64,000 nucleotides of DNA. Source: Octopus vulgaris. Its lineage: Eukaryota. This document shows, one piece after another, positions 1 to 64,000 of this stretch (its first letter is position 1; each line of letters opens with the position of its first letter). The translations under genes and the position numbers were made by a program. The notes beneath the pieces are model-generated. The model saw only the letters and a program-made list of their open reading frames with translations. It was not told the origin of the DNA and did not search any database. Where the stretch lies: positions 61,442,001 through 61,506,000 of the forward strand of contig OX597817.1 in assembly GCA_951406725.2 (NCBI GenBank), read 5' to 3'.

Positions 1-81
1 GCCAGTTTAGTCGCCGACGACCCGACGATGCAACAGGTTGTACTGGGTTACATATTACCAGTAGCACTCGAAAGTGACCTG

Positions 82-115
82 ACATACATACATACATATA
101 TACATACATACATAT

Positions 116-146
<31 letters not shown>

Positions 147-233
147 CATACATACATACATACATACATACATACATACATACATACATACATACATACA
201 TACATACATACATACATACATACATACATACAT
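82..233. repeat. (TACA)n microsatellite
   Basis: direct reading. Confidence 0.95.
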
Positions 234-234
234 A

Positions 235-870
235 AGCTATCACCCACTTCATAAGCAGATGTCCGAAAATGACATCATGGCATTATCTACCGATGAAACA
301 TAACGTTGTAGCAAGGGCACTCTATAATGAAGTACGTCGGAAGAATAACCCCGAGGACAAAGAAACAAGAACCTACAATATGGTAGAAGCCATAGCCACT
401 TATAATAAAAAGGAATACTGGTGGAATGTTCCAGTGAAGACCTCAATAAAATGTAAGCACAACAAACATGAAATAATGATTTGGGATAGAGAAGAGAAAC
501 TGTGCACAGCTGTGGACATTAGCTGCCCAGTGGATGTTGACATAAAGCTGAAGATCAGTAAAAAAGAGTATAACTACACCTAACTATTGATAAATCTACA
601 GTTACTCTATCCAGACTACAAGTTCAGATTTATACCTTTATTTTTATTAATTATTGGGTCCCTGGGATGTGTAACACATTACCTAAATACTAATCTTGAG
701 AAATTAGGCCTCTCAAAACCAGAAAGGAGAAAGCTAATTCGAAGACTACAGATCCAATTCATTACTGGAACTGTAAAAATCTGTAAAACTTTCCAGAAGT
801 TTATCATTTAAATATATATGAGCATGTCTAGATATGCAACTATATGCATGAGAATACATACATAAAGCAA
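235..870 (+). mobile_element. 3' fragment of an R4/Dong-type (RLE) non-LTR retrotransposon
   Basis: ORFs 269-583 and 587-811 give YWWNVPVKTSIKCKHNKHEIMIWDREEKLCTAVDISCP...FIP..IIGSLG, a decayed PD-(D/E)xK RLE domain; flanked by (TACA)n; similar to 2400-2935. Confidence 0.75.
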
Positions 871-924
871 AACATTCAAATCTGCATACATACACACACA
901 CATACATACATTCATATATACATA

Positions 925-3060
925 AAGCCAGCAGATACAGTATTAAAAGCTGTTAACGAAATTGGTGATGAATATTTACAACAGTGTGATGAACCCACAA
1001 TCTGGCAGATTAACACCTGTCTATATGCGCTGGCTACAACTGTAGAAAATGATATTCAAAAAGTAAACAAAACCGAAATAACGAAGAAAGTACCATCGTG
1101 GGTTTTGAAGACAGAGAAAAAGAAAACTGGTTTACGGAAAACCATCAGTCATGTAACGATGCTTATTGCACGCAAACAGGCAAATCACTAAACGTTCCAC
1201 CAACAGAAAGTAAAGAAGGAGATAGAAAGGACACTCACTTGCAAGCTGATTACCCTAAATCAGAAGAGAATAACCGAGAGAAGAACAATAAACAGAAGAA
1301 TTTAACCACAACCAGCCAGCAGTATTCAGAGACATGAGAGGAGAAGCAGTGAACATCATGGAACCTCCTCCACGAGAAGACATAGATTCCTTCTAGAGGA
1401 ACATCTGGAATGAAGAGGAGTTTAACCGAGATGCTCGTAACTGGAAGAAATCCGAAGAAATTATTGCTCCTGCGTTACATCGAAGACATTGATGGTGAAA
1501 CTCTTGCAACTGTGAGCCAGAAACTCCAGGATGGAAAAGCACCTGAAAGAGAAGTTAACGTTCTACCAACCATATCTTATCAATCTGTACCAGCAAGCTC
1601 TCGTTGGGAACAGTAGCATACCACACTGGTTAGCTCTGGCAGAGACAAAACTGATCCTCAAATGCAGAACCACCCACATGGCAAACAACTACCGGCCAAT
1701 TGCATGCTATAACTTAATGTATAAGAGATATACAGCATGTTTAAACCTCTCCCTCCAGGACCATTGTGAAACCGATAACATTATCACAGCAGCACAAGCA
1801 GCTGAGAAGAAGGGAGTCTGGCGATGTGCTGAGCAATTATTAATCAACAAAAATGTGATGTCGGAGGTGTGCGAGTATAGGAGGAACCTATTTTCAATGT
1901 GGCTAAACTACAAGAAAGCCTTTAACTCTGTTCACCAGTCATGGATGCTAGAAACCTTTCAACTTGCTAAAATTCCAGTGAGCATAGTCAAAGCCATAGT
2001 TGACCTGAATTCATCGTAGGCCACCATCTTGAAATTAAACACAAAGAGTGACTGTATTATCACTGATATAATACGGTATCACAAAGGCATATTCCAAGGA
2101 GACAGCCTCTCTGTAATGCTGTTTATACTTTCTGTAAACCCCTTGTCATTCATGTTAAGGAAGTCTGAAGGATATCTCACTGGTTCACAAGGAAATACCA
2201 AAATTACACACTGTTTCTTTTTGGATGACTTAAAACTATATTCAAAGAATATGCACGTGCCTTGGCCTGGTTACAACATTCTTAAAGGATGTAGGTTTGG
2301 AGTTTGGTCAGCATAAATGTTGCTATGATTGTGAAAAGAGGGAAAACTGTAAACCAGGCTAGCAACGTCTCATCAATGACTTCATTGTTGTAACTACGAC
2401 ACTCTATAATGTAATCAGTCGGAAGGATAACCCCGAGGACAAAGAAATAGGAGCGAACAGTATGGCAGAAGCCATAGCCACTCACAATAAAATGGAGTAC
2501 TGGTGGAATGTCCCAGTGAAGACCTCAATAAAATGTAAGCATAAAAACGCCTGACATAGTGATTTGGGATAGAGAAGAGAAACTGTGTGCACAGTTGTGG
2601 ACATCAGCTGCCCAGCGGATGTTAACATAAAGCTGAAGATCAGTGAAAGAGAAAATACCTACACTGAACTATTAAAAAATATACAGTTACCCTATCCAGA
2701 TTACAAGTTCAGATTTATACCAGTAATTATTTGGGCACTAGAATATGTAACACACTCCCTAAATACTAACTTGAGAAATTAGGCTTCTCAAAACCAGAAA
2801 GGAGAAAGCTGGTTCGAAGACTACAGATCCAATCCATCACTGTGAAAATCTGGAACATTTTCCAGAAGTTTATCATTTAAGTATATATCAGCATGTCTAG
2901 ATATGCAACTATATGCATGAGAATACATACACAAAACATACAAATCTGCACACACATACATACGTAAGTACCCTGAAATTCAAACGAGGGGCTTTGGAAC
3001 TAGGTTAGGAGCAGGCTCTTTCTCTATTGGCAAGAAATCTTGAAATAAAACTGAATAATA
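925..3060 (+). mobile_element. Decayed R4/Dong-type LINE (RT + RLE), frameshifted and internally deleted
   Basis: RT motifs NYRPIACYNLMYK, WLNYKKAFNSV, KGIFQGDSLS, FFLDDLKLY; RLE region VVDISCP; ends in a short 3' UTR and (TACA)n. Confidence 0.8.
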
Positions 3061-3076
3061 ACATACATACATGCAT

Positions 3077-3195
3077 ACATACATACGTTCGAACTTACAT
3101 TTGTACATACATGTAAAAGTACATACATATATACATACATACGTTCGAACTTACATTTGTACATACATGTAAAAGTACATACATATATACATACA
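3077..3195. repeat. Two-copy 56-bp tandem duplication
   Basis: acgttcgaacttacatttgtacatacatgtaaaagt begins at 3085 and at 3141. Confidence 0.9.
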
Positions 3196-3439
3196 TGAAA
3201 CAGGAGCTGCGTAGCAACTCTCTCATTGACTCATTCTGTACATCGTGCATTAAACAGTAGAGTGTTGTTTGCGAAGATCTTAATCTTATTTCTATCAAGT
3301 CTCTTTGTAACGTAATGGCCTCTCTGGTTGTGTCATACAGATTTCCATGCATGAAAATATTTTGCTATAAGGGAGAAGTGCCAGCTATATCGATCTGGTC
3401 TTCATGAAGTATCTAGATTCCCGCTTAGACTCATACATA

Positions 3440-3531
3440 CGAGGGGTGTATGAAAAGTCTTGAGTCCCAAAGACACAAAACATGGTAAAAGACTTCTGAT
3501 GAAGGTACAAAACTTTTCATACACCCCCTCG
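3440..3531. mobile_element. Mariner-type MITE (~92 bp)
   Basis: TIRs CGAGGGGTGTATGAAAAGT / ACTTTTCATACACCCCCTCG (1-nt indel); TA on both sides (3438-3439, 3532-3533). Confidence 0.8.
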
Positions 3532-3647
3532 TAGGTAAAGATATTTGGTTGCTATTTCTAACTGGTTTGGATAACATATAAAGGCTACTATGTTGGCCCA
3601 TACAAATATATAAACATACTTAGAGAGTAGAGGGAATAAATTAATCC

Positions 3648-3860
3648 TTTCTACAATAGGCACAAGGCCTGGAATATGGGAGAGCGGACTAGTCGATCAC
3701 ATCGATCCCCAGTGCGTAACTGGTACTTATTTCATCGACTCCGAAAGTATGAAAGGCTAAGTCGACCTCGAGGGAATTTGAACTCAGTACGTAGCGGCAG
3801 ACGAAATACCGCAAAGTATTTTGCCCGGCGTGCTAGCGATTCTGCCAGCTCGCCGCCTTT
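3648..3860 (-). mobile_element. tRNA-derived SINE, family A
   Basis: Minus strand starts GGCGGCGAGCTGGCAGAATCG; B-box-like GAGTTCAAATTCC; core GCCTTTCAT..TCGATGAAATAAGTACCAG; many further copies in the window. Confidence 0.85.
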
Positions 3861-4539
3861 GAGAGAGAGAGAATAAAATAACGATCTGGGTACTGTTTCC
3901 TGAACTTCAAAACATCGAAATCCAGTGAGGGTTTTAAAAAAAGCTGCCATAGAAAAAAAAAGCTATAACAAGGTAAACAAATCAACGTCATCACTCGCTC
4001 TCTCTCTCATCCTCTCACTTTTACTATATATATCTCTCTCTCTCTCTCTCCTCCCATGTGTGTCTCTCATTTACTCTCTGAGGTTCAGTATTCCAGGGAG
4101 ACAACTGTTGCCTACCGTAGAGAGGACGTGAAACAAAGTCTAGACACTAAAATAGGAAGTAAAACAGAATTTGGTGTCAAGCAAATATATGTTCGAACAT
4201 ATATACGTGTGTGTGTGTGTGTGTGTGTAAAAGTGGTGACACTGGAAAAACAATAGAGGTGATGTAACGAGCTTCATTAGCTTACAACTGTTTCTGCTAT
4301 AAGATGCTGTAAACCAATGAAGATCATGACATAACCTTTATTTTTCCGGTGTCACCATTTTGTTTCTTCACACACACACACACACACACACACACCATTT
4401 AAATTTGTTTACGGGTAACGTTTTAAATATACAAACAAAGCTTCTATTCTATTATGCCGGCAAACGTCTAATGATCTTGACTAGTGGGCCAGTTATTCGG
4501 GGTTCCATTAAATCACACCTATATAATGTAGAATAAATA

Positions 4540-5603
4540 TGTAATGAACGACCGTACGTAAAGGAGTTGGTGACAGAAATGTCTCCTTTTAAACGCCGCA
4601 CTGTCGCCCTTACAAAAGAAGATTGCCAAATACATGATATAAAGAATATGAGTGCCAGTAAAGAACAAAGAGAAAAAACACAACCGTTCTAATACTTGAG
4701 AGAAAGATAGACTTTTATTTACAGATATGTACATAGTGATAAGAGCGTGTGTGAGCGCTAGCAGAGTGTAATGTCTGAGTGCGTGCGACAAGCGTGTCCG
4801 TTGTAAGTGAACAACAGTGCGTGCAACAAGTGTTTTGGTCTGTGTTCGTGTGTGTTATAAGAGTGAACATAAAGAACAAATAGAGAACAAATAGAAATGT
4901 CCAGACACAAGATAGAGATAAATACCAGTTCGTACAGGTACACAATAGCAGTTCGTTCTGTGTCAATGAAGTTGAGGCAAAGAGGATAGCAGTTACTACG
5001 CGTGTAGAAGTTGGGGCTTCGATCCATTTGCCAGGTTACATTGGTACAGATCTCCCAGGTAGTGCTGGACTGTTAACCTTGGTGAGTATACACAAACAGC
5101 GTGTAGGCTAAACCTGAGCGAGTTGTTGTGTACGTATCTGCGTTGGTGGAGACGACGCGAAGTTGAAGGGCGACGATAAGCTAAGGCGTCGGTGGTGATG
5201 ACGGCTTCAAAGTGAAGTCGACGATGGTGATGGCAACGGCAGAGAAGGGCGACGGTAGAGAAAAGTCCTGAGTTGCCGTATGTTGGTGTCGTCGCGGGAA
5301 CATGGCTGGGTCGCTGGAACTGGCTGGGCTGGTCTGGTCTGTCGCGGCTGCTACATGGTCAATGGTCAGAGACCAAAGACCTCGATTCACTGGATCGCTG
5401 TGTTTTTTATAACATTCTAGAGGCTCCAGAAGAAAACCCAAAAGACTGTGTCACATGATCTTATTGGAAGGTTCTGATTGGTTGGTTCACACATTGACGC
5501 GAAATAAGTCAAGAGACAAACTGTGTCAATGCCAACCAATCAGAGCAGTGGACACAACAGGGTCCAAATAGCGGCCAAAAGTTAACTGTCATCTGCTACG
5601 ACA
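4540..5603 (-). mobile_element. Probable solo LTR
   Basis: TGT...ACA ends; on minus strand CCAAT boxes (5463-5481, 5536-5540), TATAAAA (5405-5411), AATAAA (4714-4719) in U3-R-U5 order; no TSD found. Confidence 0.45.
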
Positions 5604-6279
5604 TTATTTGGACTGCATATCTCAGAGAGCGCGGATGCATTCCACCAACGCTACAAATATAATAATAACAATAATCCTAGGATGGAATTTATAAACATTT
5701 AATGCATCGCCACGCGCGTTTCCATACATCACATGATTTTAAAGATCACAGTCTGTATTCCTAGGATGATTACAGTGCAGTCCGTAGTATCCGTTGGTAT
5801 CGAGTTGATCATCATCATTGATTCATTTCATCAGGCGATATAACATTAGTGGATGAGCCACGGAAAATGTTTTTCTCTTTTTACCAGTACGAAAATCAAA
5901 CAAGTTATGTGGGCATTTCTGTGTGTATTTGGTGGGGGAAGAGGAGAAGGTGATGGGAATAGAGGAAGGAATATTAGTTATATTGGGTTGCTGGTGTGTT
6001 TGTGTGGTGGTGGTGGTGGATTTATTTTGGTATTCATTCAGCAGATATTAAGGATGGGTGGTACATTCTTTTGTTTGGTATCATTTAAGGTACGACTCAT
6101 CTTCAATTAATTCAGAACTCAACAGGTGGTCGAGTACTGCTACTATGCTGTGGAGTTTGTTGACTGGATTGATAAATGCTACTTTCTTGTGGTGGCCTTT
6201 TCATTGTTTTTGTTGGTATAGTGCTTTGCATCTCAAATATTGGTTGGTTTGTTTATTTGTTCGGGTTACTTCCATCATA

Positions 6280-6600
6280 TTCCCATGTTTACATGATATG
6301 ATCAGCTCAGAGTGCCTATCTATCACGTCTTCCCTGGATGTTATTATTTCCAGGGTTTCTTCTAGGGCGTAGGTTGCATACCCGTAATGTTCCGTTATAT
6401 AGTACAGCCCTTTTTATAATGGACCAGTGGATCGAATGTTCCACTCCATTCTGTTTTAGTCTCCAGACGAGGTTCGATAGAGATGTAGAATGTCTTTTAT
6501 TTAATTCGAAAATGATGAGAGAGATGTATGTATATGTTGGTTTTGGTATTATTGGACTTAATCCTTTTGATTTGACGATATAAAAGTTAAAAGTTCGAGG
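6280..6600 (-). mobile_element. Penelope-like GIY-YIG C-terminal remnant
   Basis: Minus translation STSLSNLVWRLKQNGVEHSIHWSIIKRAVLYNGTLRVCNL...RHSELIISCKH resembles the PLE endonuclease tail. Confidence 0.6.
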
Positions 6601-6808
6601 TTCAGTAATTAACCCTCAGTAATTAGATGTGTGAAATTTTTTTCAGAAAAATAATGTAGGCCGATAGGTGGTAAGATTAGGCTGGTCCTGCCTTTACTTG
6701 TTGTTGTTGTTGTTGTTATTTAGGATATTTCCTGCTTCCGTTTGTAAGATTGGTGGTTGTTAGGTATGTCGTGGTTATATATATATTGTGTGTGTGTATA
6801 AACATATA

Positions 6809-6865
<57 letters not shown>

Positions 6866-6868
<3 letters not shown>

Positions 6869-7040
6869 AGAGTTTACGAAAAAAACAAAAGACGAAGACG
6901 GGTGGTGTAGAAAACAAACAGATGTATTAGTATAACGCCCAGTCTTATACGTTTCGAGCCTACGCTTTTCTACAGAAAGGGACACAGAAAGGGACACAAG
7001 GAGAGAAAAAAATGTGTGTAGTGGCTAACGATGGCGACTG
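6866..7040 (-). mobile_element. Penelope pseudo-LTR-like fragment with minimal HHR (6942-6980)
   Basis: Minus: CTGTAGA-AAAGCGTAGGCTC-GAAACGTA; flanked by (TA)n; related to 23590-23672. Confidence 0.55.
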
Positions 7041-7047
7041 ATATATA

Positions 7048-7885
7048 TATACTTGCTGCGTGTATACTCTGCGATGACAACTCTCACGCCGGACTTCTTT
7101 CTGATGATCTCGCTACTTATGTGCTCTCTCAACGAGATACCAAGCATTGACCTTTCCATGGCTCTTTGAGCCGTTACCAGTCTTTGCTCTCCTCTCTTTG
7201 TGGTAGCCCATGTTCCACTACCATATAACATTGCAGGCAGAACTGCACTGTTAATGAGGTTGGCGCGGGTGGTCCTGTCCAACCTTCCCTTGAGCACATC
7301 CCTTATGCCATTGAACGCCTTCCATCCGGCCCTTACTCTCCGTGAGATCTCCTTTTCGATATCTCGGCACATATTTACTTCCTGTCTCAGGTAGACCATT
7401 CGACCTGTTGGTACGTTGTCTGACCGCAGGAACTTTGTTTTCATGCGGTTCATCTTGAGACCTACTGCAGAGCTTTTGATGTCGAGCTCCGTCAGCATGG
7501 TCTGAAGCTGATCCGTGTTTTCAGCCATGAGTACGATGTCGTCAGCGAAACGGAGGTGGATGAGGAGCTCGCCATTGATGTTGACACCACCTTGCCAGTC
7601 GATGCCTCTGATGATCTGTTCGAGACATGCAGCAAGTATAGATGGGCTGGACACGTCGCCCGGCTCACCGATAATCGGTGGACACACGCAGTTGTCGAGT
7701 GGTACCCGCGCGAGCGGAAAATACCACTCGGGAGACCTCCACGACGGTTGAGTTACGATTTCAGGAGGACGATTGGGATCACGTGGATGAGAAAGGCGCG
7801 ATCCAGAGAGGAGTGGACAGCGTACTGTGACCAGCGGTGTCAAATGGACGCCTGACGGACTGGCCGGTCAAGGTGATCAAGGTGA
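7048..7885 (+). mobile_element. RTE-clade LINE 3' portion with 5' inversion
   Basis: 7048-7640 minus encodes LRFADDIVL...MLYGSGTW...YTRSKY; 7629-7885 plus continues SKYRWAGHVAR...GRPPRR and ends in (TCAAGGTGA)2. Confidence 0.85.
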
Positions 7886-8715
7886 TATATATATATGTAT
7901 ATACCTTCCAATATAATCAACCGGAAATATTGGGTAACTTTTTAACATGAAATCATTTGCGTCCAACGGCGTTAAGAACGGAGGGCTACCGAAACGATTG
8001 TAACTAGTGCTAAGCATGTTCCTCGTGTTCTTATTTGGATTGTATATATATATATATATATAAATGTACATGTGTGTGTGTGTACGCATGTATTCCGTAG
8101 CTATCTACCTTATACATTCCTCTGAATTAGTAGAATAACTCTTGCCTACCACAGACTGAGACAATGAGCAAAGATTATCACGGAATCACTGATAATTTTG
8201 CTAGATCTCTTGTAATAGCAATCTCAAATGATACACAATAAAAACATCCTTAACGAAATGGCTGCGTCTTCTGCTTCCTGAAATATACGAACGTGTTTGC
8301 ACGTGGGTGTGTACATCTGTGTGTGCGTGTGCATGAGTTTGCGTGTGCGCGCGCGCGTGTGGTGGAAGTGTTATGTGTAAAATAGAAACTGTTACAAACA
8401 TCACGCGCAGACGTAGACACACGCTTCTATATGTACATAAAAATAATGGTGACTGGGGCTTAATCTCCAGGGACGCCTGCTCCATGTTAACTTAATTGTA
8501 TACTGGGCGCTAGCAAAAATAGACGTGTGTGTGTATGCATACATGTACATATATGCATGTGTGTATATATATGTACATATATATATATACACACACACTG
8601 TCTGCCTAAATATACAAAACACATATGTGTAAGCACAAGCACGTGTGTTTATTTTACTCATATGTACATAGGAAATAGTATTGTGTATACACAGGCACAC
8701 CCTGGTATATATATT

Positions 8716-8845
8716 TAGCGGTATTTCGTCTGTCTTTATGTTCTGAGTTCAAATTCCGCCGAGGTCGACTTTGTCTTTCATCCTTTCGGGATCGATGAAT
8801 TAAGTACCAGTTGCGTACTGGGGTTGATCTAGAGTAGAAAAGATC
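8716..8845 (+). mobile_element. SINE family A, partial
   Basis: GAGTTCAAATTCCGCCGAGGTCGAC...AAGTACCAG. Confidence 0.8.
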
Positions 8846-8888
<43 letters not shown>

Positions 8889-9099
8889 CATAAATAAACG
8901 ACCCCGTACCGTCAAAGCCGAACAGCTATCTGTTCCACTCCAACGAAGCACATGGGGAGGTTTACATATAATACATCCGGTAAATGGCAGGCTTCTTCGA
9001 ATTGCATTTCGGATAGGAAAAGTTTTTTCGTTGGAGTGGAACAGATAGCTGTTCGGCTTTGACGGTACGGGGTCGTTTATTTATGATATGTTCAGAATC

Positions 9100-9161
9100 A
9101 GTCTTGCTGATGAGTACGGTCGCAACTGCGGTAAGTACGAAATCACAGGTGATACAAGACT
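9100..9161 (+). ncRNA. Type I hammerhead ribozyme
   Basis: Stem I AGTCTTG/CAAGACT, core CTGATGA, stem II GTAC/GTAC with CGCA-AC-TGCG extension, GAAA, stem III TCAC-AG-GTGA, cleavage triplet AUA. Confidence 0.9.
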
Positions 9162-9578
9162 AAATTCATTTTTTAAATGTTTTGCTTTGAAAAATTGCAT
9201 TGGGTATGATTAGTAAAATTTTTTGGTAGAAATGACAAATGTCCCTCTTAGCGTGTGGCATGTATGTGTAATAATGCCCTCTATATATAAATTAATATGT
9301 TCAATAAGAAAGAATTATTTTCGAAATTTTTCTCTTATGAGATTTTTCACGCTATCTACCTGATAATTTCTTGTTAAGATTCCTTATTAAGAAGTTATCC
9401 TTAATTGTTAAATAATTTTATTCCGAAAAACTTTTCCTACACGAAATGCAATTCGAAGAAGCCTGCCATTTACCGGATGTATTATATGTAAACCTCCCCA
9501 TGTGCTTCGTTGGAGTGGAACAGATAGCTGTTCGGCTTTGACGGTACGGGGTCGTTTATTTATGATATGTTCAGAATC

Positions 9579-9640
9579 AGCCTTGCTGATGAGTACGGTC
9601 GCAACTGCGGTAAGTACGAAATCACAGGTGATACAAGACT
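9579..9640 (+). ncRNA. Type I hammerhead ribozyme, second tandem copy
   Basis: Same as 9100-9161 with one stem I mismatch (AGCCTTG). Confidence 0.85.
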
Positions 9641-9770
9641 AAATTCATTTTTTAAATGTTTTGCTTTGAAAAATTGCATTGGGTATGATTAGTAAAATTT
9701 TTTGGTAGAAATGACAAATGTCCCTCTTAGCGTGTGGCATGTATGTGTAATAATGCCCTCTATATATAAA

Positions 9771-9821
<51 letters not shown>

Positions 9822-9822
9822 T

Positions 9823-9854
<32 letters not shown>

Positions 9855-9861
9855 TGTATGT

Positions 9862-11042
9862 ATTATATGTAGAAAAATACAAACTGGGACAAGAACGTAA
9901 AACATTTAGAAGACGATACAAAAAACACGGACGGAACATTCGAAGCCTTCAATCTTCAGTCAAGAACCGGATCATCCTAGCAATTTCGGCTGATTAATCT
10001 TGAGATCGCTCCGATCCGGCCAACCCCAAGGAATAACTATATATATATATACATATATATACATACATAAGGCCAAAGAGGGTACGGACGCCGCTATATA
10101 TATTATATGTAGAAAAATACAAACTGGGACAAGAACGTAAAACATTTAGAAGACGATACAAAAAAACACGAACCCTTCAATCTTCAGTCAAGAACCGGAT
10201 CGTCCTAGCAATTTCGGCTGATTAAGCTTGAGATCGCTCCGATCCGGCCAGCCCCAAGGAATAACTAAGCTACGAGCATTAGATTTCTTGGAAAAAGGAT
10301 CGAATGTATACGAAACAGGGACAGAAAAACGGACGCTATTTTCTTGCCTCTGATTCTTTGGTCTACTCTTCCCCACACTCACTCTTTTCTCTGTCTTTCT
10401 CACTTTGCACTCGCTGATTCTTTCACCAAGCCAATCCTTGGCACGCTCTCTTTCTTCTCCCCTCTTCAATTCCTTCTTTCTCTCTCTTCTCCCCCCTTTG
10501 GTGCCTTCGTCCCTCTTTTTCTCTCTCTCTTTGATTCCTTTGCCCCTTTTTTCTCTCTCTTCTCCTCTCACGTGACCGCTGGTCAACCAGCCTTTCAGCT
10601 TCTAACCAGCGCCCTGAGAACATCGTTGTCTTCGTCTGCCGAAAAAGGCATTTTTTTCCAAAATACGCCAGCTAAACTAAGTTGTACTGTCTATTAGTCG
10701 TAAGACACCCGCTGTTTTTGTCCTGTTTTTACTATTATTGTTTTTTGTATTTTATATTCGTGCGGCATCGTCCGTTTTTTTTTTTTTTTGTCCCTGTTTC
10801 GTATACATTCGATCCTTTTTCCAAGAAATCTAATGCTCGTAGCTTAGTTATTCCTTGGGGCTGGCCGGATCGGAGCGATCTCAAGCTTAATCAGCCGAAA
10901 TTGCTAGGACGATCCGGTTCTTGACTGAAGATTGAAGGGTTCGTGTTTTTTGTATCGTCTTCTAAATGTTTTACGTTCTTGTCCCAGTTTGTATTTTTCT
11001 ACATATAATATATATAGCGGCGTCCGTACCCTCTTTGGCCTT
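9862..11042. mobile_element. Penelope-type repeat cluster, three related copies; 10070-10335 and ~10790-11042 form an inverted repeat
   Basis: Identical peptides at the ends of ORFs 10188-10586(-) and 10682-10924(+) reflect the IR; (TA)n flanks. Confidence 0.7.
10865..10941 (+). ncRNA. Putative non-circularly permuted hammerhead (also 9944-10019 and 10171-10247 on minus)
   Basis: AGCGAT-C-TCAAG ... AGCC-GAAA-TTGCT ... CTTGA-CTGAAGA-ttgaag-GGTT: all three stems can form but strand order is C-B-A. Confidence 0.6.
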
Positions 11043-11059
11043 ATGTATGTATATATATG

Positions 11060-11181
<122 letters not shown>

Positions 11182-11592
11182 GGGAAAATTAATTTCCAAA
11201 CCAATCAAGTACAACCCTTCAGCATTACATGCATCTGCGTATCGTACCTCGAGGTCTTGTTTATCATATATTTATATATTTATCTATAAATAAATAAAGT
11301 ATCTAATAGTCAATAGTAATTCAATTTTAGCGGGGAATTAATGTATATGCGGGTATTTTATTTCAGATAATACGAAAAAAAATAACCTAATGAGTATATC
11401 TGAAAGTAAACTCGTGGTTTCCATTTGCATATCACGAAATAATACTTAAAGAACATAACTATTATACCTGCAGGGTATATACTGTACTTCCTTAATTATC
11501 CCCTACTTTAGTTAACTCTAGATTAATTAGATATGAAGGTTCTACACGTGTTTCAGTATTGTAAGATTACAATATATATACATACACAATTG

Positions 11593-11684
<92 letters not shown>

Positions 11685-11688
<4 letters not shown>

Positions 11689-12042
11689 CAATTCAAGATC
11701 ACAACATACATGCACACTGCAACATAATTTCTTTTCCTCAACAGGCCCTGCCCTATTTAACATTGTCCCGAGGGAGATCAAAGAGGAAAAGGATCCCATC
11801 AACTTTAAACAGAGTCTGGATAGATTCCTTCAAAGAATACCAGATAAGCCACCCATAATTGGATACAACTCACCCAACAAGAACTCACTACTTGAACAAA
11901 ACTGGATACAACTCACCCAACAAGAACTCACTACTTGAACAAAACTTGACTTAAACAGGATTCGAATAATCCTATCAGGTGGTGCTATTAAGTTAGACAT
12001 GGCCTGGACCAATCTTTGGTCGAAACATATCTAAGTCTAAGT
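11685..12042 (+). mobile_element. 3' end of a CR1-group LINE (second family) with a 43-bp tandem duplication
   Basis: [13 protein letters not shown]...[16 protein letters not shown]; tail GGTGGTGCTATTAAGTTAGACATGGCC...GAAAC then (TCTAAG)2; duplication at 11861/11904. Confidence 0.75.
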
Positions 12043-12048
12043 TTATAT

Positions 12049-12111
<63 letters not shown>

Positions 12112-12291
12112 TGCAATCATCAGATTTATAATTATTCCAACACATCTTTAAGTTCTTTTTCAAAATATTATAAATCTAATTTTTCACCCCTTTAAAAAAT
12201 AAGCAATAAAATTAAGCATTAAAGATTAAAATAAAAAATTAAAATTATACTTTGTAATATCAAGAATTAAAATTTATAAATTATACATTAT

Positions 12292-12600
12292 AAATATGAA
12301 TTAGTTTATATATCAACCTTGTAAAGTCAAGTATATAATGTCAAATACAAATTATACTTCAGAATAAAAATGTCTGTGTTTAAATGTGAAATATAACAAG
12401 AAAAATTCAAATAGTTATCAAAATGGCGATTGATAACTAATCATAGAACCAGCAAAAAAAGGAAGATAGGTATTCAAATTTTTCTTGTTATATTTAAACA
12501 TAGACATTTTTATTCTGAAGTATAATTTTATATCTTATAATTTGTATTTGACATTATATACTTGGCTTTACAAGGTTGATATATAAACTAATTCATATTT
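12292..12600. repeat. Imperfect inverted repeat, ~130-bp arms
   Basis: aaatatgaattagtttatatatcaaccttgtaaag vs ctttacaaggttgatatataaactaattcatattt. Confidence 0.85.
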
Positions 12601-13019
12601 TAAATGTACATACTGCAAAACCAGTGTCTCAAAAACGCGAGCACATGCAAAACACAATTCCTAGCGTCAGCAGAGTCAGCGGACAACCTCTACCAACACC
12701 ACACATACAAACACACACACATACATCCACCACGATATTCAGCACCACCACCACCACTAAGGTTTCGTGGACGATGGTACCTCCACGTAAATATTCTACC
12801 TGTTAGAAATAATGAAATCTAGATATCACACCCATCTTCGAATAGGGTGAACACATGGGATTATGTAATCCTAGATATGATTGGTCCATGAAATGACAGC
12901 CAAATCTTCCTCAAATCACACTCTACCCTCATTATCTCTAAAAACTATCTCCGAAACTATTAAATCCATCCTACCATTGAGTTCACGATTTTCCCAAAAT
13001 TTAGCTCATCTACTTTGCA

Positions 13020-13555
13020 TTCAGCGACAATTATTCATATTCACCAATCTCTACGTTCACTGGTCACGATTATACGTTCACCAATCACTATGCATGTTCA
13101 CTGACACTTACCTTGTGTCCAACGGTTATTACTCGCATTTACGCTCACCGATCACTAATCTAAGTTCATCGATCACAATTTTACGATCACTGATTACTAC
13201 GCTACATTCCCCGATCGCTAATTTAGCTTCACCGATCACTGTTGGAACAGCGAAGTTTGAAGTTCAACGATTACTAATTGATCTCTACTATACGTTCATC
13301 GATCACTCCTCTACGTGCACCGGCCACTACTCTGAGTTCATCGATCACCACTCATATTCACCGATCTTTATTCCGCGTTTACTGATATCTACGCAACGTT
13401 CACCGATCAATACTCTGCTTTCACCAACCATTATTCTACGTTCACCAATGTCTACTCAATGTTCACCGATCACTGTTCTCTATTCACTGACCACTTCTTC
13501 TCTCCGTCCACCAGCAACAACTTTACAGTCACCGACCTTAATTGACCAACGATGA
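13020..13555. repeat. Degenerate 21-bp minisatellite (~CTACGTTCACCGATCACTACT)
   Basis: TTCACCGATCACT recurs at ~21-bp spacing; explains the 7-aa LRSPITx periodicity of ORF 12881-13555. Confidence 0.8.
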
Positions 13556-13753
13556 CCACCAAGACGACCTGTTTCACTAATCTACTGCCTCTTCCCACAG
13601 CACAAATACAAACACTGACCTTAACTCTCCCACACCGCCACAATCCTATTGTACCACTAAATACATCACAACACCAACATTCCAGTCCGCCATCACCTCC
13701 TCGCCATCAGATCATTGCCAAACAATAAACTCACGGCCACCACCACCACCACC

Positions 13754-13787
<34 letters not shown>

Positions 13788-14130
13788 TCACTATACCTTG
13801 CTACCACTACCTACACCACGACATCAACATACTACCCATCGAGAACACCACCACCACCACCATCTTCACCAGACACCCTCTGCACCAACACGACCAACAC
13901 CACCACAACCAACAACAGTACCACCGTAAGCATACCACCACGACCGCCACCACCACTAAAATGCCAACCACACCCTGTCTTCGACACACACCAACCCGTG
14001 TGTGCCTCTAACCAACTTTCTATATCTGCAGTTATTTAAGCGAGTGTGCACTAATAGAGAACGAAGCACATACCGACCTCCTTCTGTTGATATCTGTTAG
14101 CCGAGAAGGGTTTATATAAACTTTAGCAAC

Positions 14131-14171
<41 letters not shown>

Positions 14172-14456
14172 TTTATGCAAATAACTCTAATGTTTATCTG
14201 GCTCTCATATTTTGAGTGCAAACCTACTTACTTTTCAATCTTCACTTACTTGTATTGTGTATACATATAGCAACATATACACAAACACATACACACACAT
14301 CTATACGTGTATAGATTATATACATAGACACGCACATATATATGTATATATCACATGTACGTATACATGTCTATACGCGTGAATTTGTATATTTGCGTGC
14401 TGGTGCTTATTAATATACGCATGAGCATGTATATTTGGATATGTATGTATGAATAT

Positions 14457-14490
<34 letters not shown>

Positions 14491-14491
<1 letters not shown>

Positions 14492-14684
14492 AAGTTAATC
14501 CAAACAAGAAAGCACAAAAAAACACAACAACGCGAGGACGTGGAACAAACATAGTATTATTGGACGCTCAGGAAAGAAGGAAAGAAGGAGGGTTTAACGT
14601 TTCGAGCGGAGCTCTTCGTCGGAAAGATCCAGAGAAGGGAAGACAGAGGAAAAAATCGCCAACGGTACACACGAGGTCACATTT

Positions 14685-14685
<1 letters not shown>
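14491..14685 (-). mobile_element. Penelope pseudo-LTR-like fragment with minimal HHR (14591-14626)
   Basis: Minus: CCGACGA-A-GAGC-TCC-GCTC-GAAACGTT-AAAC; same family as 23375-23575; (TA)n flanks. Confidence 0.65.
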
Positions 14686-14724
<39 letters not shown>

Positions 14725-14848
14725 GGAGTAAGCACATAAATGTGTAACAAGGTGGAAAAAAGAGTACTGAAATACCGGAGGTAGAGTAATATGCTTTATT
14801 TAAAAGCAGCAGAAATATATTGTTATATTTCTACTGCTTTTAAATAAA

Positions 14849-14891
<43 letters not shown>

Positions 14892-14932
14892 TATAAAATA
14901 TATATGTACATATTGTGTACATAGGGATGCAT

Positions 14933-15020
<88 letters not shown>

Positions 15021-15524
15021 TCCATATATATGTGTGTATGTATGCAAGTATTTACACACATACATACACCTATATGTATGGGTGGGTGAGTGATTTTGTT
15101 TTTCCCACATACCAAACGCACATCAGGAAATTTCGCTCCCCAGCAAGCCAATAACTGAATATATTCGGTTGCCCACTGCTCAAAAAATTGATGTTTTCTC
15201 CAGTCTTTCCACATCAAACAGTGTTGAAATCAAATACACTTCCTTCTCAAAAATTCGATTTACCAAACTCTAAGCAAGCATTATGATGGTTTGTATATAT
15301 CTGGTTCTCTGAGAACCGATTCCGTTGGATTCTGAAAGTCAGTAATTACTGTTCATGCAATGTTCCTCCTACACCAACAGGTATATCTGAGACTGTAGGG
15401 CTACACATTTCATCCGCGAAGAGCATAACTTTCTCATTTGTCATTTGTCAATTTGGAAACAGGTATTTGTCATATATCTCATTTGTCAATTTTGGAAAAG
15501 GTATACTAACTGTTCAAGAAGTGG

Positions 15525-16160
15525 AGGGAGCTGAGAGAATCGTAAGCAAGTCGGAGAAAAATACTTAACGGCATTTCTGAGTTGAAATGCCGCCGAGGTC
15601 GTCTTTGCTTTTCAATCTTTCAGGGTCGATAAAATAAGTACTATATGGGTATTGGGGTCGATGCATTCGACTAGCCTTCTTCCCTCAAAATTCAGGTATT
15701 GAGCCTACAGTAGAAAGGGAAAAAATTGGGCTGAAAGGCGAAAGCGGCGAACTGGCAGAAACATTAGCATGCCGGATAAAAATGCTTAGCGGCATTTTTT
15801 CCAGATTTTTTTACCTCTTAGTTCAAGTTCTCCCAGGTCTACTTTGCTTCTCATCCTTTCGGGATCGATAACATAAGGACCAGTTGAGCATTTGAGTTGA
15901 TGTAACTGATTGGCCCACTGCCCAAAACATTTCAAATTTTCTGTACATAGATATTTAAGCTCAAAGCTTAAATCGCAAGTTATGAGATGCAGTGGAGATT
16001 GATTGATATCATCGATCCAGTTCTTGATTGTTACTTCATTTTGTCTACCCCAAAAGAATAAAGGACAAAGTTGACTCTGGCGCGATTCGAACCCAGAATG
16101 TAAAGAGCTGGAGCGAATACTGCTAAGTTTTTTTTTCTTTCCCCAACGCTCGAACGCTTT
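15525..16160. mobile_element. Cluster of three decayed family A SINEs (+, +, -)
   Basis: Core motifs at ~15590-15660, 15840-15890 and reverse at 16010-16100. Confidence 0.65.
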
Positions 16161-16589
16161 TACCACAACTACCGAAATATTTTCTTTCCATTATAAACTG
16201 TATTTGCTTTCCTTCCCTTATAAATCTCTTTTTCGTTCTCTTATTAATTTCCTTTTTTATTTCCCTATAAACCAAAAGTATTCTATTTTGCTTTCCTCTC
16301 AATTTCCTTTCACTCCCTCCTATAAATTTCATTTAGTCTCTTAATTTCCGTTTCCGTCCCCTATATCTGTATTTTTAAATTTTATTTTCGTTTATCCTAT
16401 ACATTCTATTCCTCTCCACTAGGAATTCATATTTTCCTACTCTAAATTATTATCTGTCTCTTAAACATATTTTTAAAATTTATATAGAGAGAGAGGGAGA
16501 GAGAGAGAGATAGAGAAAGAGAGAGAGAGTCAGACAGACGGATGGAGAAAGCACTTTATATATACGGAGAAAGTACTTATATATATACT

Positions 16590-16626
<37 letters not shown>

Positions 16627-16630
<4 letters not shown>

Positions 16631-17775
16631 GTCCATGAAGTGGGGAGCAGAGCAGATGCTAAAGAATACAGGCCCCTCTCTCTGACCTCACATGTTAGCA
16701 AGACAATGGAACGCATTGTCAGAAAAAGGTTGATCACGTTCCTAGAAGAGAATAACTTTCTCACAAACACGCAACATGGCTTCTGTCCAAGAAGGAGCTG
16801 CTGCAGCACTCTGACTGGGTACTGAAACAACAGCTAAACCAGTCAGCTCTAGACGTAATATATCTCGACTTTGCCAAGGCCTTCGACAAGGTTGATCATG
16901 GCATGATATGTCACAAGCTGCGGAACCTTGGTATTACTTGGAAACTGGGAGAGTGGCTGCATGACTTTCTGAAGGTTAGGAGTGGTAGCCAATGACGCTC
17001 ACTCTGAAGAGACACCAATTCTCAGCGGAGTGCCACTACTATTTGTGGTGGCCCTCTCAGACATGCCCTCTGCAGTACTGTCAGTACACAAATGTATCGC
17101 AGGCAGTTAGGAACCCAGAGGACATCATAAAACTTCAGAAAGACTTGAATGAAATACACAAATGGGCTAAAAAAATAACATGCAGTTCAATGCTATGAAA
17201 TTTTCAGGCACTCCACTATCGGTCCAACACCAGGCTAAAATCAGAATACACCTGACCAAAAGGTAATACGATGCCGGAGTCAGGGTCGGTGCGTGACCTG
17301 GAGGTTCACATGAGCAATGATGTAACATTCCATGTGCATATTACCAAGACAGCAACACTGTGCACAACCAAGAAATGTGAGGCCTTGCTACGCCTACGGA
17401 GGACTTTCGTCCTCAGGCACTTGGACTACTGCTCCCAACTATGGTCCCCAGAGAGTGTGAAACAAACTGTGGAACTTGAAGCAATCCAGTGCCAACACAC
17501 AAAGAAGATTGACTCGATGCAAAAGACGGGTTACTGGGAGAGGCTGAAGGAGCTGAATCTCTATCTATTCCCTGGAGAGAAGACGAGGGAGATATGTAGT
17601 GCTATATATTTGGAAGATCTTGGAGGGTTTAGCTCCCAATTTTGGAATTGACAGCTATACCAATCCTCAACAGCACTGCATCATACCAAAGATCCTGCTT
17701 CCCCCATCTAAAATAAGGACACAGTACTGCAATAGTCTGGGTTTCAAGGACCCGCAATTGTTCAGCATCCTGGTC
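16627..17775 (+). mobile_element. Decayed 5'-truncated CR1-group LINE
   Basis: [53 protein letters not shown]; starts right after (TA)n. Confidence 0.85.
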
Positions 17776-19078
17776 AGTCAGTCAGACGATGAAAATTCCA
17801 ACAATTACTGAAACTAATTTGCAGCTGAGTGAATTACAGCAACATGAAATGAAATATTTTGCTCAAAAATACAGTGTCTTTGCCCGCTCCAGGTATTGAA
17901 ACCCCGATCTTACAATAACCAGCAGATCACGCGCCTTCATAGATTCAAGATGGATCAAATACAGAGACAACTTCGCTTTTCCGGAAGCTTTGATACCAAA
18001 GTTAGGGATAGTCACCATACGCCAAATTAAATATTAAATTTACTTAAATAATTCAATGAAATACAAGCACCTGTGCAATAGCGTTAATTAATGCGGATTA
18101 TAAGAGGATTCAGGCCCATCAGTGTCCGGAAGGTCGGTGTTGTACGTATGTGTACCTTATCATCTCCCAGTGATAAGTGGAATCTCGCAACGGAGTCAGC
18201 GAGCAGCAGGAGTAATCTTCGGAGGTAGAACTCCCGTCCAGCAAATTTTCGGCCTGTTGCTTCCTCTAAGAAACCTGGCCTCACCGAGGTCATGACTTCC
18301 AAGTGTCTTTCTGCAGATTTTGAAATGCCTCCTTTATTGGGAAATTGGGAACTGACCCCGGAACATTCGAGTGGTCTTCTTTCCCTAACCTGTGATATAT
18401 ATATATATATACCTCTCGGTCACAAAGCTCACTACAAGAACTGTATGTCTGTTTCTACCTGTATTTCAACTCGGAAGGTAAAGAGCCGTGCTTCAATCAG
18501 ACAAATGATATTATCAGGTGCTCTACATACAATGTAATCAACACTGCAAGATTATCTTACCTGATAACAGACACCTATTTCATTAGAATTCGCCCATCGC
18601 AGACAAAATCGTTGAAAAATATTTGCCGAGGAAAAAAATTGTAAAAATATCAATGTTTATTCTTGATATACTTCTATATATATATTTTTTTTTTGCCAAT
18701 GTGATCTTCTCAAAAGGTAAAGAGTTGAAAACGCTCCATTACCATGGAGCCGCAGGGCGAGGAGGGCGGAGGGGAAGGGCGATTTCACTAACACATTACG
18801 ACTAAAGTAAATAAATTTATCATAACGAAAATATTTAAAATAGAAACCTGTGTGTATAGGTGTATATGTATACATGTACTTATATATTTTTGTATGTGTG
18901 TATCCGTATGTATGTGTGTGTGCACGCGCAGGTATATATACATATGTGTGTGTATGTACACTCACACATATATATACATATATTTATACACACATACACG
19001 TATATATGTGTGTGTATGTATGTATGTGTGTATATATATATGTATATATATATATGTATATGTATATATATATATATT

Positions 19079-19110
<32 letters not shown>

Positions 19111-19136
19111 TGTATAAATATATGTATATATATATT

Positions 19137-19184
<48 letters not shown>

Positions 19185-19301
19185 TATATATATATATAAT
19201 AATAATTGATAGATAAATGTATATATACACAAACATGCACGTATTTACATATATGTGCATATGTGTTTATATACATACATGTTTGTTTATATAATGCATA
19301 C

Positions 19302-19338
<37 letters not shown>

Positions 19339-19559
19339 GTTGCTGAGTGTATTTTCTTCAACATGTATCATTAAAAGACAGCCATGCTCAAGTTTCGCCA
19401 TATTTTCATTAAGGGTTCCGTTCCCATTTCCTTATTTGTCCTTTATATTTCGTTCAAGACAAAAAGTTGATACAATCATGGAGGTTTCAAGTCTTGAGAA
19501 TTTTAACTTCTGGTTGGAATGCTTATGAAATAGTATTTGCTGTTTCTGTCTATAACCAT

Positions 19560-19604
<45 letters not shown>

Positions 19605-19734
19605 CACTTGTTACCTTTAGATCTAGTTATAAAAATGTAGTATTTAATTTTGGTTTACAAGTCCAATGTTTTATATAAACTATCATTTATGATTATAAAC
19701 AATTGTTTATTAATATATATATATATATTCTTTA

Positions 19735-19950
19735 AGGCGGCAAGCTGGCAGAAACGTTAGCACGCTGGGCGAATTGCTTAGCGATATTTCGTTTGTCTTT
19801 ACATTATGAGTTCAAATTCCGCCGAGGTCGACTTTGCCGTTCATCTTTTCGGGGTCCATAAATTAAGTACCAGTTGCATACAGGGGTCGATCTAATCGAC
19901 TAGCATCCCTCACCTAAAATTTCGGGCCTTATACCTCGAGTAGAAAAGAA
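19735..19950 (+). mobile_element. SINE family A
   Basis: GGCGGCAAGCTGGCAGAAACGTTAGC...GAGTTCAAATTCC...AAGTACCAG. Confidence 0.85.
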
Positions 19951-19959
19951 TATATATGT

Positions 19960-20108
19960 TCTTTTACTTGTTGCAATCATTTTGACTGTTGCCATGCTGG
20001 AGTACCGCCTTTTTTTAGTCGAAGAAATCAACCCCTGGAGTTATTCTTTGGAGGCCTGATACTTATTCTATCGGGCTCTTTTGCCGAACCGCTAATTTAC
20101 GGGGACGT
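19960..20108 (-). mobile_element. SINE family B, 3' part
   Basis: Matches 26660-26812. Confidence 0.75.
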
Positions 20109-20214
20109 ATGTAATATGATTTTCCTGAATCTTCAGATTTTAATATGCTAGACCACTGGTTTTAAATTGATATTAATCAAATTAATATTCAATTTTTCAC
20201 CCTTATTATTTTAA

Positions 20215-20265
<51 letters not shown>

Positions 20266-20326
20266 GATAAACAATTTTATCAATGGCCAGCATATTAAAA
20301 AAATACCTTTAAAGGTTAAATTTTAT

Positions 20327-20545
20327 AAACAACTTATAAACAAGGGCAAAAGAAAAAATTCCAATACCAAATATGCCGAAATATAGACTTAATTGTCAAT
20401 AACCATATAATTTATCACTATAAATTATATTAAATTCGAGACACGTGCTCATAGTGATAAATTATATGGTTATTGACAATTAAGTCTATATTTCAGCATA
20501 TTTGGCATAGGAATTTTTTCTTTTACCCTTGTTTATAAGTTGTAT
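20327..20545. repeat. Fold-back inverted repeat between (TA)n tracts
   Basis: atagacttaattgtcaataaccatataatttatcactat vs atagtgataaattatatggttattgacaattaagtctat. Confidence 0.9.
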
Positions 20546-20580
20546 ATATATATATATAATCAAATAAATAATAACAAACA

Positions 20581-20972
20581 ATGGATAAATGTCTGTTCAT
20601 TACAGCTGCTGACACATTTTTAAATAGATGAATGAATACATTACATCATAGCAAAAAAAAACCTTTTCATCAGGCTATATATATAGAATTTCAAACAATA
20701 GAAGAACAATCCATGACCACCGTGGGTACACACCTAGACCCCAGTCCAAGATGGCCTGGAATGAGAGAAGAAACATAACCTCTCTCATTCCAGGCCATCT
20801 TGGACTGGGGTCTAGGTGTGTACCCACGGTGGTCATGGATTGTTTTTTTATTGTTTGAAATCCAATGTATCGCCTGATGAAAAGGGTTGTTATTTTTTTT
20901 TGCTATGATGTAATGTACTCATTCATCTATTACAAAATGTGTCAAAAGCAGCTGTAATGAACAGGCATCCAT
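20581..20972. repeat. Long fold-back inverted repeat (~190-bp arms)
   Basis: Inner arms 20706-20768 / 20781-20843 perfect, 12-nt loop; outer arms diverged. Confidence 0.9.
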
Positions 20973-21499
20973 CGTTCTTTATGCCCATGATACAGCAAAA
21001 GGGATACCCGACCCGTCGGACATCCTGGTGTATGCCAAATACCGTAGGGCCAATACAACGTACGCTTTGGCCTGACCCTTAATCGTTGAAAACTCGTAAG
21101 GGTTAAATTCTCTGTACACGTAACCTGAATATTTCTCTGGGTGTAATTCAGTATCCATGATATTTATTCGACTAAAGATGGTGCTTACAAGTTAATTCGA
21201 CCTGCTGCCTATCATTTAAGTAACTGATTCTCTCCCGAATCCTTAATATTATATATAATGTGTGTGTGCGCGTGTGTGTGTGTGTAGTGGAGAAATTGTA
21301 TAAATGTATGAATGGATGATGAGTAAAGCACTGGAACAGTTTCGATTACCTGTTGTTATCCGTAGATTTATTGCAGGAACTTAGTAGTGGTGGTTGGAGT
21401 AAGAGTATTATTAAAATAGGAGATGGAATGTGCAATAGACTTTGTTTGTTTGTATGTATGTATGTTCTCTTCTGTTTTTAATTATTTAAATTCTTCCTC

Positions 21500-22110
21500 T
21501 GAGGAAGCAGCTGGTTTCTAACAAGATTCAAAGCTTCATTGTTGGAATGGAGATAACAAAAACCACGTCACATTTTAAAGTTGGGAAAAGTCTTACATAT
21601 TTTTATTCTACCATTTACAGATTGTGGTTGTAATGGGCGTGTTAGGTGGCTGATTTCTTTTTCTGAAAACTTATCTAGATTGTCGCTCAGGTATTTTTCT
21701 CATGAAACCAAGTGCACCAATTATTATTGATATAAATGTATATTTGCAATCAGGATATAGAAGCTGGAGGTTTCGACGCAGTTCTTCAGGGTTATCCTCT
21801 CTTTGATTTTCAAAGAGATATTCACATCAGCAGGACAGCTGACCTCTTTGACGGTACATACTTTTCCTTGTCTCTCCCAAACAACAATATCCAGCCTGTT
21901 ATACTTATACTTGACAAACATTTGGATGGGAATGTTCCACCAGTATTACTTCTGCTGGTATTTGAGAGAGGGATTCTCTATATCTATTCCAGGACGGTTT
22001 TTTTTTTTCGAATGGCATTGTATATTGTTTTTGCGACACAGTAGTGCCACATAGGGAGGTAGTGATGACATTTTGGGGCAGTTGCTAATCATATGTGTGA
22101 TAACTTCAAC
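21500..22110 (-). mobile_element. R4/Dong-type LINE RLE fragment
   Basis: KYNRLDIVVWERQGKVCTVKEVSCPADVN, related to 235-870. Confidence 0.7.
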
Positions 22111-22384
22111 AGAAATATAAAATCTACATTTTCGCTTTTAGGTTTTTTTGACAGACACAGCATAGAAACTGGTCATCCAGAATGAAATTGCAATAGTTCA
22201 CGTCTGCTTTGCCTACATGTGTCAGGTCGTTCCTGAGTGCTTCTGGTAACGTATAACCCGGTACAAAATGTTGCCTGGTCGGGTCATCGATGACTAAAGC
22301 GGCAACCATTGCTTGATTGGTGATGAGAGTTATATTTCGAGAGAGTCAACAGCTACCTAAATGTGTGTATGTGTATGTGTGTGT

Positions 22385-22440
<56 letters not shown>

Positions 22441-22537
22441 TGTGTGGCTGTGTGTGGATGTGTGTAGATATAATTTTAGCCTTCCGACATTTTGACTTCT
22501 AATAATTTTTTTAAAAATTATCTTTTGTGTTTGTTAT

Positions 22538-22634
<97 letters not shown>

Positions 22635-22699
22635 ATGTATGTATATTGTTCATCTCATAAGAAATCGAGGCACTACGAACTTCGTCCGTTGATACTTTC

Positions 22700-23090
22700 G
22701 ACTCATGAATTCTTTAACATTCTGTAGAGTCATTTAAAACGCCCCTCCTTTTAACACCTTTGTCTTTTGGATTTCAAACGGTCCACGTGGAATATCGCAA
22801 CACAATATATGCTATCAGTTCGCCTTACAATGTTTTTTAGCACATCAAACAATGCCTGAAACTCTGAAATAAGCTCAAAGTGTTCCAGATATACATGCAG
22901 CGAAATCACGTCGTGCCCGAATAAGACCACTTCTGATACCCAGTAAATCCGTGGAAACGTTCCAAGAATCGAGAAGGATTTTGTGCGAGAATTTGTTTTG
23001 AGTTGATGAATTGTCGCCCAGCACTGAACCGACTTTCCAACTCAATCTGCTGCAAACGCCAGTGACAAATCAAAAGTTGAGACGAACTCA
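22700..23090 (-). mobile_element. Possible highly decayed Tc1/mariner transposase remnant
   Basis: Weak resemblance to the mariner C-terminus (YIWNTL...KGGAF); many disruptions. Confidence 0.25.
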
Positions 23091-23374
23091 AACTAATTGT
23101 ACTTCAGACCTTTTTTTTTTCTTTTTCATATGTGTACTTATGTTCTACAAGGAAGTTCTGACTAGAAGTAGAAGACATTCACTCTCAATTAATCACATGC
23201 TAATTAATCGATAAAGGGGACCCTAACAGAACTACTACTCCGGGTCAGAATAGATCTAGGAACAACAGTGGTTAAGAGGTGGTTCCACACTGCTCAAAAC
23301 TCAGGAACTCCCCTATCTGGGCCCCACTACTGGATGCAGTTTAGTCACACCCAGGACTATATATATATGGTTAC

Positions 23375-23672
23375 TCCAAATCAGAACAAAGAGAAAACAC
23401 AACAACGCGATGACGTGGAACAAGTATAGTGTTATTGGACGCTCAGGAAAGGAAAGAAGGAAGGAGGATTTAACGTTTCGAGCGGAGCTCTTCGTCAGAA
23501 ACATAGAAAAAGGAAAGGCCCAAGGAAGGGAAGATGGAGAAAGAAAAGCGCCAACAATACACACGCGATCACACACACATATATATGTTGAATCGTTAGC
23601 TCCTGCACGCATTTTTTTCTCTCCTTGTTTCTTTTCTGTGTATCTTTCTGTCGAAGAGCGTAGGCTCGAAAC
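23375..23672. mobile_element. Two Penelope pseudo-LTR-like fragments in opposite orientation, each with a minimal HHR
   Basis: Minus 23467-23502 CTGACGA-AGAGCTCCGCTC-GAAACGTT; plus 23643-23672 CTGTCGA-AGAGCGTAGGCTC-GAAAC (truncated). Confidence 0.65.
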
Positions 23673-23997
23673 CTTCATACTCAAATTCCTTTGCGTGACC
23701 TTGATACGCGTAGGCTGGGATGTCCTGCTGGTCATATGCAATTTCACACGACCTTTGCACACAATTTATTTATTTTACACAAAGGATAGATACTCTGAGT
23801 CACAAGTGAAGGACAATATATTTTGGCGTTTCACCGTTTGATCCCAGCTTTCATACAGGTACTGGACTTTGTACTCAGCAGTCATTCGAAAAATTATTGG
23901 AATAAATGATTAGAGAAATAACTTGGATAATTCAAAGCATTTAAAGTCGGATCTTCAGATTTCTCTTTTCAGTCCCAACGCATATAACTAATTCTTA

Positions 23998-24838
23998 AAG
24001 CAGCAAGCTGGCAGACTTGTTGGCACGTCGGCACAAAATGCCTAGCGGCACTTCTTTTGCTTTACGTTCCGAATTCAAATGCCACCGTCGTCGACTTTTG
24101 CCTTTCATCCTTTCGTGGGGGGGGGGATAAAATAAATACAAGTTGAACACTTGGGTCGACGCACCTGTCTAGCTTCCTTCCCGAAAAGTTTAGACCGGAT
24201 TATTTAGAAAAGATTTTTATTAACAATTATTTCAAATTCTAGCACAAGGCCAGCAATGTTGATAACATTGACGCAAGTACTTGGCTGGTACTTTATTTTC
24301 ACCCTCTGAAAGAATGAGGTACAAAGTCGACCTCAAAAGATTCTAAACTCAGAAGAGGAGCCGGAAGAAATAACGCCAAGTAGTTTATCCGGTGTGTTAA
24401 CGACTCTGCCAGCTTAGAGTCTTGTTTTTGTAAATAATAATCTTTCTTTTGATTTTGGCACAGGGCCAGCAATTTTGGGGGTGGGGATTATTTTATTACA
24501 TGACCCCAGTATTCAACTGGTACTTATTTTTTCGGCCCCGAAAGGATGAAAGGCAAAGTCGACCTCGGCGGAATTTGAACTCAGAACATAGCGGCAGACG
24601 AAATACCTATTTCTTTACTACCCAGAAGGGGCTAAACACAGAGGGGACAAACAAGGACAGACAAACGGATTAAGTCGATTACATCGACCCAATGCGTAAC
24701 TGGTACTTAATTTATCGACCCCGAAAGGTTGAAAGGCAAAGTCGACCTCGGCGGAATTTGAACTCAGAACGTAACGGCAGACGAAATACGGCTACGCATT
24801 TCGCCCGGCATGCTAGCGATTCTGCCAGCTCGCTGCCT
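23998..24838. mobile_element. Family A SINE cluster (+ 23998-24200; - 24240-24415; - composite 24455-24838)
   Basis: Repeated GAAAGGCAAAGTCGACCTCGGCGGAATTTGAACTCAGAAC. Confidence 0.8.
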
Positions 24839-25737
24839 TATTCTTATACGTTTAACATGGTTACATGTCGGAATAGAAGAAAAACCTGAAGTCCCTGGTT
24901 TAAATATCGGTAACGATTCTGCCAGCTCATCGCCTTTTTCTGTGTTAACTAAACTTGCTTTCGAGAACACGTTTCCATTATTTCGTCCAACCGGTTCCCT
25001 TACGAGATTCATGTCCAGGCGAGCGTCAGTGAAAGTCGTCGTCGTTTATCGTAAACATCGATGACGCTAAAACGAAAGTCTTCCCAATGTTGTTGTGGAA
25101 GTGGGGTTTTTTATATAATTTTATTTTTACTCTGTCAGTTGAAAACTAGAGGTACAACATCTTGTCAATGTTTTATAGAGAGATACAGACAAGACATAAA
25201 ATGAAAATCAAAAAATATTAACGAAAAGCTAATTCAGTCCTATGAATAGATGAAAAAAATGGCATTAAATATTTATTTGGTGGGAGGGGGGGGAAAAGAC
25301 CTAGTAAACATTTTTTTTTTATTTCTAAATGTACCATAATGTCTTGAAACTATCAAAATTCTATTTTCGACCACACGGAATAGATTATTCTGGAATAAAT
25401 GGCGCAGTACTTAACTTTTTGAGCAGATGAAAGAGTGTGCACTTTGAGATTGAACCAAGATAGATAATCATTAGTGAAGGCTCATTAGCCATTGCTTGTA
25501 TCGGATTTATTATTGGTTGGTGTCAGTTAGGGAAACGGTGTTAATAATCTCTGTCAATATATATTCCAAGCTTTTGGAATCATTTTTTTTATTTATACCA
25601 ACTTGTATTTTTCTTATTTTCTTTTTTTTTGCACCTACTTTATCATGTTTTATCTTCTTAATAGATCTAACAGACAATCAAACCGAACGATAAAATTTCA
25701 TTGGTTTCAGTTTATTTTTAGTTGCATGTTTTTTTGG

Positions 25738-25821
<84 letters not shown>

Positions 25822-26212
25822 AGGTATAAGTTTAAGAGTGTTGCTAATAGGTAGACTGACAGACACATATACATACATGTATGTATTGGTTTGTTACACA
25901 GAACTTTGGCTTTGACTAAAGGAGCACCAACACCAATTTATGCGCCGACAACTACCATTTCTACTTCTAATGATGTCTACAGTTTTTGTTTTTGCTACTA
26001 TTACGGCAAAACCACAAAAATTTTAGGTTTTTTGTTTTCTTTTTTACAAGATAAACCGATGTTTTGCAGACGTGAAAGAATGAGATTGTGATTTCTACTT
26101 GAAATGGGAAATATATCAATAGGGGTCAAAGGGCATCGACCGTTCTACAATACAGATCGCTTCTGCTGATTGAAGAAATAAGCATTTTATTTTAAAAGGG
26201 GGCCATGAGGTT

Positions 26213-26305
26213 CTCATAGTAGCTCAGTTGGAGGAGCAGAGGACTGTGGCCATGATATATAACGTCTTTATTCTAAGGTCGATGGATCGAATCCATCTGA
26301 TGCAG
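26213..26305 (+). pseudogene. Intron-containing tRNA-Tyr-like pseudogene (anticodon reads GTG)
   Basis: TAGCTCAGTTGGAGGAGC-A-GAGGACTGTGG-[~20-nt intron]-ATTCTAAGGTC-GATGG-ATCGAAT-CCATC; weak acceptor stem; TTTT downstream. Confidence 0.65.
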
Positions 26306-26659
26306 TTCAATTTTGTCTTTGGACGCGAGTTATGAAGCTTGCTTTACAACCGCCCCGTTTCAGGTTCAATGCCAATGTGCGACATTTGATGTCCCTGGGC
26401 CGACCAATGCACTAAGAGTGTGGAAGCTCCATTGTGTATATATGTGTTTGTATGTACACCACTCGTCAACCGGTGTTGATTTGTTTACGTTCCCGCAACT
26501 TAGCTATTCGGTCGACAGAAAGGAAACCGATACAATAATTACCAGTCTTAGAATAAGTACTGCGGTTCATTTGGCGGCAGTTCATTGACTAACAAGTAAA
26601 AATAAGTTGTGTGTTTATAAGGAATGAAAATACGATTCTTTGTTCCAGTTATTTGCCGT

Positions 26660-27062
26660 TCCTCTTTTACTCTTTTACTTGTTTCAGTCATTTGACTGCG
26701 GCCATGCTGGAGCACCGTCTTTAATCGAGCAACTCGACCCCGGGACTTATTCTTTTGTAAGCCCAGTACTTATTTTATCGGTCTCTTTTGCCGAACCGCT
26801 AAGTAACGGGGACATAAACACACCAGCATCGGTTGTCAAGCAATGCTAGGGGGACAAATACAGACACACAAACACACACACGCATATATACATACATATA
26901 TACGACGGGCTTCTTTCAGTTTCCGTCTACCAAATCCACTCACAAGGCTTTGGTTGGCCCGAGGCTATAGTAGAAGACACTTGCCCAAGGTGCCACGCAG
27001 TGGGACTGAACCCGGAACCATGTAGCTGGTAAACAAGCTACTTACCACACAGCCACAATCCT
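26660..27062 (-). mobile_element. SINE family B (tRNA head, CORE-like domain, LINE-like tail), near full length
   Basis: Minus: GTGGCTGTGTGGTAAG...GGTTCAGTCCC...CCTTGGGCAAGTGTCTT...GGTGCTCCAGCATGGCCGCAGTCAAATGACTGAAACAAGTAAAAGAG. Confidence 0.85.
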
Positions 27063-28058
27063 GACATTTTAACAACTCGTAGAGGCATCTAACAACGCCG
27101 TCAGTCAAGCTGATACCGACGCAAAATATGCGACAACTAAAGAAGTTATCAAGTCGTAACCCTAAGACTGCTCTGGCGAGAAACTTTATAAAGATCAACC
27201 AGCGTAAGAGCACCTACGTATAATTCGACAGGGAAGGAAAAGCAGGACGTAAATAAACTAACACCGATTGTCAAGTGATTGGTGAGGGGCAACAATCACA
27301 AACTTTCATATTCTGTACATATGTTGAGAAAATGTCGAAGCAAACTTGAAAATCAAATGAACTGAAACAGAAAACAAAAGCTGAAAATTAAACAAAAAAC
27401 CTTAAAAGGGTACAGAAACATTTTTATTTAACAAAAAAAAATGTTTTAAATACTACTACTACTACTACTACCTTACATAGATACAAGTTGTATAACTCTT
27501 ATTTTTGAAATAGGAAAATAGGATATTGTTTTTCATGTCATACTCAAAAAATTTAGATGTGTTGGGGAATGGTTTTTGAGGCTGCTGTTAACGCTCAGAA
27601 CGGCTTTGCTGCCAAAGCTTACCTTTGTACAGTCAATATGCTATTGTTGATGATGATATTGGTGATGATGAAGTTTTATGTTGAGTTGATAATGTGGATA
27701 ATGCTGAATGTAATAATCTTGGTTCTATGGATGTGAAAGAACATATGAATGCGTGTGAGTGAGTGCGCATAACAAGTTATATATAAAAATAAACAAGTCC
27801 GTCACGAGATTAGCAAAAGTGATGGCGAAATGTCGGCAGGTTAGCCTTCGTCATGCATATGTATTAAAATTATTATTTTTAACAAATATTAACGTTCAAG
27901 TAAAATGAAGTAAATTTGTTATCTCGTGTTTCTTTACCAAATTTCACATTCAATTTCCAATAGTTATGTTTATGAATGAGTGTGTGTGAGCGTGCGTGTT
28001 CGCTCGCTTGTGTGTACATGTGTGTGCTTGTATGTGTCTGAGTATTTTGAAATTCCTG

Positions 28059-28384
28059 TCATATGGACGTTTGAGCCTTAGCCTGGCGGAGTTCACTTCT
28101 CAGATTTTTAACTGACTCACATTTTGGCAACTGATTTTCGTTCATTTCCAGTGAAGTTCTCAATAAATTTTCACGTTGTTTATTCGACAGTGGATTGTTG
28201 AATCCATCGAAGAAGCATTCATCTCTAAATATACGAAGTTCATTATGAAAATCCTTCTTGAATTTTTCGTTCCTTCTACATATATATCTAAAGCACAAAT
28301 GTAACGTAGCCACCACAACTAGGATTGTTCCGAAAAGGATGAGTATAGAAATCCAGGTTGGCAGTGCATGATATATATCATTTC
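28059..28384 (-). CDS. Terminal coding exon of a single-pass membrane protein
   Basis: Acceptor tctttctaatttcag|GA (phase 1); NDIYHALPTWISILILFGTILVVVATLHLCFRYICRRNEK...QTSI*: hydrophobic helix followed by a basic/Cys stop-transfer segment; AATAAA at 27423-27428. Confidence 0.7.
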
Positions 28385-29699
28385 CTGAAATTAGAAAGAC
28401 ATGACATAAAGGTTTTGTATTAATAATCAGTAAATTAAGGTTTCATGTTAATAAGACTTAGAACAAGAAAACCCGGGCTAATTAAGGCGCGGGCATGGGC
28501 GTGTGGTTAAGAGGGCCATTTTGCAACCATACAGAGTCAGATGAGGGATCTCATCATATTCTCATGAAACCTGTTACTTGTACCATGTAAATCAGTACTA
28601 CTTGTTCCATGGTCGAGTAGTCGGCGACTAAACAGGCCTTCCCAATGGAGTAGCTTGCTAATTTTGTGAGGAGGGTGTCTGGATACCCAGTAGCATTAAA
28701 ACCAAGAGCTGTCGAAGAACGGATGAGCTCCTTGTGGGTCAAGGGGTACACTATGAGAAGATCGGAACGAAGTAACGCTGTGGCCTCAGGCGATGGGAAA
28801 ACTCGCGCTTAATCAGGAAGACACTTGCTGTAGTGTCATCAACGCACAGTAAACGCGTACGGTACATGACAACAACAAAGGCATAAATATTCTTTTCTAC
28901 TCTAGGCACAAGGCCCGAAATTTTGGAGGATGCGGCCAGTCGATTAGATCGACTCCAGTACGCAACTGGTACCTAATTTATCGACCCCGAAAAGATGAAA
29001 GCCAAAGTCAACCTCGACGGAATTAAAGACATAAATATTAATCGCTTTTTAAGTACAGAGAAGATGTAAGAAAAAGAACAACATAATGCCATCTTTTAGT
29101 TAAAAAATAGTTTAAAGTTGTTACAGAGGTCAACTGGGATGATTAGTCAGGTGATAAATTCAATTTGCTTCTTGCTAAGCAATGATTTAAGGAGACAAAA
29201 CAACCAAGACTTTCTATTCTAATTCAAAGAAATTTAACATCCAAATTTTTTATTCGTATCTTTAAAAATTCACCAAATGTAGATATTAGCGTTGAGAAGT
29301 GTTGACGGAGGGACTTCACACAGATTTTTAAATCCGCAATTTTATACATTTATACTATATATCTGCTTCTAGGCCCAATGTAGTGCGTGTTTCGCTTCTA
29401 AGTAAAGAACGGAACGGTGTGTTTTGAAATGTTAAAGTGCAAGCTAGGAATGATGAAGAAAAACAAAGCAAGAGTGAGTTGTATTAAGCGTGTCATATTT
29501 AGATAACATTACACGACTAATGTACGAGTTTACACATATATGGGATCATAGGTGTGTGTGTGTGTGTGTGTGTGAATATATACAAATATATGTATATGTA
29601 CCACGGGCAGCTGGATTTATGTATGAACGTATGCAAATATATATGCAGAGGTGTACATAAACACATACATACGTGTGTGTATGTGTGTGTGTAGATATA

Positions 29700-29980
29700 T
29701 ATATATAACATGTTTGGTATATATATATATATAATGCATATGTATCACGTATATTTAATACATGTGTATATGTAATGTATGCATATAAATATTATACATT
29801 TCTACTAATATTTATATAGAACATATACTTGATACATATGCCTTATATATATATATATATATATCAAACATGTTATATATATATATAATGCATATGTATC
29901 ACGTATATGTTCTATATAAATATTAGTAGAAATGTATAATATTCATATGCATACATTACACATACACATGTATTAAATAT
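29700..29980. repeat. Nested inverted/direct repeats in AT-rich DNA
   Basis: tattatacatttctactaatatttatatagaacatatac vs gtatatgttctatataaatattagtagaaatgtataata; aatgcatatgtatcacgtatat occurs twice. Confidence 0.75.
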
Positions 29981-30318
29981 TTATGTTGAAAACATATATA
30001 CAATACGTATATTTATACAAATTATGGTTATAAGGTATAAAGATGAGTGAAAATGAGTAGGTGGAAGCAGCGTAGAAGCCCCTTGATTAGATTTTACCTT
30101 TAGTTTAATTGGTAACAAGCAGGTCATACATAGTATCATTCTAAGAATATCTCTACACATATTGATAACACACACTTGTATGTGAGTATGTATGTAAGAA
30201 AATGTTAAATGTATTAAATTGAGAAGTATTTTTAAAAGAAACAGTTAAAATGCGAATAAAACCATAAACACACATTTACTACACAGAAAAGAGCAGATAA
30301 AATATATAGGTAGCTTAC

Positions 30319-30346
30319 CGTTAATCACGAGAGTAACATTAAACAT
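30319..30346 (-). CDS. Candidate first coding exon (MFNVTLVIN-G) of the same gene
   Basis: caaaATG context; donor AACG|GTAAGC, phase 1, matches the 28384 acceptor; ETS-like ACGGAAGT near 30540. Confidence 0.5.
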
Positions 30347-31139
30347 TTTGTCAACGGTGAAAAAATAAACGATCTTGTAATGACAAGTTAAGGCTCTTTC
30401 GTATAGAAAGGCGAGCAAAACAAATTGTCGTTTGAAGTAGAAATCTAGGAAGTTGTCTATGAATAGTGCAAAGATCAATGTGCTTTGGGTTCTACGTTTA
30501 CGATGTCGTATAATAGCAAAACAATAACAATAAGCAGAAACGGAAGTTGTGACTTAATACACATTGAAATAAAAGAAAATAAACGATAATATAAATATAT
30601 TTTTTTTAAATTTTAATTAGTAGTGATCAAACAAGGATATTTATAAATAGATATACAAAAATTTATGAATCACTCCGCAAACTAAACCCTACTTACACAC
30701 ATACACGAACATGAATTGCCAGGCAGATAAGCCGAGTTCTTATACTCCCCTCTGTTCGGCACTCAGTCTTTGGTTGCTCTTGCTACACTTGCTGCTGGTC
30801 ATAATCCGGAAATAAATTGTAAATGTAATCCTTAACGTTGAACCCTAAACACGGATCATAATTATATCTCGAGTATATTCTTTAAAAAAATATTTTAAGA
30901 CCACTTATCCTACTTTTGAACAAAATGCTATTATTTTGTGCGCTTTTAATAGCTTCATCATTCGCAGAATCATTAGTATATAGTATATACTCCAAAATCC
31001 TACGTTCTGAGTTCAAATACCATCGTCGTCAATTCTGCCTTTCATTCTTCGGGGTATGATAAAATAAGCAATCAGTATAGAATGGTAGATTAACGGGAAA
31101 TCTTTTCTGGTTCTTTCTACTTTCCGGTTTGTGAAGAAG

Positions 31140-33190
31140 TTTTGAGAGACAAAACTTCATATGAAGAATTACCTGTCGATCCAAAAACCAATTTCGGAGA
31201 CGAACTTGACAAAATAATTCTGGAATTGGAGGGAAACAATTTCATTAAGGCCGAATCCATGATATTACGGTCAGAAAGAACACCTATATTTTACAGTCTC
31301 CTTAAAATACACAAAAAATTAGAAAGATTTCCTCTAATGCGCCCAATTTAAAGGGGATATGAATGTTGTACAGCCAAGATTTCGGAATGGCAGGATGGCT
31401 TTCTACTCCTTGTTGGAAAACGATTAAGTTCCTATATTCGGGGAAGTTGTTGATTTTATGACTAAAATCAACACCTTTTTTAAGCACCGAGACCTTGTCA
31501 AGAACTGTTTTTTTGGTAACCATGGATGTTTCTTCCTTATATCTCAATATTGACCACGATGAAGGGGCAGAAGCATGCATGGATGTCTTCGAAAAGCGGT
31601 CAAACAAAAGTATTCCATCAAATTTTCTCTGTAGGTTATTGAGGTTTCTGGTACAAAGTAATACCATGAAATTTGGACAAAAAATTTACCACCAGACAAA
31701 GGGTTGTGCCATGGGTACAACCATGGTAGTTAATTTCGCTAATGTCTTCATGACGAAATCCGAAACACAGTTACTGAAGACATTCAAATCCCTTCATGGT
31801 CATGAACCAATACTCTGTTTGCGGTTCATTGATGACGTCTTTTTTGTCTGGGAAGGATCACGGGATAGTTTAATTGACTTCTTGCATTTCTGTGACTGTT
31901 ATGCTAAAAGCTATGGCTTTAAGTCCAACATAAAATTTACGACTAGTGTTTCAAAAACTAGCGTTGAATTTTTGGACACAAAAGTTTTCTGGAGGCAGAA
32001 TAGTGACAGAGTTATTTTACAAGGCCACGCCATCTCACATTTACCTCCACCGCCGCTCCAATCATTCGCATCATATTTTTTGGATAAAACGGATTTGTAC
32101 TGACATAGGGGATTACTGGAAACATGCAGATGCTTTTGTACAGCATTATGTCAAACGCGCTTACAGTGAATCACGGTTAAAAGAAATAGGAAAGTAAGTC
32201 AAACCTTCACGCATAATTTTAGCCAACACAATGCAATATGTGATAGAATTCCTTCAGTGATTAACTGGCACCGAAATTTCGCTGGTACTCCAAAAGTGTT
32301 GCATGAAAGTTACCAGCATGTTGCAGGAAAGTATCCTCGTTTCAAACAGATATTTCCTCAGCCGACTTTAGACGGAATAAGGATATTGAACTCTATTTCT
32401 GATTCCACGAAAACTAACATTGGAGTTTCTGCACGCTGTACATTGAAAAACCGACATAAGAGAGGTAAGCCCTGTTCATTGTGCAACAACATGAGTCGAG
32501 TGAATTCCATCAGGAATCATAACAGAAATGTTATGATTTATACAGAAGTTGGGACATGTCGAGATTCCCTTTTGGTGTACACGGCAGAATGCACGAAACA
32601 CAGCTTGATTTATGTTGGTTGTACAACAGAACGATTAAACAAAAGGTTTAATGGGCACAGATTTGACGTCAGGCACAATAATAGTAGTTCGACAGAACTT
32701 GTCGAACATTTTGCTTCAAACGACTGCAATTTTGAAAAAGACTTAAAAGTGCATATTCTCAGAAAATATTCTGAATCTGTTTCCTTTTCAATAATCAAAA
32801 TGCATGAGGAGAAATATGTTTGCAGGTTATTACCATCCCACCCTCCCTGGAGGAATGAATAAAATGACAAGGGAATATCATCAAATTTACACAAAACTGT
32901 TTGAGTGGATATTCTTTTTCCTTTCAAGTGCTTAGAACCCTGCTGATAATTCTTGCGGTCACTAAGAGACAAACGTTTTGCAGAAGCTCTACAGGGCATC
33001 CTATTTCAATTTCCTTCAGCCATTTGTCTATATATTGGTTTACTGTTCCCAAGGCACCAATTGACAGGCACAAACTTTACAGTTCTCATGCTCCAAATTG
33101 TTCCTATTCCAAATTTTAAGGGATTGTATTCTTTTGTTTTTCATCCTCTTTCTTTTCGATCCTGGAATCAAACGGACATGATGGGTCGGT
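31140..33190 (+). mobile_element. Decayed Penelope-like element (RT + GIY-YIG)
   Basis: FYSLLKIHK..RPI, LVTMDVSSLYLNI, YHQTKGCAMGT, LRFIDDVFFVW, FLDT; GIY-YIG LVYTAECTKHSLIYVGCTTERLNKRFNGH; decayed HHR at 32938-32996. Confidence 0.9.
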
Positions 33191-33915
33191 AAGTAACCAA
33201 CTTCACTTTTCTTTATAATTGTTATGTCTGGTCTATTATTTTCTTCCTGACCATTTGAATAGGAAATTCCCATAAAATCTTACATTTTTCCGACTCCAGT
33301 ACTCTTTCAACCCGATGATTGCACCATATGTTTCCAGCTTCAAGTCTCCATTTCAGACACAGTTTCCATTGTAAAACCTTTACAACCTGGTTATGCCACC
33401 ATTTTTTATAGTCTTCTTGTACCATCTTGGGCATTCTCCCACAATGGGTTTCATTGTCTCGTTCCAAGTTCTACATTTTTCTGGCATTTTCTCCATATAT
33501 ATTTTTCCTTGAGTTGTTTGTTTTTATCGCTTGATCTTGGGCTCTCTGCTTCTGTTTTTTATTGCCCCTTTTTCAACCAGGCTCAGGATTTTGTTCCACA
33601 TACAACTTCAGTGGCTCTCTAAAATTGACCATACAGAAGTTTCTCTTCAATCTGTCTGACGCGCTCTCTTTGTATTTCGTTCTTGTCCTTTTCTTTTATT
33701 ACGCGCTTCATCACCAGTTCTTTATTCACTGCCTTTAGTAGTTTTTCTGTGCTGCTCTGTAAATTTTCTACTAGGTGTTTTCTTTCAATCTATACACATA
33801 CTTCTACTGCTATTAAGCCTTTTCCATCCTGGTCTCTCCTCAAGTTAAGCCGGTTAATATTAGCTTTTGGATGCTGGACTCCATACATCGTCAACAACTT
33901 TCTAGTTTTCTGTCA
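33190..33915 (-). mobile_element. R4/Dong-type LINE C-terminal fragment
   Basis: HNQVVKVLQWKLCLK...VLESEKCKILWEFPIQ; RPDITI in adjacent frame. Confidence 0.7.
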
Positions 33916-33919
33916 AGCT

Positions 33920-35762
33920 TCTTTACCCTGCAGTGTAGGGCCATTCCTCAGAAAAGATGGTTCACTCACAGGAAACTCAATGAGGATAAGTGGAATACTA
34001 AATGAGCAATTCAAAAGTGTTTTCACTCCACCCCCAGGACTCTTGTACGTTAGCAACCCAGCTGACTTTTTCGATACTGCAGATACAAAAACAGAAGCGG
34101 TGATGATTGATACATCAATATAAAAGAAGATGATATAACGAGGGCTATGGATGAGATGAACCCGAATTCAGCTACTGGCCCTGATGGACTTGCCGCAATC
34201 CTTCTAAAATCATGTAAGCGAGTCCTAGTAAGACCACTGCAGTCTCTCTTCCAGAGTTTACTTGCAACTGACAAACTTCCAAGAGAGCTGAAGGAAGGCA
34301 AAATATGACCCATTCATTAAGGAGGTAGCAGAGCAGAGGCCAAAAACTACAGACCTATCTCTCTGACCTCGCACATCAGCTAAGTCATGGAACGAATAGT
34401 CAGTAGAAAACTAATCACCTTCCTTGAGGAAAATAACTTGCTGATTGACACCCAAAAAGAAGCTGCCTAACTCAGCTCTTAAAACATTATGACTGGGTGT
34501 TGAAACAGCTCCTCAACCATTCAAATGTGGATGTGATATATCTCTACTTCGCAAAGGCTTTTAACAAAGTTGATCATAGAATATGTCACAAACTGCGTGA
34601 TCTCGGCATAGTCGGGAAATTGGGAGAATGGCTGCATGACATTCTGAAAGATAGAAATCAAGCAGTAGTAGCCAATGAGACCACCACCAATGACATGCAA
34701 ATAGTGGTGTTCGCAAGGCACTGTTTTGGGACCAGTACTGTTCATAATGGACCTCTCAGATATGCCCTCAGCCATACAGAGAGCTACGAACACAGGTTAT
34801 GCAGATGATACATAACTTGAAGATTCTATTCACCTGAAACGTGATTTACATGAAACATACAAGTGGGCTGAGAAGAACAGCATGCAGCTTAATGCTGGAA
34901 AGTTTCAAGCCTGGTGCTATCAACATGCAAAACTAAATTCAATACAAACCAAATACACTGGATCTGGAGGTATTGCAATCCCAGAGATACAGTCAGTGCG
35001 TGGCCTGCGCATTTATATAAGTAATGATGCATCCTTACATGTGCACGTTGCTAGATTGGCAAGGAAATGTAGGCAGCTGACCGGATGGATTCTTAGAACT
35101 TTTAGAACTAGGGATCAGGAAACCATGATGGTCCTTTGGAGGACATTTTTCCTAAGCCACTTTTACTATTGCTCCCAGCTATGGTCACCAACCAGTGTAA
35201 AATTAATTGCATAACCTGAGGCAATACAACGAAGCTACACGAAGATAGCCACTATGTGGTATATAAGCTACTGGGAAAGACTCAAGAGATTGAGACTCTA
35301 TTCCCTAGAGCGTAGGTGCGAAATATATGCCATAATGAACATCTGGAAGATCCTAGGGGGACTTGTCCCAAACGTTGGCATTGAGAGTTACACTAAGGCT
35401 AGAACATGGCACCACTGCATAGTGCCAACGACCCCAACTTTGCCATCAAGATATAGGACAAGATATGCAACAGCCTGGGCTTTAAAAGACCACAGCTCTT
35501 CAATATCCTCCCGAAGAACCTGAGAGACCTGCACGGGTGGATTTAGGTGTCTTCAAAATGAAACTAGATCTCCTACTGTCAAACGTTCCAGGTGAACCAA
35601 CTTTACAGTAGGAAGGGCAAATGAGGACAGTGGCGTCAAACTCCCTTATACACCAAATTTCAAGTTCGAAAATGAATTAGCGAAGTAAAAGTTATGTAGC
35701 AACACCGAATGGTGGTGCCCCAGCATGGCCACAGCTCATGAGCTGAAACCAGTTCAATTCAA
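33920..35762 (+). mobile_element. 5'-truncated, decayed CR1-group LINE with intact 3' tail
   Basis: Collinear with ~46215-48090; tail GGTGGTGCCCCAGCATGGCCACAGCTCATGAGCTGAAAC + (TTCAA)2 + (TA)n. Confidence 0.9.
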
Positions 35763-35789
35763 TATATATATATATATATATATATATAA

Positions 35790-36155
35790 TAATAAATATT
35801 AGGGAATAAATCCAAATTTACAGGGAAAAAAATCAGATTTAGGATTAAATCCAATTTTATAGTAAAATATTATATAATATTAATTCGAGACAAAACCATA
35901 TTTTGCAAAACAAACAAGGAAAGACTTAATCAATACATAAAAATTTTAATATAAAATAAATAAACCGCCACTACAATCGTTTCATGTCTTCAACTGACAT
36001 TCGCAGGTGGATTTCCGATCTTCTAATCAGTTTTAGAAGATCGGAAATCCACCTGAAACGATTGTAGTGGCGGTTTATTTATTTTATATTAAAATTTTTA
36101 TGTATTGATTAAGTCTTTCCTTGTTTGTTTTGCAAAATAGGGGTTTTGTCTCGAA

Positions 36156-36165
<10 letters not shown>
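35790..36165. mobile_element. Fold-back Penelope-type cassette with decayed minimal HHR (minus 35968-36010)
   Basis: IR arms ~35876-36025 / 36032-36165; CCAC-CTG.CGA-ATGTC..GACAT-GAAACGATTGTA-GTGG. Confidence 0.7.
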
Positions 36166-36207
<42 letters not shown>

Positions 36208-36319
36208 GTATGTGTATACATAGTGAAACTATTAAAAGTGAAAGAATAAAAGTGAAACTATTTATAACTTACTCCGTCGAAGGTTTTATATAAATATATA
36301 TATGTTCCGAGTACACGGT

Positions 36320-36740
36320 TTCTAGGGCCTGAAATTTTGTGAGCGGGGGTTAGTTGATTACACAGACCGAGCGCTCATCTGGTACTCATCTTATCGACCT
36401 CCGAAAGGATGAAAAACAAAGTCGACCGCAGCGAAATTTGAATTCAGTGCATAAAGACGGAGGACGAAATGCCGCTAAGCATTGTCTCCGGCCTACTAAT
36501 CAGTTTGCCAGTTCACCGCCTTGTCCTGTCCTGCCTTTGAAAATACTCCGGCAAGCTGTCAATGCGGCAAGCTGACAGAATAGTTATTCGCCGGACAAAA
36601 TGGTTCGCAGTATTATGTCCGGCTTTACGCTCTCAATATAAATCTCGCCTCTCATCCTTTCAGAGTCGATAAAATAAAAACCAGTTGAGCACCAGGATCG
36701 ATGTACTCAACTAACTCCATCCCTCAAAATTTCAGGCCTC
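36320..36740. mobile_element. Two divergent family A SINEs (-, +)
   Basis: Core motifs at 36380-36450 and 36650-36710. Confidence 0.65.
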
Positions 36741-37632
36741 GGGTAAAAAGAATTAAATTGCATTTTCCGGTCTGTAGCCAAGTGTATTACTGGTTCGATT
36801 TTATCAGCCACAGAATGATGAGGCAAAATTCATATGATGGAGATGAAGGCCATGTTGATCCCACCCCAAATTAGAGAGTGTCGGAATTAGATATAACTTT
36901 TTCTCGTTTATTGCGGGTGTTTGTTTCAAAGTAAAAAAGGAAACGGGTTAAATGAATCAGTGATAAAGAAATAAAAGAACATTTGGGTAAAATAGGTTTC
37001 GTCCCGAGAACCCAAGTTGACCTGAGCATTGTGAATGGTCGCTTGGGTGCGCTTTCGTGGTCTAAACTGAATCTTTGGCTGATTGCTGACTTGTGTTATC
37101 ATGGACAAATTCGTGATTAACATAACACAGTCCACAACTGTTATCCCGGATCAGGGATTAATAAATCCGCGATAAACGAGGATAAATGTATTGTATCTAA
37201 ATACTAAATAGTGTAATATCATTTGTTGTATCGGTGGGCATCGATATTGCTTTTGGAACGTGATCAAAGATTAATATCGACCGGATGAATCGGTAACTAA
37301 TTTTTCTTATTTTCCTCTGGTGTTATTTTTTTATGATGTGTCTTGTGTGTTCTGTGTATTGGTGTCGGAATCTTATCTAGAATGGTGGCGCATTTTTCAG
37401 GAAATTTTCTATTTATATTTGTGTTATGTTCTTTTAAATGGCATATTGTAATGTATCCTCGATGCTTGTGCGTGGTTAGCGTTCATAAATAGGAAGGAAT
37501 TCAACCTCCAGGAATATGTGAAATGAAGAATTTAGTGACTGTTTTTGCGCAGAAACATTGGCAAAGATCATTAGCGTAATAATAATTTAATAAAGAAATT
37601 CTCTTCATTATTATTATTATTATTATCATTAG

Positions 37633-37835
<203 letters not shown>

Positions 37836-37837
37836 AA

Positions 37838-39050
37838 AGACGGCGAGCTGGCAGACTCGTTATCACGCCAGGCTAAATGCTTAGCGGTATTTCGCCCTGT
37901 CACTACGTTCTGAGTTCTAATTCCGCCGAGGTTCACTTTACCTTTCATCTTTTCGGGGTCGATAAATTAAGTATCAGTGAAACACTGGGATCAATGTAAT
38001 TGCCTCATTCCCACCTCCCCCAAGCTGCCATTGTGGCAAAAACCTGAAATAATAATTATCATTATTATTATTAAGATAGCAAGCTGGCAGAATCGTTAGC
38101 ACGCCGGCCAAAATGCTTAGCAGCATTTCGTCCACCTTTACGTTTTGAGTTTAAATTCCACCGAGGACATCTTTGCCTTTTATCCTTTCAGAGTCAATAA
38201 GTTCCAGTTGAAAACTGGGGTCACTGTAATCAGCTTAATTGCTGGCCATGTGCCAATATTTGAAGCCATTATTATTTGTAGTAATAGTAGTAGAGGCGGG
38301 GGGTGGATAGCAAAATCGCTTGAGTATCTGACAAAATACCTTACAATAGTGGTGCCACCTCTCAGTTAACGTTCGAACGAGAGGAAGTAGTGTGGAAAGT
38401 GCTGAACGTGGAAGCTGGGTTGAGTATTGAAACCATTGCTTCTCGACGATCTTATAACTCGACCAGCGAAAAGACGATGAAAAAGAAATTAGTTTTGAGG
38501 GGAGAAGAAGTTGATTCCGTTAATCCTAGGGTTCCACTGTTACTTAGTTCATCGACCCGGAAAGCATGAAAGGCAAGGTCGTCCTCGGTGGTATTTGATC
38601 TCAGAATAGGAACCTGAAGAAATGCTGTTGAGTATTTGTCCGGTGTGCTAACGATTCTGCCAAATCACTGCCATAATAAAAAAGAAAATAATTCTTTCTC
38701 AGTTTTGTCACAAGGCCTGCAATTTAGGTGTGGAGAGGGAAGTCGATTACATCGACCCCATTTCCTGTTTGGTACTTATTCATTCTATCCAAAAAGGACG
38801 ACAGATAAAAATGGCCTCGGTGATATTTGAATTCAAAAAGTTAAGAACCGGAAGAACAAGAAAATTATCCTTTCTGCTCTGGGCACAAGGCCTGAAATTC
38901 TTGGGAGAGGGGAATAGTCGGTAACATCTACCCCTGCGCTCCACTCTTACTTATTTCATCGACCCCCAAAACAGAATTTGAACTCAGAACATAAAAAGAA
39001 AAGGTGGGGGCCAAGCATATTTTTCGGTGTGCTAACGATTCTGCCAGCTC
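37838..39050. mobile_element. Cluster of at least five family A SINE copies in both orientations
   Basis: Heads at ~37840 and ~38077 (+); reverse copies ending in GATTCTGCCA at ~38655 and ~39040. Confidence 0.75.
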
Positions 39051-40004
39051 AGAAACGAAAATAATGAAATCATCTACAGGGTAGTGTCCCAAATGTCTGT
39101 CATGTAATTAATTAAGCTCTGATGCTAACTCACAGCCATAGTAATGGGACATACGGTAATTTTACGTTTTCTTCAAGATTCCATTCTCATATCTGGAAAC
39201 ATGTTTACAAAAACAAATACACAAGAGAAAAAATATTTTAATTACCAGCTGAAGACACTGCTTTTATGCTAGTTTTCGTTGGCTGAATGTTGTAACGAGA
39301 CAACTGGAATTTGAAAAACTTTAATTAGAAGCCAAAACGTGATTAACTATCGAATCATAAGAAGCGGATGGATACAGCAGTTCTTAATTTGCATCTCAAT
39401 TTCACTTCCTTTCTATCTTTTTCTCTTCTTTATTCTCCATTGATCGCTGTATACTTCATTCATAAACAAGGAAACAAGTGATAATCATATTTATATAATT
39501 TAAAGATTAGCACGAAGCATAAAGATGCGCGAAATATCGACCTGTTTAGAAATAGCAGTCAAAGTCCCAATTCAATTGCCAAAAAAGACCATAATAACAG
39601 AAAATAACAGAAAATAAACAGACAAAGAATTAAGAAATTAAAAAGCATACCATTAAGAACTATGCCATTCAGATGCTCATGTACCATGGTGTCGGGTGCT
39701 GTCCTAATGGGCCTCACCCTTCTTCAGTATGAGTTACTGGATACAAAATTCTAAATCTGTGACGTTGTAATTCCATTAGCGTTCTGGCTTGTTTTGCGTC
39801 GAAACCAATCCACCTCAGTGCAAATATGTTTATGAGCAAATATTCGAAATAAGATATTACTATTGTTAATATTATTTGTGGTTAATATTTGTAATTGATA
39901 ATATTTTTCTACTCAAGACACAAGGCTCGAAATTTTGGTGGAGGTGGAGGGGGCAGGCGATAAGATCGACCTCAGTACGCAACTGGTACTTAATTTATCG
40001 ACCC

Positions 40005-40200
40005 AGATCACATTAAACTTCGATTCATCACTAAAATGAACCTGCGACCAATGTTCTGTCCAAACGACATGTTCGTGAGCGAAACGAAGACGGGTTCTTT
40101 GATTCTTCTTGGAGATCAGAGGTTTTTTTGCCGGTGTCCGAGCAAGCAACCCAGAACCTCGTAACCTCCGAGAAACTGTTTCATGCGATAAGTTGACATC
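40005..40200 (-). mobile_element. Tc1-like transposase fragment
   Basis: SHETVSRRLRGSGLLARTPAKKPLISKKNQRTRLRFAHEH...WSQVHFSDESKFN. Confidence 0.85.
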
Positions 40201-40204
40201 GGAA

Positions 40205-40535
40205 GTGTTACAGTATCTGGTCCTGTATTTTGATGGCGATACTGGGATCTTTGACACTATGCAGTGGCACCCAATTCTGCAGTTTGAGTAACTTTCAATG
40301 TCAAAATTTGGTACAAGGCCTTCCATGATTTTCCAGATGTATATTACTGCATAACCTTGCCGCCTTCGTTCTAGGGAGAATGGTTTTAATTCTTTCAGTC
40401 TTCCCTAGTAGCTGATAGGTTTGATTGAGACGATTTTCTTAGTGTAGCTTCGTTGGATTGCTTCGAGTTCCGCCGTGAATTTTGTATTATGTGGTGACCA
40501 TCATTGAGAGCAGCAGTCCAAGCGACTGAGGACAT
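40205..40535 (-). mobile_element. CR1-group LINE C-terminal fragment
   Basis: YVLSRLDCCSQ...YIWKIMEGLVPNF...YRTRYCN. Confidence 0.8.
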
Positions 40536-43168
40536 ATGAAGAAGAAATTTGGAGGGCACTCAAGAACCTGATATGTTTACCTTCAAGGCAAATGTTGGCA
40601 TGGGGAAGACGGCAAAAACTGCCGGTTTGCTTACCCGAGATCCATCCAAAACTACAAAGGGTCTTAAGAAGAAAAATTTCCCTGAGGAAAGACACCAATC
40701 GTCTCCAAAGAAAAAATATGCAAAAGCAGTGCACTCTTCAGAGGTTATGCACAAAGCAGCAGCTGAGCAAGAGTCTTTGTTTTGTGCAAGGCGCAAAAGA
40801 TTCTGCAGCAGCTGACCTAGTTACATCAAGCGCAAACAAGGAACTTTGCCCACCACTGCGCAAGACCACCATAATCAACAGACATGCGATGGCCTCCCCT
40901 AACGCCTGCACAGTCATCACGCCAAAACTTTTACTAAATATTGAGGGCCTATCGCATCGAAATAAAAACAAAATGTCTTTCTTGACAGATCTTACTGCAT
41001 GCAATCAAGCCCTATGCATAGCACTCGTGGAAACTTACCTCAGCCCTGATATAGAGGATGTAAAAGTACGAGTACCAAAATATGCCATACTGCGAACAGA
41101 CGGAAGGGAAAGGAGCCATGGTGGAGTTGCTGTATACATCCGTGATGACCTCACACCCCAGGACTTACTGCCCTACTCAAATTCGGTATATGACACTCTA
41201 ATTGTATACATACGACAACATAGTATAGTCATATGCAATACATATTGCCCACCAGATGCCCCAAACCACATAGGCAAGTTTGAAGATTGCCTCACAAGAA
41301 TTAAAGGAAATCCTCATGAATCTGGAACACCACGTGACCATATTTCTTATGGGTGATTTCAACTTCCCCAACGTCAAATGGCCCGAAGGTCTCATACTCT
41401 CAGGATTGACTCATTGCAAGCAAGCACAGGTGGAGTCCCTGCTCAACCTCACCAGTGCCCTATTCATGGAACAAGCTGTACTCAGACCGACTAGGGCGAA
41501 TAACATTCTGGATCTCTGCTTCACGAACAATATGGACATCATTCATGATGTGAAAGTGACACCGACATTAGTTTCGGATCACAACATAATAGAGCTGTCT
41601 ATGTTTGGGCCGAAAGTAACCAGAGACATACAGCCTAAAGGAAGCACCTGAAATCTCTCCAATCTGAACTTCCACAAACAGACTGGAAATCGATCCAAAA
41701 AGAGATCCTCAGAGAGGACTGGTCGAAATGTCTCTCCACACCAGACATTGACATGAAACTAGAATTTTTCATGTCTTCTGTGAATGCCATATGCCAGAAC
41801 TATGTCCCAAAGCACAAGATCAAAACGAATATGAACAAGATTCCAAGGGAAAGGAAGATCCTCATGAGACGACGGACGAAGGCTGATAATCGACTCAACC
41901 AACATCCCAAAAGTAGCGGAAGGTCTCGCCTAAAAACAACACTGATAGAGATCGAAAAAAGGCTGCAACAATCTTATGTGAGGGAGAAAGCAGACAAAGA
42001 AGCCTGGGTTATAAAAAACATTAAGTTAAACCCAAAAGCCTTCTTTCATTATGCCAAAGAAACAGCCTCACTACGCTGCAAGATAGGAACCCTCTTCCAA
42101 AAGGATGGCCCACTCACAGACAGTCCAACTATGATCAGTGAGATACTGAATGACCAGTTCAAAAGTGTCTTTACCACCCCGTTGGAACATAGACAAGTGA
42201 ACGAACCAGTGAACTTCTTTGCCGTCTCATCTATAACCAACGAGGCAGTTACAATGGAATACGTCGACATTAGCGAAGAAGATATACTACTAGCCATAGA
42301 TGAAGTGGACACAAACTCAACTGCTGGTCCTGATGGTTTCCCAGCAATCCTCCTCAAATCGAGTAAGCGTGCCTTGGCCAAACCCCTCCAGATTCTCTTC
42401 CAAAGCTTTCTTGCAAATGGCAGACTGCCGAGCAAGCTGAAGGAGGGAATAATATGCCCAATGCATAAAGTAGGAAGGAGAACAGATGCCAAAAACTATA
42501 GGCCTATCTCCCTCACTTCACACATCAGCAAAGTCATGGAACGGATAGTCAGAGGGAAACTAATCGCATTCCTTGAAGAAAATAACTTGCTGAGTGATAC
42601 TCAGCATGGCTTCCGAATAGGTAGAAGCTGCCTGACTCAGCTCTTACAACATTATAACTGGGTGTTGAAGCAGTTATTCAACAACTCAAATGTGGCCGTA
42701 ACATACCTTGATTTTGCAAAAGCTTTTGACAAAGTGGATCATAGTATGATATGCCACAAACTGCGTGATCTTGGCATAGCTGGAAAACTTGGGGAGTGGT
42801 TACATGACTTTCTGAAAGATATAAGTCAGGCAGTAGGGGCCAATGGAGCCCCCTTAATGAAAACACAAATAGTGAGTGGTGTTCCACAAGGCACTGTCTT
42901 GGGACCACTGCTATTCATAGTGGCTTTCTCAGATATGTCCTCAACTGCCCGGATAGCCACCCTTGCTAGCTACGCACACGATACGAAAGTCTCGCAGAAA
43001 ATACAGAACCTCAGCGATGTTGCAAACCTGCAGCAGGAGTTTGACTCAATTTACACATGGGCTGAGGATAATAATATTCAGTTTAATGCTGAAAAATTCC
43101 ACGCCCTTCGCTACGAGCATTCAAAACTGAATATAAAACTTACAGGGTACACTGGTCCAAATGGAATA
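40536..43168 (+). mobile_element. CR1-group LINE (zinc-finger remnant, APE, RT), lacking its 3' end
   Basis: KCWHGEDGKNCRFAY; APE LLLNIEGL, LVETYL, GGVAVY, GDFN, LDLCFT, SDH; [37 protein letters not shown] (mutated YADD). Confidence 0.9.
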
Positions 43169-43244
43169 TATGTATATATATATATATATAGATATATAGA
43201 CATATATATGAATATATATATACATCGATATATATATACATATA

Positions 43245-43299
<55 letters not shown>

Positions 43300-43302
43300 T
43301 AT

Positions 43303-43343
<41 letters not shown>

Positions 43344-43489
43344 CATATATATATATATAGATAGATATAGATATATAGACATATATATATATATAGATAT
43401 ATATATATATATATATATATAGATAGATAGATATATATAGACATATATATATATATATACATAGAGATAGATAGATAGATATATAGACA

Positions 43490-43521
<32 letters not shown>

Positions 43522-43561
43522 CACATAGATATATAGACATATATATATACATAGATATACA

Positions 43562-43599
<38 letters not shown>

Positions 43600-43604
<5 letters not shown>

Positions 43605-43838
43605 AAATTAGAGATAAAACCACTATTAGGCAAATCAAACAATGAAAAACATAAGCCAATACATATAATTAATTAATTAATATTATTTTAAATATATATC
43701 AAAAGTATTAAAAGTTTAATAAAAGATAATGGGTAAAACACTACGATCGTTTCATGCCTGTACAATTCGTAATAATTCGAGTTATGGTTACAGTCAATCT
43801 TCAGGTTAATTGAAATATTCATCTTAGCGAGGTTAGTA
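43600..43838 (-). mobile_element. Penelope-type fragment with long-stem-II HHR (43739-43807)
   Basis: Minus: CTGAAGA-TTGACTGTA...TACAGGCAT-GAAACGATCGTA-GTG; resembles 35790-36010. Confidence 0.6.
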
Positions 43839-43839
43839 T

Positions 43840-43951
<112 letters not shown>

Positions 43952-44006
43952 TATACATAGGTATATATATATATATATATATATAGATATATAGACATAT
44001 ATATAC

Positions 44007-44131
<125 letters not shown>

Positions 44132-44166
44132 GATATATAGACATATATATACATAGATATATATAT

Positions 44167-44281
44167 GGCCATATCACGTCGAAAGCACCGGTTCTCGTCC
44201 GATCACCGAAGTTAAGCAACATCGAGCCTAGTTAGTACTTAGATGGGTGACCGCTTGGGAAACCTAGGTGCTGTAAGCATT
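44167..44281 (+). rRNA. 5S rRNA-derived sequence (5' few nt missing; retroposed copy or element head)
   Basis: GGCCATATCACGTCGAAAGCACCGGTTCTCGTCCGATCACCGAAGTTAAGC...AGTACTTAGATGGGTGACCGCTTGGGAAACCTAGGTGCTGTAAGCAT; box A and box C present; CCTAG/CTAGG helix intact. Confidence 0.9.
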
Positions 44282-47200
44282 ACCTTTTAACAATATAATT
44301 ACAGCTGCGCTGAAGAGCGGTAGTTATAAAAGGATAATAGCTCAGATAGAGCGGAAGAAGCAGGAGTTTGTACGCTCCTATGCACTTATACGATCTCACA
44401 TTGGCACGCTTGATGCCATCTTTGAGAACGAACAAAGTAAAGATGGCATGGATGGAGACACGGGTGCTGATGAAAGAAGTCACCCCCACCTAATAGACAC
44501 CCGGGAAGTAAACCCAAGTGCAAGTGCTCCTACCAGCACCAAAAGCCATGGAGATGAAGAACCCAAAGAAGAAATAAAAGGAGGAAAAACTAAAAGAAAA
44601 ACTCAAACAAAACCAAAAAATGAAACAGCCAAGAATAGAAGTAAAACTGACTATCCATATACCAAAAAGGATGGAAACAAACAGCACACACGGGTGTGTA
44701 GGTTCTACCTGAGAGGTACCTGCTGGCATGGAGAGGCTGCCGTTTTGCACATCGGGGACCCTGCCGCAGAGACACGAAACAGATCAGAAACAAACTAACA
44801 AAAGGAAAAGGGATGGACCACGCACCACCTGCCCCAAAACGGAGGTACGCAGATGTGGTGCGTGCCACAAACCGCCAACATGATGTTGTTGAAAGGGCAG
44901 CTGCTGAACAAGAATCTTTTTTGTGCATGGCACAAAAGATTGTACAGCAGCTAACCTGGCTTCATCAAACCCAAGCTCGCAGATGGGACTACCCACAATA
45001 TACAAGACCACCACAGCAAATAGACCCAAGGTGGACACCGCCGGCAACAGCATACACCTCACCTCGATGCTCCTACTGAACATCAGAGGACTGCAAACAC
45101 TCAGTAACAGGACAAAAATCCCGTTCTTGAGAGACTTTGTTGCATGCAATCAAGCCTTATGCATAGCACTTACGGAAACGCACCTGAAACCGGACATAGC
45201 AGATGCGGAATTACACATACCACAGTATGTTGTACTACGGACCGACAGAAAAGAAAGGAGTCATGGAGGAGTTGCTATGTACATCCGTGAGGACCTCACA
45301 CCCCAGGTCCTTTTGTCATACTCAAACTCGGTGTGTGACACACTAATTGTACATATAAGGCAACTTGATGTAGTTGTGTGTGCTACATATCGCCCTCCAG
45401 ATGCCCCAAGCCATGTAGGCAAGTTTGAAGACTGCCTTATAAAAATAGAAGAAGTTCTAATCACATTAGAACAACACATAAGTGTACTTCTTATGGGAGA
45501 CTTCAATCTACCCAATGTCAGATGGCCCGAGGGCCTTTCTCTCCCAGGAATGACAAGATGTGAACGAGGACAGGCGAGGTCCCTCCTGAACCTCATCAAC
45601 ACCCTGTACATGGAGCAAGTAATACTCCAACCAACCAGGGCAGGTAACACACTGGATCTCTGCTTCACAAATAATATGGATCTCATCCATAATGTGAAAG
45701 TGACACCGACACTACTCTCGGATCACAACATGGTAGAGCTGACCATGTACGGGCCAAAGGAAAGCATGGACATGCAGCCTACAAGAAACCCTCAGAATCT
45801 TTCCAGCTTGAACTTCCATAAGGCAAACTGGAAACAAATTGAGAAAGAGATCCTCAAACAAAACTGGCCTGAATGTCTCTCCTCGCCAGACATCGACGTG
45901 AAACTTCAACAATTCATGTCTGTAATGCAAGCCATATGCTACAAATGTGTCCCAGAGAGAAAGGCCACATGTACACAAGAACAAAATCCCCAGAGAGAGG
46001 AAAATTTTAATGAGACGGCGTACAAAAATTTCAAATCGCCTAAACAAACAAATTGAAAGCAGTGAAAAGTCCCGCCTGAAAATAAAACTGTTGGAAATTG
46101 AAAAATGTCTGCAACTCTCCCATGAAAAGGAAAGAGCAGACAAAGAAGCCTGGGCTATAGACAACATAAAATCTAACCCCAGAGCTTTCTACAGGTATGC
46201 CAAAGAAACAGCTACGGTGCACTGTAGGATAGGGCCACTCCTTGAAAAGGATGGCACACTCTGAGGAAACCAATGAGGGTAAGTGAAATACTGAATGAGC
46301 AATTCAAGAGTGTTTTCACTCCACCCCTTGGGCATTTCCAAATCACCAATCCAACTGACTTCTTTACCACTGCAGATATAAAATCAGAGGCGGCGACGAT
46401 AGATTACATCGATATAAAGGAAGACGATGTAATAAAGGCTATAGATGAAATGAAAACAGACTCAGCTACTGGCCCCGATGGATTCCCGGCAATCCTCCTA
46501 AAAGTATGTAAGAGAGTCCTAGCAAGACCACTGCAGTTCCTCTTTCAGAGCTTCCTTGCAGCTGGCAAACTTCCAAGAAAACTGAAGGAAGGTAAAATAT
46601 GCCCTATTCATAAAGGAGGTAGCAGAGCGGAGGCCAAGAACTACAGACCTATCTCTCTGACCTCACACATCAGCAAGGTCATGGAACGAATAGTCAGAAG
46701 GAAACTGATCACCTTCCTTGAAGAAAATGACTTGCTGCCTGACACCCAACATGGTTTCCGACCAGGAAGAAGCTGCTTAACTCAGCTCCTACAACACTAT
46801 GACTGGGTGCTGAAACGACTGCTCAACCACTCAAATGTGGAAGTGATATATCTTGACTTTGCAAAGGCCTTTGATAAAGTCGATCATGGAATGATATGTC
46901 ACAAACTGCGTGATCTTAGCATAGTTGGAAAACTGGGAGAATGGCTTCATGACTTTCTGAAAGATAGAAGTCAGGTGGTAGTAGCCACTTCCATTAACAC
47001 GCAAATAGTGAGCGGTGTTCCGCAGGGCACTGTTTTGGGACCACTACTGTTCATAATGGCCCTCTCAGACATGCCCTCAGCCACGCAGAGAGCCACGATC
47101 ACAAGTTATGCAGATGATACAAAAGTTTCACAGGCAATACAAAACCCTGAGGACACTAAACGCCTGCAATGGGAGCTGGACAAAATATACAAGTGGGCTG

Positions 47201-48106
47201 AAAAGAATAGCATGCAGTTCAATGCTGAAAAGTTTCAAGCTTTATACTATCAGCATGCAAAACTAAATGCAATACCCAATGAATACACTGGACCCGGAGG
47301 AATTGCAATCCCAGAGGCACAATCAGTGCGTGACCTGGGTATTTACATGAGTGATGACGCAACCTTTCGTGTACATGTTGCTAAATTGGCAATGAAATGT
47401 AGACGACTGGCCGGATGGATTCTCAGAACCTTTAGAACAAGAGAACAAGAAACCATGATGGTCCTCTGGAGGACCTTGTCCTAAGCCACTTTGTCTATTG
47501 CTCTCAGCTATGGTCACCATCCAGTGTCCAGTTGATCACAGAACTTGAGGTGATCCACCGTAGCTACACGAAGAAGATAGCCTCTGTACAGAATATAAGC
47601 TACTGGGAAAGACTCAAGAGATTACAACTCTATTCCTTGGAGCGTAGGCGAGAAAGATATGCCATAATATACATCTGGAAGATCCTGGAGGGACTTGTCC
47701 CAAACTTTGGCATCGAGAGTTACACAAATGCCAGAACTGGGCGCCACTGCGTGGTGCCTAGGACTCCAAATTTGCCATCAAGATGTAGGACAAGATACTG
47801 TGATAGCCTGGGCTTCCGAGGCCCACAGCTCTTCAATATCCTCCCGAAGAACCTAAGAGACCTGCATGGGGTGGATGCAGATGTCTTTAAAATGAAACTG
47901 GATCTCTTCTTGTCAGGTATCCCAGATGAACCAACTTCACGGCAGGAGGTGCAGATGAGGGCAGCTGCATCGAACTCTCTCATGCACCAAATGGCAGTTG
48001 CTAAAAAGCATTCGTGAAGTAAAACCATGTAGCAACACCAAATGGCAGTGCCCCAGCATGGCCACAGCTCGTGAGCTGAAACTAGAATCAATCAATCAAT
48101 CAATCA
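44282..48106 (+). mobile_element. Near-full-length CR1-group LINE (CCCH zinc finger, APE, RT) with a few disabling lesions
   Basis: CRFYLRGTCWHG/GCRFAH; APE in 44923-46056; RT in 46273-47484 with YADD; C-terminus 47532-48017; frameshifts ~45975 and ~47480, stop at 46262; (AATC)n tail. Confidence 0.93.
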
Positions 48107-48187
48107 TATATAGACATATATATATGTATATATATACATAGATATATAGACATATATATGTATATATATCTATCTATCTATATATAT

Positions 48188-48529
48188 ATTGATTGATTGG
48201 TTGATTGATTGATTCTAGTTTCAGCTCATGAGCTGTGGCCATGCTGAGCACCGCCATTTGGTGTTGCTACTTGGTTTTACTTCACGAAGCTTTTTAGCAA
48301 CTGCCATTTGGTGCATGAGAGAGTTCGATGCAGCTGCCCTCATCTGCACCTCCTGCCGTGAAGTTGGTTCATCTGGGACACCTGACAGGAAGAGATCCAG
48401 TTCCATTTTAAAGACATCTGCATCCACTCCATGCAGGTCTCTCAGGTTCTTCGGGAGGATATTGAAGAGCTGTGGGCCTCGGAAGCCCAGGCTATCACAG
48501 TATCTTGTCCTACATCTTGACGGCAAATT

Positions 48530-48531
<2 letters not shown>
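48188..48531 (-). mobile_element. 3' fragment of the same LINE family, tail-to-tail with the previous copy
   Basis: Near-identical reverse complement of ~47768-48105. Confidence 0.9.
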
Positions 48532-48615
<84 letters not shown>

Positions 48616-48629
48616 GATATATAGGCATA

Positions 48630-48667
<38 letters not shown>

Positions 48668-48791
48668 GATATATAGACATATATGTATATATATATATAT
48701 ACATAGATATATAGTCATATATATGTATATATATATATATACATAGATATATAGTCATATATATGTATATATATATATACATAGATATATA

Positions 48792-48841
<50 letters not shown>

Positions 48842-49199
48842 GATATATAGACATATATATATACATAGATATATAGACATATATATATATATACATAGAT
48901 ATATAGACATATATATATATACATAGATATATAGACATATATATATATATACATAGATATATAGACATATATATATATACATAGATATATAGACATATAT
49001 ATGTATATATATATATAGGCATATATATGTATATATATATATACATAGATATATAGACATATATATGTATGTATATATATATATATAGGCATATATATGT
49101 ATATATATATATACATAGATATATAGACATATATATGTATATATATATATATAAGCATATATATGTATATATATATATATACATAGATATATAGACATA

Positions 49200-49237
<38 letters not shown>

Positions 49238-49295
49238 GATATATAGGCATATATATGTATATATAGATATATACACACACACACATATATATATA
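48532..49295. repeat. Compound (TA)n satellite with recurring CATAGATATATAGACA units (also 43170-43600, 43840-44166)
   Basis: direct reading. Confidence 0.9.
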
Positions 49296-49339
49296 TTTAT
49301 CCAAGGCTGTGAAGAGTTTTCTGGACATATATAATGAAA

Positions 49340-49640
49340 TTATCATACAGCTGTATCTGTGGTATTATGGCTATCCCTTCATTAGAGACGTTTTGAGGAG
49401 ATATTTGAGTTCTAATTATTATAGAATAGATATATAAAGATTTTGTAGTTGCAGTTCAATATTTCGAGGTGTATAGAATTGGTAAAACTGCAACTTGTAC
49501 ATGGTATTTAAGTTCTAATAGCATTTCGTGTTTAGTCATTTCAAAGTATTGAACCGTGGATTCAATGTTGCTCGTTCCAAAGTGTTCTGTAGTGTGAATG
49601 GAAATTTGAGAATGTTTTGTTAGCATCTATGGATAGATGG
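49340..49640 (-). mobile_element. Ancient RTE-like ORF2 remnant
   Basis: ANKTF...RTLWN...LKYHVQVAVLPILYTSKY*T resembles RTE TKLKVYRAVVLPTLLYGSETWT. Confidence 0.4.
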
Positions 49641-49791
49641 AGGGAAGAGAGATGTGTATGATTAGAAAGAGGAGGTAGCTCAAATTTGAAACAGGAAGAG
49701 GAAATGAGATGAAGAAAGGGAGAAAAATGAAAAGAATAAAGGAAGAAAACAGTGTTGAAAAAGTTAATCATTGTTTAACAAATGTCATCTT

Positions 49792-49842
<51 letters not shown>

Positions 49843-51155
49843 GTGCACATATCTAGCTATCTATTTGTGTAACTAGCTAGCTGTCTGACTGTGTGCACGT
49901 ATGTATGTCTCTTCTATTTTTTTAATTATTATAAATCCTCCACTGAAGGGGACCCGGTTTCCAATAAAGAAAGAAGGCTCCATCTCTGGGATGTAGTTAA
50001 CATAGACAAATTCACATTTGGAACTTGAGAAAAGTCTTGCATATTTTTAGTGTTTCTCTCACAGATTGCAGTTGTATGTATGTATGTATGTATGTATGTA
50101 TGTATGTATGTATGTATGTATGTATGTATGTATGCATGGATGCATGCATGCATGCATGTATGTATGTATGTATGTATGTATGTATGTATGTATGTATGTA
50201 TGTATGTATGTATATATGTATGTACGTATGTGTATGCATGCATCTATGTGTTTGTTATATTTGTATGTAATGTCGAGTCTGATTTAGTAGGATTTCTGAA
50301 CGTGTGTAGGTGTTGGATAAGACGTATTTTAAATAGCTTAGAGGTGACAGTAATTCAAGTGAAGTAAGCAATGTCTTTGTGGAATAATTTCAATGTCAAG
50401 CGGAAGCTGGTCTAGATTCTACAAATACACATCAAGACCAGTTTGTTTTCCACATCTATGACATTTGAACCTCCAAGAAGAGACAAACCGGAACCAAATG
50501 TAAGAGCATTCATCTCGTTTTCACTGCCTTCGCATTTACTTATATAGAATTCTCAATTTCTTTATCCGTTTATCTATGCGTTTATAGTTATAATTATTTA
50601 TCTGTACGTCTATAATTATAACTACTGTAATTATAATTATCTGTTCCTAATCCGACTAGCTGTAAAAACTTTTTTATATATTTATGCTACCAAATAATGT
50701 GAACATGAGGGGAGGTACATTTTCGTAGTTTTTGCGATTATGTATTTTTATCTTCCTCCACAAGCACAAAAGATTGTTTCGAGCATCTAAACTTCACCTC
50801 CTCCCATTTTCTCTCCCTCTTTATCCTCTTTCACTCCATTTCTCCTCTCTCTTTCTTCCTCTTTTCTCTTACACACACACGCGCGTGCATACATTTCACA
50901 ATAAAGAAAGTAACACACCATTTTATGACCCCCAATTCCACAGTCAAACGAAAAACATTTCAGCCAAATGCATTCGTCCTTCCCTACATTCCTTGCCATA
51001 TATGTAAAGTATATTGCTTTTTAACCTGTCTCTTATAATGAAATATCACTGTTCTCCAAGTTAAAGGGCACAGACACAAATACACGTGTGTGTATGCATG
51101 TGTGCATAGATAGATCGATAGAGCGATCGATAGATAGATGTGAGCATGTGTGTGC

Positions 51156-51199
<44 letters not shown>

Positions 51200-51255
51200 T
51201 TGTTAATAAATAATTGTTAACTGCCTTATCTCCATTTTCTTTCCTTCTTTTAACT

Positions 51256-51319
<64 letters not shown>

Positions 51320-52739
51320 TGAGGAAGTGATTATGTTCTAAGATAAGGTTAGCAATTTTATATTAATCTAATAAATAAATAAGACATAATGTAAAAGTTG
51401 CCCCCTAACCTATAAGTTTAAAGTCCACATCCCCACACATTGATGAATATGAATGCTGCTGTAAATTTCCAAACTTTTGTCTTTGCCCGGGAGAACAATT
51501 ATTTTTCCCCTCTCTGAGAAAACGTATTGTCTAAGAGATACGCGCGTTATGACCTTTTCCCTTATCAGAGCGGTAAACAGACTTTATGACTAAATTCCAT
51601 CTTGCTGTTTTTGTACACTGCTTTCAATTCCAACAATTACTGATTGATTGTCCATTGAACTAGGTTATTGTTCGAATATGTAATTGAATTCCCGTTGTCA
51701 AGTAGGCGTGGTTTGCGAATTTGTAAAGGCACGAGTAATTCACATCAGACGTGCGGTCATTCATCCGCCATTATTTCTGGCTTGTTCTAAAGAAAACTTT
51801 GAAGTTAATCACTGCTTTCCACGCTTTCCGGTCACTCGCGCGAAGCACGAAACGGCATCACCTGTCGCATCCGGTGTATCTACATGCAACATGTGATATA
51901 GTCATCCATCGCGTTCATGTCCACTTGCCCGGTCTCCTCTCAAACATATTCATGTCCACAGTTGAATATCAATTCCGGCATTTTCTTCGTTTTTCAAAGG
52001 GATTAGCAAAAATAGATTATAAGTAAAACGCCATCACCGATGATAACAACAACAAGAATAATAATACAAACAAAAATACTAGTAGAAATTAATCCTAATC
52101 ATCCCTTTTTATTATTTTGGCACGAGGCCGGCAATTTTAGTGGTGGGACAAGCCAATTACATCGATCCCAGTCCTCAGATGGTACTTATTTAATCGACCC
52201 CGAAGAAGATGAAGGCAAAATCAGAACGGAAAAACCTGAAAGAAAGAGAGAGAAGTATTTCGCGGTGTGTGTGTATGTGTGTGCTGGTGTTTATGTGTAT
52301 AAAGAGAATGCGTGAGAGAGAGAGAGAGAAGACACTTTTGAAACAAACAGTAAGAAATTTGTGTTTCACGCTTCCAAAGTCGATAAACTGAAGTGTGAGA
52401 CGCTTCTATTGATTAAATATTCTCTTTTGCTACGAAAGTGTTTCATGTCAATATAAGAAGTCATTACGAGTTCTTGCAATGCCTTCGGTAGACGGAAGAG
52501 TAATCCGAAACTTCTTGTGTAGGCTTGTCCCCGTATTACCCAAGAGGAGCCACAGACCCTATCCTCTATTAGGCATTTTATTTGTTTATTTTTCTGAATT
52601 CTTTTGTTATGTTCTTGTTGTTGATGTTTTTCATTTTTCATTTTAATTGATCTTTTTGTGTGTTGAGTTTCGTTTTTTGATATAGTTCTCAATTTATTGA
52701 GCCCTGGTGGCCAGTAAAAAAAATCATTATCACCGTCGT

Positions 52740-53314
<575 letters not shown>

Positions 53315-54290
53315 CTATTACATATTAATTTAATTACCGAGGATTTTATCATAAGTTTTGCTGACAAGTCTCCTCAAATCTCAAGAATCTTCCTTACGAT
53401 TCCTTACGATTCTGGCAGAATATATTATGGTACTTTTCTGTAAGTCGCCAATGCGAGTTTCAATTCCAGTCTCTTCCAATCTTTTAGGTAGCATTTTGGG
53501 TGTTGTGCCAAGAGCACCGATTACTGCAGTCTCCTCAGTTTTCTGACGAGATGCTGATATTTCTCAATTTTTTAAAATTTCTTTGTTATCTACTCTGCTA
53601 TCATAGGGAACTGCAAAATCTACAATCTAACACTGTTTATTTTACCCTCTATAATAATTTCTAGTTTTCTTGCTACAGTAGTATGGTCGGTCTTTATGAG
53701 GAAGTCCCACAAGATCCTCTAATTCTCATTTTCTATCGCAACCTGTAGTTCCGTGTTCTCACTCACTCAAATGGTGATTGATACTTTCGTCTCCTTTGTT
53801 ACTATGTTTTAAACGAGCTGGTCCAAATCTGCCCCACAGGTCTCAGGCAGCAGCAGGCAGGAATTTTTACTGTTACTTATGATCAGCAGTGATATATTGT
53901 AATAACCAGATTCAGAGAATTAAGATTCCGTTAAATTTATAACATTTTCGATTTTAAAAAAAGTTTTAAGACTATCAGATATTGCCATGTTGACAGTGTT
54001 TTTCGTAGAATGTTGGAAGTAGTTTGAGAATAAATCTTGGTATTTAAGATACTTTGGGGTTTCCTGGTATTTGGCCATAGTGTTTAACAACTCCGTTTGG
54101 TATTGTCCTCAAAGCACCGATGATCACAAAAACAGTTGTTGATCTCAGTTGCCACATTTTAAAGATTTTTATTTCAAGATCTTTTTCGCAGAATTGCATT
54201 CAACTGGAATTGATGTAGCTATGAAGAAACATGTTTTGTCAATTTGATTTTATACACAATATCTTGTCTATAGGCTTGAATAACTCGATA
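53315..54290 (-). mobile_element. Two decayed R4/Dong-type RLE 3' fragments
   Basis: Minus-strand ILWDF, VDFAVPYD, VIGALG motifs; abut (TAA)n. Confidence 0.6.
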
Positions 54291-54896
54291 GGTTGAATAT
54301 TAAAGTCTCAAATAGGAGTGCTATCTTTATTTACAACTATTTTGACGGGCTTATGTCGCCACCAGTTCTTCTGATTTGGGAGTCCAGTGCAAACACTGAC
54401 GAAATCTATCAAGGCGATAAATATATTCAACTGAGACTAGCAGCAAGAGATGAGGTAGGCAATTGTTTCTCTGCCTGTACAATAAGCGCGTCAGGTAGGA
54501 TAAGCACTTCGTACGCACGAAAAGAATGAAACATACGCAAGTGCGCACATGAATGCTCATATACACACATATATACGCATCGAAACTCAATTACTATAGA
54601 GCAAAATATTGAAAAAGAAAAAATAATGTAAATGGTGAAAAGCAATTGTTTTCCTTATCATGAAGTCTATTGCACCCTGTCACAACATCAAAAGATCCAA
54701 TAAACAACGCGTCTGAAAAGAATACGTGCGCGTGCGTGTACGTGTACGTCTATGAATGTAACACGATATATTGACCAAGACAAAGGTCTCACATGTAACA
54801 ATAAATTTGAGCGGGTTTATAAACTATTCATATAAATACAATGCACTTACCAATCGACTCTTTTGTTTATGAACAACGAAAACTAAGATAGATACG

Positions 54897-55143
<247 letters not shown>

Positions 55144-55318
55144 ACAGACAAACACAAATAGATGTGCATGTATGTGTGTATATACTTTGATACTTTGATA
55201 GGTTTCGGCCATTATTGGCCCAGGCCATGTCTAACTTAATAGCACCACCTGGTTTGATATATATATATATATATGAATATATATATATATACGTTTGAAT
55301 ATATATATATATATATAC

Positions 55319-55352
<34 letters not shown>

Positions 55353-55358
<6 letters not shown>

Positions 55359-55640
55359 TGTGAAAATTATAAGGGTAGAAAATTTAGAAAAACTTTCATA
55401 CCGGTGGTTAGCATGCGTAATAAGTCAGTAGACAACATATATAGAAAAGTGTGTAATATTTATAAACAGAGAGGTGCTAGAGAGGGCAGCCAAACCACGA
55501 AACCACGAAAAAGGGCCACCTCTCTGTTTATAAATATTACACACTTTTCTATATATGTTGTCTACTGACTTATTACGCATGCTAACCACCGGTATGAAAG
55601 TTTTTCTAAATTTTCTACCCTTATAATTTTCACAGCATAT
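55353..55640. repeat. Near-perfect fold-back IR (~120-bp arms) between (TA)n
   Basis: gctgtgaaaattataagggtag...aacagagaggt vs acctctctgtt...ctacccttataattttcacagc. Confidence 0.92.
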
Positions 55641-55653
55641 ATATATATATATA

Positions 55654-56617
55654 TATCAGTAATAATAAAGGGTGAAATTAATTAATTTGGAATAATTATC
55701 AATTACACCAAGTAGATTTCGGCATGTAAAAGCCCCATTCGAGGAAAAATTTAAGTAATACTAAGTAATTAAGGGTTTAGCAACGAATTGCCTCACCAAC
55801 ACACCGAATTTAGAAATAGCAGTCAAAGAGATATAGCTATTCCTTCTACTAAAAGGGGGATCTCATCATTTCATTCTTTCTTTCTTACCTGTCTGTGTTT
55901 GCCTTTCAAGTGCTGTGTTTTTACTGAGATCCCCCCTTTTAGTAGAAGGAATAGCTATATCTCTTTGACTGCTATTTCTAAATTCGGTGTGTTGGTGAGG
56001 CAATTCGTTGCTAAACCCTTAATTACTTAGTATTACTTAAATTTTCCTCGAATGGGGCTTTTACATGCCGAAATCTACTTGGTGTAATTGATAATTATTC
56101 CAAATTAATTAATTTCACCCTTTATTATTACTGATAACCATATTTTATCCCAGTAAATGACCGCAGCATTTTGTCTTGGCTACACGCGGGTGGAAGGGGG
56201 CTGGTGACACAAACTTTCATTCAAACTTTGAATTTCGTGGTACTGGTCATGCTTTGGCTCGCTCTGACACTGAGTTGAGATAATGCCTTCTAGTATCTCA
56301 AAATTTAATATACAATTATTCATAATTGTAGTATCCTGCGCCGATGAGAAAAGAAGTTTGGGTAAAGTAGAATTTTCTAATTCTTATGCTCTCCTAAAAC
56401 TTGATTTCGAAACGTACGTCCGTAGGTAACTTAAAATTGTATGATAGATTGCCGTCATTTCATTCTTTCTTTCTTACCTGTCTGTGTTTGCCTTTCAAGT
56501 GCTGTGTTTTTACTGAGATCCCCCTTTTAGTAGAAGGAATAGCTATATCTCTTTGACTGCTATTTCTAAATTCGGTGTGTTGGTGAGGCAATTCGTTGCT
56601 AAACCCTTAATTACTTA

Positions 56618-56620
<3 letters not shown>
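55654..56620 (+). mobile_element. Non-coding Penelope-type cassette: inverted leader plus 589-bp tandem unit with HHR
   Basis: 55654-55865 inverts 55925-56136; sequence starting at 55866 recurs at 56455; (TA)n flanks. Confidence 0.8.
56335..56426 (+). ncRNA. Type I hammerhead with long stem II and palindromic stem III
   Basis: CCTGCG-CCGATGA-GAAA..AAGTTT...AAACTT..TTTC-GAAA-CGTACG-TC-CGTAGG; GUC cleavage triplet. Confidence 0.8.
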
Positions 56621-56691
<71 letters not shown>

Positions 56692-56886
56692 ACGTATATA
56701 TATATATATTCAGTATATATATATATATATATATATTCAAACCAGGTGGTGCTATTAAGTTAGACATGGCCTGGGCCAATAATGGCCGAAACCTATCAAA
56801 GTATCAAAGTATCAAAGTATATACACACATACATGCACATCTATTTGTGTTTGTCTGTTTATCTATCTATCTATCTATCTATCTAT

Positions 56887-56934
<48 letters not shown>

Positions 56935-57745
56935 TCAATGAGAATAAAGTGTGCTGGATTTCTGATAAGTGCTCTTAATATGAGAAATGTCTAAAACCTT
57001 AAAGCTATTTAGAGATTCAATTAGAACGATTATATGTATACAGTAAAAGCTGGAAAAAATTACATCAAAAACTCACAGAAGATATACTGAAGATCATAAT
57101 ATAAATAATATTGTATAAATAGATAGATATATAAATTATGATTATTTAAAAAGGTTTGAGCTATCTTACGATCGTATCGTTTCGTGCATGTAATACACTT
57201 CAGATTGAAATCCAAAATTGATAATCATTATTAGGTAATACATCCACTCGTCAGAGTAAAGGATGAATTCCCGTGTAGTCAATCGAATGAGAGAGATGCT
57301 ATTTAAAATCGTATGATAAAGATGTTTAAAAAGTTCCTAGAATAGGCGTGTATTTGTAGAAACTTGGGCTAACAATTTTGAAAAAATAATATAAATCCAT
57401 GGTAAAATACTTTGTAATAATCCATAATGGCTGTGTGTAGACAGAAGTCCCATAATTCATTTTTCTCTTCAGCATGTGTAATCCTTAAATGTAAAGGATC
57501 CTTTATTACCCACAAGGGGTCAGCATAGAGGGGACAATAGCATGTGGGGACAAAAAAAAACGAATGTTATGATAGATTGCCGTCATTTCATTCTTTCTTT
57601 CTTACCTGTCTGTGTTTGCCTTTCAAGTGCTGTGTTTTTACTGAGATCCCCCTTTTAGTAGAAGGAATAGCTATATCTCTTTGACTGCTATTTCTAAATT
57701 CGGTGTGTTGGTGAGGCAATTCGTTGCTAAACCCTTAATTACTTA

Positions 57746-57819
<74 letters not shown>

Positions 57820-58009
57820 ACGTATATATATATATATTCAGCATATATATATATATATATATATTCAAACCAGGTGGTGCTATTAAGTTAGACATGGCCT
57901 GGGCCAATAATGGCCGAAACCTATCAAAGTATCAAAGTATCAAAGTATATACACACATACATGCACATCTATTTGTGTTTGTCTGTTTATCTATCTATCT
58001 ATCTATCTA

Positions 58010-58058
<49 letters not shown>

Positions 58059-58690
58059 TCAATGAGAATAAAGTGTGCTGGATTTCTGATAAGTGCTCTT
58101 AATATGAGAAATGTCTAAAACCTTAAAGCTATTTAGAGATTCAATTAGAACGATTATATGTATACAGTAAAAGCTGGAAAAATTACATCAAAAACTCACA
58201 GAAGATATACTGAAGATCATAATATAAATAATATTGTATAAATAGATAGATATATAAATTATGATTATTTAAAAAGGTTTGAGCTATCTTACGATCGTAT
58301 CGTTTCGTACATGTATTACACTTCAGATTGAAATCCAAAATTGATAATCATTATCAGGTAATACATCCACTCGTCAGAGTAAAGGATGAATTCCCGTGTA
58401 GTCAATCGAATGAGAGAGATGCTATTTAAAATCGTATGATAAAGATGTTTAAAAAGTTCCTAGAATAGGCGTGTATTTGTAGAAACTTGGGCTAACAATT
58501 TTGAAAAAATAATATAAATCCATGGTAAAATACTTTGTAATAATCCATAATGGCTGTGTGTAGACAGAAGTCCCATAATTCATTTTCTCTTCAGCATGTG
58601 TAATCCTTAAATGTAAAGGATCCTTTATTACCCACAAGGGGTCAGCATAGAGGGGACAATAGCATGTGGGGACAAAAAAAAAACTAATGT
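56440..58690. repeat. ~1.13-kb two-copy tandem duplication
   Basis: tatgatagattgccgtcatttc at 56440 and 57568; few substitutions; microsatellite lengths differ. Confidence 0.92.
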
Positions 58691-59272
58691 AAGGGATGAA
58701 AATGAAAACTGAAATGAAGCCGTTCGGCCCCACCTCCAAGCGATATCGTACCTGTTAGTACGACTTAAAACACAATTAATCTTCATCCTTCTGAAGAATG
58801 TCTAATTATAATCATCGCGAAGATCACGATAATCTATCCACTTTGGTAATTGGCTGCTGTCAATTTCACTGACCCAGTATTCAGAGTCCTTATCGTAGTC
58901 TTTTATTCTTGACAATTATTCCAACTTTGCCACCACACAATGGTATCGCCATGGTAATCCGGAAAATACTGCCGTATTTATTTTTTATTATATTGTCCAA
59001 TGTGTCTATCTCGTCGTAAAGTTCTCTATTTGTTCCGTCATATCTTACAACGCATTTTTTCTCACGGGGCGGGGCAGGGGCAGCTTTTGGTCTCTTGTGT
59101 GCTTGTGCTTGTCTTTTTGTTGGTGGGGTGTGGAGAAGGTTGGTGTATGTAGAGGTGTAGGGCAGAGTGGGTGTGAGATGGGGGTCAACGTTCACAGGGG
59201 TTCAAGTCCTGTTGATTGTCGAGAATGAGAGAAACCTCCAACCTCCGGCACTACTTGTGTATGAGAGAGTGT

Positions 59273-59311
<39 letters not shown>

Positions 59312-59494
59312 GTACACTGGACCACTTAAATACATTTAACGAAATCATGGTCCATATTTTTGTTAATTATTCTAAGTGTTTATGTAGTCTCTAGCAGACG
59401 TAGCCACACTCTCTTCTCCCTTGGCCTTCACTCGTCCATACATCCAGAATGTTACAGAGAGAGGGGAGAGGGGGGAGAGAGAATGGGTGCACCA

Positions 59495-59655
59495 GAATTC
59501 AGTTGGTATTCATTATAGCTGAATGAGACTGGAACAACGGGAAATGAAGAGCCTTGCTCAAGGACTTAAATCCCTACTCTATCCAGAAATTGAACCCAAC
59601 ACCTTATGATCATGAATCGAACACCCTAACTATTAGTCTAAACCCTAGCCACATA
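59495..59655 (-). mobile_element. Decayed CORE-type SINE (similar copy ~17815-17935)
   Basis: tagctgaatgagactggaacaacgggaaatgaagagccttgctcaagga...aattgaaccc. Confidence 0.5.
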
Positions 59656-60023
59656 ATGAAGAAATTATGGCAGACTAAGTGCAATAAGACACCCGTAAGA
59701 CACCCGTAAGATATTTCCGGTTTCATGTTTGGGATGGCTTTAAGATACGCAAACTTGAGCAAAAACAAATGTATTGGGTGTTTATCGATGGGAATACTTT
59801 CTATCAATACGCAACATCAACAAATTCTGTCTGAAGCGAAAAGATGGAGAGAAAAATAACAAAAACAAAAATCAATTCCCATCGATTACGATTATCGGTT
59901 GTGTCATTATCATCGTTATCATCATCATCATCATCATCATCATACATTCATTCATACCCTGTGTATTTATTTGGCAAAATTTATTAGCCCTAATATATTT
60001 GAAATTATTATTATTATTATTAT

Positions 60024-60579
60024 TGAGTGAGAGAGCAGTTCATGCCATCAAAGTGACACTGGGGTAAAATATACGAAGCCCAATATACCCATCATGACTA
60101 CCCGTCTGATAAGGGTACACCAGGCACATGCATCACAACCATATGTGCGCGACATGGTGATCTCATATCAAGATAAACAGCACATGACCTTGCAGGTGGG
60201 GTCCAGTTAGAATTTTCTCCAGGTTGAGTAGCCCATCCCGCTCAAACGGTCCCTGAATAAGGGTTGTTTAAGGATGTTGAAAGAACCACCCATGTTTCCA
60301 GAGGTGAATTATTCAAACCCCAAAGAATCCCTCTCAACACATGGCTATGATGCTCCCCCACTACTTCTGCTCGTGATCAGAGATGCACATATCGTCAGCC
60401 ACTAAGGGACATGCTCAACTGGTTAAGGTCAAACAACTGACAAGCAAATCTGTGGTATTGAGCAGAATATTTGCTGTAGCCCATCTTTTATACCAAGACA
60501 AAACAATGTACGTGATAACACTTCCAATCAGTTAAGATCAGAAGCCATGAGAGCCACTGCCTGGTACTGCATCAGGGCA

Positions 60580-60580
<1 letters not shown>
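60024..60580. mobile_element. ~555-bp non-coding insertion within a (TAT)n tract
   Basis: Complex sequence with sharp borders splitting (TTA)n on both sides; no ORF. Confidence 0.55.
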
Positions 60581-60650
<70 letters not shown>

Positions 60651-60651
<1 letters not shown>

Positions 60652-60865
60652 GGCGGTGAGCTGGCAGAACCGTTAGCACGCCACGCGAAATGCTCAGCGA
60701 TATTTCGTCTGTCTTCATGTTCTGAGTTCAAATTCCGCTGCAGTCGACTTTGCCCTTCATCCTTTCGGGGTCGATAAATTAAGTACCAGTGAAACAGTGG
60801 GGTCGATGTAATCGACTAGTCCCCTCCCTACAAATTTGAAACCATGTTTCTCCAGTAGAAAGGAT
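60651..60865 (+). mobile_element. SINE family A, full length
   Basis: GGCGGTGAGCTGGCAGAACCGTTAGC...GAGTTCAAATTCC...TCGATAAATTAAGTACCAG. Confidence 0.88.
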
Positions 60866-60869
60866 TGTT

Positions 60870-62130
60870 ATTTCTCTTTATCACAGGTTTTGTTGGAGCT
60901 CCTGGAGTCTTGCATGCGTAGCGAACTTACTACCCGCAGCCTGCGGTAACATGGTATCCGTTCTTTTCAGCTATCTAATACTTCCTTGATTATTCCTAAT
61001 TTGCCAAGTAGGCAAATCTTTTGTAACAGTTCTACTGGGCACTCTATTCCAATTTTCTGTATAGTCTCTAGCAGACTTTATATTCCTCATGATACCTTCT
61101 GATACAGTTCCCAAGGACCCAACAATAATTGGCACTATATTCACCTTCATTTTCCATAGCCGGGCTATTTCGTACTTAAGAGGGTTGTATTTATCTGTCT
61201 TTTCTCCTTCCTTCTTGACTATTCATGGGTCAAAGGGGCATGCAACGTCAACTATATAGCGTATGTGGTGCACCTTGTCCACCATCACTAGGTCCGGTCG
61301 GTTATTCTCTAGCACCTGATCTGTTTGGATTGGGAAATCCCAGAGGATTTTGCTAGTCTCCGACTCCGCCACTCTTTGCGGTTTGCGCTCATACCACGTC
61401 TCATTATTATAATTATTCCTTCGAAACACAGTGTAGGTAAAAATGCACCGGAGTCTTTAGTCATCTGTCAAGTCATAACAAGGACCTCAGACACATAATA
61501 CTTTCCTTAAGATGTGCGCTGTGCCCTATAAGACTGATTTTTGCAAGACATAAATCTTGAATGGGATTTCCAGTTGCCTTAAGACGTTTTGAAGTTTCAA
61601 AGGGATTGAGCCCAACGCTCCGATCACCACTGGTATCACTTTTACATTACCCTTTCGCATTCCATACAGTCTTGCCATTTCCACTTTCAATTCGGACTAC
61701 TTGGTGATATTTTTTTTTAATTACACAATTTTCAGTTTTGATGACGCTGGTCTTTTTCGTGTGTTTCAGCAGTGGCTCCACAGCATTTTTTATATACTAC
61801 CTTAGGCTGTTTTCCTCTGCTTCGATACAGTCCTGGCAACTGATCAAACTTTTCCCACCCTTTCTTCTGGACAAGTACAGCTTATCGGTGTCACTCTTAG
61901 GGTTGAAGGCTCCGTGTACTGTAAACATTTTTCTGGACGTGGTATCCATTTTCTTCATTTCTCTCTTTCGCCATTTTATAACTCCCGCTCCATACCGAAG
62001 TGATGCAATCGCCCACATATTAACTGCTTGGTTTTCATTCCATCCAGCCAATTTTGAGCTCAGCACCAACCTCAGTCTTTGGAAATACTCCATCCTCAGT
62101 TGCTCTTTCATTTCCTTTTCTATTATCTCC
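60870..62130 (-). mobile_element. Stack of R4/Dong-type LINE fragments
   Basis: KILWDFPIQTDQVLENNRPDLVMVDK...IVDVACPFD; YFQRLRLVLSSKL...LRYGAG...LYLSRRKGGK. Confidence 0.8.
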
Positions 62131-62364
62131 TTATTATTATTATTATTATTATTTCTAACATTGGCTGGAAGTTCAAAACTAAGGTGTAAAAATATCGTTT
62201 CGTTTGTCTTTCTCTCTTACCCAAACACACCTCCAAACTTTATGGTGTAGAAATATCGTTTCGTTCGTCGACGTCTGTTCTTGATTGATGATTGTTTTAT
62301 CGATCCGGAAGGAAAGAAAACAAGAAGGAAAACAAGTCAGCCAGAGAGATTTGAACTGAAAATG

Positions 62365-62506
62365 GCAGGGCATGCAAACCACGTGGTTTCGTTTTCAGAC
62401 CCAGTGCGCAGCACCTTGAGCAAGTTCCATCTATTATGAACCGGAAGCTATGAGTGGATTTGGTAGAGGAAGTCTATGTGGAAATTAACCGCGTGTGTGT
62501 GTGTGA

Positions 62507-62539
<33 letters not shown>

Positions 62540-62585
62540 AATGTGTGTGTTTGTGTGTGTGTATATATATATATAAATGTGTGTA

Positions 62586-62624
<39 letters not shown>

Positions 62625-62830
62625 TGTGGTGTTTCTGCCCACTTTCATTGCTTGACAACCGGTCTCGGTTTGTTTACGTCCCAAGAAAACCAGACCTACA
62701 GAAAAAGTTCCAGACATAAAAAGAACAATAAATACTAGGGTCGATTTGTTCAGCTAAACCCTTCAAGGCGGTGCTCCAGCATGGGCACCGTTCAATGAGT
62801 GAAACAAGTAAAAGAAGATAAAAGAAATAA
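62365..62830 (+). mobile_element. SINE family B, decayed, with expanded internal (TG)n
   Basis: CACCTTGAGCAAG...GAGTGGATTTGGTAGA...GGCGGTGCTCCAGCATGG...GAAACAAGTAAAAGA. Confidence 0.75.
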
Positions 62831-62880
62831 TATAAACAACACAGATTATTTTAATAGGGCACTGTCACTCGACGGCATTT

Positions 62881-63570
62881 AACACCACCACTGCCAACAC
62901 CACCACCACCAACACTACCACCACCACTACACTCTCTACCACCGCCAACACCACCACCGCCAACACCACCACTGCCAACACCACCGCCAACACCACACAC
63001 CACACTACCACCAACACCACCACTGCCAACACCACTACCACTGCCAACACCACCACTGCCAACACCGCCAACACCAACACTACCACCGCCAACACCACTA
63101 CCACCGCCAACACCACCACTGCCAACACCATCACCACCGCCAACACCAACACTACCACCAACACCACCACCGCCAACACCACTACCACCGCCAACACCAC
63201 CACCGCCAACACCACCACTGCCAACACCCACCACCACCGCCAACACCAACACTACCACCGCCAACACCACTACCACCGCCACACCAACACTACCACCAAC
63301 ACCAACACCACCATCGCCAACACCACCACTGCCAACACCATCACCACCGCCAGCACCAACAATAACACCACCACCACCACCACCACTGCCAGCACACCAC
63401 TGCCAACACCACCACCGCCACCACCAACACCACCGCCACCACCAACACCACCACCACCACCACCACCACCACCACCACCACCACCACCACCACCGCCACC
63501 ACCAACACCACCGCCACCGCCACCACCAACACGCCACCGCCACCGCCGCCGCCGACACGAACACTACCAC
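62881..63570. repeat. Compound (CCA)n-based satellite, ~15-bp unit CCAACACCACCACYG
   Basis: direct reading. Confidence 0.9.
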
Positions 63571-63924
63571 CATGAATGCCACTTTCCACCCACCAGTAAA
63601 TATGTAGGTGAGATCCAACCAGAGTCAAACAGTTGTATGACCCAAGCAGATGCTGTCTTTATCTCAGCACCACGTGATCTGGAATATTACACGACTGAGT
63701 CATCAGATAAAAGTCTTCTTCCTTATAACTTTTGTTTTATACATTCATAAACGAAAGCCAAAGAGAACGAACATTGCAAAAGAGATAACACAAAAAAAAA
63801 AAAACAAGAACACAACACCTACATATAAACACGTTTTACACACACACACACACTCTCTCACACACACAGGTGTATATAAATTTACATACACACATTTACG
63901 TGTCCATACGTGTGATTGTGTGTG

Positions 63925-63991
<67 letters not shown>

Positions 63992-64000
63992 GTATGAATG

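What the first reader, a model, noticed from the sequence alone, without database searches (positions are those of the whole stretch)
44164..48106. 5S rRNA copy fused directly to a near-full-length CR1-group LINE
Seen: (TA)n, then 5S (44167-44281) with box A/C, then LINE sequence, an (AATC)n tail and (TA)n again, so the unit looks like one insertion. The frame of ORF 44448 is open upstream to the 5S end (44277: ALPFNNIITAALKSGSYKRIIAQIERKKQEFVRSY...) with no ATG, as if ORF1 were cut at the junction. TTTT occurs at 44285-44288. Established: template-switch chimeras of small RNAs (U6, 5S) with L1 exist in mammals, and SINE3 uses a 5S head as a Pol III promoter. Inference: either a one-off 5S-LINE chimera made by a non-L1 RT, or a LINE subfamily that acquired a 5S promoter.
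Basis: partly seen in the sequence, partly recalled or inferred. Interest (0 to 1): 0.75.

Follow-up and report, generated by a model that had tools for sequence, protein, structure and literature searches.

The report
One-off 5S rRNA–LINE fusion
A copy of 5S ribosomal RNA is joined to a broken, front-clipped jumping gene (LINE) at this one place in the genome, likely because the LINE's copying enzyme hopped onto a newly made 5S RNA; it is not a new 5S-driven LINE family but the longest of about ninety similar fusions seen here.

Summary
The 5S copy (Rfam, 99.9 bits) carries its gene's 3' trailer ATTACCTTTT and abuts a LINE at ORF1 codon 26. The junction is unique in 2.8 Gb (1 match at up to 3 mismatches). 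Seven other LINE copies have ORF1's ATG and their own 5' UTR, without 5S. The window copy holds about 70% of the LINE, with both ORFs broken and a T6 run downstream, so a 5S-promoter LINE is rejected. It belongs to a genome-wide class: 94 of 98 dispersed 5S copies examined are fused on the same strand to SINE heads, LINE tails or other repeats; all 30 tail junctions differ; U6 and pre-tRNAs do the same. Likely mechanism: template jump onto a nascent U-ended Pol III transcript; RNA ligation is not excluded. No read was seen spanning the junction (inconclusive). Known kind (U6/L1, U6/L2, 5S/L1 chimeras); this scan already noted the same class elsewhere in this genome. New here: a 3.8-kb coding partner.

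The parts
43837..44166 (.). TA-rich satellite, 5' flank (insertion target)
   Evidence: TRF; ends CATAG-ATATATATAT, the unit resumes after the LINE tail
44167..44278 (+). 5S rRNA copy, nt 7-118, internal promoter region intact, first 3-6 nt and all upstream gene flank missing
   Evidence: Rfam; 1 difference in 112 nt from cluster gene L060
44279..44288 (+). 3' end and trailer of the 5S gene (ATTACCTTTT), ending in the first four T of its Pol III terminator; T44288 fits both partners
   Evidence: same trailer in array genes L011-L030 and cluster gene L230
44288..45079 (+). LINE ORF1 from codon 26, no start codon of its own, frame broken near 44733; weak CCCH zinc-finger match
   Evidence: Pfam zf-CCCH E 0.0025, below cut-off
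44908..48017 (+). LINE ORF2 (apurinic endonuclease + reverse transcriptase), split over four reading frames
   Evidence: relative P0001 89% identical, 1033 aa
48018..48085 (+). LINE 3' end with the motif shared with this genome's SINE tails; stem-loop predicted at about 48044-48063 (centroid only, z -1.05)
48086..48105 (+). (AATC)5 tail
   Evidence: same tail on 4 of 4 complete copies
48106..48189 (.). TA-rich satellite, 3' flank; begins ATATAT, a possible 6-nt target duplication that cannot be told from the repeat

Best explanation
This is a single, dead chimeric retrocopy: a 5S rRNA copy with its gene's 3' trailer joined to a 5'-truncated LINE, likely made in one insertion when the LINE's reverse transcriptase left its own RNA after 3.8 kb and jumped onto the U-ended 3' end of a newly made 5S transcript. 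Steps: (1) the LINE enzyme nicks a (TA)n tract and primes on its own 3' tail (target preference shown by flanks; chemistry from established LINE biology); (2) it copies back to ORF1 codon 26 (shown by the junction); (3) it jumps, with at most one base of overlap, to a 5S precursor ending in UUUU (inferred); (4) it copies 5S to nt 4-7 and the end is joined to the TA tract (boundary shown). The copy never spread and has since lost both reading frames (shown).
For: Junction unique: 1 match genome-wide at 1 mismatch in 30 nt and at 3 in 35 nt. All 7 best other LINE hits start at exactly 44288 and carry ORF1's ATG 75 nt upstream, no 5S; 5 of 7 share one 5' end 1.2-1.5 kb further up. The family targets TA: 4 of those 5 ends sit directly on (TA)n, and 4 of 4 complete 3' ends read (AATC)n-ATA. 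Ages agree: 18 private substitutions in 3799 nt of LINE, 1 in 112 nt of 5S. Class evidence: of 142 exact matches to a 5S 27-mer, the 100 listed were all read; 2 are cluster genes; 85 of 100 have a same-strand repeat motif within 45 nt, 0 an opposite-strand one, against 18 of 700 and 9 of 1278 control positions; BLAST adds 9, giving 94 of 98 dispersed copies. 48 join a tRNA-SINE at its head, 30 a bare tail with 30 different junctions. Co-insertion is shown for two siblings: a 12-nt duplication encloses 5S + SINE in L040 and the host repeat resumes without shift around 5S + tail in L036. The same LINE tail carries U6 (L169) and tRNAs with trailers, one with its intron (L176, L197): 3 of 30 by Rfam. 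Trailers, an intron and joins at SINE heads point to nascent 3'-OH donors and unprocessed acceptor ends, which RtcB does not join efficiently (PMC6789731, passages). Template jumping is shown in vitro for the R2 enzyme (PMC8857657, abstract).
Against: No read-level proof: no listed contig bridged the junction in the five public runs laid, though none held more than 0.54 of the stretch's words, so none clearly carries this copy. No informative target duplication at this locus. Here the LINE end is internal, so a broken RNA with a 5'-OH could have been ligated. One lone 5S copy followed by (TA)n exists (L033), and 4 of 98 dispersed copies have no tool-assigned partner. RNA end chemistry is inferred, not measured. 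42 of 142 exact 5S matches and all more diverged copies were not read.
Confidence: 0.7

Rival explanations
1. One-off chimera, but joined as RNA: a ligase (RtcB type) joined a 5S RNA to a cleaved LINE RNA, which was then retroposed whole.
For: Shown for human U6/L1 (PMC6789731, passages). The junction is flush, ends in four T and lies inside the LINE, as in U6/L1.
Against: RtcB needs a 2',3'-cyclic phosphate and a 5'-OH; 5S precursors and pre-tRNAs are expected to end in 3'-OH (established knowledge), and 48 of 85 motif-assigned siblings join at a SINE head, where a triphosphate is expected (inference).
Confidence: 0.15
2. Two independent insertions: a lone 5S retrocopy and a truncated LINE that landed flush against each other in the same TA tract.
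For: The family targets TA tracts, a second copy of it sits 88 nt downstream in the same tract, and a lone 5S followed by (TA)n exists (L033).
Against: No TA residue at the junction; lone 5S copies are rare here (at most 4 of 98); 0 opposite-strand joins; siblings L036 and L040 are co-inserted.
Confidence: 0.07
3. Assembly artefact joining two repeats.
For: Both parts are repeats inside microsatellite; no public contig laid bridges the junction.
Against: The join falls exactly at the 5S terminator, as in about ninety other loci; the satellite unit stays in register across the element; the LINE has private lesions along its length.
Confidence: 0.05
4. A LINE subfamily that replaced its 5' UTR with a 5S Pol III promoter and spread.
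For: The 5S internal promoter region is intact (1 change) and all of ORF2 is present in span.
Against: One copy; T4 at the junction, T6 at 44917 and five more T4 runs on the sense strand; ORF1 has no start; Pol III RNA is uncapped (established knowledge); only 4 places carry this 5S type with this trailer: a cluster gene, the window and two tail-only fusions with other junctions.
Confidence: 0.03

Closest known systems
U6/L2, U6/Mon-1, U6/RTE and U6/AnolisSINE2 chimeras of platypus and anole (PMC4476161, section 10 read)
   Same: Small Pol III RNA fused in sense to the 5' side of a 'stringent' non-L1 LINE or its SINE; nearly every dispersed copy is a chimera because the RNA lacks the tail the enzyme needs; short or no target duplication.
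   Different: Here the head is 5S with its gene trailer, the host is an invertebrate, and the partner is 3.8 kb; that paper had one unresolved CR1 case (turkey) and does not mention 5S rRNA in its main text.
Human 5S/L1 chimeras (bioRxiv 10.1101/2025.02.02.635956, passages)
   Same: 5S rRNA sequence co-inserted with a 5'-truncated LINE.
   Different: There 5S is often antisense and cut at nt 46 or 90, suggesting twin priming; here it is sense and complete to the terminator (0 antisense among 85).
U6/L1 chimeras formed by RtcB ligation (PMC6789731, passages)
   Same: Whole small RNA ending in a T run, flush on a variably truncated LINE.
   Different: 5S precursors are not known to carry the cyclic phosphate; many siblings join SINE heads.
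SINE3 and SINE birth by head capture (PMC5786205 passages; PittSINE, PMC5729268 passages)
   Same: 5S or tRNA head added to a LINE-derived 3' end, proposed to arise by template switch.
   Different: SINE3 families are short and amplified from a master; this unit is single-copy and the short 5S + tail siblings all have different junctions.

Membership tests
Small-RNA/LINE chimeric retrocopy | Small RNA copy 5' of the LINE, same strand, without the gene's upstream flank | tested here: met
Small-RNA/LINE chimeric retrocopy | LINE is 5'-truncated with an intact 3' tail | tested here: met
Small-RNA/LINE chimeric retrocopy | Junction unique, not amplified | tested here: met
   1 match
Small-RNA/LINE chimeric retrocopy | One target duplication or empty site enclosing both parts | tested here: inconclusive
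   only ATATAT inside a TA satellite here; met in siblings L040 and L036
SINE3 / 5S-headed family | 5S head with internal promoter | tested here: met
   1 change in nt 7-118
SINE3 / 5S-headed family | Many copies sharing one head-body junction | tested here: not met
   1 copy; 30 of 30 and 29 of 29 tail junctions distinct (the two sets overlap)
SINE3 / 5S-headed family | No Pol III terminator between head and tail | tested here: not met
   T4 at 44285, T6 at 44917
CR1-group LINE | ORF2 with apurinic endonuclease and RT, no RNase H | tested here: met
   Pfam; P0001 domains
CR1-group LINE | 3' end with short structured motif and simple-repeat tail, shared with SINEs | tested here: met
   the stem-loop itself is only weakly predicted
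CR1-group LINE | RT groups with CR1 in a phylogeny | not testable with these tools
   no clade-labelled references could be laid in; only distant L1 and R2 solved structures matched; RT motif likeness to CR1 is recalled
RtcB-ligated chimera | Donor with 2',3'-cyclic phosphate, acceptor with 5'-OH, chimeric RNA without RT | not testable with these tools
   requirement from PMC6789731; DNA alone cannot show it

The most novel reading that the evidence does not exclude
The octopus CR1-type reverse transcriptase routinely jumps in vivo, without RNA ligation, onto nascent U-ended Pol III transcripts (pre-5S, U6, intron-containing pre-tRNA), supplies nearly all dispersed 5S copies of the genome, and here put a Pol III promoter on an almost complete LINE coding region: a fossil record of how new SINE heads and LINE 5' ends are tried out.
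Probability: 0.5. Interest if true: 0.55.

Novelty: new member of a known kind. Interest (0 to 1): 0.33.

Why it matters
The locus itself is a dead pseudogene. Its value lies in the class: dozens of independent junctions keeping gene trailers and tRNA introns let one ask whether small-RNA/LINE chimeras outside mammals arise by template jump or by RNA ligation, and they show the raw step by which SINE3-type elements are thought to be born, without any having amplified in the sample read. It also warns that dispersed '5S genes' or '5S SINEs' in this genome are mostly one-off fusions.

Tried and rejected
5S-headed LINE family: rejected by copy number and terminators. A 5S + tail SINE3 master: first suggested by L009 and L010, rejected because every junction differs and because 20 of 30 plain copies of this LINE tail also stop within 6 nt of the same motif, so the shared join point is a truncation hotspot. 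Public runs: 24 listed, best share 0.54; X1, X2, X3, X5, X7 laid as contigs, no listed piece bridges 44288, lists cut and two runs read in part: no verdict on the junction or on expression. General enrichment of TA upstream of 5S fusions is modest (13 of 97 against about 4%). Empty-site search gave clear cases only for L036 and L040 of 33 loci with a repeat upstream. Clade: Atlas search of ORF1 gave no usable hit; a motif search in the supplement of PMC11203168 found similar gastropod RTs without clade labels. Literature: seven searches answered listed no paper on such chimeras in cephalopods by title or abstract start; the O. vulgaris repeat paper PMC13282606 (part 1 of 3 read, term search of the whole main text) has no 'chimer', 'template' or 'snRNA', but its table lists '5S', 'U' and 'U-L1' SINE families, and its supplements and Repbase were not seen, so such units may be annotated there. 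bioRxiv supplements were closed.

Full report
Observation. The window's only Rfam hit is 5S rRNA at 44161-44279 (99.9 bits). The genome's 5S genes lie in a cluster at G000:C4:35.2-35.3 Mb and begin GCTTAC-GGCC, so the window copy lacks its first 3-6 nt and all upstream flank; over nt 7-118 it differs by one base from cluster gene L060. It continues with ATTACCTTTT, the trailer and first terminator bases of the main array genes and, to three T, of cluster gene L230, which also shares its two diagnostic bases. LINE sequence starts at 44288, with one T that fits both sides. Downstream are ORF1 and ORF2 remains (Pfam endonuclease E 5e-12, RT E 3.5e-30), a 3' motif, (AATC)5 and TA satellite. The host is likely an octopus: the closest named protein is from Argonauta hians (59%), and the SINE heads are recalled as octopus types.

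Family or single event. A search with the 256 nt around the junction scored 40 of 1985 candidates; only the window matches both halves, and 7 LINE copies match from exactly 44288. All 7 carry ORF1's start 75 nt upstream, and 5 share a 5' end 1.2-1.5 kb above it. Whole-genome pattern counts give one junction at 1 mismatch in 30 nt and at 3 in 35 nt. The window copy is 1.5-2.6% from four complete copies, with 18 private substitutions, deletions near 44508, 44733, 46985 and 47474 and an insertion near 45969; ORF2 lies in four frames. The sense strand has T4 at the junction, T6 at 44917 and five more T4 runs. A Pol III-driven LINE is therefore not supported.

One insertion. The family inserts in TA tracts (4 of 5 shared 5' ends directly on (TA)n; 4 of 4 complete 3' ends followed by ATA). 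Around the unit the satellite reads CATAG-ATATAT before and ATATAT-AGAC after, so removing 5S and LINE together restores one unit; this is suggestive only, as the duplication lies in a repeat. Public contigs did not bridge the junction, but no run clearly held this copy.

The class. An exact 27-mer from the 5S 3' end has 142 matches; the 100 listed were read. Two are cluster genes. 85 have a same-strand repeat motif within 45 nt: 48 tRNA-SINE heads, 30 bare tails, 3 RTE-like ends, 3 inner SINE parts and the window's LINE; none is on the opposite strand; controls gave 18 of 700 and 9 of 1278. BLAST assigns 9 more, 94 of 98 in all; L127 and L128 are a local duplicate; L033, L035, L108 and L148 stay unassigned. 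Trailers vary and several match trailers of real cluster genes. All 30 tail junctions differ, as do 29 of 29 among the loci most like L010. L040 has a 12-nt duplication round 5S + SINE; in L036 the host repeat resumes without shift. Of 1718 exact matches to the LINE tail the first 30 were read: 20 stop within 6 nt of the motif, and 3 carry an Rfam head, U6 or tRNA with trailer, one with its intron. Of 166 U6 3'-end matches the first 30 were read: by eye 8 are genes, 19 are fused to SINE heads or tails, 2 to a second U6, 1 unassigned. The window is the only one of the 98 with this LINE's coding body; the next longest partner seen is about 0.6 kb (L047).

Mechanism. Shown: boundaries, uniqueness, strand rule, trailers, co-insertion in two siblings. 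From known biology: LINEs prime on their own 3' end at a nick, and stringent LINEs can copy other RNAs only as chimeras (PMC4476161, section 10). Inferred: a jump from LINE RNA to a nascent 5S RNA ending in UUUU. Ligation by RtcB, shown for human U6/L1, needs a cyclic phosphate and a 5'-OH (PMC6789731, passages); precursors with trailers and joins at SINE heads fit it poorly, but this locus has an internal LINE end and cannot exclude it. I put 0.70 on the jump, 0.15 on ligation, 0.07 on two insertions, 0.05 on an artefact, 0.03 on a 5S-headed family.

Comparison and novelty. It works like the U6/L2 and U6/SINE chimeras of platypus and anole and is a member of the small-RNA/LINE chimera class; it fails the SINE3 test. 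It differs from human 5S/L1 chimeras, which are often antisense and truncated (10.1101/2025.02.02.635956, passages). The seven paper searches listed no cephalopod report, with the limits given under Tried and rejected. Earlier unchecked notes of this scan describe 5S + tail, 5S + SINE, U6 + tail and pre-tRNA + SINE fusions elsewhere in this genome; I had reached the same reading before opening them, and they are not counted as support. Verdict: real, ordinary in kind, unusual in the length of its partner; interest 0.33.

Noticed in passing
window 48190-48531 (-): A second, 340-nt 3' fragment of the same LINE family (96% identical) with its own (AATC)n tail lies tail-to-tail in the same TA tract: a separate insertion.
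   Followed up: partly
L169-L198 (first 30 of 1718 LINE-tail matches): 20 of 30 copies stop within 6 nt upstream of the 3' motif, a sharp truncation hotspot that may mark where the enzyme loses its grip on the RNA.
   Followed up: partly
   Followed up: yes
G000:C4:35.2-35.33 Mb; L011-L030, L168, L230: The main 5S array has T39 and C102, while dispersed fusions read here have C39 and (by selection) A102; only 1 of 100 listed C102 matches lies outside the cluster. The fusions may record an older state of the array.
   Followed up: partly
L216 and L220, around 1500-1650: U6 followed directly by a second U6 copy, in L216 apparently preceded by a tRNA-like end: possible serial jumps.
   Followed up: no
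L050, L110, L135, L147, L047, L120: 5S fused to repeats with (GAT)n or (AAT)n tails, RTE-like by recall, so more than one LINE enzyme may make these fusions.
   Followed up: partly
L010 (5S + tail): About 300 nt upstream of the fusion recur about 1.1 kb downstream without it: a long duplication around the insertion.
   Followed up: no
window 33928-35763, 40756-43158, 16623-17664, 40210-40534: Four older relatives of the LINE (66-80% identical); the one at 40756-43158 ends just before the satellite that holds the fusion.
   Followed up: no
L161-L167, about 1.2-1.5 kb upstream of ORF1: The LINE's 5' UTR holds a variable number of roughly 130-190 nt tandem units just before the ATG.
   Followed up: no
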